A stretch of 50,430 nt of DNA from Chromatiaceae bacterium (GCA_041307765.1 JBFZCW010000139.1:1-50430), one strand, 5' to 3'; counted from the first letter of the stretch, positions 1 through 50,430 are shown. Notes: generated from the letters alone by a model not told the origin. Numbers and translations: made by a program.

Positions 1-113
1 GCGACACGCAATACGGCGGGCTCGGCACCGACGTCAATGGCAGCACGGCCGTCGCTGGAAACTATGAGAGCGACGTCAACCTCTTCGCCATTGAGGTCAG
101 CAAGGTATTCTGA
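1..113 (+). CDS. partial CDS (3' end only): C-terminal fragment of a probable outer-membrane beta-barrel/porin
   Basis: Frame 3 is open from the window edge to TGA 111-113. Translation ...YGGLGTDVNGSTAVAGNYESDVNLFAIEVSKVF ends in Phe after an alternating hydrophobic strand, the usual OMP C-terminal signature. A strong terminator hairpin follows. Confidence 0.35.
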   Translation, partial: DTQYGGLGTDVNGSTAVAGNYESDVNLFAIEVSKVF

Positions 114-151
114 GCAGGAAGCGTGGTCAGGCAGCGCTGGCCGCTCCGCAC

Positions 152-190
152 AAAAAAAAGCGCCGCCCTCTCGGGCGGCGCTCTTATTTT
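152..190. terminator. bidirectional Rho-independent terminator between convergent genes
   Basis: A-run 152-159, perfect 10-bp GC stem AGCGCCGCCC (159-168) / GGGCGGCGCT (173-182) with TCTC loop, then CTTATTTT. Reads as stem plus U-tract on both strands. Confidence 0.75.
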
Positions 191-223
191 CCCATCTACC
201 CCAGGGTTGCCCTGGGAGGCCGG

Positions 224-703
224 TCAGATGTAGAGGCAAATATCGCTCTGGCCAGCAAACTCGAAGAACGCCGCAGCACCGGCGTACTCGATGCCGTCAA
301 TGAAGTCCTTACGCTCCATGTCGAACAGGTCCACCGTCATCTGGCAGGCGATCAGCTTGACCTCAGCCTCGATGCAGAGCTCGCGCAACTCCTCGATGCT
401 GGCTACACCCTTGGCCTTCATCTTCTGTTTCATCATCGCGGTCATCATCGCCTGCATCCCGGGCAGGGCCGTAAGGATGACCGGGAACCACTTGTCCATT
501 CCCATCGGCATCGGCATGCCCGGGTTGCCGAGGGGGGTCACTTCCAGGCTCAGCTTCTTTTTTAGCAGCTGCAGTCCGTAGAAAGTAAAGAAGATCTGGG
601 TCTCATAGCCCAAGGCCGCGGCCGTGGACGCCAGGATGAAGGGGGGATAGGCCCAGTCCAGCGAGCCCTTAGTGGCGATGATTGCCAGCTTCTTCTCGTC
701 CAT
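224..703 (-). CDS. dsrE2: DsrE2-type DsrE/DsrF-family sulfur-relay protein
   Basis: ATG at 703 preceded by GAGGAG; 159 aa. DsrE-fold N-terminus (KLAIIATKGSLDWAYPPFILASTAAALG), Met/Pro-rich hydrophobic middle, Cys in LIACQM and in C-terminal DICLYI. Lies downstream of rhodanese and tusA, as in the Allochromatium vinosum rhd-tusA-dsrE2 locus. Confidence 0.8.
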   Translation of the reverse strand: MDEKKLAIIATKGSLDWAYPPFILASTAAALGYETQIFFTFYGLQLLKKKLSLEVTPLGNPGMPMPMGMDKWFPVILTALPGMQAMMTAMMKQKMKAKGVASIEELRELCIEAEVKLIACQMTVDLFDMERKDFIDGIEYAGAAAFFEFAGQSDICLYI

Positions 704-792
704 CGGTCACTCCTCAAGCGCTGTTGATAAATGCGGGACAGACCATGCCAGACCTCGATGCGCGGGCGCCGCTGCCCGATCGAGCCGGGCTG

Positions 793-1023
793 TTAGGCCT
801 TCTTGATCAGAAAGTGGAACTTGCCACCCTCTTCCTTGGACTCCATCAGGGTGTTGCCGGTCTGCTTGGCGAAGGCGTCGAAGTCCTTCACCGAGCCGGG
901 ATCGGTCGCGATGATGTGCAGGACCTGACCGCTGCCCATGCTGGACAAGGTCTTCTTGGCGCGCAGGATCGGCAGGGGGCAGTTCAGACCGCTGGCGTCC
1001 AGTTCTTGATCGAAATCAGCCAT
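793..1023 (-). CDS. tusA: sulfurtransferase TusA
   Basis: 76 aa; ATG 1023 with GGAGG 9 nt upstream. SirA/TusA fold with active-site motif LNCPLPIL (Cys-Pro-X-Pro). Confidence 0.9.
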   Translation of the reverse strand: MADFDQELDASGLNCPLPILRAKKTLSSMGSGQVLHIIATDPGSVKDFDAFAKQTGNTLMESKEEGGKFHFLIKKA

Positions 1024-1081
1024 TTAAATAACCTCCAGTGCTTCTCGTGTTTTAGAATATGAGAAAACTCAAGAATTGTGC

Positions 1082-1110
1082 TTTATAAGTGAATTACGAC
1101 TAAAAGGCAA
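1082..1110 (-). promoter_or_regulatory. candidate sigma70 promoter for tusA-dsrE2
   Basis: On the minus strand: -35 TTGCCT (1110-1105), 17-nt spacer, -10 TATAAA (1087-1082). Sits inside a 113-nt AT-rich spacer, just downstream of a short hairpin (1114-1133) that follows the rhodanese stop. Confidence 0.45.
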
Positions 1111-1136
1111 GATTGCGCCACCCCTTGGGCGCACGA

Positions 1137-1469
1137 CTAGCAGGTGCCGCCGGCAGGCGGCCCGACCTCGAACCCATGCCGAACCCACGCTACGATACCC
1201 CCTCTCAGGTTCACCACCCGCGGGAAGCCTTGCTGCACCAGGTACATGCAGGCATGGTAAGAGCGCGCCCCACTACGGCAGTAGAGCACCAACTCCTCGT
1301 CCCTAGGGAGCTCTGAGAGGCGCAAGGGGATCAGGTGCAGGGGAACGTGATCTGAGCCCGGGATGGCGCCCTGCGCGACCTCGCCCGAGGTTCGGATGTC
1401 CACGAGTCGCACCCGCTCGCCATCCGTCAGGCGCCGGTGCAAGGTCTCCGAATCGATCTCATCGATCAC
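1137..1469 (-). CDS. single-domain rhodanese sulfurtransferase
   Basis: 110 aa, GTG start at 1469. Rhodanese fold with active-site loop CRSGARS. First gene of the rhd-tusA-dsrE2 trio. Confidence 0.85.
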   Translation of the reverse strand: MIDEIDSETLHRRLTDGERVRLVDIRTSGEVAQGAIPGSDHVPLHLIPLRLSELPRDEELVLYCRSGARSYHACMYLVQQGFPRVVNLRGGIVAWVRHGFEVGPPAGGTC

Positions 1470-1589
1470 GCGCAGCCCTATTCACTGACCAAGTATTTCA
1501 GTATATTACGATATTTTTCTTCTACGCTCAAACCGACCTGGCACGCAGCCATAGCCGGGATCAACCAACCCTTGATGTGAATTGAGACC

Positions 1590-3023
1590 ATGCAGTACCT
1601 CCCAATCTTTCTCGACGTAAGGCATAAACCCTGTCTGGTAGTGGGCGGTGGCGAGGTGGCCGTGCGCAAGGTGGCCAGCCTGCTACGCGCCGGGGCCACC
1701 GTGACCGTGGTGTCACCCGAGCTGGCCGAACCCCTGCGTCAAATCCTGAGGGATGAAGGTGCCTTCGTCCACCGCAGACGCAGCTTCGAGGACTCAGACC
1801 TGGATGGTGCTTTGCTGGTGATCGCAGCCACCGCCGACCGCACAGTGAATCGGCACGTGGCGGAACTGGTAAGTGCTCGCGACATCCCGGTGAACGTGGT
1901 GGATCAAGCGGAAGACTCGACCTTTATCATGCCCTCAATCATCGACCGGTCACCCGTGGTAGTGGCGGTCTCCACCGGCGCGGCCTCCCCGGTGTTGGCC
2001 CGGCTACTGCGCACCCGCCTGGAGTCGGTGATACCCGCTGGCTATGGTCGCCTTGGGGAGCTGTGCGCCCGCTATCGCGACCGGGTCAAGGCGCGCTTCG
2101 CCGACCAGCGGGACCGTCGCCGATTCTGGGACCGGGTCCTCCAGGGAAGCGTGGCGGAGCGCATCTTCTCAGGCCACCTGGACGAGGCGGACGCCGCCAT
2201 GGAGATCGAGCTTGGCGCGGCTAGAGCTTCTGAGGGTATGGGCGAGGTCTACCTAGTCGGGGCCGGCCCGGGGGACCCGGACCTGCTCACCTTCCGCGCC
2301 CTGCGTCTGATGCAGCAGGCCGATGTCGTCGTCTACGACCGGCTGGTCGCCAAGCCGATCCTGGACATGACCCGGCGCGACGCCCGGCGCGTCTACGTAG
2401 GTAAGGAGCGCAATAACCACGCCATGCGCCAGGAGGAGATCAACCGCCTACTTGCCGATCTGGCCAAAGAGGGGCATCGGGTCCTGCGCCTGAAGGGCGG
2501 CGACCCCTTTATCTTCGGCCGCGGCGGCGAAGAGATCGACACACTGGCCGCTGAGGGAGTCCCCTTCCAGGTGGTCCCCGGTATCACCGCGGCTTCCGGT
2601 TGTGCCGCTTACGCCGGAATCCCCTTGACCCACCGGGACTATGCCCAGTCGGTCACCTTCGTCACCGGGCACCTCAAGGACGGGACCATGGACCTCAACT
2701 GGCCGCAGCTCGCACAGCCCAGCCAAACCCTAGTCTTTTACATGGGGCTGGTCGGACTTCCGGTGATCGTACGGGAGTTGACCGCCCACGGCGTCTCGCC
2801 GCAGATGCCCGTGGCACTGGTCCAGCAGGGCACGACCCACCTGCAGCGGGTATATACGGGAACCCTGGCAGACATCCTCGACACCGTAGAGGCCGACCCG
2901 CCCAAGCCGCCGACGCTCGTGATCGTCGGAGAGGTGGTTAGCCTGCGCGACAAGCTCAACTGGTTTCAGACCCCGACCCTGTCCGAACAAGGGGCCACGA
3001 CCCCCATCGTCCCCGGCAGTTAA
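1590..3023 (+). CDS. cysG: siroheme synthase (precorrin-2 dehydrogenase / sirohydrochlorin ferrochelatase / uroporphyrinogen-III C-methyltransferase)
   Basis: 477 aa. N-terminal Rossmann motif [12 protein letters not shown]-terminal SUMT domain with [15 protein letters not shown] and [13 protein letters not shown] motifs. Confidence 0.93.
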
Positions 3024-3025
3024 AG

Positions 3026-3053
3026 CCGCAGGCCGCGTCATGTCAGGCCTGCG
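3026..3053. terminator. hairpin shared by convergent cysG and HD-hydrolase genes (possible terminator, no U-tract)
   Basis: 9-bp stem CCGCAGGCC (3026-3034) / GGCCTGCGG (3045-3053) with a 10-nt loop. The stop codon of the minus-strand gene lies across the loop/3'-arm junction (3043-3045). Confidence 0.3.
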
Positions 3054-3594
3054 GGCGCTGGCAGTAGGCGGTATCGAACAGGGCCTCCAGCCCCGGGTGA
3101 ATCCCGCGCATCCGGTCCACCACCTCCAAGGCCCAGTCGAAATAGGCCTGGCGCCGGCGTAAATCCCACCCGACCGGCGGGTTGCGGGCAACATCGCGCA
3201 AGTTGCAGATCTTGTCTGCGAGCTTCACTAGACGGGCCTCCCGGCTCGCAGTTGCGGCCCGCTCGACCTGCAAGCGCTTGCGCTCCGCCTTGGGCAGGAC
3301 CTTATCGTCCGTCACCTCCAGCACAATGGTGGCGATACCGGTCCCGAAGGCGGCCGTCAATTCCTCTGGAGTGGTCTCGGTGTCCTCTATCGTGTCGTGC
3401 AGGAGCGCTGCGCACAGGATGCTGGGTTCGGTAATCCCCGCTTCGCTGCACAGCACCTCGATCAGGGAGATCGGGTGGTTGATGTAAGGCGATGCGGCAT
3501 GGTCCTTGCGGCGCTGGTCGCTATGCTTGCCGGCAGCAAATGCCAGCGCCTTGATAATCGGAACAAGTTCGTGTTGCAGATTGGCGTCCGGCAC
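3043..3594 (-). CDS. HD-domain (p)ppGpp hydrolase, small alarmone hydrolase (SpoT/Mesh1-like)
   Basis: HD-domain motifs KHSDQRRKD, PYINHPI, LLHDTIEDT and KLADKICNLRD. I place the start at GTG 3594 (GGAG 6 nt upstream, 183 aa, typical SAH size). The track start ATG 3726 would overlap the divergent neighbour. Confidence 0.75.
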   Translation of the reverse strand: MPDANLQHELVPIIKALAFAAGKHSDQRRKDHAASPYINHPISLIEVLCSEAGITEPSILCAALLHDTIEDTETTPEELTAAFGTGIATIVLEVTDDKVLPKAERKRLQVERAATASREARLVKLADKICNLRDVARNPPVGWDLRRRQAYFDWALEVVDRMRGIHPGLEALFDTAYCQRPQA

Positions 3595-3608
3595 TGAATG
3601 CTCCAGCT

Positions 3609-3617
3609 TGTTAGAAT
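3609..3617 (+). promoter_or_regulatory. candidate extended -10 promoter element (TGtTAGAAT) for the downstream Cys-rich protein gene
   Basis: TG at 3609-3610, TAGAAT at 3612-3617, about 32 nt upstream of ATG 3649. No clear -35. Confidence 0.3.
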
Positions 3618-3648
3618 CGCGCCCCTGGACCGCTCCCAAGGCGCCGAT

Positions 3649-4221
3649 ATGCGCAATCACACCGGCCGTCTGATCCTGGCGCCGCGAGACCCAAATTGTG
3701 CTCCCGACCGCGAACCCCTGATCCATGCCCTCGATCAGGCCGGCTTTCTAGGTCCAACTTTGACGCCCAACGGAGATGCCTATGCCGCCGGGGAGGCATT
3801 CCTGCACCTCCTCGCGTTCGCCGGGTGCGCGGTCCAGGTCGAGGTCAGGCCCAGCACCGAGCCCGACCAGCCCTTCTGCCATATCCGTATTGCCGGCCCC
3901 TTCGCCGAGCCTGTCATCCTGATCGGAAGGAACACCCGACCACCCCGCTGCCCGGCCTGTCGCACCGCGCTGCGGGCTTGGCGGGACACCGTCCGAGACT
4001 GGACCGCAGCCGCGGCGCACGCAAAACCCCTGACCTGCCCCGCCTGCACCACGGTATCTCCCGCCTGTACCTGGGACTGGAAGGAGACCGGCGGTTGTGC
4101 TCGCCTCTTATTGTCTGTGGAGGAGGTCTTCCCCGGAGAGGCGGCGCCGACGGACGCCTTGATGCAGGTCCTCGAAGGGGTCGGACAAATGCCGTGGCGC
4201 CACTTCTACATCCAGGACTGA
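3649..4221 (+). CDS. hypothetical Cys-rich protein with putative zinc ribbon
   Basis: 190 aa from ATG 3649; the track start 3598 would abut the divergent gene. Non-repetitive, balanced composition, unlike the shadow ORFs. Paired CPAC motifs (PRCPACRTAL ... LTCPACTTVSPAC). No family recognised. Confidence 0.6.
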   Translation: MRNHTGRLILAPRDPNCAPDREPLIHALDQAGFLGPTLTPNGDAYAAGEAFLHLLAFAGCAVQVEVRPSTEPDQPFCHIRIAGPFAEPVILIGRNTRPPRCPACRTALRAWRDTVRDWTAAAAHAKPLTCPACTTVSPACTWDWKETGGCARLLLSVEEVFPGEAAPTDALMQVLEGVGQMPWRHFYIQD

Positions 4222-4235
4222 GGGGGAGACGCGGA

Positions 4236-4997
4236 TCACCCAATCAGTTCAACTCCGTGCGGCAGCCCGATCACCATGCTGAGCGGCAAGTGGTCCGAGA
4301 GAGCGTAGTCGATCACCTTGGCCTCCAGGATCTCCAGCGGGCGGGACAATAGGATGTGGTCGAGGTTGCGCCTCGGGCGCCAGCTCGGGAAGGTCTTGAG
4401 CTCGCAGTCCAGCCCCCGCAGGTCGTGCCCGGTGACCATCGAGCGCAGCGAGCGGGAGGAACAGTCGCAGTTGAAATCCCCCATCAGGACCAGATAGGGC
4501 TCCCGCTCCACCAGATCGATCAAGTAGCCCAATTGCCGGCGCCGGGCGCGCCAGCCCAGGGCCAGATGGACGATGCAGACCGCCAGCGTCCCCCCATCGC
4601 TGGTCGGGAACTCCGCCACCACGGCACCGCGGCCGGGGATTCCGCCGGGGAGCTTGTGCTCGATCACACGGGCGGGACGCAGGCGGCTCAACAGACCGTT
4701 GCTGTGCTGTGCGAGGCGCCCAAGGTTGCGGTTGACCTGCTTGTACCAAAAGGGGAACTGGGCACTCTGGGCGAGGTACTCGATCTGATCTACGAACCCG
4801 CTGCGCAGGCTACCGGCGTCAACCTCCTGCAGCCCGACCATGTCGAAGCCCCGCAGCAGGGGGACCATGCGCGCGAGGTTCTCCTGACGCTCCGGGTGCG
4901 GCAGCAGGTGCTTCCAGCTATGGGTGACATAATCGCCGTACCGGCGCGACTCGATCCCAGCCTGGATGTTATAGCTTAAGAGGCGCAGCCGCTGCAT
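4236..4997 (-). CDS. endonuclease/exonuclease/phosphatase (EEP) family protein
   Basis: 253 aa; ATG 4997. EEP motifs LLSYNIQAG, VGLQEV, LMGDFN and C-terminal LSDHLPL. Confidence 0.85.
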   Translation of the reverse strand: MQRLRLLSYNIQAGIESRRYGDYVTHSWKHLLPHPERQENLARMVPLLRGFDMVGLQEVDAGSLRSGFVDQIEYLAQSAQFPFWYKQVNRNLGRLAQHSNGLLSRLRPARVIEHKLPGGIPGRGAVVAEFPTSDGGTLAVCIVHLALGWRARRRQLGYLIDLVEREPYLVLMGDFNCDCSSRSLRSMVTGHDLRGLDCELKTFPSWRPRRNLDHILLSRPLEILEAKVIDYALSDHLPLSMVIGLPHGVELIG

Positions 4998-5076
4998 CGT
5001 CCTGGCACATGCCCTTGGGGTTCTTAGGTGCGGTCCCTAGCAGGACCCGGTCTAGCGCGAGCATAACCCCTAAATA

Positions 5077-5104
5077 GAAAAGGCAGCCATCGGCTGCCTT
5101 TTCA
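5077..5104 (-). terminator. Rho-independent terminator downstream of cytochrome c4 gene
   Basis: Stem AAAAGGCAGCC / GGCTGCCTTTT with ATCG loop. On the minus strand it is followed by TTTTCTATTTA. Lies 29 nt after the cytochrome stop. Confidence 0.7.
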
Positions 5105-5132
5105 CCGCGCCGCCCTTAGGGCAGCCTGTGGG

Positions 5133-5741
5133 TCAACGGTTGGTCCCCTGGAGGTACTGGGATACGGCCGCAATCTCCCGGTCAGTCATACGCGCCGCCA
5201 CACCGCGCATCATGGCATTTGTGTCGTTCTGACGAGCCCCGTCCCGGAAATGCTTGAGAGTCTGTTCGACATACTGGGCGTGCTGACCCGAGATTCGCGG
5301 AAACTTGGCAAGCCCCATCCCCAACCCCTGCGGGCCATGGCAACCGGTGCAGGCCGGAACCCCGGAGGCCGCATTGCCGCCGCGATAGAGGCGCTCACCC
5401 AATCCGGCATCATCGGAACCGGGCGCGCCAGGCGACTGCTGTTGGGAGGCAAAGTACGCGGCGAGGTCGGCTATGTCCTGGTCGCTCAGGGGCAGCGCCA
5501 TGGGGGTCATCTGCTCGTTGGCCCGGTTGTTGGCCTTGAAGTCCATGAGTTGTTTCCGGAGGTATTCCGGGTGCTGGCCCGCCAGTTTGGGCCACATCGG
5601 GACCACGCTGTTGCCCATAGGACCGTGGCATGCGAGGCAGGCCGCAGACTTGGCCTCGCCGGCCTTGGCGTCGCCGCCCGCTTGCACCGGGCCGCAGACG
5701 AAAGCCGTGGCGGCCGCGAGGGTAATCAGCCATGTTTTCAT
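5133..5741 (-). CDS. dihaem cytochrome c4, periplasmic
   Basis: 202 aa. Signal peptide MKTWLITLAAATAFVCGPVQA. Two haem c sites, CLACHG and CTGCHG, each followed by the c4-type PKLAGQH / PRISGQH motif. Confidence 0.9.
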   Translation of the reverse strand: MKTWLITLAAATAFVCGPVQAGGDAKAGEAKSAACLACHGPMGNSVVPMWPKLAGQHPEYLRKQLMDFKANNRANEQMTPMALPLSDQDIADLAAYFASQQQSPGAPGSDDAGLGERLYRGGNAASGVPACTGCHGPQGLGMGLAKFPRISGQHAQYVEQTLKHFRDGARQNDTNAMMRGVAARMTDREIAAVSQYLQGTNR

Positions 5742-5875
5742 GTGTTGTCTCGCCGTTGATCTGAGTTGGAGGCCTGCCGACGGACCCGGATGACGGGGCC
5801 AAAATATCCGGTACTGTATATCAGAACATCAGTATATGCGTCAAACCCCAAGGGCTGCCGACGCGGATGCATCCG

Positions 5876-6988
5876 TCAGAGACCGAGGTCCGCGGCGGCT
5901 ATGGCGGCATGGATGTCCCAGGGGGCCAATGCCGCGAAAGTGTCGGCGGTGAGGATCACCGCCCCGCCTGCCAGCTCATACCAGGCCTGACCGCCGCACC
6001 AGGCTGGCGCCGTATAGGTTCCCTGCCGGCGGCGCGGTATGCAATAAAGTCGTTGCGGCGTGTAGACCAGGTTGTAGCTAGCCCCCCCTTCGTTTAGCCG
6101 CGCGATGGCATCCCAAGCTGGGCCAGGTGATTCGAATGTGGCACAAGCGATGGGGTAAGGCCTGTCACCGCCGTTGTGGCGCCAGCCGGGAGCGGCAAGC
6201 GGCAGCGGTTCCCGGCGGAGAAAAAGCTGGAAATGCAGGTGGTTGACCGAAGCGAAGGCGCCGAAACTGTTGTAGGCTAGCCCGACCTGCGGCAGGCTGG
6301 ACCCCAGGGTTTCGGTCATGGCCCAGACCGCCTCGTGCTGGTGGCGCTGGAGGAACTGGGGAGCGTTCTCCAGGCGCCTCGGGACCAGCAGGGCATGGAG
6401 ATCCACGAAGGGGAACTTGTTGAACAGGAGTTCCACCTCGACCCCGGCCAGTTCCCCTTGCCAGAATGCCTCGCGGCGCAGGAACGGCTTGTTGAAGTGG
6501 AAGCCATGGGGGTCGAAGGGGGACCGGTTGGACCGGGGCTGACCTGTTGCGGCCCGTGCCGGTCGCAGCCCACGCAGCGGATTGAACTGGACCTCCCAGG
6601 GGCCCACGCGACGTCGCTGGACCATCGGCAGGTCTACGAGGCCGATGGCCATCAGCCGCAGGAAGACCGCCAGATCGTCCGGTGGCTCGTCCGGGTCCCG
6701 CCCCTGCCGCAGAACGCTCCGACAATCCGTGGCGAGGGCATCGAAGCACCGGCTCAGATCAGAACCCAGTCGCTCGTACAGTGCTGAATCGAAGGCCGCG
6801 TTGTTCAGGACAAGGATGAACGGGCCCAGGCCAGGCTCCCGCAGAAGCAAACGGGAGAGCCCCGCACTGAATGCCTCCCGCAGGGCTTGGGACGAACGAA
6901 AAGGCTCCGCGATCATAGGCAGCACATCCGCGGGAACCGGATCGCCAACAATGGGCGCGGCGGACAGGGGGAGCTGCGCGGACGTCAC
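5876..6988 (-). CDS. HIT-superfamily (GalT branch) GDP-hexose phosphorylase-like / DUF4922-like protein
   Basis: 370 aa. GTG 6988 overlaps the upstream stop (GTGA). Nucleotidyl-transferase histidine motif SVNHLHFQLF resembles the HxHxQ motif of GDP-L-galactose / GDP-D-glucose phosphorylases. The N-terminal ~130 aa have no motif I recognise. Confidence 0.65.
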   Translation of the reverse strand: MTSAQLPLSAAPIVGDPVPADVLPMIAEPFRSSQALREAFSAGLSRLLLREPGLGPFILVLNNAAFDSALYERLGSDLSRCFDALATDCRSVLRQGRDPDEPPDDLAVFLRLMAIGLVDLPMVQRRRVGPWEVQFNPLRGLRPARAATGQPRSNRSPFDPHGFHFNKPFLRREAFWQGELAGVEVELLFNKFPFVDLHALLVPRRLENAPQFLQRHQHEAVWAMTETLGSSLPQVGLAYNSFGAFASVNHLHFQLFLRREPLPLAAPGWRHNGGDRPYPIACATFESPGPAWDAIARLNEGGASYNLVYTPQRLYCIPRRRQGTYTAPAWCGGQAWYELAGGAVILTADTFAALAPWDIHAAIAAADLGL

Positions 6989-7440
6989 TGGTGATGGTAG
7001 TCCATGGATTGGACCGAGCGCACCTGGGCTTCTACCTCAAGGGCCGTCCCGTCATCCAGGTCCAGTATGAGGTCTACCTTGTCGCCAGGGGCCAGGTTGC
7101 GCCTGAGTCCGATCAACATGACGTGGAAGCCCCCAGGTTCCAGGCTCACGGATCCCTGGCCTGGAATCTCGATCTGCTCGACTCGACGCATCCTCATCAT
7201 CCCGTCGGCCATGGTGTGGTTGTGCAACTCCAACACGTCCGCGGCATCGCTCTTGCCGCCGACGAGGGCCCGCGCGGCAACTCCGCGGTTGACGATTTGC
7301 ATGAACACTGCGCTGTTGGCCTGGCCGGGCGGGACAGATCGAGCGTATGGGTTCTTGACGTCCAGGGCGCCGCCGGCCAGGGTAGCCGCAGTCCAATGCA
7401 ACATGATGGCCCCGGCGGCGATGGCAAGGATTTTTCTCAT
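6985..7440 (-). CDS. periplasmic copper chaperone PCu(A)C (DUF461)
   Basis: 151 aa from ATG 7440 (MRKILAIAAGAIML signal peptide); the track ORF is over-extended to 7836. Cu(I) motif HNHTMADGMMRM ... GGFHVML (H-x-M ... M ... H-x-M). Confidence 0.85.
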   Translation of the reverse strand: MRKILAIAAGAIMLHWTAATLAGGALDVKNPYARSVPPGQANSAVFMQIVNRGVAARALVGGKSDAADVLELHNHTMADGMMRMRRVEQIEIPGQGSVSLEPGGFHVMLIGLRRNLAPGDKVDLILDLDDGTALEVEAQVRSVQSMDYHHQ

Positions 7441-7789
7441 CGTGTTGTCTCCGGCGTGGTTAACAGGGTGTTCAGTCTCTGCGCGCGTTGGATGAGGGCT
7501 AATCGCTGACTGCTCTTTGCGGTTTGGAGGGTGCGCTCGTCTCCCGGGAAACGCCGGACTCGATGCGCTTTGACCACCGGCCAACCCTGACGCACGCCCA
7601 TGGAGCGTGGCGAGGCGGGGCAACGGTTCCTCCGATGCAGCACCCGCCCGCTCGACGAACGCAACGCGCTTGCGAGCCGCAACGCGCTGCCTCAGCATGG
7701 CACACCATGAGACGTTTCTCGCGCGCCCCTCTGTCCCGTCGGGCATCGTGCCTGGCCGCGATCCGCCGCCACCAACCGCGGCCGGCGCC

Positions 7790-8569
7790 GTGATCCAGCA
7801 GCTCGCCCGCTGGTGGCACAACCGCGGAGCCACCAAGGCCGTGGCTCGCTATCCGGAAGCCGCCTGGGAGCACGCCTGGGGGGGGCTTCCCCTACTCGGC
7901 GGGCTCGACCCAACCCAGGCCGGGGAGCTGCGAGCTCTCGCGGCCCTCTTCCTGGAGCGCAAGGCCATCGAAGAGGTCAAGGGCGTTCGGCTGAGCGTAC
8001 CCGAGCGGCTGACCATCGCGCTCCAGGCATGCCTGCCCATCCTGAACCTCGGTCTCGGCTGGTACCGCGGCTGGTACGCCATCATCGTTTATCCGCAGGA
8101 GTTCGTCCCTGAGCGCGAGCGGGTGGACGCGGACGGCGTGGTCTGGATCGAAAGCGAGGTCAAGAGCGGCGAGGCCTGGGAACAGGGTCCGGTCATCTTG
8201 TCCTGGGCGGACGTGGAGTCGGGCACGGAGCGCGATGGCTACAACGTGGTGATCCATGAATTGGCCCACAAGCTCGACATGCGCAACGGCGACGCCAACG
8301 GGCACCCTCCCCTGCACGCGGGCATGAGTGACGCAGCCTGGGCGCGGGATCTAGGCACGGCCTATGCCGACCTGTCGCGGCGGGTCGATCGCGGCGAGGA
8401 GACCCCCATCGACCCCTATGGCGCCGAGTCTCCTGGCGAATTTTTCGCGGTTTGCAGCGAGACCTTCTTCGAACTCCCCCATCTGCTGCGCGAGGAGTAC
8501 CCCGGCGCCTACGCCCAGTTGGCCACTTTCTACCGGCAGGACCCAGCGCAGCGGTTAGAGCCCATCTGA
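7790..8569 (+). CDS. mtfA: MtfA-type zinc metallopeptidase (M90 family)
   Basis: HExxH motif VIHELAHKLD and C-terminal YRQDP, colinear with E. coli MtfA. GTG 7790 gives 259 aa with an N-terminus (IQQLARWW) resembling E. coli MIKWPWK. In-frame ATG 7697 is an alternative start. Confidence 0.8.
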   Translation: MIQQLARWWHNRGATKAVARYPEAAWEHAWGGLPLLGGLDPTQAGELRALAALFLERKAIEEVKGVRLSVPERLTIALQACLPILNLGLGWYRGWYAIIVYPQEFVPERERVDADGVVWIESEVKSGEAWEQGPVILSWADVESGTERDGYNVVIHELAHKLDMRNGDANGHPPLHAGMSDAAWARDLGTAYADLSRRVDRGEETPIDPYGAESPGEFFAVCSETFFELPHLLREEYPGAYAQLATFYRQDPAQRLEPI

Positions 8570-8580
8570 TGCGCCGCAGG

Positions 8581-9327
8581 CTACTTCGGCTCCAAGGTCA
8601 GGGTATTGGCTTCGTCATCGATGGTCATGCGGTAGCGGCTCAGCACGCTCATCCCCAGCAGGGCGCTGCCGCCGAGCTTGGCGTCGTCGATAAAGGCCGC
8701 CTGCACATCCGTGACCTTGTGATCGCCAAGCCAGATTGCGACCAGACGCCCAAGCCGCGCAGCGGTCTTGCCATTGGCGGTCTGCACCTCGCGACTCTCG
8801 AGACCCTGGGCCTGAATACCGAGGGACCCAAGCAGGGAGGCGGGCAGGACCACGAAGTCCGCCCCAGTGTCCACCGTCAGTGTCTGCTCGACCCGCTTGC
8901 CTCCCGCGCCTTCCAGGCCAACCCCAACGGAGTGGGAGGTACCTCGTCGCTCCGTGGCCACAACGATGTCCCCGCCAGGATCCTCCTCCATGTGGCCCTC
9001 GGCGTCCGCTCCGGCCGGCGGCGGAGGGATCCAGGCCGATTTTCGGCTAATGATAATGACTCGGCCAACAGCCCCGTCCGGGGTCTGGATGATGACGTGA
9101 TTGAAGTCATCCAGCAGCGCCCGCAGGCGAAGATAGGTGTCGCCGTCTTGGTCCCGCCCGTAGGCATCCTTGGCCTTGTCCAGCCCCGTTACCTCGAAGC
9201 CACCATCCCGGGCAAGCCGATCGAGCGTCGCCGGCACCGGCACGCGATCGGCACCGCCGACCGCCGGCAGTGCCACCACCAGGCATGAGAACAGGCCAAA
9301 GACTGGCCGGCTTACGCCGCTCGTCAT
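8581..9327 (-). CDS. secreted retropepsin-like (clan AA) aspartic protease
   Basis: 248 aa from ATG 9327 with signal-like N-terminus VFGLFSCLVVALPAVGGA. C-terminal domain has the catalytic VDTGAD motif and ends LLGMSVLSRYRMTIDDEANTLTLEP, typical of bacterial retropepsin-like proteases. The track ORF is over-extended to 9642. Confidence 0.7.
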   Translation of the reverse strand: MTSGVSRPVFGLFSCLVVALPAVGGADRVPVPATLDRLARDGGFEVTGLDKAKDAYGRDQDGDTYLRLRALLDDFNHVIIQTPDGAVGRVIIISRKSAWIPPPPAGADAEGHMEEDPGGDIVVATERRGTSHSVGVGLEGAGGKRVEQTLTVDTGADFVVLPASLLGSLGIQAQGLESREVQTANGKTAARLGRLVAIWLGDHKVTDVQAAFIDDAKLGGSALLGMSVLSRYRMTIDDEANTLTLEPK

Positions 9328-9623
9328 GGGAACACCTGGATAAGTTGCACTGGCTTGGGGGACATACGTGCATACGACAGCGAGCGCGAGCCTAGCAGGT
9401 CCCTGCGATCCCCGCCAGACCCCCTCGGCCTGGTCCAGGTACGCGCCTAGGGCAATCCGGGGCCGCCAAAGGGGCGGACTGTGTTTCAATAGCGATATCG
9501 ATCGTCTGCGGTACCGGTCCTCGCACCGGGGACGCGGCCCCACCCACTGGCCGAAGGACGGCGCGGCCTGCTCAGGATGACACTCAGACCCCGCCCCTGA
9601 CGGCTGCCACGAGATGACCTGCG

Positions 9624-11021
9624 ATGCGCCATCCGCTGCCAACCCTCCTGTTCGCCGCCCTCCCCGCTACCTCCTGGGCCTCTACCGAGGTCAAGCCCCT
9701 GGACCTCACGCTGACCTGGGTCGGGATTGCGTCCCTGATCGTTTTCGTCCTTGCCTACGTACTGGTTATGGCCGAGGAGTTCCTGCACCTGCGCAAGTCC
9801 AAACCCGTCATCATCGCCGCGGGCATCATCTGGGCCATCATCGCCTACGTCTACACGACTAACGGGATTGGCCAGCTGGCGGAAGCAGCGGTACGCCACA
9901 ACCTGCTCGAATACGCCGAGCTGATGCTCTTCCTCCTCGTGGCTATGACCTACATCAACGCCATGCAGGAGCGGCGTGTCTTCGACGCCCTGCGCGCCTG
10001 GCTGATCCGTAGCGGGCTCGGCTTCCGCGCCCTCTTCTGGATGACGGGGTGGCTGGCCTTCTTCATCTCCCCGGTCGCCGACAATCTGACCACCGCCCTG
10101 CTGATGTGTGCCGTCGTCATGGCCGTGGGCGCCGAAAGCCCCCGCTTTGTGAGCCTCTCCTGCATCAACATCGTCGTTGCAGCCAACGCAGGCGGTGCCT
10201 TTAGCCCCTTCGGAGACATCACCACCCTGATGGTCTGGCAAAAGGGGGTGGTCCCCTTCTGGGCGTTTTTCGACCTCTTCGTCCCGTCGGTGGTCAACTT
10301 CCTGGTCCCAGCCGTCCTCATGCACTTCGCGGTGCCCGATCTCAGACCCGAGACGTCTTCCGTGCGCGTGCACATGAAACGCGGTGCCAGGCGCATCATC
10401 GTGCTTTTCCTGCTCACCATACTCACCGCGGTGGCCTACCACAACTTCCTAACCTTGCCACCGGTGGTGGGCATGCTGACTGGGCTCGGCTACCTGCAAT
10501 TCTTCGGTTTTTTCCTCCGGCACACCCATGGCCGCTGGCACGAGGCCAACCAGAACCACCCCGCCTCCCTGGAAGACACCCTCCCCTTCGACGTCTTCAA
10601 CAAGGTGGCCCGGGCGGAGTGGGACACACTGCTCTTCTTCTACGGCGTGGTTCTGTGCGTCGGCGCCCTAGGTTTCATCGGCTACCTGGCCCAGGCCTCG
10701 GAGGTGATGTACACGCAGTGGGGGGCGATCCCTGCCAACATCGCCGTGGGGTTGGTATCGGCGGTTGTCGACAACATCCCTGTGATGTTCGCAGTGCTGA
10801 CCATGAACCCGGACATGCCCCAGAGCCAGTGGCTGTTGGTCACCCTCACGGCCGGGGTCGGCGGGTCTATGCTCTCCGTCGGATCTGCCGCCGGCGTCGC
10901 CCTAATGGGTCAGGCGCGCGGCGTCTATACGTTCTTTAGCCACCTGAAATGGGCCCCGGCCATTGCCCTGGGCTATGCGGCGAGCATCCTGACCCACCTG
11001 TGGCTCAATGGAGGCGGCTAA
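9624..11021 (+). CDS. nhaD: NhaD-family Na+/H+ antiporter
   Basis: 465 aa polytopic membrane protein; ATG 9624. N-terminal signal-like segment, then the pattern typical of NhaD (LRKSKPVIIAAGIIWAI, FFISPVADNLTTALLM, FSPFGDITTLMVW). Confidence 0.8.
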   Translation: MRHPLPTLLFAALPATSWASTEVKPLDLTLTWVGIASLIVFVLAYVLVMAEEFLHLRKSKPVIIAAGIIWAIIAYVYTTNGIGQLAEAAVRHNLLEYAELMLFLLVAMTYINAMQERRVFDALRAWLIRSGLGFRALFWMTGWLAFFISPVADNLTTALLMCAVVMAVGAESPRFVSLSCINIVVAANAGGAFSPFGDITTLMVWQKGVVPFWAFFDLFVPSVVNFLVPAVLMHFAVPDLRPETSSVRVHMKRGARRIIVLFLLTILTAVAYHNFLTLPPVVGMLTGLGYLQFFGFFLRHTHGRWHEANQNHPASLEDTLPFDVFNKVARAEWDTLLFFYGVVLCVGALGFIGYLAQASEVMYTQWGAIPANIAVGLVSAVVDNIPVMFAVLTMNPDMPQSQWLLVTLTAGVGGSMLSVGSAAGVALMGQARGVYTFFSHLKWAPAIALGYAASILTHLWLNGGG

Positions 11022-11066
11022 ACCGCCTCTCGCGCTCCATCGAATGGCGACCTGCTCGGGTGATGC

Positions 11067-11645
11067 TCACCTCAACACCGCCCCAGTCGCGCCGTCACGA
11101 ATGCTCGACGGGCGCGCCGCACCCCCACAGGGGCCTGTGAGGACGTAGTCGAGCCCGCGGCCCAGGGCACGCCGCACGGCGAGCGCCGAGCGTGCCGGGG
11201 GGCGGGCGGCCCGATTGGCGCTCGTGGAGACCAGGGGACCGCCCCAACGCCGGCAAAGAGCTGAGGCAAGGGGGTGGGCGGTCACCCGAACGGCCAGGGT
11301 GACATGGTCACCAGTGATCCATCGAGGGGTCTCAGGGCGGGCGGGCAAGAGCCAAGTGACAGGCCCAGGCCAGGTGGTGCGGATCGCCGCCATGCGCTCG
11401 GGGTCCAGGTTCAGGACAAAGGGCTCGATCTGGGCCCAGTCCGCTGCGATGAGGATCAGGCCCTTGTCCTCGGACCGCCCCTTCAGGTCCAACAGGCGGC
11501 GGACTGCGACCCCATCGTGCGGGTCACAGCCAAGACCGTAGACGGCCTCTGTTGGGTAGGCCAAAAGGCCGCCCCGGGCGATCCAGTGCGCGGCCAGGGC
11601 GAGGTGGTGGCGCGCCGGGGGGGACTGGCCGATGCCGACGCTCAA
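11067..11645 (-). CDS. tsaC: L-threonylcarbamoyladenylate synthase type 1
   Basis: YrdC/Sua5 motifs LLAYPTEAVYGLGCDP, KGRSEDKGLILI, WPGPVTWLLP and VSTSAN. TTG 11645 lies 7 nt after the purE stop and gives 192 aa, colinear with the 190-aa E. coli TsaC. The track start 11789 overlaps purE. Confidence 0.8.
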   Translation of the reverse strand: MSVGIGQSPPARHHLALAAHWIARGGLLAYPTEAVYGLGCDPHDGVAVRRLLDLKGRSEDKGLILIAADWAQIEPFVLNLDPERMAAIRTTWPGPVTWLLPARPETPRWITGDHVTLAVRVTAHPLASALCRRWGGPLVSTSANRAARPPARSALAVRRALGRGLDYVLTGPCGGAARPSSIRDGATGAVLR

Positions 11646-11652
11646 TCCGCCG

Positions 11653-12159
11653 TCAGCCGGGGCGGCGGCGCTGGAGGTCAGCATCCTTGGCCAAGACACC
11701 GCGGGCGTTTTCCTCACGGTCCTCACCCAGGCGGCGAGCCAGATCCGGGTCGCCGAGCGCCAGGATCTGCGCCGCCAGGTAGCCGGCATTCTTGGCCCCG
11801 GCCTTGCCGATGGCTACGGTGGCTACCGGGATTCCAGCGGGCATCTGGACGGTGGACAACAGGGCGTCCATCCCCTGCAGGGGCCCGGCATCCAGGGGGA
11901 TGCCGATGACGGGCTTGAGGGTCAACCCGGCGACGGTCCCGGCCAGGTGGGCGGCAAGTCCGGCGGCGGCGATGAACACGCCGCAGCCACGGGCGTCCGC
12001 GTCCTTGACATAGGCGTGAGTTGCTCCCGGGGTGCGATGGGCAGACGTGATCTTGACCTCACAGGGAATCCTCAGCCGATCAAGGACATCGACAGTCAGC
12101 TCCAGGACCGGAAGGTCGGAATCGGAGCCCATCAGGACGGCAACAAAGGGTTTGGTCAT
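11653..12159 (-). CDS. purE: N5-carboxyaminoimidazole ribonucleotide mutase
   Basis: 168 aa; ATG 12159. Motifs VLMGSDSD, SAHRTP, AAGLAAHLAG. Confidence 0.93.
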   Translation of the reverse strand: MTKPFVAVLMGSDSDLPVLELTVDVLDRLRIPCEVKITSAHRTPGATHAYVKDADARGCGVFIAAAGLAAHLAGTVAGLTLKPVIGIPLDAGPLQGMDALLSTVQMPAGIPVATVAIGKAGAKNAGYLAAQILALGDPDLARRLGEDREENARGVLAKDADLQRRRPG

Positions 12160-12213
12160 GGCTTGGCACTCGTTCTGGGCAATGATGATCGGCTGGCGGA
12201 TGTCATGCGGCTT

Positions 12214-14517
12214 CTAGTCGCTGACGGCGGCAGCCGGCTCCGCCTCCAGAGGACTTTGATAACCGCACCCCTTTTGGGGACAGACTTTTACGCCGCCTTT
12301 ACTGCGGGTGACCTTGAGGGTCAGGATCGGCCAATGGCACTGGGGGCAGGGCTCAGAGACGGGCTCGTCCCACACCGCGTAGTCGCAGGCCGGATAGGTG
12401 GAGCAGGAGTAGAAGATCTTGCCGCGGCGCGACTTCTTCCTCTGCAGCGTCCCCTTGGCGCATTGGGGGCAGATGACGCCTGTGTCCTGGGGGCGCTCCA
12501 GGGGCTCGATGTAACGGCATTTCGGGTAGGCGCTGCAGCCGATGAACTTGCCGTATTTGCCGCGCTTGATCTCCAACGTAGAGCCGCACTCCGGGCAGTT
12601 GCGCCCCTCCACCAACTCCGGCGCCACGGCCTCCGCTCCCTCGGGCCTGAGGTCCCGCGTGTAGTCACACTCCGGATACTTCGTGCAGCCGATGAAGCGG
12701 CCGTTGCGCCCTAAGCGGATAGACAGCGGGCTTCCGCACTTCGGGCACGCCTCGTCCAGTGCCTCCTGGGTGACGTCGCTGCGCCTGACGTTTTCCTCCG
12801 TGTGGTCGACGCGGTCCTTGAAGGGCCGCCAGAACTGCTCCAGCACCGGGACCCAATCCTCCTCGCCGCGGGAGACCGCGTCGAGTTCGTCCTCGAGCTT
12901 CGCCGTGAAGTCGTAGTCCACATAGGGCGTAAAGTATTCGGTGAGGAATCGGTTGACGATGCGCCCCACGTCGGTTGGCGTGAAGCGCTTCTTGTCCAGG
13001 ACCACGTACTCCCGCTCCTGAAGGGTGGAGATGATGCTGGCGTAGGTGGATGGCCGCCCGATGCCGTGCTCCTCAAGGGATTTGACCAGGGATGCCTCGG
13101 TAAACCGCGGCGGCGGCTCGGTGAAATGCTGCTCGGGGCGGATGCGGGCAAGCTCGATCCGGTCGCCCGGCTCCATGGGGGGCAGCATCCGGTCCTCGTC
13201 GTCGTCGGACCCAGCGGCATCGTCCCGCCCCTCGAGATAAACCCGCATGAAGCCAGGTTCGGTAACCGTCGATCCGGTCGCGCGAAACCGATTGCCCTCA
13301 CCGCAGCCAAGGTCCACGGCTACGGTGTCGATCAGGGCCAGGGCCATCTGGCAAGCGAGGGTGCGCTTCCAGATCAGCTCGTAGAGCCGGGCCTGGTCTA
13401 CGGTCAGGTGGCCTTTGATGGCCGTTGGCTCGCGACGGATGGAGGTCGGCCGGATCGCCTCGTGCGCCTCCTGGGCGTTCTTGGACTTGGTCTTGTAGAT
13501 GCGCGCCTCAGGCGGAAGATGGTCCGCACCGTAGCGCTCCGCGACATAGGTGCGGATCTCGACCAGTGCCTCCTGAGCTAGGTTGACCGAGTCCGTGCGC
13601 ATGTAGCTGATGAGCCCTGTGGCCCCCCCGCCAACGTCCACACCTTCATAGAGCTGCTGGGCTACGCGCATGGTGCGCTGGGCGGTAAAGCCGAGCTTGC
13701 GCGCGGCCTCCTGTTGCAAGGTGGAGGTGATGAACGGCGGGGCCGGCGTGCGCTTGCGTTGTTTGCGCTCCACCGATTCAACCATCAGGGCCCCGCCGGC
13801 GGCGCGCTCCAGCACCCCGCGGACGCTGCGGGCGCGGGACTCATCGGTGATGCTGAATTGCTCCACCTTGGCCCCTTCGAACTGGGTCAGCCTGGCATCG
13901 AACCCCCGCCCGTCCTTGGCTGCGTCGGCCTCGATGGTCCAATATTCGCGGACCTCGAAGGTCTCAATCTCCATCTCGCGCTCGCAAATCAGGCGCAGGG
14001 CCGGAGACTGCACCCGCCCGGCGGAGAGTCCACGGCGAACCTTCTTCCACAGCAAAGGCGAGAGGTTGAAGCCGACCAGATAATCCAGGGCGCGCCGCGC
14101 CTGTTGGGCATTGACCAACGCATCGGAGATCTGCCGGGGATTGGCCACCGCCTCCTGCACCGCGCGCTGAGTGATCTCGTTGAAGACCACCCGGTAGACG
14201 GGCCGATCACCGATCTGGCGGCGGCTCTTCAGCAGCTCGTAGAGGTGCCAGGAGATGGCCTCGCCCTCACGGTCAGGGTCTGTTGCCAAGTAAAGGGCAG
14301 AGGCGTTCTTGAGCTTCTTGGCAATGGCCTGGACGTGCCTCTCGTTGCGGTCGATCACTTGGTAGGACATGGCGAACCCCCGCTCAGGGTCCACCGCGCC
14401 TTCTTTGGGGACCAGATCGCGCACGTGGCCATAGGAGGCCAGGACCTCGAAGTCCGGTCCGAGATATTTCTCGATGGTCTTGGCCTTGGCTGGGGATTCT
14501 ACGACGACCAGATTCAT
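12214..14517 (-). CDS. topA: DNA topoisomerase I
   Basis: 767 aa from ATG 14517 (MNLVVVESPAKAKTIEKYLG, Toprim). Catalytic region ISYMRTDS. Four C-terminal Cys4 zinc-ribbon repeats (CPKCG...C..YPEC). Confidence 0.95.
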   Translation of the reverse strand: MNLVVVESPAKAKTIEKYLGPDFEVLASYGHVRDLVPKEGAVDPERGFAMSYQVIDRNERHVQAIAKKLKNASALYLATDPDREGEAISWHLYELLKSRRQIGDRPVYRVVFNEITQRAVQEAVANPRQISDALVNAQQARRALDYLVGFNLSPLLWKKVRRGLSAGRVQSPALRLICEREMEIETFEVREYWTIEADAAKDGRGFDARLTQFEGAKVEQFSITDESRARSVRGVLERAAGGALMVESVERKQRKRTPAPPFITSTLQQEAARKLGFTAQRTMRVAQQLYEGVDVGGGATGLISYMRTDSVNLAQEALVEIRTYVAERYGADHLPPEARIYKTKSKNAQEAHEAIRPTSIRREPTAIKGHLTVDQARLYELIWKRTLACQMALALIDTVAVDLGCGEGNRFRATGSTVTEPGFMRVYLEGRDDAAGSDDDEDRMLPPMEPGDRIELARIRPEQHFTEPPPRFTEASLVKSLEEHGIGRPSTYASIISTLQEREYVVLDKKRFTPTDVGRIVNRFLTEYFTPYVDYDFTAKLEDELDAVSRGEEDWVPVLEQFWRPFKDRVDHTEENVRRSDVTQEALDEACPKCGSPLSIRLGRNGRFIGCTKYPECDYTRDLRPEGAEAVAPELVEGRNCPECGSTLEIKRGKYGKFIGCSAYPKCRYIEPLERPQDTGVICPQCAKGTLQRKKSRRGKIFYSCSTYPACDYAVWDEPVSEPCPQCHWPILTLKVTRSKGGVKVCPQKGCGYQSPLEAEPAAAVSD

Positions 14518-14761
14518 GTCACTGCCGTGTCCGGGTGCGAAGGGGGGCCAAGGAGACGCGAAGACACTGGGCCCCGTCAAGGGGCGTCGTCGCCGCGGTC
14601 ACTCCGCCGGGTCGGGGCGGATTACTGAATACGCGGGGGAGGTGTGGGATGCCCGGGCCGATGTCAACGGCCGATACGGCCCCAGCTCAGCCCCGACGGC
14701 AGGTAGGGCGCACGAGCGAACACCATCCGGGCCTGCGGGACTGCGCCGGGAAGCAGGAGGA

Positions 14762-15238
14762 TCAATGGAGGTAGGCGGGCGTGTCGCTGTAGACCATGTC
14801 CTCCATCTGAGAGAACGCCGCCTCGGACCCGGGGCGATTCAGCAGGACCAGGAGGACCACCCACTTGACCTCGTCCAGGGTCACGCTGGCGTGATCGATG
14901 GCGAGGACGCGGTCGATGACCAGTTCACGGCTAACCGGATCCAAAATGCCGTTCTGCTCGAGAAACAGGAGCAGACCCCGAGCAGCCGAGTCGAGCCTGC
15001 CGCACTCGGCGTCGCTATAGACCCGCATCGAGGCCCCGCTGTGCGGGTGGTATTGGGGCACATCCACGCCCGCGACCAGTTCATCGAGCCAGTTCAGGGC
15101 CTTGTGGATATCGCCACTGGAGAAGCCGGCCTGCGACAGCTCCTCTTCGAGCTCGTCCTGGTCGATGGGGGGGCCACCCTCACCGTCCATGTAGTTCTCG
15201 TAGAGGTAGATGAGGACATCGACCATGGATTCGTTCAT
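14762..15238 (-). CDS. smg: Smg (DUF494) protein
   Basis: 158 aa from ATG 15238; N-terminus VDVLIYLYENYM typical of Smg. Conserved position between dprA and topA. Confidence 0.9.
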   Translation of the reverse strand: MNESMVDVLIYLYENYMDGEGGPPIDQDELEEELSQAGFSSGDIHKALNWLDELVAGVDVPQYHPHSGASMRVYSDAECGRLDSAARGLLLFLEQNGILDPVSRELVIDRVLAIDHASVTLDEVKWVVLLVLLNRPGSEAAFSQMEDMVYSDTPAYLH

Positions 15239-15307
15239 TGATCTCCCTCGCAGACCCCGCGCAGCGTTCGGCACAACCCAGGTACCCGCAACCTCGGCCA
15301 CACCCCA

Positions 15308-16456
15308 TCAGGGCCCGCCGCAACCGGTGTCAGGCCCAAGGCCGTAACGGCCTCCCGGATAAGATGATACCCGTCCCTGCAACTCCAACAAAAGGAGCAT
15401 AGAGGCTACGCTGTCTGCCGGGAGGCCGGTCCGGCGGATCAAGTCGTCCGCGGCGACCGGATCGTGCCCCATGGCGGTGAGGAGGCATTGGTAGTCGGCG
15501 TCAAGCTGCGGCGCCACGCCGCCGACCATTGCGCCGCCCGGGGTGCCCGGCCCCCACGCTGCCGGTGGAGCCGCCGCCGCCCGCAGGGCTGGCGCCAACT
15601 CGGCGAGGATCTCCTGCGCGCACTCGACCAACCGGGCACCGTCACGGATCAGAGCATGACACCCGCGCGCTAGCGGGTTGTGTATCGAACCGGGCATGGC
15701 GAACACCTCCCGGCCCTGCTCGCTGGCAAGCCGAGCTGTGATCAAGGAACCGCTCCCCAGCGCCGCCTCGGTGACCAGGGTACCAAGGCTCAGGCCGCTG
15801 ATGATGCGGTTGCGCCTTGGGAAGTGCTCTGCCCGTGCCGGGCTGTCTGGCGGGAGCTCGCTCACCAGAGCCCCGCCGTCGGCGATATGCCGAGCCAAAT
15901 CGCGGTGAGCCGCCGGGTAGACGCGGTCCAGCCCAGTGCCCAGAACGGCGATGGTGCGCCCCGCTTCGAGCGCGCCTCGGTGGGCCGCCCCGTCTACGCC
16001 CATGGCCAGGCCACTGGTGATGGTGAGCCCGCAACCGGCGAGGTAACGGGCCAGATCCCGGGTCGTATCGGCCCCCTGCGGCGTGGGGTTGCGGCTGCCG
16101 ACGATGGCGAGTTGGGGGTCAGCCAGGGCCACAGGATCGCCACGCACATACAGGACCCCCGGGGCATCGGGGATCTGCGCCAAAAGCGGCGGGTAATCAG
16201 GATCGTCGCGAGTCAGGATGGCAGTGCCATCCTGTTGTCCCCAGGCGAGCAGGGCGTCTAGCATCGCCTCGTCGGGGCGGCGCAGGGCTTCGATCGCCGC
16301 CACCGGGATACCCAGCTCCCGCAGGGTGTTTGCGTCGGCAACGAGGGCGGTCTCAACGCCCCCGAATCGACCCAAGAGCCGGGCGATGAGTCGCGGTCCG
16401 ACTCCAGGGGCCTGGACCAGGGTCAGCCAGGCCCGGAGTCGCCTGTCCTGATCCAC
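15308..16456 (-). CDS. dprA: DNA-processing protein DprA (Smf)
   Basis: Rossmann-like DprA core (VGSRNPTPQG, ITSGLAMGVDGAAHRGAL, VLGTGLDRVYP, FPRRNRIISGLS). GTG 16456 lies 22 nt after the upstream stop. The track start 16546 overlaps the LysM gene. Confidence 0.88.
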   Translation of the reverse strand: MDQDRRLRAWLTLVQAPGVGPRLIARLLGRFGGVETALVADANTLRELGIPVAAIEALRRPDEAMLDALLAWGQQDGTAILTRDDPDYPPLLAQIPDAPGVLYVRGDPVALADPQLAIVGSRNPTPQGADTTRDLARYLAGCGLTITSGLAMGVDGAAHRGALEAGRTIAVLGTGLDRVYPAAHRDLARHIADGGALVSELPPDSPARAEHFPRRNRIISGLSLGTLVTEAALGSGSLITARLASEQGREVFAMPGSIHNPLARGCHALIRDGARLVECAQEILAELAPALRAAAAPPAAWGPGTPGGAMVGGVAPQLDADYQCLLTAMGHDPVAADDLIRRTGLPADSVASMLLLLELQGRVSSYPGGRYGLGPDTGCGGP

Positions 16457-16478
16457 CAATGCCGCAGGGCGCGACGAG

Positions 16479-17672
16479 TCAGGAACGTGGCGCTGCCACG
16501 GTATCGAGGACACGCATGGCCCGGGTGGTACGCATGACCAAGGCAAAGCTCACGCGATCGAAGACCCGGAAGACCATCAGGGTGCTGGCCTGCTCAAAAG
16601 GTGCGACAAAGGTTGAGTTTGGCCGGCGCACGTCCGCATGCAACGGGAGGGAAGCATCGGGGCTTGGTTTGTCCTCCAGCCAACCCAACTGACGGAATTC
16701 CCCGTACCAGAACTCTTGGGTCAGGGGACTCTCGGACCTCCAATCCCAGTTGTCGGCACCGGCCCGAACCCGGTCGCGCCGCTCGTCCCCGCCGACGAAG
16801 CCCTCCAACACATGGCCTTCCTGAATGCCATCGCGGGCGCCGCGGTTCAGCACCACAATGTTGTATTGGCCGATCTGCGACACGCCGCCGAGAACCCCGA
16901 TGATGCGTGCCCGCATGCCGGGGGGCGCCGGCATGGGATAGAAATTCGACAGAGTCTCCTCGTTCGCGGCCGGGACCAGGCGGTCGTCGACCAGCACCTC
17001 GGCGGCCGACTGGGTCAGGTACAGCTTGGTCGGATCCCCACCACGTTCCACCCTGGCGTTGGCCAGAAAGGCGGCCTCATAGCCGAGAATTTCACCCGTA
17101 TCCGGGTCCTCATAGGGCTGTCCCGGCCGCACGATCTGGAAGTCCGTCACGTTCGGGTCGCGAATGCCACGCACGTAGACGGAGTCGCGGACGCCGGCCG
17201 TCATGCGCTCGTCGGGGAACCCCACCACATACGGGGCCCGTTTGATGTCGTCCGTCTGGGCCACGTAGGGCTGACTCAGGAAGGGCGCAATGACGCTGAT
17301 CGGAATGGTCGGGACCGGTGCCTCCAACGCCTCTACCCGCACTCGGGGCGAGAGCTTGACCACCCGCTTGCCACCCTCGGCACGCACCCGCGGTCGCCCG
17401 CCGCTGTAGGTCAGCCGCAGGGTATCGCCCGGATAGATCAGGTTGGGATTGGCCACCGTTGGGTTAGCCTCCCAGACCTTGTGCCAGTCCCAGGGGTTGC
17501 GCAGGAACCGTCCGGCGATCTCCCAGAGACTATCCCCGGGCTGTACCACATAGACCTCGGGGCGATTGGGATTGAGTGCGACCTCCTCGGCCAGTGCAGC
17601 CCTGGGGCCTGACCCTACTTGTAGGACAAAGAGGACGACACAAAGAACCGGCGCTCGGAAAAGGGGTCGCAT
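16479..17672 (-). CDS. LysM peptidoglycan-binding protein, TsaP-like
   Basis: 397 aa from ATG 17672. Signal peptide, then a LysM motif (YVVQPGDSLWEIAGRFL...NLIYPGDTLRL). Conserved position between def and dprA, as for Pseudomonas/Neisseria TsaP. Confidence 0.8.
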   Translation of the reverse strand: MRPLFRAPVLCVVLFVLQVGSGPRAALAEEVALNPNRPEVYVVQPGDSLWEIAGRFLRNPWDWHKVWEANPTVANPNLIYPGDTLRLTYSGGRPRVRAEGGKRVVKLSPRVRVEALEAPVPTIPISVIAPFLSQPYVAQTDDIKRAPYVVGFPDERMTAGVRDSVYVRGIRDPNVTDFQIVRPGQPYEDPDTGEILGYEAAFLANARVERGGDPTKLYLTQSAAEVLVDDRLVPAANEETLSNFYPMPAPPGMRARIIGVLGGVSQIGQYNIVVLNRGARDGIQEGHVLEGFVGGDERRDRVRAGADNWDWRSESPLTQEFWYGEFRQLGWLEDKPSPDASLPLHADVRRPNSTFVAPFEQASTLMVFRVFDRVSFALVMRTTRAMRVLDTVAAPRS

Positions 17673-17750
17673 GGTCGCTCCGCAGTCATGGTGGCAAGCC
17701 TCTACACCCGGATCAGGACGCAAGTGTAGTATTATCGCGATGTTAACCCA

Positions 17751-17781
17751 CAGATTGCGGGCGCTTCCAGCCCGCAATCTG
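17751..17781 (+). promoter_or_regulatory. perfect 12-bp stem-loop in the def 5' leader (attenuator/operator candidate)
   Basis: CAGATTGCGGGC (17751-17762), loop GCTTCCA, GCCCGCAATCTG (17770-17781). Followed on the plus strand by ACCATTTATCCGTTTTGGG; def ATG at 17807. Confidence 0.5.
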
Positions 17782-17806
17782 ACCATTTATCCGTTTTGGG
17801 CGCCCC

Positions 17807-18343
17807 ATGGCAAAACTTCCCATCCTCACCTTTCCAAATCCCCGACTCCGCAATAAGGCCCAGCCAGTCCGCGAGGTTGACGCCGCCGTCCGTCGCTTAG
17901 TGGACGACATGCTCGAGACCATGTACGCGGCCCCTGGGATCGGGTTGGCGGCCATCCAGGTCGATGTCCCTTTGCGCGTGGTGGTCATCGACATCTCCGA
18001 GAAACAAGATTCGCCCCTCTGTCTGATCAACCCGGAGATCTTGGAACGGCAGGGCGACGAGCAAATGGAAGAGGGCTGCCTGTCGGTCCCCGGTTTCTTC
18101 GAAACGGTATCCCGTGCCGAACGGGTGCGGGTCCGCGCCCTGGACCAGGACGGTCGGCCGTTCGAGATCGACACCGATGGGCTGCTCGCGGTGTGCATCC
18201 AACACGAGATCGATCACCTCGACGGCAAGCTGTTCGTGGATTACATCTCCTCGCTCAAGCGCCAGCGTATCCGCCGACGCCTGGAGAAGGAGCAGCGCGA
18301 CCCGGCACCGGTTCGGCGCGAGCCCCAGCGGCAGGTTATTTGA
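17807..18343 (+). CDS. def: peptide deformylase
   Basis: 178 aa. Motifs [26 protein letters not shown]. Confidence 0.96.
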
Positions 18344-18411
18344 TGACTTCGGACTACTGGCCCCTCACCCCCACCGCGCCAGGTCGGCGCTCCTGACTGG
18401 ACCACTAGGCC

Positions 18412-19398
18412 GTGACAGCGCGCATCGTCTTTGCCGGCACCCCGGGGTTCGCAGTCCCGAGCCTGACGGCCCTGGTCCAAGGTGGCTATCAGGTGGTTGC
18501 CGTCTATACCCAGCCGGACCGGCCATCCGGCCGGGGGCGCAAGCGCGCCTCCAGTCCGATCAAGCAGACCGCCGTTGCCTTCGGCTTGCCCGTGATGCAA
18601 CCCGAGACACTTCGCGATCCTGCCGCTCAGGCGACCCTGTGCGCCCTACAGCCGGACCTCATGGTCGTGGTCGCCTACGGCTTGCTCCTGCCCCCCGCCG
18701 TGCTTGCGGCCCCACGCCTGGGCTGCGTTAACGTACACGCCTCCCTGCTGCCCCGCTGGCGCGGCGCCGCTCCGATTCAACGCGCCATCCTGGCCGGAGA
18801 CTCGGAGACCGGTGTGACCATCATGCGCATGGAAAGGGGCCTAGATACGGGGCCCATGTACCTGACGCGCATCGCACCCATTGCAACCCGCGAGACTGCC
18901 GGCAGCCTGCACGACCGTCTGTCCATTCTCGGCGCCGAGGCGCTCATGGAGGCTTTGCCAGGTATCCTTTCGGCTTCCCTGCAACCCAACCCGCAGGACG
19001 ACGCCCAAGCCATCTACGCCAGCAAACTCAACAAGAACGCGGCCCTCATCGACTGGTCCGCCCCGGCCACGACCATCGACCGACAGATCCGCGCCTTCGA
19101 CCCCTGGCCGGTGGCGGAAACGCATCTCGACGGAGCGACCCTGCGGGTCTGGGCTGCGGAAGCCCTTGCCGGCCCGCAGAAAAGTGGAAACCCCGCGACG
19201 GACACGGTGCCGAAGGGGTCTACCCCTGTCGGTGCCCCGACGCCAGGCATGGTCGTGGCCCATTCCAAGGCGGGGATCGACGTTGCAACCGGTGAAGGGC
19301 TCCTGCGCATCACCCGCGTGCAGCTCCCCGGGAAGTGCCCCATCGCCGCTGCGCAGCTGCTCAATGCACGCAGCCTCGCGGGACACACCCTTGGCTGA
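18412..19398 (+). CDS. fmt: methionyl-tRNA formyltransferase
   Basis: 328 aa; GTG start. IVFAGTPGFAVPSL N-terminus, HASLLPRWRGAAPIQRAI motif. Confidence 0.95.
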   Translation: MTARIVFAGTPGFAVPSLTALVQGGYQVVAVYTQPDRPSGRGRKRASSPIKQTAVAFGLPVMQPETLRDPAAQATLCALQPDLMVVVAYGLLLPPAVLAAPRLGCVNVHASLLPRWRGAAPIQRAILAGDSETGVTIMRMERGLDTGPMYLTRIAPIATRETAGSLHDRLSILGAEALMEALPGILSASLQPNPQDDAQAIYASKLNKNAALIDWSAPATTIDRQIRAFDPWPVAETHLDGATLRVWAAEALAGPQKSGNPATDTVPKGSTPVGAPTPGMVVAHSKAGIDVATGEGLLRITRVQLPGKCPIAAAQLLNARSLAGHTLG

Positions 19399-19429
19399 GG
19401 CCCGCCCGCGCGAGAAGGCCCCTCCGCCC

Positions 19430-20746
19430 GTGGCCGGGGCGGCAGCCCGCGCCGCCGCCGCCGCCGCCGTAGAGGCAGTTCGGGGCCGCGGTCGCTCGCT
19501 GAGCGAGGCCCTGGCGGCGCCGCAGGTCCTGGCCCTGTCCGACGGGCGCGATCGGGCACTGGTGCAGGAGTTGTCCTACGGGACCTTGCGCCTGCTGCCC
19601 CGCCTTGAGGCGCTGGCGGCAAGCCTGATGCATAAGCCCGTGAGGGCCACCGACCGCGACGTCGAGGCTCTGGTCCTGATCGGGCTGTATCAGCTCATCG
19701 CCACCCGCATCCCTGCACATGCTGCCGTGGCCGCCACCGTGGCGGCCGCCAAGTCCAACGAGAGGCCCTGGGCGGCCGGTTTGGTCAACGCCCTGCTGCG
19801 CCGGTTCGAACGTGAAGGCGCAGAGCTCGATGCACGCCTTGAGGCGATCCCCCGGGTGCGCTGGCTATTCCCGGACTGGCTGCTGCATCGGCTCCAGGCG
19901 GCCTGGCCCGATCACTGGACTGCGATCTGCGATGCCAGCAACGCCCGCCCGCCCATGACGCTAAGGGTCAACCGGCTGCGCACCGATCGCCGTGCCTATG
20001 CGGAGCTGCTGGCCGCCGAGGGCATCGCCTCCCGCCCCCTCCCCTACGCGGACGCCGCCCTGCGCCTCGACACCCCCGTGGCCACCGATCGTCTACCCGG
20101 GTTCGGTGCCGGCCTGGTCTCGGTCCAGGACGGCGCGGCCCAGCTCGCCGCCGTGCTGCTCGATGCCCAGCCCGGCGACCAGGTCCTCGACGCCTGCGCC
20201 GCCCCGGGGGGCAAGACCGCGCACATTCTTGAGCGAGCGGGCAACGACCTCGACCTCACGGCCGTTGATCTGGACCCGCAGCGCATCGAGCGCGTCGCCC
20301 CGGGTCTGGCCAGGTTGGGGCTGCGGGCCCAAACCTGTGTAGGCGATGCCGCCAGACCGGAGGGCGACTGGGCCAGGCACCGGTACGGGCGCATCTTGCT
20401 CGACATTCCGTGCTCCGCCACTGGCGTGATCCGACGCCATCCGGACATCAAGTGGCTGCGCCGCGACGCCGACATCGCCCGACTCGCCGACCTCCAGCGC
20501 CATATCCTCGATGCCATCTGGCCGCTGCTGGCCTCCGGCGGAGTCTTGCTGTACGTCACCTGCTCCGTGCTACCGGAGGAGAATGAGCACCAGATCGCAG
20601 CCTTCCTGGCCCGTACCCCCGATGCGGCGCTGAGGCCCATCGTCGCCGACTGGGGTATGGCGCGGGGTCCTGGTCGCCAGACTCTCCCGGGAACCGACGG
20701 CATGGACGGATTCTTCTTCGCCCGGCTGGAGAAGACCCTCCCATGA
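19430..20746 (+). CDS. rsmB: 16S rRNA (cytosine967-C5)-methyltransferase
   Basis: NusB-like N-domain plus SAM-MTase motifs (DACAAPGGKT, DIPCSATGVIRRHPDIKW, YVTCSVLPEEN). GTG 19430 gives 438 aa, colinear with E. coli RsmB. TTG 19391, overlapping the fmt stop, is an alternative. The track ORF start 18881 lies inside fmt. Confidence 0.9.
   Translation: MAGAAARAAAAAAVEAVRGRGRSLSEALAAPQVLALSDGRDRALVQELSYGTLRLLPRLEALAASLMHKPVRATDRDVEALVLIGLYQLIATRIPAHAAVAATVAAAKSNERPWAAGLVNALLRRFEREGAELDARLEAIPRVRWLFPDWLLHRLQAAWPDHWTAICDASNARPPMTLRVNRLRTDRRAYAELLAAEGIASRPLPYADAALRLDTPVATDRLPGFGAGLVSVQDGAAQLAAVLLDAQPGDQVLDACAAPGGKTAHILERAGNDLDLTAVDLDPQRIERVAPGLARLGLRAQTCVGDAARPEGDWARHRYGRILLDIPCSATGVIRRHPDIKWLRRDADIARLADLQRHILDAIWPLLASGGVLLYVTCSVLPEENEHQIAAFLARTPDAALRPIVADWGMARGPGRQTLPGTDGMDGFFFARLEKTLP
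19451..19468 (+). repeat. (GCC)6 trinucleotide run encoding poly-Ala in the RsmB N-terminus
   Basis: Direct reading: gccgccgccgccgccgcc, in frame. Confidence 0.9.
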
Positions 20747-21405
20747 CCCGGTCACTCTCCGCACCGTCATCCCTGCCAGCGCCCGCGTTCTGCGATCCCG
20801 ATACAACGCTGAACAGCGGCGTCCGAGTGACGCGTTCATTCCTGGCCAATGCCAGCCGCGTCGGTTGGACATTGGCCTGGCTCTTTGCCGCGATCTTTGC
20901 GCTTCCCGCGGCGGCCGGGGGCTTTCGCGTCGAGTCGGCCAAGACCCACCTGGACGGCGAAACCTATGTCCTGGACGCCCGAGTCCTCTACGGCTTCAGC
21001 GAGCTTGCCCTCGAGGCCCTGGACAACGGCGTCCCGCTCACCATCGAGCTGCACATTCAGGTCCGCCCGCGGGACGGCTGGATCTGGGACAGCAACCTGC
21101 TCGACCGGCGCCTGCGTTACGCCATCCGTTACAAACCCCTGTCCGAACGCTTCCTGGTCTCGCAACTCCCCGGCGACGGCGGGCGCAGCTTCGTGACCCG
21201 AGACGCTGCCATCGCCGCCCTGGGGGAGATCAAAGGACTGCCTCTGGTTGGTGCGGCGACCCTCGATCCCAACACGGCCTACGAGGTTCAACTCAAGGCC
21301 GAGTTGGACATCGAGGAACTCCCCCTGCCGCTGCGCCCCATGGCCTATCTTCGTCCGGCCTGGAAGCTCTCCACTGGCTGGACCAAGTGGCCCATCGAAC
21401 CATGA
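20743..21405 (+). CDS. DUF4390-like exported protein
   Basis: 220 aa. Its ATG overlaps the rsmB stop (ATGA). Hydrophobic signal-like segment WTLAWLFAAIFALPAAA. Position between rsmB and an NtrY-type kinase matches where I recall DUF4390 genes lying. Confidence 0.7.
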   Translation: MTRSLSAPSSLPAPAFCDPDTTLNSGVRVTRSFLANASRVGWTLAWLFAAIFALPAAAGGFRVESAKTHLDGETYVLDARVLYGFSELALEALDNGVPLTIELHIQVRPRDGWIWDSNLLDRRLRYAIRYKPLSERFLVSQLPGDGGRSFVTRDAAIAALGEIKGLPLVGAATLDPNTAYEVQLKAELDIEELPLPLRPMAYLRPAWKLSTGWTKWPIEP

Positions 21406-23648
21406 GGCGATGGCGTGGCGTTGGGGCCCTGACCGCGGCGGCCCTGTTGGTCGCCCTGTTCGTCGCCCTCGACCTGATGAGCGACGCGGTCCAGCGTTCC
21501 GAAGAGCTCAGCCGTGCCTTCGTCCCCCTCTTGTTCCTGGTATTGGCCGGGCTGGTGGCCCTGGTCGTGACCGTCGCCGTCAACGTGGTGTACCTGGTGC
21601 GCCGGTACCGCGAGCGGGCTGCCGGCTCCCGCCTGACCGCTCGCATGGTCGTTCTGTTTGCCCTGATCTCCCTGCTCCCGGTTGGCGTCGTTTACTACTT
21701 TTCGCTGGGATTTCTCCTGCGTGGAATCGACGCCTGGTTCGACGTCGAGATCGACCGCGCCATGCAGGACGCACTGACCCTCAATCAAGCCTCGCTCGAT
21801 CTGAATCAGCGGGTCCTGTCGAAGTACACCGAGCAGATCCTTTCGGGGATTGAGGACAGATCCGCCACCGCCCTGGCCTTGACCCTGAGCGACCTGCGGG
21901 AGCAGGCCGGCGCCCTGGAGCTGACCGTTTTCGGACCCTCCGGTCAGGTCTACGGCACCGCCAATGAGGATCCCAGCAAGCTGGTGGCGGACCAGCCGGA
22001 GCGCGAGATTCTCCAGAGCGTGCGCAACGGCAAGAACCATGTCGCCCTGGAGACCGATGCTACCGGGGAACTGGTGGTGCGCACCCTGGTGACCGACCCG
22101 GCCGGGCGCCCCCTCACCCTCCAAGCGATCTTTCCGACCTCGGAGCGCATCACTGCGCTAGCCGCACGGTTGGAGAACGCGTTCAATCGCTACCGGGAGC
22201 TTGCGTACCTGCGTCAGTCCATCAAGGTGAGCTTTTCCCTGACGCTCTCCCTGGTCCTGGTAGCCGGGCTCATGGCCGCTCTGATTGCCGCCTTCCACAC
22301 CGCCCGCCGCCTGGTCCAACCGGTGGCGGACATCGCCCGCGGGACCCGCGCGGTGGCCGAGGGCGACTATGAGCAGCAGCTTCCGCAGCCCAAGCAGGAC
22401 GACGAGCTCGCCTTCCTGGTCGCCTCCTTCAATGCCATGACACGCCGCATCGCACAGGCGCGCGATGCAGCCGATCGGAGCCAGCAGGCGGTCGAGTCGC
22501 AACGCGCCTATCTCGAGACCGTGCTCGGGCGCCTTTCCTCGGGAGTCATGGTCTTCGACGCCGAGCATCGGTTGCGTACGGCCAACCCAGCGGCGCGCCA
22601 GATTCTGCATCTCGACCTCGCCGAAGCCGAGGCCCCGACCCTTGCCGCACTGGAGCATGACCACCCCCGGCTGTCACGCTGGGTCGAAGCGGTCCATCAG
22701 CACCTCGATGCCTCGCAGGACTGGCGCGCGGAGGTCACCCTGTTCGGGGGGGAGGGGCGTCAGATCCTCATGTGCCGCGGCAGCCCGCTGCCCGAGCCTG
22801 ATGCCCAGGTGCCCAGTCATGTGGTGGTCTTCGACGACGTCACCACACTGGTCATGGCCCAGCGCGATGCCGCGTGGGGCGAGGTCGCGCGCCGCCTGGC
22901 GCACGAAATCAAGAACCCGCTCACCCCGATCCAGCTCTCGGCAGAACGCCTCAGGCACAAGCTCCTTGCCAAGCTCCCCGAGAACGATGCCGGACTGCTG
23001 GACCGCGCCACCCGCACGATCGTGCAGCAGGTCGAGGCCATGAAGGCCATGGTCAACGACTTCTCCAACTACGCCCGAACCCCGCAGATGCAGGCCGAGC
23101 CGGTGGTGCTGGACCGACTGGTATCCGAGGTCCTCGACCTCTATCGCAGCGCCGGGGGGGAGATCTCCCTCCAGATCGCCCTGGGCGCGCCCGACGCGTG
23201 CATCCTCGGAGACCCGCTGCGCCTGCGCCAGGTTGTGCATAACCTGGTCAAGAATGCGCAGGAGGCCATGGAGGGACACCCCGGCGGCCAGATCCACGTG
23301 GGGACCACCCTGGTCCCAGCCGCGGAGGGGCCGGTGGTGGAACTCTGCATCGAGGACGACGGCCCCGGCATCGAGCCCGAACTGCTCGGGCGGGTGTTTG
23401 ATCCCTATGTGACCACCAAGGTCAAGGGGACGGGACTTGGTCTTGCCATCGTCAAGAAGATAATTGAAGAGCACGGCGGTATCATTCGGGCCGAAAACCG
23501 CAACCGGGGGGCCAGCATCAAGGCCCGCCTACCCGTTTGGCTGGGAGACCCGGACAACCCGGCAGCCGGGCATGTGGCGACCGCACACGCGACCCTCGGG
23601 CTGGCAACGGTGCCAGGACCAACGCAGCTACAGGCCAACGCCACATAA
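21402..23648 (+). CDS. ntrY: NtrY-type sensor histidine kinase (TM-HAMP-PAS-HisKA-HATPase)
   Basis: 748 aa from ATG 21402, which overlaps the upstream stop (ATGA). N-terminal TM helices, H-box LAHEIKNPLTPIQLSAERL, N-box VVHNLVKNAQEA, G-boxes DDGPGI and GTGLGLAIVKKIIEEHGG. The track ORF is over-extended to 20865. Confidence 0.85.
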   Translation: MRRWRGVGALTAAALLVALFVALDLMSDAVQRSEELSRAFVPLLFLVLAGLVALVVTVAVNVVYLVRRYRERAAGSRLTARMVVLFALISLLPVGVVYYFSLGFLLRGIDAWFDVEIDRAMQDALTLNQASLDLNQRVLSKYTEQILSGIEDRSATALALTLSDLREQAGALELTVFGPSGQVYGTANEDPSKLVADQPEREILQSVRNGKNHVALETDATGELVVRTLVTDPAGRPLTLQAIFPTSERITALAARLENAFNRYRELAYLRQSIKVSFSLTLSLVLVAGLMAALIAAFHTARRLVQPVADIARGTRAVAEGDYEQQLPQPKQDDELAFLVASFNAMTRRIAQARDAADRSQQAVESQRAYLETVLGRLSSGVMVFDAEHRLRTANPAARQILHLDLAEAEAPTLAALEHDHPRLSRWVEAVHQHLDASQDWRAEVTLFGGEGRQILMCRGSPLPEPDAQVPSHVVVFDDVTTLVMAQRDAAWGEVARRLAHEIKNPLTPIQLSAERLRHKLLAKLPENDAGLLDRATRTIVQQVEAMKAMVNDFSNYARTPQMQAEPVVLDRLVSEVLDLYRSAGGEISLQIALGAPDACILGDPLRLRQVVHNLVKNAQEAMEGHPGGQIHVGTTLVPAAEGPVVELCIEDDGPGIEPELLGRVFDPYVTTKVKGTGLGLAIVKKIIEEHGGIIRAENRNRGASIKARLPVWLGDPDNPAAGHVATAHATLGLATVPGPTQLQANAT

Positions 23649-23729
23649 CCCATGCGCCCCTTCGGCGCACCGCCGGGGCACCCACAGAAGCGGCAGCGGG
23701 GCCGCACCCCGCAGGCCAACTGGAGCACT

Positions 23730-25100
23730 ATGAGCGCAACGCACATCCTGGTCGTCGACGATGAGCCGGACATCCGGCGTCTGGTCAAGGAGATTTTGGA
23801 GGATGAGGGCTATGCCGTCGCCTCCGCCGAAAACGGCGAGGGGGCACGCCGCGCGCTACGCGATCGTCGCCCCGACCTCATCCTGCTCGACATCTGGATG
23901 CCGGATCTGGATGGCATCAGCCTGCTGAAGGAGTGGGCCGAGGATGAGGGCCTACCATGCCCTGTTGTCATGATGTCGGGTCATGGCACCGTCGAGACCG
24001 CGGTGGAGGCCACGCGCCTGGGGGCCTACGACTTCCTCGAAAAGCCGCTGTCCATGGCCAAGCTCCTGCTCACGGTGGAACGTGGCCTGGAGGCAGACAA
24101 GCTCCATAAGGAAAACATCGGGTTGCGTCGCCGGACCCCCGTTGTACAGGAGCCGGCCGGGCGCAGCGCCGCCATGCAGCGCCTGCGCGAGCAGGTCAAG
24201 CGTATCGCCGCCCACGACACCTGGGTACTGCTCACCGGCGAGCCTGGCAGCGGCCGAGAGACCTTCGCCCGTTATCTGCATGCCCAGAGCGCCCGCCGCG
24301 AGCGCCCGTTCGTCGACCTCGGGGTCTCGGTCATCACCCGAGGCAATGCCGCCAGGGAACTGTTCGGCAGCGAGGAGGGCGGGCACATCCATTATGGCGC
24401 CCTGGAGCAGGCCGCCGGCGGTACCCTCTTGCTCGACGAGGTTGCGGACATGGACCTGGAGGCCCAGTCCCAACTACTAGGTGCCCTGGACACCGGGTCG
24501 TTCCTGCGCGCGACCGGGACCGAGCCAGTGACCATCGACGTGCGCATCGTCGCCGCCACCCAGCGCAACCTGGAGGAGGAGGTGCGCGCCGGGCGCTTCC
24601 GAGAGGACCTCTTTTATCACCTGAACGTGGTCCCTTTGCATGTCCCGTCACTGCGTGAGCACAACGAGGATGTACCGGACCTGCTGAACTTCTACGTCGA
24701 CTACTTCTCCACCCACGAGAAGCTGCCCTACCGGCGTTTCAGCGTGGGCGCCCAGAACTTCCTGCGCAACTATCCGTGGCCGGGGAACGTGCTCGAGCTC
24801 AAGAATCTGGTGCAACGGGTGCTGATCCTCGGGGCCGGCCTGGAGGTAACCCAGGCCGAGGTCGAGGCCGCCCTAGGGGGTGGCGCACCGACCGCGCAGC
24901 CCCAATCCCTGGAGGGCCTAGTGTCCTTCGACCAGCCGTTGCGCGAGGCCCGCGAGCAGTTCGAGAAGGCCTATCTGGAATACCAGCTCAACAAGCACGC
25001 AAGCAACGTGAGCAAGATGGCCAAGGAGGCCGGGATGGAGCGTACGCACCTCTACCGCAAGCTCCGCTCACTGGGAATCGAGATCAAAGAGCGACGATAG
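23730..25100 (+). CDS. ntrX: NtrX-type response regulator (REC - AAA+ - HTH)
   Basis: 456 aa from ATG 23730 (MSATHILVVDDEPDIRRLV; phospho-acceptor context LILLDIWMPDLDG). AAA+ core with Walker B LLLDEV and RFREDLFYHLNV. No GAFTGA loop. C-terminal Fis-type HTH (NVSKMAKEAGMERTHLYRKL). Confidence 0.85.
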   Translation: MSATHILVVDDEPDIRRLVKEILEDEGYAVASAENGEGARRALRDRRPDLILLDIWMPDLDGISLLKEWAEDEGLPCPVVMMSGHGTVETAVEATRLGAYDFLEKPLSMAKLLLTVERGLEADKLHKENIGLRRRTPVVQEPAGRSAAMQRLREQVKRIAAHDTWVLLTGEPGSGRETFARYLHAQSARRERPFVDLGVSVITRGNAARELFGSEEGGHIHYGALEQAAGGTLLLDEVADMDLEAQSQLLGALDTGSFLRATGTEPVTIDVRIVAATQRNLEEEVRAGRFREDLFYHLNVVPLHVPSLREHNEDVPDLLNFYVDYFSTHEKLPYRRFSVGAQNFLRNYPWPGNVLELKNLVQRVLILGAGLEVTQAEVEAALGGGAPTAQPQSLEGLVSFDQPLREAREQFEKAYLEYQLNKHASNVSKMAKEAGMERTHLYRKLRSLGIEIKERR

Positions 25101-25333
25101 GCTCCATTCTCGAATACCTGACACTGCGGCGATCGGTCCAGGGCCTCATCACCGGACCCCCGCCGCGACGACCACGCCCGGGCCGGACTTGCCCATCGGC
25201 GCGCGCCCGCTGCGCTTGCCATCTTCTTCCGGCTCTTGTGACTGCTTGTACAGCCCTGGTCCGCTCAGTTTTTGCCAGTGCCCTCGTCCTCAGCGGACTC
25301 GCCCGGTGCGGGCGACACGGCCCTTGGACTGGG

Positions 25334-25777
25334 TCAAGCGGCCAGGTCCCTTTCTTCGAGCCTGCGAATCAAGGGGTAAAGGTGTTCAGTCTCACGCTGG
25401 ATGCGTTCTAGAACCAGTGTAAACATTTGATTGGTTTCCTGGACAAACCGCTCGTGGTTACGCACCTTCAACTCCTTATGCTTTTCCGAGCACCAGTCTT
25501 TGAGGTAGGAGGCGAAAATTCGCTTGATCTCTGCCGAACCAGACATGAAACGATCGGCGGTGTTCTTCACCGCCTGATCCGGGTATGAGATGAGCCTCCC
25601 GCACAATTGTTTGTCCACCAAATCAATATGTTCCCTAACCTTCTTGGCGTAATCAAAGAATAAATCGCAGGCGACCTCGGTGTCGCAAAGGGCGCGATCG
25701 CGGGTGAGATAGAGAAAGACGTTTGAAAGCTCGGTGATCTTGTGATTCTGCGCGTGCAACTCGCCAAAGGTAACCAT
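25334..25777 (-). CDS. hypothetical protein, possibly hemerythrin-like (HHE cation-binding) four-helix-bundle protein
   Basis: 147 aa from ATG 25777, with GGAGGA 5 nt upstream; the track TTG start at 25789 sits on that SD. His/Glu pairs spaced as in HHE domains (HAQNHKITE, EHIDLVD, NHERFVQE, ETEH). About 50% G+C by hand count, against mid-60s or higher in the flanks. Confidence 0.5.
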   Translation of the reverse strand: MVTFGELHAQNHKITELSNVFLYLTRDRALCDTEVACDLFFDYAKKVREHIDLVDKQLCGRLISYPDQAVKNTADRFMSGSAEIKRIFASYLKDWCSEKHKELKVRNHERFVQETNQMFTLVLERIQRETEHLYPLIRRLEERDLAA

Positions 25778-25903
25778 ACCATCCTCCAAATTCTAATAGG
25801 GCGACAAGCGTGATTGCGGACCCAAAGCAGTGCCTCAAGGCAAACCGCAATGTCGGCAGAAAACGTACCTCGACCGGAGCGACATTACAAGCCCGTTCTT
25901 GCC

Positions 25904-25917
25904 TTGACCCTAGTCAA
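25904..25917. promoter_or_regulatory. FNR/FixK-type palindrome TTGAC-N4-GTCAA
   Basis: TTGACCCTAGTCAA is a perfect TTGA-N6-TCAA dyad. It lies in the divergent region between the hemerythrin-like gene (start 25777) and the TPR gene (start 26009). Confidence 0.4.
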
Positions 25918-26008
25918 GCATACCGCCACCGAAATTTGGGGGCCCGGCACGGGGTTGGCCTCGCCCTGGGGCCTGCTTGAACCCCGAACCCAGACTGGAG
26001 CACAGCCC

Positions 26009-26353
26009 ATGGGTGTGATCGAGAATTTTGAAGCGATGCTGGCACGTGGCCAGGACTCCGCCCTGCTGCGTCATGGCCTCGGCACCGCCTATTTCAACCA
26101 GAACGACCCTAAGCGGGCCGTCCCGCATCTAGCTGAGGCCGTACGCCTGGACCCCGCGTATTCCGCAGCCTGGAAGCTCTACGGCAGGGCCCTTGCAGCG
26201 TCGGGCCGCTACGCCGATGCAGTTGCAGCGTTTGACCAAGGCATCGCCACAGCCACGGCGAAGGGAGACATCCAGGCGGCAAAGGAGATGCAGGTCTTTC
26301 GCAAGCGGGCCCTTAGATCATTGGCGGGCCAGCCTCCAGCTGACGAGCCTTGA
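26009..26353 (+). CDS. small tetratricopeptide-repeat protein
   Basis: 114 aa from ATG 26009 (GGAG upstream). TPR-like helices (LGTAYFNQNDPKRAVPHLAEAVRLDPAYSAAWKLYGRALAASGRYADAVAAFDQGI). The track ORF is over-extended to 25814. Confidence 0.65.
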   Translation: MGVIENFEAMLARGQDSALLRHGLGTAYFNQNDPKRAVPHLAEAVRLDPAYSAAWKLYGRALAASGRYADAVAAFDQGIATATAKGDIQAAKEMQVFRKRALRSLAGQPPADEP

Positions 26354-26410
26354 GGCGCTCCTGCATCTCCTTACCACCCAACCCGCCAGGGGCTGTCCCG
26401 GTTCGGTCGC

Positions 26411-27922
26411 TCACCCAATTTTAAAGGGAAAGCGCCCATAAAGGTCGCTGAGCTCCCGCAGCCGTGCCGCCAGTTGCGGAGTGAGACCATTGTCGGCCAG
26501 GCGCCAAGTCCAATTTCCCTCTTTGGTCCCTGGGCGGTTCATGCAGGCCTCCGCACCCAGTCCAAGGGCGTCCTGCAGGGGGAATACGGCCGCTTCGGCC
26601 ACCGAAGACAGGGCAGCGCGAATGAAGTCCCAGTGGACCTCGGAGGCCTCAGTATTCAGGTAGCGACGGACGTGGTCGCGCAGCGCCTCCTCGGACGCCA
26701 TCCACCAACCGCGCACCGTATTGTTGTCGTGCGTCCCGGTGTAAACCACCAGCCGGCGCCGGTGGTTGTGGGGCAGATACTGGCTGCGCCCGAACCCGCT
26801 CGCGGTGGACTCGAAAGCGAACTGGAGGATCGCCATGCCCGGCAGCTCTAGTTCGTCGCGCAGGTCTTCCACATCCTCCGTGATGACTCCCAGATCCTCC
26901 GCGATCAGCGGCAAGTCCTCGCCCAGGACGCGGCGCAGGACCCGGAACAGGTCACGGCCAGGGCCCGGCACCCAGCGCCCGCGCACGGCCGTTTGCTCGT
27001 CACCCGGAATCTCCCAATAGGCCTCAAACCCGCGGAAGTGGTCGATCCGCACCAGGTCGACAAGTTCCAAGGTGTGGCGCAGGCGGTCCACCCAAAAGCC
27101 GTAGTCCTCCTCTGCCAACCGCTCCCAGCGATAGAGAGGATTGCCCCAGCGCTGGCCGGTGGCGCTGAAATAGTCTGGTGGAACCCCAGCGACGACTGTG
27201 GGCAAGCCCTGCCCGTCGAGTTGGAACCACTCCGGGTGACTCCAGACCTCGCTGCTATCGTGGGCGACGAAGATCGGGATGTCACCGACGAGGCGGATCC
27301 CCCGCTCATGGGCGTAGGCGCGTAGCCGTCGCCACTGGCGGGCAAATAAAAATTGCAGGAAGCGCTCCCGCTCGAGCCATTCGGCATGCGTCTCGCCCCA
27401 AGCTGCCAGGGCGGCCGGGTCACGCAAGGCAAGGCCGGTTGGCCAATCCGTCCACGGGCGCTGGTCATGGGCGGACTTAAGTCCCGCATAGAGAACGTAC
27501 GCGTCGAGCCAGTGGGCCTGTTCCCGGCAGAAGGAGCCAAAGGCATCGCGATCCGCCGCCGCAGCACGGGCCAAGAAGTGCTGGTACCCGCGACCCAAGA
27601 GGTCGAGCTTCCAGCGCCGCACCGCTCCGAAGGCGACATGGTCCAAGGGAAAGGTCGGGCCCGCCAAGTCACTTGGATCAAGCCAGCCGTCCTCGGCCAA
27701 CAGATCCGGGCTAATCAGAAGCGGATTGCCGGCGAAGGCCGACAGGCACTGGTAGGGGGAGTCGCCATAACCCGTCGGCCCCAGTGGGAGCATCTGCCAA
27801 AGTCCCTGGCCGGAGGCATCGAGGAAGTCCAAGAACCGATATGCGCCTGGCCCAAGGTCGCCGATACCGTAAGGCCCGGGCAGGGAGGTCGGGTGGAGGA
27901 CGATACCGCTGGTTCGATGCAT
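26411..27922 (-). CDS. malQ: 4-alpha-glucanotransferase (amylomaltase)
   Basis: 503 aa from ATG 27922 (MHRTSGIVLHPTSLPGPYGIGDLG, typical MalQ N-terminus). GH77 motifs GDIPIFVAHDSSEVW, VRIDHFRGF and VVYTGTHDNNT. The track ORF is over-extended to 28399. Confidence 0.92.
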   Translation of the reverse strand: MHRTSGIVLHPTSLPGPYGIGDLGPGAYRFLDFLDASGQGLWQMLPLGPTGYGDSPYQCLSAFAGNPLLISPDLLAEDGWLDPSDLAGPTFPLDHVAFGAVRRWKLDLLGRGYQHFLARAAAADRDAFGSFCREQAHWLDAYVLYAGLKSAHDQRPWTDWPTGLALRDPAALAAWGETHAEWLERERFLQFLFARQWRRLRAYAHERGIRLVGDIPIFVAHDSSEVWSHPEWFQLDGQGLPTVVAGVPPDYFSATGQRWGNPLYRWERLAEEDYGFWVDRLRHTLELVDLVRIDHFRGFEAYWEIPGDEQTAVRGRWVPGPGRDLFRVLRRVLGEDLPLIAEDLGVITEDVEDLRDELELPGMAILQFAFESTASGFGRSQYLPHNHRRRLVVYTGTHDNNTVRGWWMASEEALRDHVRRYLNTEASEVHWDFIRAALSSVAEAAVFPLQDALGLGAEACMNRPGTKEGNWTWRLADNGLTPQLAARLRELSDLYGRFPFKIG

Positions 27923-28170
27923 GGGTGAGTCCCTGTGGCTGGACATGGCGCCCTGACGCGAAGGCCGGGAGTCTAGCGGCATGGGCGCGCCGCCGCCAGC
28001 CTGCGGGGGGCCAGGGCTTGGCGCGCTGGGTCCGGGAGTCAGTGCCGAACCGTTCGGCCCCGTCACACTGCTCCCCCCTGCGCCATGTCGACGTCCCAAT
28101 CCCTTGCCGCGTGCCATGAGCCCATCGGCATTCCCAGGCCGACGCAGCAGCGACGGTCCGAAGCGCCCCC

Positions 28171-28674
28171 TCAGCCGAAGCCAAGGACCAGACCCTGCAA
28201 GGCCACCCACGCCAGCACCCCAGCGGCCAGGTCGTCGACCATGATCCCCAGTCCGCCCCGCATCTTGGCGTCCAGGACCCTGATTGGCCAGGGCTTCCAG
28301 ATGTCGAATAGCCGAAACAGGACAAACCCGGCTAAGACCCATCGCCAATCGGAGGGGGCCCCGGTCATTGTGACCAGATACCCAAGGAACTCGTCCCAAA
28401 CGATGGGGCCGGGGTCATGGTCCCGCAGCTCCCTCGCGGTCTTGCCGCAGGCCCAGACCCCGACCAAGAAGCCCCCGAGAAGGACCGTCAGGTACCAGCC
28501 GAGCGACAGCGGCTCCAACAGGAGGTAGAGCGGGACTGCGGCCAGCGTCCCAGCAGTGCCGGGCGCCCACCGGGACAGGCCCGAGCCGAGGCCATAGGCG
28601 ATCCAGTGGTTGGGCCGGCGCCAGTGGAACTGCAGTCGGACCCGCGGGCCCTCCTCACCCGGCAAAATGGTCAT
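28171..28674 (-). CDS. pgpA: phosphatidylglycerophosphatase A
   Basis: 167 aa. PgpA motifs GLGSGLSRWAPGTAGTLAA, DPGPIVWDEFLG, FRLFDIWKPWPI. Overlaps the thiL 3' end by 20 nt. Confidence 0.9.
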   Translation of the reverse strand: MTILPGEEGPRVRLQFHWRRPNHWIAYGLGSGLSRWAPGTAGTLAAVPLYLLLEPLSLGWYLTVLLGGFLVGVWACGKTARELRDHDPGPIVWDEFLGYLVTMTGAPSDWRWVLAGFVLFRLFDIWKPWPIRVLDAKMRGGLGIMVDDLAAGVLAWVALQGLVLGFG

Positions 28675-29608
28675 ATCCGGTCCTCACAAGGGCTAGGTCG
28701 GTCCCGTCCGGCAGGCGGCAGCGCATCCCGGGCTGCTGTTCGATCCGCCCGATGGCGGCAAGAGCGACACCCCCGGCAGTTACCAGCCGGGACAGGACGG
28801 CCCGCCGAGTCGGTGGCAGAGTGAAGCAGAGCTCGTAGTCGTCGCCCGCGGCCAGAGGAAGAGACCAGTCCCCGACCGCGGCGACGGCTTCGGATTGGGG
28901 GAGGCTTGCAAGATGGATCTCGGCCCCTACGCCGCTCGCCTCCAAGATGTGCCCAAGATCCGCCGCCAGCCCATCGGAGCAATCGATCATGGCGGAAGCG
29001 ACGCCACGCAGTGCAAGCCCCAGTGCAACCCGGGGCTCTGGGCGGTCGAGGCGCAACCGAAGCCCCTCGGCCACTAAGTCCCCCGCAAGAACCTGACGCA
29101 GGGCGAGCCCGGCATCCCCCAAGGTGCCGCTGACACACACCAGATCGCCGGGCGCTGCCCCGCTACGCCGCACCGCCTGGCCCGGGGGGACTAGGCCGTG
29201 GACCTGGATGCTGACGGACAGCGGGCCGCTGGTCGTGTCCCCCCCCACCACGGCCACGCGGTACCGCCGCGCCAGTGCATCGAGCCCGCGGCAGAAGCCG
29301 GCGAGCCAATCGGGCTTGGACTGCGGCAGCTCGGGGGGCAGGGTCAAAGCGAGGGTCGCCCAGGCCGGCTCGGCCCCCATGGCCGCCAGGTCGCTGAGGC
29401 CGACCGCCAGGGCCTTGTGTCCCAGGGACTCCGGATCGCAGTCCGGCAGGAAATGAACCCCGGCGACCAGTGTGTCGATGCTGACAGCCAAATCCTGTCC
29501 CGCCGGAACCCGGAGCAAGGCGCAGTCGTCGCCCACGCCCAGAACCACGTCCGCCCGCTCCTTGCCCATGCGGCCAAAATAGGTGCGGATCAGATCGAAT
29601 TCCGACAA
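28655..29608 (-). CDS. thiL: thiamine-monophosphate kinase
   Basis: 317 aa; TTG start (SEFDLIRTYF). AIR-synthase-like motifs GVGDDCALL, VSIDTLVAGVHF, VVGGDTT. Confidence 0.92.
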   Translation of the reverse strand: MSEFDLIRTYFGRMGKERADVVLGVGDDCALLRVPAGQDLAVSIDTLVAGVHFLPDCDPESLGHKALAVGLSDLAAMGAEPAWATLALTLPPELPQSKPDWLAGFCRGLDALARRYRVAVVGGDTTSGPLSVSIQVHGLVPPGQAVRRSGAAPGDLVCVSGTLGDAGLALRQVLAGDLVAEGLRLRLDRPEPRVALGLALRGVASAMIDCSDGLAADLGHILEASGVGAEIHLASLPQSEAVAAVGDWSLPLAAGDDYELCFTLPPTRRAVLSRLVTAGGVALAAIGRIEQQPGMRCRLPDGTDLALVRTGYDHFAG

Positions 29609-29691
29609 AGCGCTTGACCCGATGGTCGTATCGGCGAAAGGGCGGCAGAAGGAGACCGCGGGATCGGCCAGAGCCTGGAAGTGCCGCTGGT

Positions 29692-30195
29692 TCAGTGGGC
29701 TGGGGTACTGCTGACCATCTCCCGCCCCCGCACCTGGCGGGCAATCCTGTCCAGGACGCCATTGACGTAGCGGTGCCCCTGCTCGGCCCCGAAGGACTTG
29801 GCCAGATCGACCGCCTCGTTGATGACGACCCGATAGGGAATCTCGGGGCAGTGCACCAGTTCGTAGACACCCAGGCGCAGGATGGCCCGCTCCACAGGGT
29901 CTACCTGCTCGACTCGGCGGTCCAGCAGGGGCTGCAGCAAGGCGTCGAGCTCTTGGACGTGGCGCGGCACCCCTGACAGGAGCTGATCGAAGAGGTCGTG
30001 GTCGTAGACCCTCTCCTCAGGGTCACCGCGAGCCTCATCCTCGGCAGCCGCCGCCAGCGAGTCGGAGACCTCGCCCATCCAGATGGGATCGTTGACAAAG
30101 TGGCGACCGATCTCGCTCGGACTCTGCCCAGTGAGCTGCCACTGGTAGAGAGCAAGCATGGCGTAGCGCCGCGCCTGGCTGCGGCGGCTCGCCAT
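29692..30195 (-). CDS. nusB: transcription antitermination factor NusB
   Basis: 167 aa from ATG 30195 (SRRSQARRYAMLALYQWQL); LRLGVYEL and INEAVDLAK motifs. Starts 1 nt after the ribH stop. Confidence 0.92.
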   Translation of the reverse strand: MASRRSQARRYAMLALYQWQLTGQSPSEIGRHFVNDPIWMGEVSDSLAAAAEDEARGDPEERVYDHDLFDQLLSGVPRHVQELDALLQPLLDRRVEQVDPVERAILRLGVYELVHCPEIPYRVVINEAVDLAKSFGAEQGHRYVNGVLDRIARQVRGREMVSSTPAH

Positions 30196-30196
30196 G

Positions 30197-30667
30197 TCAG
30201 CCGATCTGCCGCAACAGGTTGACCATCTCGATGGCGGACATCGCGGCCTCGGCACCCTTGTTGCCAGCCTTGGTCCCGGCCCGCTCGATGGCCTGCTCGA
30301 TGTTGTCCACGGTCAGGACTCCGAAGGCGACCGGGACGCCGTGCTTGAGGCTTACATGGGCGATACCCTTGACGCACTCGCCGGCAACATACTCGAAGTG
30401 GGGGGTCCCGCCGCGTATCACGGCCCCGATCGCAATGATGGCGTCGTACCCGCCCTTGGCCGCGAGGCGCTCAATAGCCACCGGCATCTCGAAGGCGCCG
30501 GGGACGCGCACCAGCGTCATGTCCGCGTCCTCAGCCCCGTGGCGCTTGAGGGTGTCGACCGCCCCCATCAGCAGGCTCTCCACCACGAAGCTATTGAACC
30601 GCGACACCACCAGGCAGAAGCGGGCATTGTGGACGCGCAGGTTCCCTTCAATGGTCTTCATCATCAT
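30197..30667 (-). CDS. ribH: 6,7-dimethyl-8-ribityllumazine synthase
   Basis: 156 aa. Motifs [33 protein letters not shown]. Confidence 0.95.
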
Positions 30668-30723
30668 GGGCTCGGTTCTCCTGGAATTCGGAAAAAAGGG
30701 GAACGAATCCGGCCGGGTCCCGA

Positions 30724-31842
30724 TCAGGCCCCGCCGCCGACATATTCGACCACCTCGAGGTCGAACCCGGAGATGCCGTGCATGGCCTTGGGGGCGCTCA
30801 TGACGCGCATCTTCCGCACCCCCAGGTCCGCGAGGATTTGGGCCCCGATACCGTAGGTCCGAAGCTCGCTGCGATCCTGGCGGCGAGGCGGTATCGGGTC
30901 ATTCTCGCCGTGGATGTCGAAATCGCGTAGGCGTGCAAGGAGATCGCCCGCTCGGTCGCGGTTGCGCAAGACCACGATGACGCCCTCGCCATGGGCCGCG
31001 ATCTGCCGCATCACGTCCTGCAAGGGCCAGCCACAACTGGCATGACGGGTGGCGAACAGGTCGCACAGGGTATTCTGGATGTGCACCCGCACCAGAGTCG
31101 GGCGGTCCGGAGAAATGTCCCCCATGGTCAGGGCCAAGTGCACCTCGTTGTCGATGGTGTCCCGATAGGCCACCACCCGGAAGTCGCCGTGTTCGGTAGG
31201 CAGATCGCACTCGCACTCCCGCAGGACCGCCTTCTCGTGGTTGACCCGATAGTGAATCAGATCGGCGATAGTCCCGATCTTGAGTCCGTGCGCCTGGGCG
31301 AAGACCTCCAGATCTGGCCGCCGCGCCATGCCGCCGTCGTCCTTGAGGACCTCGACGATCACTGCCGCGGGGTGCAGACCCGCCAGGCGGGCCAGATCGC
31401 ATCCGGCCTCGGTGTGACCCGCCCGGACCAGAACACCGCCGGGCTGGGCCATGACCGGGAAGATGTGCCCGGGCTGGACCACGTCCTTGGCCTCGGCGTC
31501 CGGGGCGACTGCGGCGCGCACGGTGGTGGCCCGGTCGGCGGCAGAGATGCCGGTGGTCACCCCTTGGGCCGCCTCGATGGAGACCGTAAAGGCAGTGGAA
31601 TAAGGCGAGTTGTTGTCCGTCACCATAAGGGGTAGGCGCAGGCGTTCGCAGCGCTCCTGGGTCAGGGTGAGGCACACGAGCCCACGGCCGTGGGTGACCA
31701 TGAAGTTGATGGCGTCCGGCGTCACCCGATCTGCGGCCATGAGCAGATCGCCCTCGTTCTCGCGGTCCTCATCGTCCATGATGATGACCATCCTGCCCAA
31801 GCGCAGGTCTTCGATGATCTCTTCGATCGAGTTGAGTTCCAT
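30724..31842 (-). CDS. ribBA: bifunctional 3,4-dihydroxy-2-butanone-4-phosphate synthase / GTP cyclohydrolase II
   Basis: 372 aa. DHBP synthase motifs [19 protein letters not shown]-terminal cyclohydrolase II-like half. Confidence 0.95.
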
Positions 31843-32032
31843 GAGGAAGGGCCGTCGCCGATGGTCGAGGGAAAGCTAAGTAGATTAGCAGACTCTGAAG
31901 GACCTCGTCACCCGGAGCGCAGACCAGCACTCGCTAAGAGGGTGCAGACAGGATCCCACGCACGACAGCGCTGGTGGGCAAGACCATCGGGCGCGGGTCG
32001 ATGCTCAAGTTTAAGGAGTTTAGACCCCAGCC

Positions 32033-32698
32033 CTAACTGCCCCTGAGAAACCCATGCCGCGCTAGGAATGCCTCGTCTAGGCCGGAAACCCTGGGCTCGG
32101 CGGCCCGCTCGCCTAAAAGCAGACGTTCCAGGTAGCGGGCGATCAGGTCCACCTCCAGATTGACCCGGGTCCCCGGGCGATAGCCGCCGATGATGGTCTC
32201 GACCAGGGTGTGGGGGACGATGTTGAGTTCGAAGTCCCGCCCTTCGATCAGATTGACGGTGAGACTGGTCCCATCCATGCAGATCGACCCCTTCTGGGCG
32301 ATGTACTTGGCCAACTCCGCCGGCGCCCGGATGCGCAGACGCCAGGAGCGACCGTCGTCCTGGCGGTCGAGCACCTCTCCCACGCCGTCCACGTGCCCAC
32401 TGACGAGGTGTCCGCCCAAGGGCGTGGCCAAGGTCAGGGCCTTCTCAAGGTTCACCGGGCTGCCAGCCTTGAGCCCGCCCAACGTCGTCAGGGACAGCGT
32501 CTCGCGGGAGATATCGGCGGCGAACTCCCCGGCCCCGAGGGCCACCGCCGTCAGGCAGACCCCGTTGACGGCGATGCTGTCACCCAGGTTCACACCCGCC
32601 AGGGCGAGCTTGCCTGTGGCCACGGTGAGCCGCACGTCACCGCTGCGGGGCTCTAGGCGATTAATTTGACCAATCGCTTGAATTATTCCTGTAAACAT
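32033..32698 (-). CDS. ribE: riboflavin synthase (alpha chain)
   Basis: 221 aa from ATG 32698 (MFTGIIQAIG); the track start 32710 is a TTG. Duplicated lumazine-binding repeats (GDSIAVNGVCLT / GSICMDGTSLT). Confidence 0.93.
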   Translation of the reverse strand: MFTGIIQAIGQINRLEPRSGDVRLTVATGKLALAGVNLGDSIAVNGVCLTAVALGAGEFAADISRETLSLTTLGGLKAGSPVNLEKALTLATPLGGHLVSGHVDGVGEVLDRQDDGRSWRLRIRAPAELAKYIAQKGSICMDGTSLTVNLIEGRDFELNIVPHTLVETIIGGYRPGTRVNLEVDLIARYLERLLLGERAAEPRVSGLDEAFLARHGFLRGS

Positions 32699-32777
32699 TG
32701 TCTTAGACAATCTATTTAATGTGTTTCAACATCCAGGATGAGGCCCTTGGCTCGCCCGCAATTCGGCATCTGGCGCA

Positions 32778-33896
32778 TCACCCGAGACGCGCGGTCAGCC
32801 GCCAATCCGGCCCGACGGCCCGTACGTCGGTCAGGGCGAGGGGGAAGCGCTCGGCCATGCACCGGACCTCAGGCAAGTGGAAGAGGCCGCGGGCGGCGTC
32901 ACCCATCAGATGGGGGGCGAGATAGAGGACCAACTCGTCCACCAGACCGGCCGCCACAAAGGCCCCGGCCAGGGTTGGACCGGCCTCGATCAGGACCTCG
33001 TTGACCTCCTGGCCCGCAAGGTGCCGCAGCAGGGATTCGAGGTCCACCCGGCCCGCACCGTCGGGGCAGACATATACCTGTGCCCCCGCGGACTCCAGTA
33101 CGGCAACCGCTTCAGGTGGACAACCCGCGCAGGCGACCAGGGTGCCACCGGGGAGGGACAACATGCGCGCCGTGGCGGGTGTCCGCAGTCGGCTGTCCAC
33201 CACCACCCGCAGGGGCTGGCGCACGGTCTCGCCCGGCTCCAGGCCCGGAAGATCCATGCGGTCGAGGCGGACATTGAGCGACGGATCATCGGCCAGCAGG
33301 GTCCCCACGCCGGTGAGGATGGCGGAGCTGCGCGCCCGCAGGAACTGCACGTCGCGTCGCGCGTCCTCGGAGCTGATCCAGCGGCTCTCACCGCTGGCCA
33401 TGGCGGTGCGCCCGTCCAGACTCGCCGCGAGCTTGCATCGCACATAGGGCAGCCCCTGCGCCATGCGTTTGACGAAGCCGGGATTGAGGGCACGGGCCAG
33501 GGGCTCCATGATCCCCGATTCGACAGCGACACCGGCCGCACGCAGTAGACCAAGCCCCTGGCCGGCCACCAGAGGGTTGGGGTCTACCATGGCGGCCACC
33601 ACCCGGGCGACGCCGGATTCGATCAGGGCATCGGTGCAAGGCGGGGTCTTGCCGTGGTGGCAGCAGGGTTCCAGGGTCACGTAGGCCACAGCATCCTGCG
33701 CCGCCTGCCCCGCCTCCCTCAGCGCAATGCGTTCGGCGTGGGGCCCACCGGCACGCCTGTGCCAACCCTCCCCCACCACGGACCCGTCGCGCACCAGGAC
33801 GCACCCTACCCTGGGGTTGGGGTCCGAGGTGTAAACACCGCGCCCAGCCAGACGCAGGGCGCGGGCCATGAAGCCATGGTCGGCCGCGTCGCTCAC
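32778..33896 (-). CDS. ribD: bifunctional diaminohydroxyphosphoribosylaminopyrimidine deaminase / 5-amino-6-(5-phosphoribosylamino)uracil reductase
   Basis: 372 aa. GTG start overlaps the nrdR stop (GTGA). Deaminase zinc motifs HAERIAL and [14 protein letters not shown]. Confidence 0.95.
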
Positions 33897-34444
33897 GGCT
33901 TGCCCTGACGCTTGGCCGGCTGGCCCTGCGTCGGAGGGTCCTGATCCAGGCCTTCCAGCAGATCGAGCTGATGGCGCCGAACCTCCGGGGTCGGTTGCCG
34001 CTCGAGCCGGTCGATCTCCTCGCGAAATGCGTTCACATCCTCGAACTTGCGGTAGACCGAGGCAAAGCGAACATAGGCGACCTGATCCAGCCCGCGGAGC
34101 TCTTCCATGACCAACTCCCCAATGCGGCGGGACGAGATCTCCCCCTCCCCGCCGCTCACCAGACGGCGGTTGATGCGGGCGATGGCGGCCTCGATCTGCT
34201 CGGTTCCCACTGGGCGCTTCTCCAGCGCCCGCATCAGGCCCGTGCGGAGCTTACGCCCGTCGAAGGGAACTCGGCTCCCGTCGCGCTTGACGACCCGAGG
34301 CAGGTTCAGCTCCGCCGCCTCGAAAGTAGTGAAACGCTCCGCGCAGACAACGCATTGGCGGCGCCGACGCACCTGGTCGCCCTCCCCGAAGAGACGGGAG
34401 TCAACCACCTTCGTGTCCTGAGCTCCGCAGAAGGGGCAGCGCAT
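33893..34444 (-). CDS. nrdR: transcriptional repressor NrdR
   Basis: 183 aa. N-terminal zinc ribbon MRCPFCG...C..C, then an ATP-cone. Confidence 0.95.
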
Positions 34445-34501
34445 GGCGTCAAGCCACCGGCCGCCAGCCGCCAGCCGCCAGCCGGTGGTCTCTCACCTGA
34501 C

Positions 34502-35758
34502 TCAACGCTCGTACACAGGGAACCGGGCACACAGGTCTAACACCTTGGCCTTGACCGCTTCGATCATTCCCGCATCTCCACGGTTGTCGATCAGGTCGCA
34601 CATCCAGCCCGCAAGGTCCCTGACCTCGGCGAGGCCGAAGCCGCGGGTGGTGACGGCTGGGGTCCCGACGCGGATGCCGCTGGTGACGAAGGGGGACTGG
34701 GGGTCGTTGGGGACGGCGTTTTTGTTCACCGTGATATTGGCGGCACCCAGCCAGGCGTCCACGTCCTTCCCCGTCAGGCCCTGGGCGATGAAGCTCACCA
34801 GGAAGAGGTGGTCGTCGGTCCCGCCGGAGACCACCTCAAAGCCGCGGGAGAGGAAGACCTCTGCCATGGCTTGCGCATTCTTGATGACCTGAGCCTGGTA
34901 GTCCCTGAACGCCGGCTCCATCGCCTCCTTGAAGGCAACGGCCTTGGCCGCGATGACGTGCATCAGGGGCCCGCCCTGGGTCCCAGGGAAGACCAACGAG
35001 TTCAGCCGCTTCTCGATCTCGGGGTTGGCCTTAGCGAGGATCAGGCCGCCGCGGGGGCCACGCAGGGTCTTGTGGGTGGTGGTGGTGGTCACGTCGGCGA
35101 TCTGCACCGGGCTCGGGTAGAGGCCGGCCGCCACCAGGCCGGCGACGTGGGCCATGTCCACCAGCAGATAGGCTCCCACGGCGTCCGCGATGGCACGGAA
35201 GCGCTGCCAATCCACCACCCGGGAGTAGGCGGAGAAGCCGGCGACGATCATGCGCGGCCGGTGCTCCTGGGCAAGCGCCTCGACCTGCGCATAATCGATC
35301 TCCCCGGTGGCCGGGTCGAGCCCGTACTGGAATGCCTTGTAGAGCTTGCCGGAGAAGTTGGGCTTGGCCCCATGGGTCAGGTGGCCGCCATGGGCCAGGC
35401 TCATGCCGAGGACGGTGTCGCCGGCCTCGCACAGGGCCATGTAGACCGCGGCGTTGGCCTGGGACCCGGAGTGCGGCTGCACATTGGCATAGGCGGCCCC
35501 GAACAGGGCCTTGGCCCGCTCGATGGCCAGGCGCTCGGCAACGTCCACATACTCGCAGCCGCCGTAATAGCGCTTTCCTGGGTAGCCCTCGGCATACTTG
35601 TTGGTGAGCACAGTCCCCTGGGCTTCCATGACCCTTGGACTTGCGTAATTTTCCGAGGCGATGAGCTCGACGTGCTCCTCCTGGCGTCGCTCCTCCTCAC
35701 GGATGGCCTGCCACAGCACATCGTCATAACCGCTGATCTGCATGGACTTCTTGAACAT
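34502..35758 (-). CDS. glyA: serine hydroxymethyltransferase
   Basis: 418 aa from ATG 35758. Motifs [19 protein letters not shown], and PLP-lysine context [14 protein letters not shown]. The track ORF is over-extended to 35881. Confidence 0.96.
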
Positions 35759-36093
35759 GGGCTGGCCCTCTGAAAAAAGCGTGTTAGTGTAGCTCAGAAG
35801 CGGTGACGTTGGGGGGCCGACCGCGGCTGCCGCACCGACTGACCGGCCAGGGCCCCTCGCCGCCAGATTGATGTTCGTCAAGCGCCCGGCCCGCAGGTGC
35901 AGCTAAAGTTTGGTCAGGACCTGTAGGCCCCCGCCGGCGCCTTCTTCGGACCATGGCCAAACGGTCCTCCTAGATCCTGGATCTCTGCCGGAGCGCCCCC
36001 TGTATGACCACTGCCCTGCCGAGTCGCGCCGCTGGCGGCGCCCTGGTTCCCAACCCCCAGCGGCCTGATCGAGGCGTGCCGCGCCTGCGGGGA

Positions 36094-36780
36094 ATGGCGG
36101 CGGCCGCCTGCGTCTGCGCCGCACTGGCGTGGCTGCCCGCCGCCTCAGCGGACTTTGCCCTGCCCGACATCGAACCCGACTTGTTGACCGGCAAGGACAT
36201 CAACGGCGTTTGTGCCGGCTGTCACGGCGACGACGGTCAGGGCGGGAAGGAGGGCGAATATCCCCGCATCGCCGGGCTGCCCTTGGCGTACATCTACAAG
36301 CAGGTCAAGCTGTTCCAGCGGAACGCCCGGCCTAACCTACCCATGCTGGAGCATGTGCACGAACGACAGCTCAGCGATGAGGAGATCCTCGACATCTCCG
36401 CCTACCTGTCAGGCATCAAGCTGGCGACCCGCCTCACGCCGATGGATGAAACGGATCCAAGGTTCAACGCCTACGAGCGCATGATGGAGCTGCGCCGTAT
36501 TGTGCAGATTCCAACTTACGCGGGAGACGTGGCAGCGGGCCACAAACGTTACGCCAAGGAATGCCGCAGCTGCCATGGCGCGGACGGCTGGGGTGACCCC
36601 GACCAGGACGTGCCCCAACTCGCCGGTCAGTACTCCCAATACCTGTGGCGCCAAATCGACAAATACCGCCGCGGCCTCCGCATCCATGACCCAGAGGCAC
36701 CGGAGGACGACATCCTGGCCGACTTCACCCAAGAGGAATTGGGGGACATCCTCGCCTATCTGTCTGTGGTAGACGACTAG
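36094..36780 (+). CDS. dihaem c-type cytochrome (c4-like), exported
   Basis: 228 aa from ATG 36094 (signal peptide MAAAACVCAALAWLPAASA). Two haem sites CAGCHG and CRSCHG, each followed by PRIAG / PQLAGQ motifs. Confidence 0.8.
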   Translation: MAAAACVCAALAWLPAASADFALPDIEPDLLTGKDINGVCAGCHGDDGQGGKEGEYPRIAGLPLAYIYKQVKLFQRNARPNLPMLEHVHERQLSDEEILDISAYLSGIKLATRLTPMDETDPRFNAYERMMELRRIVQIPTYAGDVAAGHKRYAKECRSCHGADGWGDPDQDVPQLAGQYSQYLWRQIDKYRRGLRIHDPEAPEDDILADFTQEELGDILAYLSVVDD

Positions 36781-37008
36781 GCCCGCCGTGCCAACCCGGC
36801 CGGGGCTCCCTCCTCGCCCTGCCCTCAACCTGCCCAGATTGGACGGAGCCCGCTGGCGCTGGATCGGCCCTCCGACATCGCCTGACCGGCACACTCGCCC
36901 GAATGGCGCCAGGCCCCGGCGCCACGGTACTGGTCGGCCCTGGCTAGCCATGGAAACGCTGTGGCGCGACAATCAAAGCCCGAGCCCCGCGGCAGTGCCA
37001 TCAACGCG

Positions 37009-37971
37009 ATGATGTCCGAACCTCAACCCGATCTTCGCGGCGACCTTGCGCTGCTTCAGGATCGCATCGGCCGCACCCACCTGCGCCAACGACTGGGCCT
37101 GGAGGAGGACCACGAGGTCTTCTCGTTTGGCCGTCGGGGAGCCCACTTCTTCTACCCGGAGAACTGGTATTCGGTTCACGGGTTCATCCGCCATTCGCTG
37201 CGGCTCGCGGGTCTTTACGGGCGCGCCCAGCGCAACGCCCGCACCATCCGCCTCGTCCATAACCCGCTGGTGGTACCAAGGCTCCCCAAGCCGTTCGAAG
37301 GCATGCGCATCCTCCAACTCAGCGATCTGCACACGGACCTGGATCTGCGCATCACCCACGCCATCGCCGAGCGGGTGCGGGAGGCCGAGTACGATCTGTG
37401 CGTGCTGACCGGGGACTACCGCGCCCGTACCTATGGCCCCTTCGAACCGGCCCTGGAGGGGCTGCGGGCCATCCGGTTGCACTTGAAGGACCCCATCTAC
37501 GCCATACTCGGTAATCACGACACCATCCGCCTGGTGCCCGGTATCGAGTCCATAGGCATTCGGGTCTTGCTGAACGAGTCGGTCATGATCGAGCGCGACG
37601 GGGCGGCACTGCACCTGGCCGGGATCGACGATGCCCACTACTACCAGGTCCACAACATTCAACAAGCCGCCGAAGCGATCCCGCACGGGGCCTGCTCCCT
37701 GCTCCTATCCCATACTCCAGAGGTCTACCGCCAGGCTGCCCACGCGGGCTTCGGGGCCATGCTGTGCGGCCATACCCACGGTGGGCAGATCTGTCTGCCC
37801 GGCGGTTACCCCATCACCTGGGACGCCCGGTGCCCCCGCCGCTTGGCCGGAGGGCCCTGGACCTACGCGGGGATGACCGGCTACACGTCCGTGGGCTCCG
37901 GGAGCTCCATCGTCAACGCCCGCCTCAACTGCCTGCCCGAGATCACGGTCCACGAGCTCCGACGCGCCTGA
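37009..37971 (+). CDS. calcineurin-like metallophosphoesterase (YaeI-like)
   Basis: About 320 aa from ATG 37009. Motifs LQLSDLHTD, LTGDY, GNHD, GHTHGGQ. Confidence 0.85.
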   Translation: MMSEPQPDLRGDLALLQDRIGRTHLRQRLGLEEDHEVFSFGRRGAHFFYPENWYSVHGFIRHSLRLAGLYGRAQRNARTIRLVHNPLVVPRLPKPFEGMRILQLSDLHTDLDLRITHAIAERVREAEYDLCVLTGDYRARTYGPFEPALEGLRAIRLHLKDPIYAILGNHDTIRLVPGIESIGIRVLLNESVMIERDGAALHLAGIDDAHYYQVHNIQQAAEAIPHGACSLLLSHTPEVYRQAAHAGFGAMLCGHTHGGQICLPGGYPITWDARCPRRLAGGPWTYAGMTGYTSVGSGSSIVNARLNCLPEITVHELRRA

Positions 37972-38458
37972 ACCGGCCCATCAGGCCAGAGACCCACCGT
38001 CCCGTCTGGGTCAGGACGATGTCGATGACGATGAATGCCAGAATCAGCACCAAAACGTCCGGCCAGCCCAGCGCGAGTTGGGCCTTGACCGCAAGGGCGG
38101 GAAGCAGGGACTCCGGGACCTGGTCCAGAAGCGGCACCGACGCGCTCGGCGGCCGCCCCAATCGGCGTTTGATGAAGCTCGCGGCGAGATCGCCCAGCAT
38201 GGCCCCTGCCGCGACTTCGAGACCCAGAGCCCAGGGCAGCCCCAGGACCAACGCCCCCATGGCGGTTCCGACCAAAGAGGCAACCAGCCCCCGCCAGGTC
38301 TTGGAACTGCCCAGGAGCGGCCTTCCGTCGAGAGACAGGTACCGGCCGCCGTCCAGGGGCCGGGCCGGGCCGAGCAGCAGTCCAAGCAGGGCCGGCAAGG
38401 CATTGGCTAGAACGACCAAGCCAAGCAGAATCGGCATCGAGGACCAACTCAGTGTCAC
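37943..38458 (-). CDS. CarS/DUF46-family integral membrane protein (CDP-archaeol-synthase-like)
   Basis: Motifs PLDGG...GRPLLGSSKTWRG and GDLAASFIKRRLG...PLLDQ match the CarS/DUF46 signature as I recall it. Start uncertain: GTG 38458 (GGAGG 12 nt upstream) or ATG 38437. The track start 38656 overlaps the upstream rhodanese gene. Confidence 0.72.
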   Translation of the reverse strand: MTLSWSSMPILLGLVVLANALPALLGLLLGPARPLDGGRYLSLDGRPLLGSSKTWRGLVASLVGTAMGALVLGLPWALGLEVAAGAMLGDLAASFIKRRLGRPPSASVPLLDQVPESLLPALAVKAQLALGWPDVLVLILAFIVIDIVLTQTGRWVSGLMGRFRRVGARGP

Positions 38459-38484
38459 AGTTGCAGCGACCTCCGTGGCCAGGC

Positions 38485-39291
38485 TCAGGGGCGAGCCGGG
38501 CCCCCGGCGGAGGTGCCGCCGGCCCCCCCCTGCGCACGGACCGTGGTCAGCCCCAGTGACTCCCACGCCTGCATCCCGCCCCGATACCACTTGAGCTTGC
38601 CAGGCGGGTAACCCAGGTCGAGCAGGGCCTTGATATTGGTCGGCGACTGGCCGCACCAGGGCCCGTTACAGAACAAGACCAGGGTCTTGGCCCCGGAGAA
38701 GCTCCAGAGCCCCTCGCGCCGGACGGCACCGAACTCCAGCTCCAGCAGGTCCGCCACCTCCCGCGGCGCGGCGTTGCCGAGGTCGAGCCGAGTGTAGGGG
38801 ACGTTGACGGAGCCGGGGATGGTGCCCTGGGCGGTCCACTCCGGCGTCCGCGAGTCGATCAGCAGGATCCCATCATCGCCGGCGGCCGCCCTGCGCAGAT
38901 AGGCGATGACATCGAGTTCACCGATGGTTTCCACCCCGCCCGGCATGGTCATGGGCTGGATGCAGTAGGGCGGACAGGGGCGTGCCGTCTGGTCGTACGG
39001 CGGGTCCACAGTGTGGCCTGGGTTCTGATGCCGCATCAGGGTGACGGAACCTCCCCGGTGGGGGACCTCCACATAGGGCAGATCCTCGGTGATGCGGACG
39101 CGCAGGTCCTCCAGGTGAAAGACGTCGTCCGCAGTATTCGCGGCCTGTGTCAGACCCGAGGCAAACAGGCACAGGACTGTCGTGGCAACAAGCGCGCGTC
39201 TGGGCTGCACTGGGATCTCCGTTGTTGTTCCTGAGGGGCTGATCGAGCCGCGACTCAAAGACGCCGGCAGCGCTTTGCCGCGATTCGACAT
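38485..39291 (-). CDS. exported rhodanese-domain protein
   Basis: 268 aa. Signal peptide with twin-Arg-like n-region (QPRRALVATTVLCLFASGLTQA). Cys/Pro motif RPCPPYCIQP. C-terminal rhodanese domain with active-site loop CNGPWCGQS. Confidence 0.8.
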   Translation of the reverse strand: MSNRGKALPASLSRGSISPSGTTTEIPVQPRRALVATTVLCLFASGLTQAANTADDVFHLEDLRVRITEDLPYVEVPHRGGSVTLMRHQNPGHTVDPPYDQTARPCPPYCIQPMTMPGGVETIGELDVIAYLRRAAAGDDGILLIDSRTPEWTAQGTIPGSVNVPYTRLDLGNAAPREVADLLELEFGAVRREGLWSFSGAKTLVLFCNGPWCGQSPTNIKALLDLGYPPGKLKWYRGGMQAWESLGLTTVRAQGGAGGTSAGGPARP

Positions 39292-39306
39292 GCCACGCGC
39301 TAGGGA

Positions 39307-40050
39307 TTAACCCCTCTCCTGGACCTCTGCCCAAAGGGCCCGGTAGGCCTGGGCAGCCGGGCACCCCGGGGCATAGACCTGGAGCGGCAGGCGGTGGATG
39401 CCCATAGACTCGACATCCGCGGTGAGCGGGATGGCGGTGCGGAGCATGCCTGGATAACGCGCCGCCACGCGCTCCATGAGTCCGACCTGCAGCGGTAGGC
39501 CCGAGTTCACCATGGAAAAGAACGGCAGGACCTCGATCCCCGAGACCCGCACATGGTCCGCGAGAAAGCCCGTGAGTTGGTCCAGGGTCCGCTCCGAGAG
39601 GGTCGTGGGAACCGTCGGGACCAGGAGCAGGTCTGCAGCGCGGAAGACGTTCTCGGAAAGCAGGGAGATACTGGGCGGACAGTCCAGGAACACCGTGTCA
39701 TAGGCATCCGCCAGGGGCCTCAGCAAGCGCAGCAGCTGCTTGGTCGGGCGCTTGGCGTCTTCCAGCATCAGGTCCATGTTGCGTAGCGAGAAGTCCCCGG
39801 GGAGGAGGTCCAGGCCGTCAAAGTCGGTGGCCTTCACCAGACCGTCGAGGTCGGTGCGGCCATGGGCCAGGGACTTACCGCCGCCCTTCACCTTCGGCTT
39901 GACTCGGAGGTAGAAGGTCGCTGCGGCCTGTGGATCCAGGTCCCAAAGAAGGGTTCGGCTGCCTCCCTCCGCGGCGAGGTAGGCGAGGTTGACTGCAGTC
40001 GCCGTCTTTCCCACCCCGCCCTTGATGCTGTAGACGCCGACGATGTTCAA
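39307..40050 (-). CDS. orphan ParA/MinD-family P-loop ATPase
   Basis: 247 aa. TTG start overlaps the upstream stop (TTGA). Deviant Walker A SIKGGVGKTATAVNLA, Walker A' LLWDLDPQ, Walker B TVFLDCPP. No parB-like gene adjacent. Confidence 0.9.
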   Translation of the reverse strand: MNIVGVYSIKGGVGKTATAVNLAYLAAEGGSRTLLWDLDPQAAATFYLRVKPKVKGGGKSLAHGRTDLDGLVKATDFDGLDLLPGDFSLRNMDLMLEDAKRPTKQLLRLLRPLADAYDTVFLDCPPSISLLSENVFRAADLLLVPTVPTTLSERTLDQLTGFLADHVRVSGIEVLPFFSMVNSGLPLQVGLMERVAARYPGMLRTAIPLTADVESMGIHRLPLQVYAPGCPAAQAYRALWAEVQERG

Positions 40051-41669
40051 GATCCGTGCCCCGGATCCGGCTGCGGATCGGATCCAGGTTCCGCCCCCGG
40101 ATCGGCCCCCCCCGGACCAGCGTGGAAGAGCCCGCGGAAGAGCCCCCTGCCCCGATCGGAGTCGAAACCCCGGAAGGTGTCGGCGAAGGCCTCCCGGGCG
40201 GTCTCCTGACGGCGCAGGAGATCTGCGACCAGTGCGCCCATCGCAAGCAGGGCCGGCGTGCCCGTCAGACCCTGCGCCTGCATGCGCGCAGCCATATCTT
40301 GAAGGTGGCCGGCCTGCACGGCTAGGTCCTGGAAGGTCCCGAGATTGTCGAGCAGGACCTTGAGCAGTTTGATAGCCCCGCCAATGGCCTGCCCAAGGTA
40401 AAGGTTCTGAAAGAATTCCATGAGATAGCGTAGCTTCTTACAGCTCTTGCGCAGCTCGTGCATATCTGCCGGGGGGGACTCGACAGTGATGGCGCGGCCT
40501 TCCTTGCGGACGCGCCGGACCATGCGCCAGACGCGCTCGTCCGCCAGGGCTTTGATCGGGCGATCGGCGTTGGCAGGGGCCATCTCCGCGGGTGTCGGCT
40601 CGGTGAGGACCTGCCGCCAGTGATGCACCAAGTGGTCCATCGTCACAGAGTTCAGCGCCTCGACGAGGAGCCGATGCTCGTCGGCGTAGTGCGACAGGAG
40701 ATAGAACCGCAGGGGCTCCAGGTCCCCCCGCATGGACTGCGGCAGGCTCGCTTGGTAGGCGTCGAAATCGAGCAGATAGACGTCCAGGTCGCGAACCGGC
40801 CCCGTCACCTGCTGGAGCCAGGCGAAGTGGGCCCTGAATTCTGTCTCCACCTGTGGGGGCAAAACCCCGGGCATCTGGGCCAAGGCCGCCCGAGTACGCC
40901 GGGTGGCCACCCGCAGGTCATGGAGAAACTCGCTGTCCAGATTCTCCCTCGCCCCCGGGATGTTGGCCTCGATGGTGTCGAGCAGTCCAAGTAGAATCTG
41001 CCGTAGAGCCTCATCGGCGCGCTCCGCCGGATCGAGCCGATAGGCCAGCTTCGAGGAATAGCCGCCGGGGGGCCGCTCGCCGAGAGTAAGGGCCTCGGCC
41101 AATAGCGGTCGCAACGCGGGCTCAAGCGCGAACCCATGGCTCAACCAATCGGCGACCGCCTGCGCCTCAACCTCATAGCCCTTGAGGGGGTTCACCGAAA
41201 GGCGCGAGGCCAGCCCGCGGCGCGGCTCCTTGCCGGACAGCCGATACTCCTCAATCACCAGACGAACAAGCGTCTTCTCCTCATCGTCCAGCAGGCGCAG
41301 AACCTGGGTCTCGACCTCCATCTCTACCGCTGGGAGCAGCCGGCGTACACCGATGGCGGCCAGGATTCGTCCTTGCACGGGGCCTGGTGCAAGATCCCGG
41401 GCCAGGCCAGGCGCGTCGAAGATCAACTGTTCCAGGGTCGGTTCGCCGCCGGACAGGTCGTGCCACAGGAGCCGCCGCTTGCCGGCCTCCAGGCGCTCCT
41501 CGACGATTGCCCCAGCCAGGTAGGCGCCCCAATCGAAACTGTCGAGCAGCCGGACCGCGGCCAGCCCGGGCGGATCCTCCAGGAGACGCCAACCGCACTG
41601 AGTCAGGGTCGCCACCAACCGTGGCTTACTCCCGGATGGGAGCAAATAGTCCTGGAATCGTTGGTGCAT
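40047..41669 (-). CDS. CHAD-domain protein with unassigned N-terminal domain and disordered Gly/Pro/Asp tail
   Basis: 540 aa; ATG 41669. CHAD hallmarks [33 protein letters not shown] and LGTFQDLAV in residues ~230-500. The N-terminal ~210 aa lack the ExExK motif of CYTH domains. Confidence 0.85.
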
Positions 41670-41824
41670 CGCATCGCCTCAACCTGCAGGGTACGTGGCA
41701 TTATGGCCCCTCCGGGCCCGGCTGTCTGGCGCGTGGGCAGCCATCAACCCGTGCCGCTTCCAAACGGTCACCCGATTCGTCTAAGGTGAAAGCTCGGCTT
41801 CAGACCCATCCAAGGTACCAGACG

Positions 41825-42790
41825 ATGACTAAACTCGATCAGCTCAAGCGGATGACCACAGTGGTTGCGGACACCGGGGACTTCGAGGCCATTGCCCAGT
41901 ACAAGCCCCAGGACGCCACCACCAACCCCTCCTTGCTGTACAAGGCAGCCCAGATGCCCCAGTACCGTGCCCTGGTCGAGGACGCGGCCGTCTTCGGACG
42001 GGCCAAGGGGACAGACTCCCAGAGCCGGGCGCGCTGGACCATGCAACGGCTGGCCGTGAACTTCGGTGCCGAGATCCTCAAGGTGGTCCCTGGGCGGGTG
42101 TCCACCGAGATCGACGCACGCATGTCCTTCGACCCGGACGGGACGCTGCGCCGCGCCGAGGAACTCGTCGAACTCTACGACCAGGCTGGGATCGACTCCG
42201 ACCGGGTCCTGTTCAAGATCGCCTCGACCTGGGAAGGAATTTCCACCGCAGAGCGGTTGGAGCGCCGCGGCATCCACTGCAATCTAACCCTATTGTTTAG
42301 CTTCCCCCAGGCCGTCGCCTGCGCCGACGCCGGCGTCACCCTTATCTCCCCCTTCGTCGGCCGCATCCTCGACTGGTACAAGGAGGCCGAACACGTCTCT
42401 GGCTATCCAGCCGACGAAGACCCGGGGGTGCGCTCCGTCACGCGCATCTTCAATTACTACAAAGCCCACGGTTACGACACCGTGGTCATGGGCGCGAGCT
42501 TCCGCAACGTCGATGAGGTCCTGGAACTGGCGGGAAGCGACTACCTGACCATCTCGCCCCCCCTGCTCGCGGAGTTGGCGGCCAGCGAGGGCGATGTCCC
42601 GCGCAAACTTGACCCGGACAAGGCCAGGGACATGGTGATCGATCGGGTGATTTACGACGAAAAGACCTTCCGCTGGGACCTGAACGAAGACGCCATGGCC
42701 ACCGCCAAGCTCTCCGAGGGTATCCGTTTGTTCACCGCAGACACTCTGAAGCTGGAGCGCTTCACCCACGAGATCTGTCAGAACTGCTGA
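41825..42790 (+). CDS. tal: transaldolase
   Basis: 321 aa from ATG 41825 ([20 protein letters not shown]). Motifs DATTNPSL, catalytic-Lys context [23 protein letters not shown]. The track ORF is over-extended to 41387. Confidence 0.95.
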
Positions 42791-42892
42791 GGGACGCCAG
42801 GCGGTGTGGTTGCGGCATGCCCGCGGCCGCCTGCTCCGCCCCCAACCAGGTCCTGTTTTCTCCCCTTCCCCGTCCCCGCGCGATCCTGCCCC

Positions 42893-43687
42893 ATGCACCC
42901 CCGCAAACGCTTCGGCCAGAACTTTCTCCACGACCCCGGCGTCATCGCCAGAATCCTCGCTGCCATCGCGCCACGGACGGGGGACCACCTGGTCGAGATC
43001 GGACCGGGACGCGGGGCCATCACTGCGGGGCTCCTCGCCACGACCTGGCACCTGGACGTTGTGGAGATCGACCGTGACCTGATCGGTCCCCTGGTCGAGC
43101 GCTTTGCCACCCGGGGCGACCTGACCGTTCATAGTGCCGACGCCCTGACCTTCGACCTGTGTGGGCTGAGCGAGGGGGACGCCCGGCTGAGGGTGGTGGG
43201 CAACCTCCCCTACAACATCTCCACGCCCCTGTTATTCCGGTTCCTGGAACAGGCGGGATGCATCCAGGACATGCACTTCATGCTGCAAAAGGAGGTGGTG
43301 GAACGTATCGCCGCCGAGCCCGGCTGCAAGGCCTACGGTCGGCTGTCCGTGATGATCCAGGCCTTCTGCCGCGCCACCGCCCTATTCACCATCGGCCCCG
43401 GTGCCTTTACCCCGGCCCCCAAGGTCGAGTCTGCCTTCTTGCGCCTCATCCCCTACCGACCCCTGCCCCAGCCCGTCTCCGACGCCGCGACGCTATCTCG
43501 GCTGGTGGCCCAGGCGTTCTCACAGCGCCGCAAGACCCTGCGCAACACCCTGAAGGGGACCCTGCCGCCGGGATTTCTTGAGGCCCAAGGGATCGACCCG
43601 GGGCAGAGGGCAGAAGCGATTGCAGTCGATGCCTACATCCGTCTCGCCAATGCGGCTTGGAATTGCCGGGACTTGCCCAGAGATTAA
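42893..43687 (+). CDS. rsmA: 16S rRNA (adenine1518/1519-N6)-dimethyltransferase
   Basis: 264 aa from ATG 42893 (KRFGQNFLHD). Motifs VEIGPGRGAIT, VVGNLPYNISTP. Confidence 0.93.
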   Translation: MHPRKRFGQNFLHDPGVIARILAAIAPRTGDHLVEIGPGRGAITAGLLATTWHLDVVEIDRDLIGPLVERFATRGDLTVHSADALTFDLCGLSEGDARLRVVGNLPYNISTPLLFRFLEQAGCIQDMHFMLQKEVVERIAAEPGCKAYGRLSVMIQAFCRATALFTIGPGAFTPAPKVESAFLRLIPYRPLPQPVSDAATLSRLVAQAFSQRRKTLRNTLKGTLPPGFLEAQGIDPGQRAEAIAVDAYIRLANAAWNCRDLPRD

Positions 43688-43756
43688 CTGGTCGTGACAG
43701 GGTTTTTTCACGCTTTGCCCCTTTTGGTGGCACGGCATGCAACCGTCGGAGAGTCG

Positions 43757-46249
<2,493 letters not shown>

Positions 46250-47120
46250 GGTCCGCCAGTCCGGCAGGGCCAGGCCGAAGGTCTCCCACAGCTTGGTGTT
46301 GTCCAGCACCGAGTAAGCCGGGCGGCGGGCCGGCGAGCGGTACTCGGACGAGCGGATCGGCAACAGCCGGCAGCCGAGACCGCTGGCATCGAGGATGGCC
46401 TTGGCGAAGCCATACCAGCTCGTCTCCCCGCCAGCGGTGACGTGGTAGAGGCCGGCCACCCGCTCCAGATCCACCTCACGGCGCAGGATCCGGTGCAGAG
46501 TCTGGGCCGTGACCTCGGCCAGCATCCGGCTCCAGGTCGGAGCCCCGACCTGATCATCCACAACCCGCAGTTCATCCTTCTCGGCAAAGAGCCGCAGCAT
46601 GGTGAGCAGGAAGTTCTGGCCCCGCACCCCGTAGACCCAACTGGTCCGCAAGATGATGGCGGGTACCCCGCTCTCCAGTAGGAGCCGCTCCCCGGCAAGC
46701 TTGGTGGACCCATAGACGCTCAGCGGCCCAGGCTCGTCGTCCTCCCGATAAGGCCGACTGGCCTCTCCGGGAAAGACGAAGTCTGTCGAATAGTGAATGA
46801 CGGGAACGCCCCGGTCCCGCAACAGGGCGCCCAAGACCCGCAGGGGCTCGGCATTGATCCGATGGGCCAGCGCGGCATCCGACTCGGCGCGGTCAACGGC
46901 GGTATAGGCGGCGGCATTGACGACCGCATCCGGGGCCGTCTCCTGCACGACCCGGGTCAGAGACTCGGGGCTGGCAAGGTCGACCCGAGGCCCGTACTCC
47001 CCCTCCAGTGAGGCGGCAATCACCTCCCCGAGAGGAGCCAGGCTTCGGCGCAACTCCCAGCCGACCTGGCCATTGGCGCCGATGAGCAGGATGCGTGGCA
47101 GGCTTGTGGTTGGGCCCATG

Positions 47121-47684
47121 TCAGACCTCGTGGTAGAGCGGCAGGCAGTCGGCGGGGATATCACGCAGCAAGGACGCGCGGCGATCCTTGTCAGAGAGGA
47201 TAGGTTCACCGTCCAGCGGCCATGCAATCCCGATGTCGGGGTCGTCCCAGCGCAGACAGAACTCGGTCTCCGGGTGATAAAAATCCGTGCACTTGTAGGT
47301 GAACAGGGCATCGGACCCGGTCACGACGTAGCCGTGGGCGAAACCCGGCGGGACCCAGAACTGGCGCCGGTTCTCCCCCGACAGCGTCACCCCGACCCAG
47401 CGCCCGAACCAGGGAGAACCGCGGCGAATATCGACCGCAACGTCGAAGACCTCACCGCTCAACACCTGGACCAGCTTGCCCTGGGGGTATGGCCACTGGA
47501 CGTGCAACCCGCGCAGGATGCCGTGGCCCGAGTAGGCCTGATTGTCCTGAACCATACGTTCCGGGATACCCAGGCCGGCGTAGCGCTCGACCTGCCAGGA
47601 TTCCATGAACCAGCCCCGCGCGTCTCCAAAGACCTTCGGCTCGACGATCAGGGCCCCAGGGATGTCCGTCTCGATGACATTCAA
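47121..47684 (-). CDS. rfbC: dTDP-4-dehydrorhamnose 3,5-epimerase
   Basis: 187 aa from TTG 47684, which overlaps the rfbA stop (TTGA). Begins [25 protein letters not shown]. Cupin motifs [13 protein letters not shown]. Confidence 0.9.
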
Positions 47685-48565
47685 GGTTCCATCCCCCGCT
47701 CCAGCAGCCCCATGAGGTAGTCCCCGTAGCCGCTCTTGGCCAGCAGCGAAGCGATGGCCCTGAGCTGGGCCGCATCGATCCAGCGGTTCTGGTACGCGAC
47801 CTCCTCCGGACAGCAGACCTTGAGCCCCTGGCGTTGCTCGATGGTCTGGATGAAGTCGCCGGCCTGCATCAGGGACTCGTGGGTTCCAGTGTCCAACCAG
47901 GCGACACCGCGGCCAAGCTTCTCCAGGCGCAGCTGGCCCTCCTTCAGGTAAAGGTTGTTGAGGTCGGTGATCTCCAGCTCCCCGCGCGGCGAGGGTTTGA
48001 GCCCCCCGGCCAACTCGCACACCCGGTCATCGTAGAAATAGACCCCAGTCACGGCGTAATTGGACTTGGCGCGTTTGGGCTTCTCCTCCAGGCTGACCAC
48101 CCGACCTTGCGCATCGAACTCGGCTACGCCGTAGCGCTCTGGGTCCTTGACCCAGTAGCCGAACACCGTTGCGCCTTGCTCGTAGGCGGATGCCGCGCGC
48201 AACTGGTGGATAAGCCCATGCCCGTAAAAGATGTTGTCCCCCAGGATCAGACAGGAGGGGTCGCTGCCGATGAAATCCCGCCCGATGAGGAAGGCCTGGG
48301 CCAGCCCCGCTGGCTCGGGCTGGACCGCATAGCGCAGGGTGATGCCCCATTGGGAGCCGTCATTGAGCAGGTCCCGAAAAGACGCCTGATCCCGGGGCGT
48401 GGTGATAATCAGGATCTCCCGTATCCCCGCCAGCATGAGCGTGGACAGGGGATAGTAGATCATCGGCTTGTCGTAGACCGGCAGGAGCTGCTTGCTGATG
48501 GTGTGGGTCAGGGGATAGAGCCGGGTGCCGGAGCCCCCCGCCAGGATGATGCCCTTTCTGCTCAT
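47681..48565 (-). CDS. rfbA: glucose-1-phosphate thymidylyltransferase
   Basis: 294 aa from ATG 48565 ([17 protein letters not shown]). The track ORF is over-extended to 48637. Confidence 0.95.
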
Positions 48566-48567
48566 GG

Positions 48568-49638
48568 TCAAATACCGAGGTGTCCGGCGGTGCCGAGACG
48601 CTGGCCGAGATAACTCCCGTCCGTCACGCGGGCACACCAGTCGGCGTTGTCCAGGTACCAGGCTACGGTACGCCGCAGCCCGCTCTCGAAGGTCTCCCGT
48701 GGCGCCCAGCCGAGCTCCCGCTGCAGCTTGCTGGAGTCGATGGCATAGCGCCGGTCGTGTCCGGGGCGGTCCTTGACGAAGGATTTCAGCCGCGCATGGG
48801 GCCGATGGGGAGAGGCCGGGACCATCTCGTCCAGCAAGGTACAGAGGGTATCGACCACCTGGAGATTGGTGCGCTCGCTATTGCCGCCGACGTTGTAGAC
48901 CTCGCCCGGCCGACCGCCCTCCAGGACGCGCAGGATGGCCAGGCAGTGGTCCTCCACGAAGAGCCAGTCGCGCACGTTCCCGCCGTCACCATAGAGGGGC
49001 AGCGGCTCCCCTCGCAGCGCCTTCTGGATCATCAAAGGGATCAGCTTCTCGGGGAACTGGTAGGGGCCGTAGTTGTTCGAGCAGTTGGTGGTCAGGACCG
49101 GCAGACCGTAGGTGTGGTGCCAGGCCCGCACCAAGTGGTCCGAAGCCGCCTTGGAGGCGGAATAAGGAGAATTCGGGGCGTATGCCGTCTCTTCGGTGAA
49201 CAGCCCGGTTGGACCCAGGGACCCATAGACCTCGTCGGTGGAGACGTGCAGGAAGCGGAAACCCGCCTTGCGCTCGGCGCTGAGCCCGGACCAGTAGTCC
49301 TTGGCACGATCCAGCAGGTTGAAGGTCCCCAGGACATTGGTTTCGATGAAGGCCGCAGGGCCATCGATCGAGCGGTCCACATGGCTCTCTGCGGCGAAGT
49401 TGACGACCGCGTCCACCGCGTAATCCCGCAGCAGGCGGCTCAGCAGGTCGCGGTCGCCGATGTCTCCCTGGACAAAGACGTGAGCCGGATTGGCCGCCAA
49501 GGGGGCGAGGGTATCGAGGTTGCCCGCGTAGGTCAGCTTGTCCAGGTTGACGACCTGGACCCCGCCCTGGCCCATCAGGAGGTGTATGAAATTACCGCCG
49601 ATGAAGCCGGCCCCGCCGGTAACCAATAGCGTTCGCAT
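48568..49638 (-). CDS. rfbB: dTDP-glucose 4,6-dehydratase
   Basis: 356 aa. [11 protein letters not shown] Rossmann motif, catalytic [16 protein letters not shown] lies 4 nt upstream of the ATG, 9 nt after the ssb stop. Confidence 0.95.
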
Positions 49639-49647
49639 TTTGTCTCC

Positions 49648-50130
49648 CTAGAACGGGATGTCGTCGTCGAAAGGCGGCTGCTCGACGCCGCGCTGACCGG
49701 CGCCCCCGGCCGAGGCCGGGCGCTGACCGCCACCGCTCGCACGCGGGGCGTCGCTGTCGTCATACTGGGCGGTGCCCCCGCCCGGGCGGCCATCGAGCAT
49801 CTGCATGGTCCCGTTGATGTCCACCACAACCTCCGTGGTGTAGCGGTCCTGCCCGTCCTGCCCCTGCCACTTGCGCGTGCGCAGCTTGCCCTCGACATAG
49901 ATCTTGGAGCCCTTGTGCAGGTACTGCTTGACGACCTCGGCAATCTTTCCGAAGAACACCACGCGGTGCCATTCGGTGCGCTCCTGCATCTCGCCCGTGT
50001 TCTTGTCCTTCCATGCCTCGCTGGTGGCAATGTTGACATTGGCCACGGCGTCGCCGCTTGGCATGTAGCGCACATCGGGCTCGTTGCCGAGGTTCCCGAT
50101 CAGGATGACCTTGTTGACGCCTCGTGACAT
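49648..50130 (-). CDS. ssb: single-stranded DNA-binding protein
   Basis: 160 aa. OB-fold N-terminus [18 protein letters not shown], Gly-rich linker, acidic tip DDDIPF. Confidence 0.96.
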
Positions 50131-50206
50131 CGTACCCTCCCCTGCCCCGATGAAAGACCGCCCCCGGAGGCACGGCCGTGATTGAATCTGGCCCTGGCGC
50201 CCGGCC

Positions 50207-50430
50207 TCAGGCCCCGGCGCAAACGGTCTGTAATCTTGCCGAATCGAGTCGGCGATTGTCCACCTTGAGGTAGGCGAGGCCCTCCTCGGCGACCACCACC
50301 GCCTCCTCGACCCCCGGAATCTCCAGCAGCAGGCGCTGGACAGTCTCCGGCTCCTCGACCCCGCGGGCCCCCACCCTCACGACCCGACTGCTCACCTGGC
50401 GCGGGGGGCGCATGGGCAGCGCCACCAGGA
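50207..50430 (-). CDS. partial CDS (3' end): protein ending in an HMA/ferredoxin-like domain that lacks the CxxC metal site
   Basis: Frame is open to the window edge. C-terminal ...[41 protein letters not shown] follows the beta-alpha-beta-beta pattern of heavy-metal-associated domains, but the GMxCxxC position reads GARGVEE. Confidence 0.35.

Follow-up and report, generated by a model that had tools for sequence, protein, structure and literature searches.

Introduction

The closest described counterparts of the locus reported here are ParA-type systems that position cargo other than DNA. McdA/McdB is a two-gene module of a ParA-type ATPase and an adaptor that acts on a non-DNA inclusion made of protein or polymer, as the present pair would, and neither module has a centromere. 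In PpfA/TlpT- and ParC-type chemoreceptor partition, an orphan ParA places a protein cargo through non-specific binding to a matrix. This chemoreceptor-cluster precedent was invoked by Henry and Crosson in 2013, when a ParA-like mechanism of polyphosphate (polyP) partition was proposed with no candidate proteins named (PMC3806658). The mechanism that positions polyP was still termed undefined in 2026 (PMC13556221). No published description of a ParA system for polyP granules was found in the literature.

Nucleoid-linked storage granules provide a second comparison. PhaM, which acts on PHB granules of R. eutropha, is a nucleoid-linked granule spacing factor like AlgP of P. aeruginosa. With AlgP, storage granules are tied to the nucleoid and their spacing or inheritance is affected (PMC9239181). 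Both are passive DNA-binding linkers that lack an ATPase, whereas the module described here includes a ParA predicted from its sequence to be ATP-driven. PolyP granules are also the site where CHAD proteins localize (PMC6537752; PMC9239181), and a CHAD gene is the first gene of the locus described below.

Gene organization of the locus

The window, i.e., the whole 50,430-nucleotide stretch of Chromatiaceae DNA that was analyzed, contains at 37943–41669 four tightly packed minus-strand ORFs encoding a CHAD protein, a ParA-like ATPase, an exported rhodanese and a CarS-like membrane protein. All four ORFs of the preliminary description are present. The features are as follows.

37943..38458, minus strand: CarS-like (PF01864) integral membrane protein, lineage-specific accessory gene (Pfam and NCBIfam)
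38485..39291, minus strand: exported rhodanese-domain protein, lineage-specific accessory gene (Pfam Rhodanese, E 1e-10)
39307..40050, minus strand: orphan ParA/Soj-like ATPase, 247 aa, TTG start
39487..39507, minus strand: ATPase aa 182–188, N-S-G-L-P-L-Q, where the family has D-R-R-K-x-x-H (alignment of 130 members)
40003..40023, minus strand: deviant Walker A, K10-GGVGK15-T16, with signature lysine (sequence reading)
40047..40050, minus strand: TTGA, CHAD stop codon overlapping the ParA TTG start (translational coupling)
40047..41669, minus strand: TTM-like plus CHAD protein, 540 aa, proposed polyP-granule adaptor
40050..40121, minus strand: acidic Gly/Pro/Asp C-terminal tail of low confidence, aa 517–540 (lineage-specific)
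40122..41054, minus strand: CHAD domain, aa 206–516 (Pfam, CtCHAD profile match, fold match)
41055..41669, minus strand: N-terminal domain, degenerate triphosphate-tunnel (CYTH/TTM) fold, aa 1–205 (AF2 and Foldseek)
41700..41728, minus strand: sigma-70-like promoter candidate, CAGACA-17-CATAAT (consensus match only)

The stop/start overlap and the gaps of 15 nt and 26–47 nt noted earlier can be read directly off the sequence, and no terminators were found between the four genes. The CHAD and transaldolase genes diverge from a 165-nt gap, in which the promoter candidate lies ~30 nt ahead of the CHAD start; it is the sole promoter-like site in 37700–42000, where 0.2 are expected by chance. The genes around the cluster are housekeeping genes (tal, rsmA, lon, glyA and nrdR), corresponding to neither an origin region nor a plasmid. 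The earlier claim that ParB, an HTH protein and parS-like repeats are missing was borne out: gene calls revealed no ParB or HTH gene in the four-gene cluster, a scan of the 50 kb window gave 0 parS-like matches at up to 3 mismatches, and no iteron-like repeats or repeat arrays were found in 37800–42000. Nor were minE, minC or chemotaxis genes found near the ParA-like gene; the lack of chemotaxis genes, together with a different cargo and adaptor, distinguishes the locus from the PpfA/TlpT- and ParC-type systems.

The CHAD protein

The Pfam CHAD model (PF05235) spans residues 225–457 with an E value of 7e-58 and 196.8 bits against a gathering threshold of 25.6, in agreement with the CHAD signatures first noticed in the C-terminal two thirds of the protein. 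The region matches the Chlorobium tepidum CHAD structure (CtCHAD; 3e0s/6qv7) with a profile E value of 1e-72 and a TM-score of 0.93–0.96 normalized to the target. These sequence and fold matches place the domain in the same family as the crystallized, polyP-bound CtCHAD. CtCHAD was crystallized with polyP as residues 208–522 of a longer protein, binds polyP in vitro and oligomerizes on it (PMC6537752). Five CtCHAD residues mutated in the same study, H253, R256, R260, R296 and K441 (PMC6537752), correspond to H250, R253, R257, R293 and K437 of the window protein. Each of these polyP-contact residues is found in 135 or more of the 136 family sequences; K434, aligned to CtCHAD R438, is only moderately conserved among the 136.

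The N-terminal domain was predicted by AF2 with a pLDDT of 87.6, mostly above 85 across residues 7–205. The AF2 model, together with Foldseek, reveals an eight-stranded tunnel fold, and the Foldseek matches include YgiF (5a60), SaTTM (7ns8), 2gfg, 3sy3 and other TTMs, with a TM-score of 0.6–0.68 normalized to the target for stand-alone TTM structures. The ExExK motif is absent from the N-terminal 210 residues and residues 1–220 have no Pfam match, CYTH included at E ≤ 0.01. Thus, the preliminary description was correct that the CYTH motif is missing, but the domain is not an unknown fold; it is a degenerate TTM/CYTH domain. Across 136 sequences its conserved residues are only the hallmark D43-x-F45-D46-W47 together with R109, K132, G164 and Y165. 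A search with this domain identified 876 cluster representatives at E ≤ 1e-3, and among the 150 best of these, most are 500–550 residues long and match at the N-terminus. In one cluster representative (P0455), TTM and CHAD are joined in a single chain with HhH_5, a DNA-binding domain.

The order TTM then CHAD is that of E. coli YgiF, to which Foldseek aligns 471 columns over the full-length protein (5a60), and the CHAD fold also matches the phosin PptA (6rn5; phosins include PptA of R. eutropha and of Streptomyces). However, YgiF and other CYTH-CHAD proteins differ from the window protein, in whose TTM domain ExExK is missing and the Pfam CYTH level is not reached. The linked ParA further sets the window CHAD family apart; neither YgiF nor any of the phosins studied has a described ParA partner.

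The chain termini differ within the family. The disordered Gly/Pro/Asp tail described earlier is present in the window protein (pLDDT below 50 for residues 520–540), but it is confined to this lineage: counted from residue 516, it comprises 25 residues with a net charge of −4, versus a family median of 8 residues and +1. This lack of conservation makes the acidic tail an improbable candidate for a general adaptor element. In 71 of 136 members the C-terminal tail is short and basic; the window protein is not among them. At the other end, ~6 residues precede the first β-strand, and these are of mixed charge and not consistently basic across the family. A basic, disordered peptide at the N-terminus is the usual feature of known ParA partners (PMC10241942), and the short N-terminus of this family is a point against the positioning reading considered below.

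The ParA-like ATPase

The second gene product matches Pfam AAA_31 and CbiA. Its Walker A reading, Pfam matches and fold agree with the initial identification as a ParA/MinD-type ATPase carrying KGGVGKT. Among the 130 family members there is no variation in the deviant Walker A, K10, K15, the switch aspartates (W-D37-L-D39-P-Q) or the Walker B aspartate (F-L-D123-C-P-P). The AF2 model has a pTM of 0.80, and its best Foldseek matches are Soj and ParA, with TM-scores of 0.75–0.80 normalized to the query. ParA 8RAY and Thermus thermophilus Soj are the closest by both sequence and fold. The last core helix spans residues 231–246 and the chain ends at residue 247, leaving no MinD-type C-terminal amphipathic membrane-targeting helix in the window protein.

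Despite the resemblance to Soj, the ATPase reaches no curated cut-off among the ParA, RepA, SopA, MinD and BcsQ models. The NCBIfam scores and cut-offs in bits are 67.3 versus 180 for ParA_partition, 70 versus 348 for RepA, 43.5 versus 725 for SopA, 45.5 versus 400 for PrgP and 38 versus 212.9 for minD_bact. The deviant Walker A with its signature lysine and the conserved switch aspartates are shared with ParABS (Soj/ParA), and most CHAD-linked ParAs keep the arginine aligned with the Soj DNA-binding arginine; however, the present system differs from ParABS in having no ParB or parS and in scoring below the partition-family cut-offs, and the window copy lacks the Arg motif. McdA is among the structural neighbors of the window ParA, although the sequence match is stronger to Soj (E 2e-34) than to McdA (E 2e-13), and there is no McdB-type partner or carboxysome operon context. 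The present pair also differs from McdA/McdB in its adaptor, a folded TTM and CHAD polyP-binding protein rather than a disordered, condensate-forming McdB, in the upstream and translationally coupled position of the adaptor gene, and in its proposed cargo, an inorganic polymer granule.

The Arg motif is occupied by R184 in 125, K185 in 120 and H188 in 128 of the 130 family members. In an alignment to T. thermophilus Soj, family R184 coincides with the DNA-binding arginine of Soj, a position equivalent to R189 of B. subtilis Soj, a non-specific DNA-binding arginine. All three residues are missing from the window ParA, which has G184, and the loss extends to its clade. With the Arg/Lys motif lost, a plain nucleoid ratchet is less certain for this copy.

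Conservation and gene neighbors of the pair

The association of the two genes extends far beyond this strain. Of the 78 genome loci that could be evaluated, 66 have a CHAD-family gene as the immediate upstream neighbor of the ParA ortholog, in the same orientation. In the reciprocal test, which started from the CHAD gene, the next gene downstream was a ParA in 59 of the 77 metagenome loci that could be evaluated. The stop codon of the first gene overlaps the start codon of the second in 84 of 110 pairs, by 4 nt in 67 and by 1 nt in 17. The pair occurs in at least six phyla, being found in Gamma- and Betaproteobacteria, Chlorobiota, Actinomycetota, Dormiibacterota and Desulfuromonadota, and its recurrence in well above 100 independent loci puts the pairing far beyond chance. 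A 2024 paper mentions it in passing in Acidithiobacillus, with the conserved order folD-ppk-parA-CHAD (PMC10892726). In all-against-all clustering of the flanking ORFs, CHAD and ParA were the only broadly conserved genes: no other family occurs in more than 17 of ~160 loci, when opposite-strand ORFs overlapping the CHAD/ParA set are put aside, and parB is in none of the locus clusters.

Ten Methylococcales ParA loci have no adjacent CHAD gene. These constitute one derived clade, which argues that the linkage is ancestral. Conversely, the CHAD gene has no adjacent ParA in 18 metagenome loci, and in some genomes (e.g., L165) it lies next to ppk1 or pst genes with no adjacent ParA; thus, the CHAD protein can work without a linked ATPase.

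The link of the CHAD protein to polyP proved stronger than claimed in the preliminary description, both through CtCHAD family membership and through recurrent ppk1, pst and phoU neighbors. The Chlorobaculum locus contains ppk1, a gene of 265 aa, the CHAD gene and then a 247-aa ParA; this CHAD protein shares 98% identity with CtCHAD, and the ParA shares 47% with the window ParA. At least one phosphate-related neighbor is present in 33 of 164 loci. PstS-like genes occur in 17 loci, PhoU-like in 7 and PstB in 5, ppk1 adjoins the CHAD gene in 9 of ~164, and SixA-like neighbors also recur near the pair.

The rhodanese and CarS-like identities given initially agree with the Pfam Rhodanese and PF01864 matches, and both genes are additions confined to the narrow clade of the window. 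The rhodanese has an N-terminal signal-peptide-like stretch, VQPRRALVATTVLCLFASGLTQA/AN, and adjoins the pair only in close relatives (L088, L094 and L166–L169). The CarS-like gene, which may start at 38458 (GTG) or 38437 (ATG) and whose 3′ end overlaps a convergent metallophosphoesterase gene by 29 nt, adjoins the pair only in L111 and L166–L169. The two vary independently, L088 and L094 having the rhodanese only and L111 the CarS-like gene only. The four-gene order is kept in the five closest relatives examined.

Discussion

The reading that we somewhat favor, based on gene context, is that the two-gene module positions or partitions polyP granules. Conservation of the pair, the family assignment of the ATPase and the occurrence of parB had been named as points on which this idea could fail; computational checks of these points did not refute it, and it is partly supported. 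That the ATPase is instead an ordinary chromosome or plasmid partition ParA, adjacent to CHAD by coincidence, would fit its nearest solved structures, chromosomal Soj and ParA, and is extremely improbable: the pair keeps its adjacency and overlap in different phyla, the scores against the NCBIfam partition equivalogs all fall far short of the cut-offs (e.g., ParA_partition at 67 versus 180 bits), parB is missing from every locus cluster and parS from the window, and the surroundings are housekeeping genes rather than an origin or plasmid. The comparative data effectively refute this explanation. It is also very unlikely that all four genes form one sulfur- or lipid-related envelope unit to which CHAD and ParA are accessory. 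The order kept in the closest relatives and the lack of intervening terminators are consistent with such a unit; however, only eight other loci, all from close relatives, have a rhodanese or CarS-like gene with the pair, these two genes vary independently of each other, and an exported rhodanese and a membrane-embedded CarS-like protein are separated from a cytoplasmic CHAD protein and ParA.

An unlikely but weightier alternative is an ATP-dependent switch that acts in granule biogenesis or turnover, not position; that it gates CHAD oligomerization on polyP, or recruits or localizes PPK1, in a manner comparable to BcsQ, FlhG or MipZ, is similarly doubtful. The direct adjacency of ppk1 in several lineages (also PMC10892726), the oligomerization of CtCHAD on polyP (PMC6537752), the missing Soj-type DNA-binding arginine of the window ParA and the lack of a canonical basic N-terminal activator peptide in the CHAD protein all fit a switch. 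Nonetheless, the ATPase is nearest Soj and ParA, the Soj-aligned arginine kept in 125 of 130 members points to matrix binding, and ppk1 adjacency is in the minority (9 of ~164 loci). Somewhat less likely again, the pair may tether polyP to DNA for chromosome compaction or for phosphate or metal homeostasis, with spacing as a side effect. PolyP affects nucleoid structure (PMC13556221), the HhH_5 fusion of P0455 joins a DNA-binding domain to TTM-CHAD, and PstS-like, PhoU and SixA-like neighbors recur; yet the evidence is all of gene context, and the proposal overlaps heavily with granule positioning, a ParA-type tether being itself a positioning device.

For granule positioning, we infer an interaction between CHAD and ParA, matrix binding and an effect on granule position. 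The TTM-CHAD protein would coat polyP granules through its CHAD domain, and the translationally coupled Soj-like ParA would dimerize on ATP and bind a cellular matrix, probably the nucleoid in most family members. The granule-bound CHAD protein would recruit ParA and turn it over, such that granules become spaced along the cell and shared between daughters, in the manner of ParABS and McdAB. The part of the CHAD protein that contacts ParA is most likely either its TTM domain, which is catalytically dead, or its C-terminal tail, which is short and usually basic. Against positioning, R184, K185 and H188 are missing from the window ParA, and S. elongatus positions its polyP granules with no ParA-family protein involved. 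Phosin deletion in other species has little effect on granule formation, according to work cited in PMC13556221.

The CHAD-ParA pair is the first concrete candidate machine for positioning or partitioning polyP granules. It could represent an ancient and widespread class of ParA systems for an inorganic storage polymer, found in at least six phyla, with the dead TTM-CHAD protein as the granule "ParB" and the Soj-like ATPase as the motor; we regard this broader proposal, which includes rewiring in the clade of the window, as plausible but more tentative. This clade would then hold a variant module, in which the ParA without the Arg motif, the long acidic CHAD tail and the added membrane protein and exported rhodanese suggest that another matrix or regulation may apply. 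If so, the rewiring may mean that the matrix on which granules are positioned has changed in this lineage.

Organization of the gene cluster

The cluster comprises four genes on the minus strand of the window, given here in order of transcription.

40047-41669, minus strand: CHAD protein, 540 aa; Pfam CHAD at aa 225-457 (E 7e-58)
39307-40050, minus strand: ParA-like ATPase, 247 aa, TTG start; Pfam AAA_31 and CbiA
38485-39291, minus strand: rhodanese-domain protein, 268 aa, with a signal-peptide-like N-terminus
37943 to 38458 (GTG start) or 38437 (ATG start), minus strand: CarS-like (PF01864) membrane protein

The stop codon of the CHAD gene and the start codon of the ParA-like gene share the sequence TTGA at 40047-40050, and the remaining genes are separated by 15 nt and 26-47 nt. 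This compact arrangement, reported in the preliminary description, is borne out by the sequence, the open reading frames and the Pfam assignments. A single promoter-like site, recognized by its match to the consensus, precedes the CHAD start by ~30 nt, and the intervals between the genes of the cluster contain no convincing terminator. The flanking genes are of the housekeeping type: convergent metallophosphoesterase, cytochrome c, glyA, nrdR and ribD genes on one side, and divergent transaldolase, rsmA and lon genes on the other. The 3' end of the CarS-like gene overlaps the metallophosphoesterase gene (36961-37971) by 29 nt, at 37943-37971, a convergent layout also kept in four related loci (L166-L169). 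A PADLOC scan for defence systems returned nothing but a trivial P-loop match.

The window rhodanese is an atypical exported rhodanese. The segment at 38650-38680 (aa ~205-215) encodes the loop C-N-G-P-W-C-G-Q-S, and the protein matches the NCBIfam PQQ-catabolism-associated CXXCW family weakly, scoring 22.8 bits where the cut-off is 128.

Conservation of the CHAD-ParA pair

The best 120 matches to the window ATPase are 63-100% identical to it and constitute a tight orthologous family. The family alignment was used to scan one genome per species, and the best 80 loci were retained together with two from direct look-ups. In 66 of the 78 loci with enough upstream sequence to be evaluated, a same-strand homologue of the whole 540-aa protein, including both of its domains, lies directly upstream of the ParA-like gene. 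The gammaproteobacterial hosts of paired loci include Chromatiales-like bacteria, Sedimenticolaceae, Thiodiazotropha symbionts, Methylococcales, Arenicellales and Thiotrichales; the pair also occurs in Nitrotoga, Trichloromonas, Acidimicrobiales, Solirubrobacterales, Streptosporangiaceae, a Mycobacterium MAG and Dormiibacterota. Of the 77 loci that could be evaluated in the reciprocal scan, in which metagenome contigs were searched with the CHAD-protein alignment, 59 have a ParA-like gene downstream of the CHAD gene and on its strand. The two genes overlap by 4 nt in 67 of 110 pairs and by 1 nt in another 17.

The ParA loci that lack an upstream CHAD gene are ten from Methylococcales together with L065 and L066. 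The neighbours of the ten are varied (MFS, GGDEF, RTX, dtd, glgP, mgtE). In a distance tree these unlinked ATPases form one clade beside the Methylococcales that retain the pair, and thus the unlinking is a single derived event. All family motifs are kept in the ATPases of L024, L027-L029, L032, L033, L038, L039, L049 and L076, which have no CHAD gene alongside. Conversely, for the same Methylococcales clade, CHAD genes without a ParA-like gene occur in L120, L125, L127, L140, L146, L156 and L163, where they adjoin divergent SixA-like and PstS-like genes.

When 3043 flanking ORFs were clustered all against all, only the two genes of the pair proved broadly conserved, in 142 and 133 loci. In size they are followed by three clusters of antisense shadows, opposite-strand ORFs overlapping the CHAD or ParA-like genes. 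No third conserved partner was found among these ORFs, the largest independent gene family being present in 17 loci. The longer family representatives include no 'Rosetta-stone' fusion of CHAD with ParA. Two rare fusions were recognized by Pfam. P0462 combines a canonical CYTH domain with the TTM-like (triphosphate tunnel metalloenzyme) and CHAD domains, and P0455 carries HhH_5, a non-specific DNA-binding motif, ahead of the same two domains, which hints at a link between granule and DNA.

The TTM-CHAD protein

An AlphaFold2 model of the window CHAD protein, calculated from 44 homologues, is confident, with a pLDDT of 87.6 and a pTM of 0.80. Residues 206-516 superpose on the crystal structures of the Chlorobium tepidum CHAD protein, CtCHAD (PDB accession numbers 6qv7, 6qva, the latter a polyphosphate (polyP) complex, and 3e0s), with target-normalized TM-scores of 0.93-0.96, and the family profile matches these structures with an E value of 1e-72. 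CtCHAD contacts polyP through H253, R256, R260, R296, R438 and K441 (PMC6537752). The window counterparts are H250, R253, R257, R293, K434 and K437, all of which are invariant or nearly so in the family except K434, which is only moderately conserved. Because the expressed CtCHAD construct spanned residues 208-522 of UniProt Q8KE09, the crystallized protein is the C-terminal part of a polypeptide with the same TTM-CHAD architecture.

The first 220 residues of the window protein match no Pfam family. In the model, residues 7-205 form a β-rich, TTM-like domain, with structural matches to full-length E. coli YgiF (5a60), the S. acidocaldarius TTM, class IV adenylate cyclases and thiamine triphosphatase. 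This domain lacks ExExK, has no match to Pfam CYTH, and retains across 136 family members only D43, F45, D46, W47, R109, K132, G164 and Y165 as conserved residues. From sequence and model, it is most readily interpreted as a TTM domain without catalytic activity. It matches 876 cluster representatives at E ≤ 1e-3; most of the best 150 are 500-550 aa long with the match at the N-terminus, and the shorter ones resemble fragments. An adaptor role for the acidic, disordered Gly/Pro/Asp tail of the window protein was considered and rejected, as this tail is not conserved across the family.

The ParA-like ATPase

The N-terminus of the window ATPase reads [16 protein letters not shown]. K10 and K15, the signature and catalytic lysines, are invariant in 130 sequences, as are the switch residues D37 and D39 and the Walker B residue D123. 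The ATPase was placed by curated NCBIfam cut-offs and comparisons with the PDB. The nearest proteins of known structure are the ParA of PDB entry 8RAY (E 2e-34 with the family profile) and the Soj proteins of T. thermophilus and H. pylori; McdA, MinD, FleN and BcsQ are more distant, and the MinD-type C-terminal helix is absent. The score of the window ATPase falls far below the cut-off of every NCBIfam equivalog, for example 61 bits against 157.85 for BcsQ and 67 against 180 for ParA_partition. Source databases name the family members 'cellulose biosynthesis protein BcsQ', 'chromosome partitioning protein' or 'AAA family ATPase'; given these scores, the first two labels appear to be misannotations.

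Signatures specific to the family are W36, the basic loop R49-x-K-P-K-x-K-G-G-x-K59 and the segment D182-R-R184-K185-x-x-H188. R184, which 125 of the 130 sequences retain, occupies the alignment position of the arginine in the Soj 'DGRT/DART' segment; this arginine is the non-specific DNA-binding residue (R189 in B. subtilis).

The window itself carries a variant of the module. Residues 182-188 of its ATPase (39487-39507) are N-S-G-L-P-L-Q rather than D-R-R-K-x-x-H, and the motif is also missing in the close relatives P0002, P0005, P0016, P0017 and L111. The CHAD tail of the window protein (40050-40121) is 25 residues long with a net charge of -4, compared with a family median of 8 residues and +1. 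The long acidic tail and the appended rhodanese and CarS-like genes (37943-39291) occur together with the motif loss in this one clade only, and since a single clade is concerned the three do not count as independent. They nevertheless suggest a somewhat different mode of action for the module in this clade, and could reflect an altered matrix or altered regulation.

Genomic association with polyphosphate metabolism

The Chlorobaculum protein P0241 is 98% identical to CtCHAD. Its gene is the third of four on one strand, in the order ppk1, a 265-aa protein of unknown function, CHAD (522 aa) and a 247-aa ParA-like ATPase, with a CHAD-ParA gap of 2 nt. This ATPase is 47% identical to that of the window over its full length and bears the family signatures. 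A Chlorobium MAG has the order pstC-pstA-pstB-phoU-x-CHAD-ppk1, without the ATPase gene. In both Chlorobiaceae loci the gene directly upstream of CHAD (L164, 7183-7980; L165, 6866-7972), which sits between it and ppk1 or phoU, encodes a product of 265 or 368 aa; the two products share 56% identity and match no Pfam family significantly. This gene may encode a further polyP-associated protein specific to the Chlorobiaceae lineage.

ppk1 adjoins the CHAD gene in nine loci, including those of a gammaproteobacterium (L052) and Trichloromonas (L077). Other neighbours are PstS-like (17 loci), PhoU-like (7) and PstB (5) proteins and SixA-like histidine phosphatases (14), and about 33 of 164 loci have at least one phosphate-related neighbour.

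Proposed function and alternatives

From comparative genomics and modelled structure, the reading we favour, as somewhat probable, is that the pair is a ParA-type system for the positioning or partition of polyP granules. The TTM-CHAD protein would mark the granule through polyP binding, as demonstrated for the crystallized member and predicted for the window protein, and the coupled ATPase would provide ATP-dependent matrix binding and turnover, as its motifs and nearest relatives suggest. ParA partners typically bear a long, basic, disordered N-terminal peptide (PMC10241942), and the TTM-CHAD family is without one; candidates for the ParA-interaction element are the TTM domain, which is putatively inactive, and the C-terminal tail, which is short and basic.

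An ATP switch governing granule biogenesis or PPK1 recruitment is possible and rather unlikely, and a tether between polyP and nucleoid with another primary purpose is a little less likely again. That all four genes serve an envelope function is improbable. The full gene order is found in all five loci whose ParA is at least 77% identical (the window and L166-L169), the rhodanese occurs without the CarS-like gene in L088 and L094, and the CarS-like gene without the rhodanese in L111. Both are confined to close relatives and were rejected as core members; because they follow the ParA-like gene only there, the functional core is the two-gene module, to which they are lineage-specific additions. 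The positioning interpretation advanced in the preliminary description is supported in part and narrowed to the CHAD-ParA core. Ordinary DNA partition is scarcely credible: the window contains no parS-like site at three or fewer mismatches, the cluster has no repeat array or iterons, and no ParB was found in the cluster or among the clustered flanking ORFs, in agreement with what had been noted initially.

ParA-type positioning of cargos other than DNA is established for McdAB, ParC, PpfA and PomZ. Henry and Crosson (2013) proposed that the partition of polyP might depend on something 'similar to ParA-family proteins', naming no candidates (PMC3806658). Polyphosphate goes unmentioned in a 2024 review of the ParA/MinD family, as do CHAD and polyP in a 2023 survey of multiple ParA/MinD ATPases, and a 2026 paper describes the mechanism of polyP localization as still undefined (PMC13556221). 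Our searches of the literature on ParA and polyphosphate, CHAD proteins or phosins turned up no account of the module beyond an Acidithiobacillus parA-CHAD-ppk neighbourhood, noted in passing with ParA glossed merely as a plasmid-partition protein (PMC10892726). So far, the cargo class and the adaptor architecture proposed here would be what is new within a known kind of ParA positioning.

The spacing and inheritance of bacterial polyP granules is an acknowledged open question. The module supplies two concrete candidate genes in cultivable, manipulable organisms, and a polyP-bound crystal structure of the CHAD part already exists for one family member. Interest in the pair is high because a long-standing question of polyP positioning becomes directly testable. 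If the model is true, the known ParA cargos would come to include an inorganic polymer, the many 'orphan' ParAs misannotated as BcsQ or chromosome-partitioning proteins would gain a function, and CHAD proteins ('phosins') would acquire a mechanistic role.
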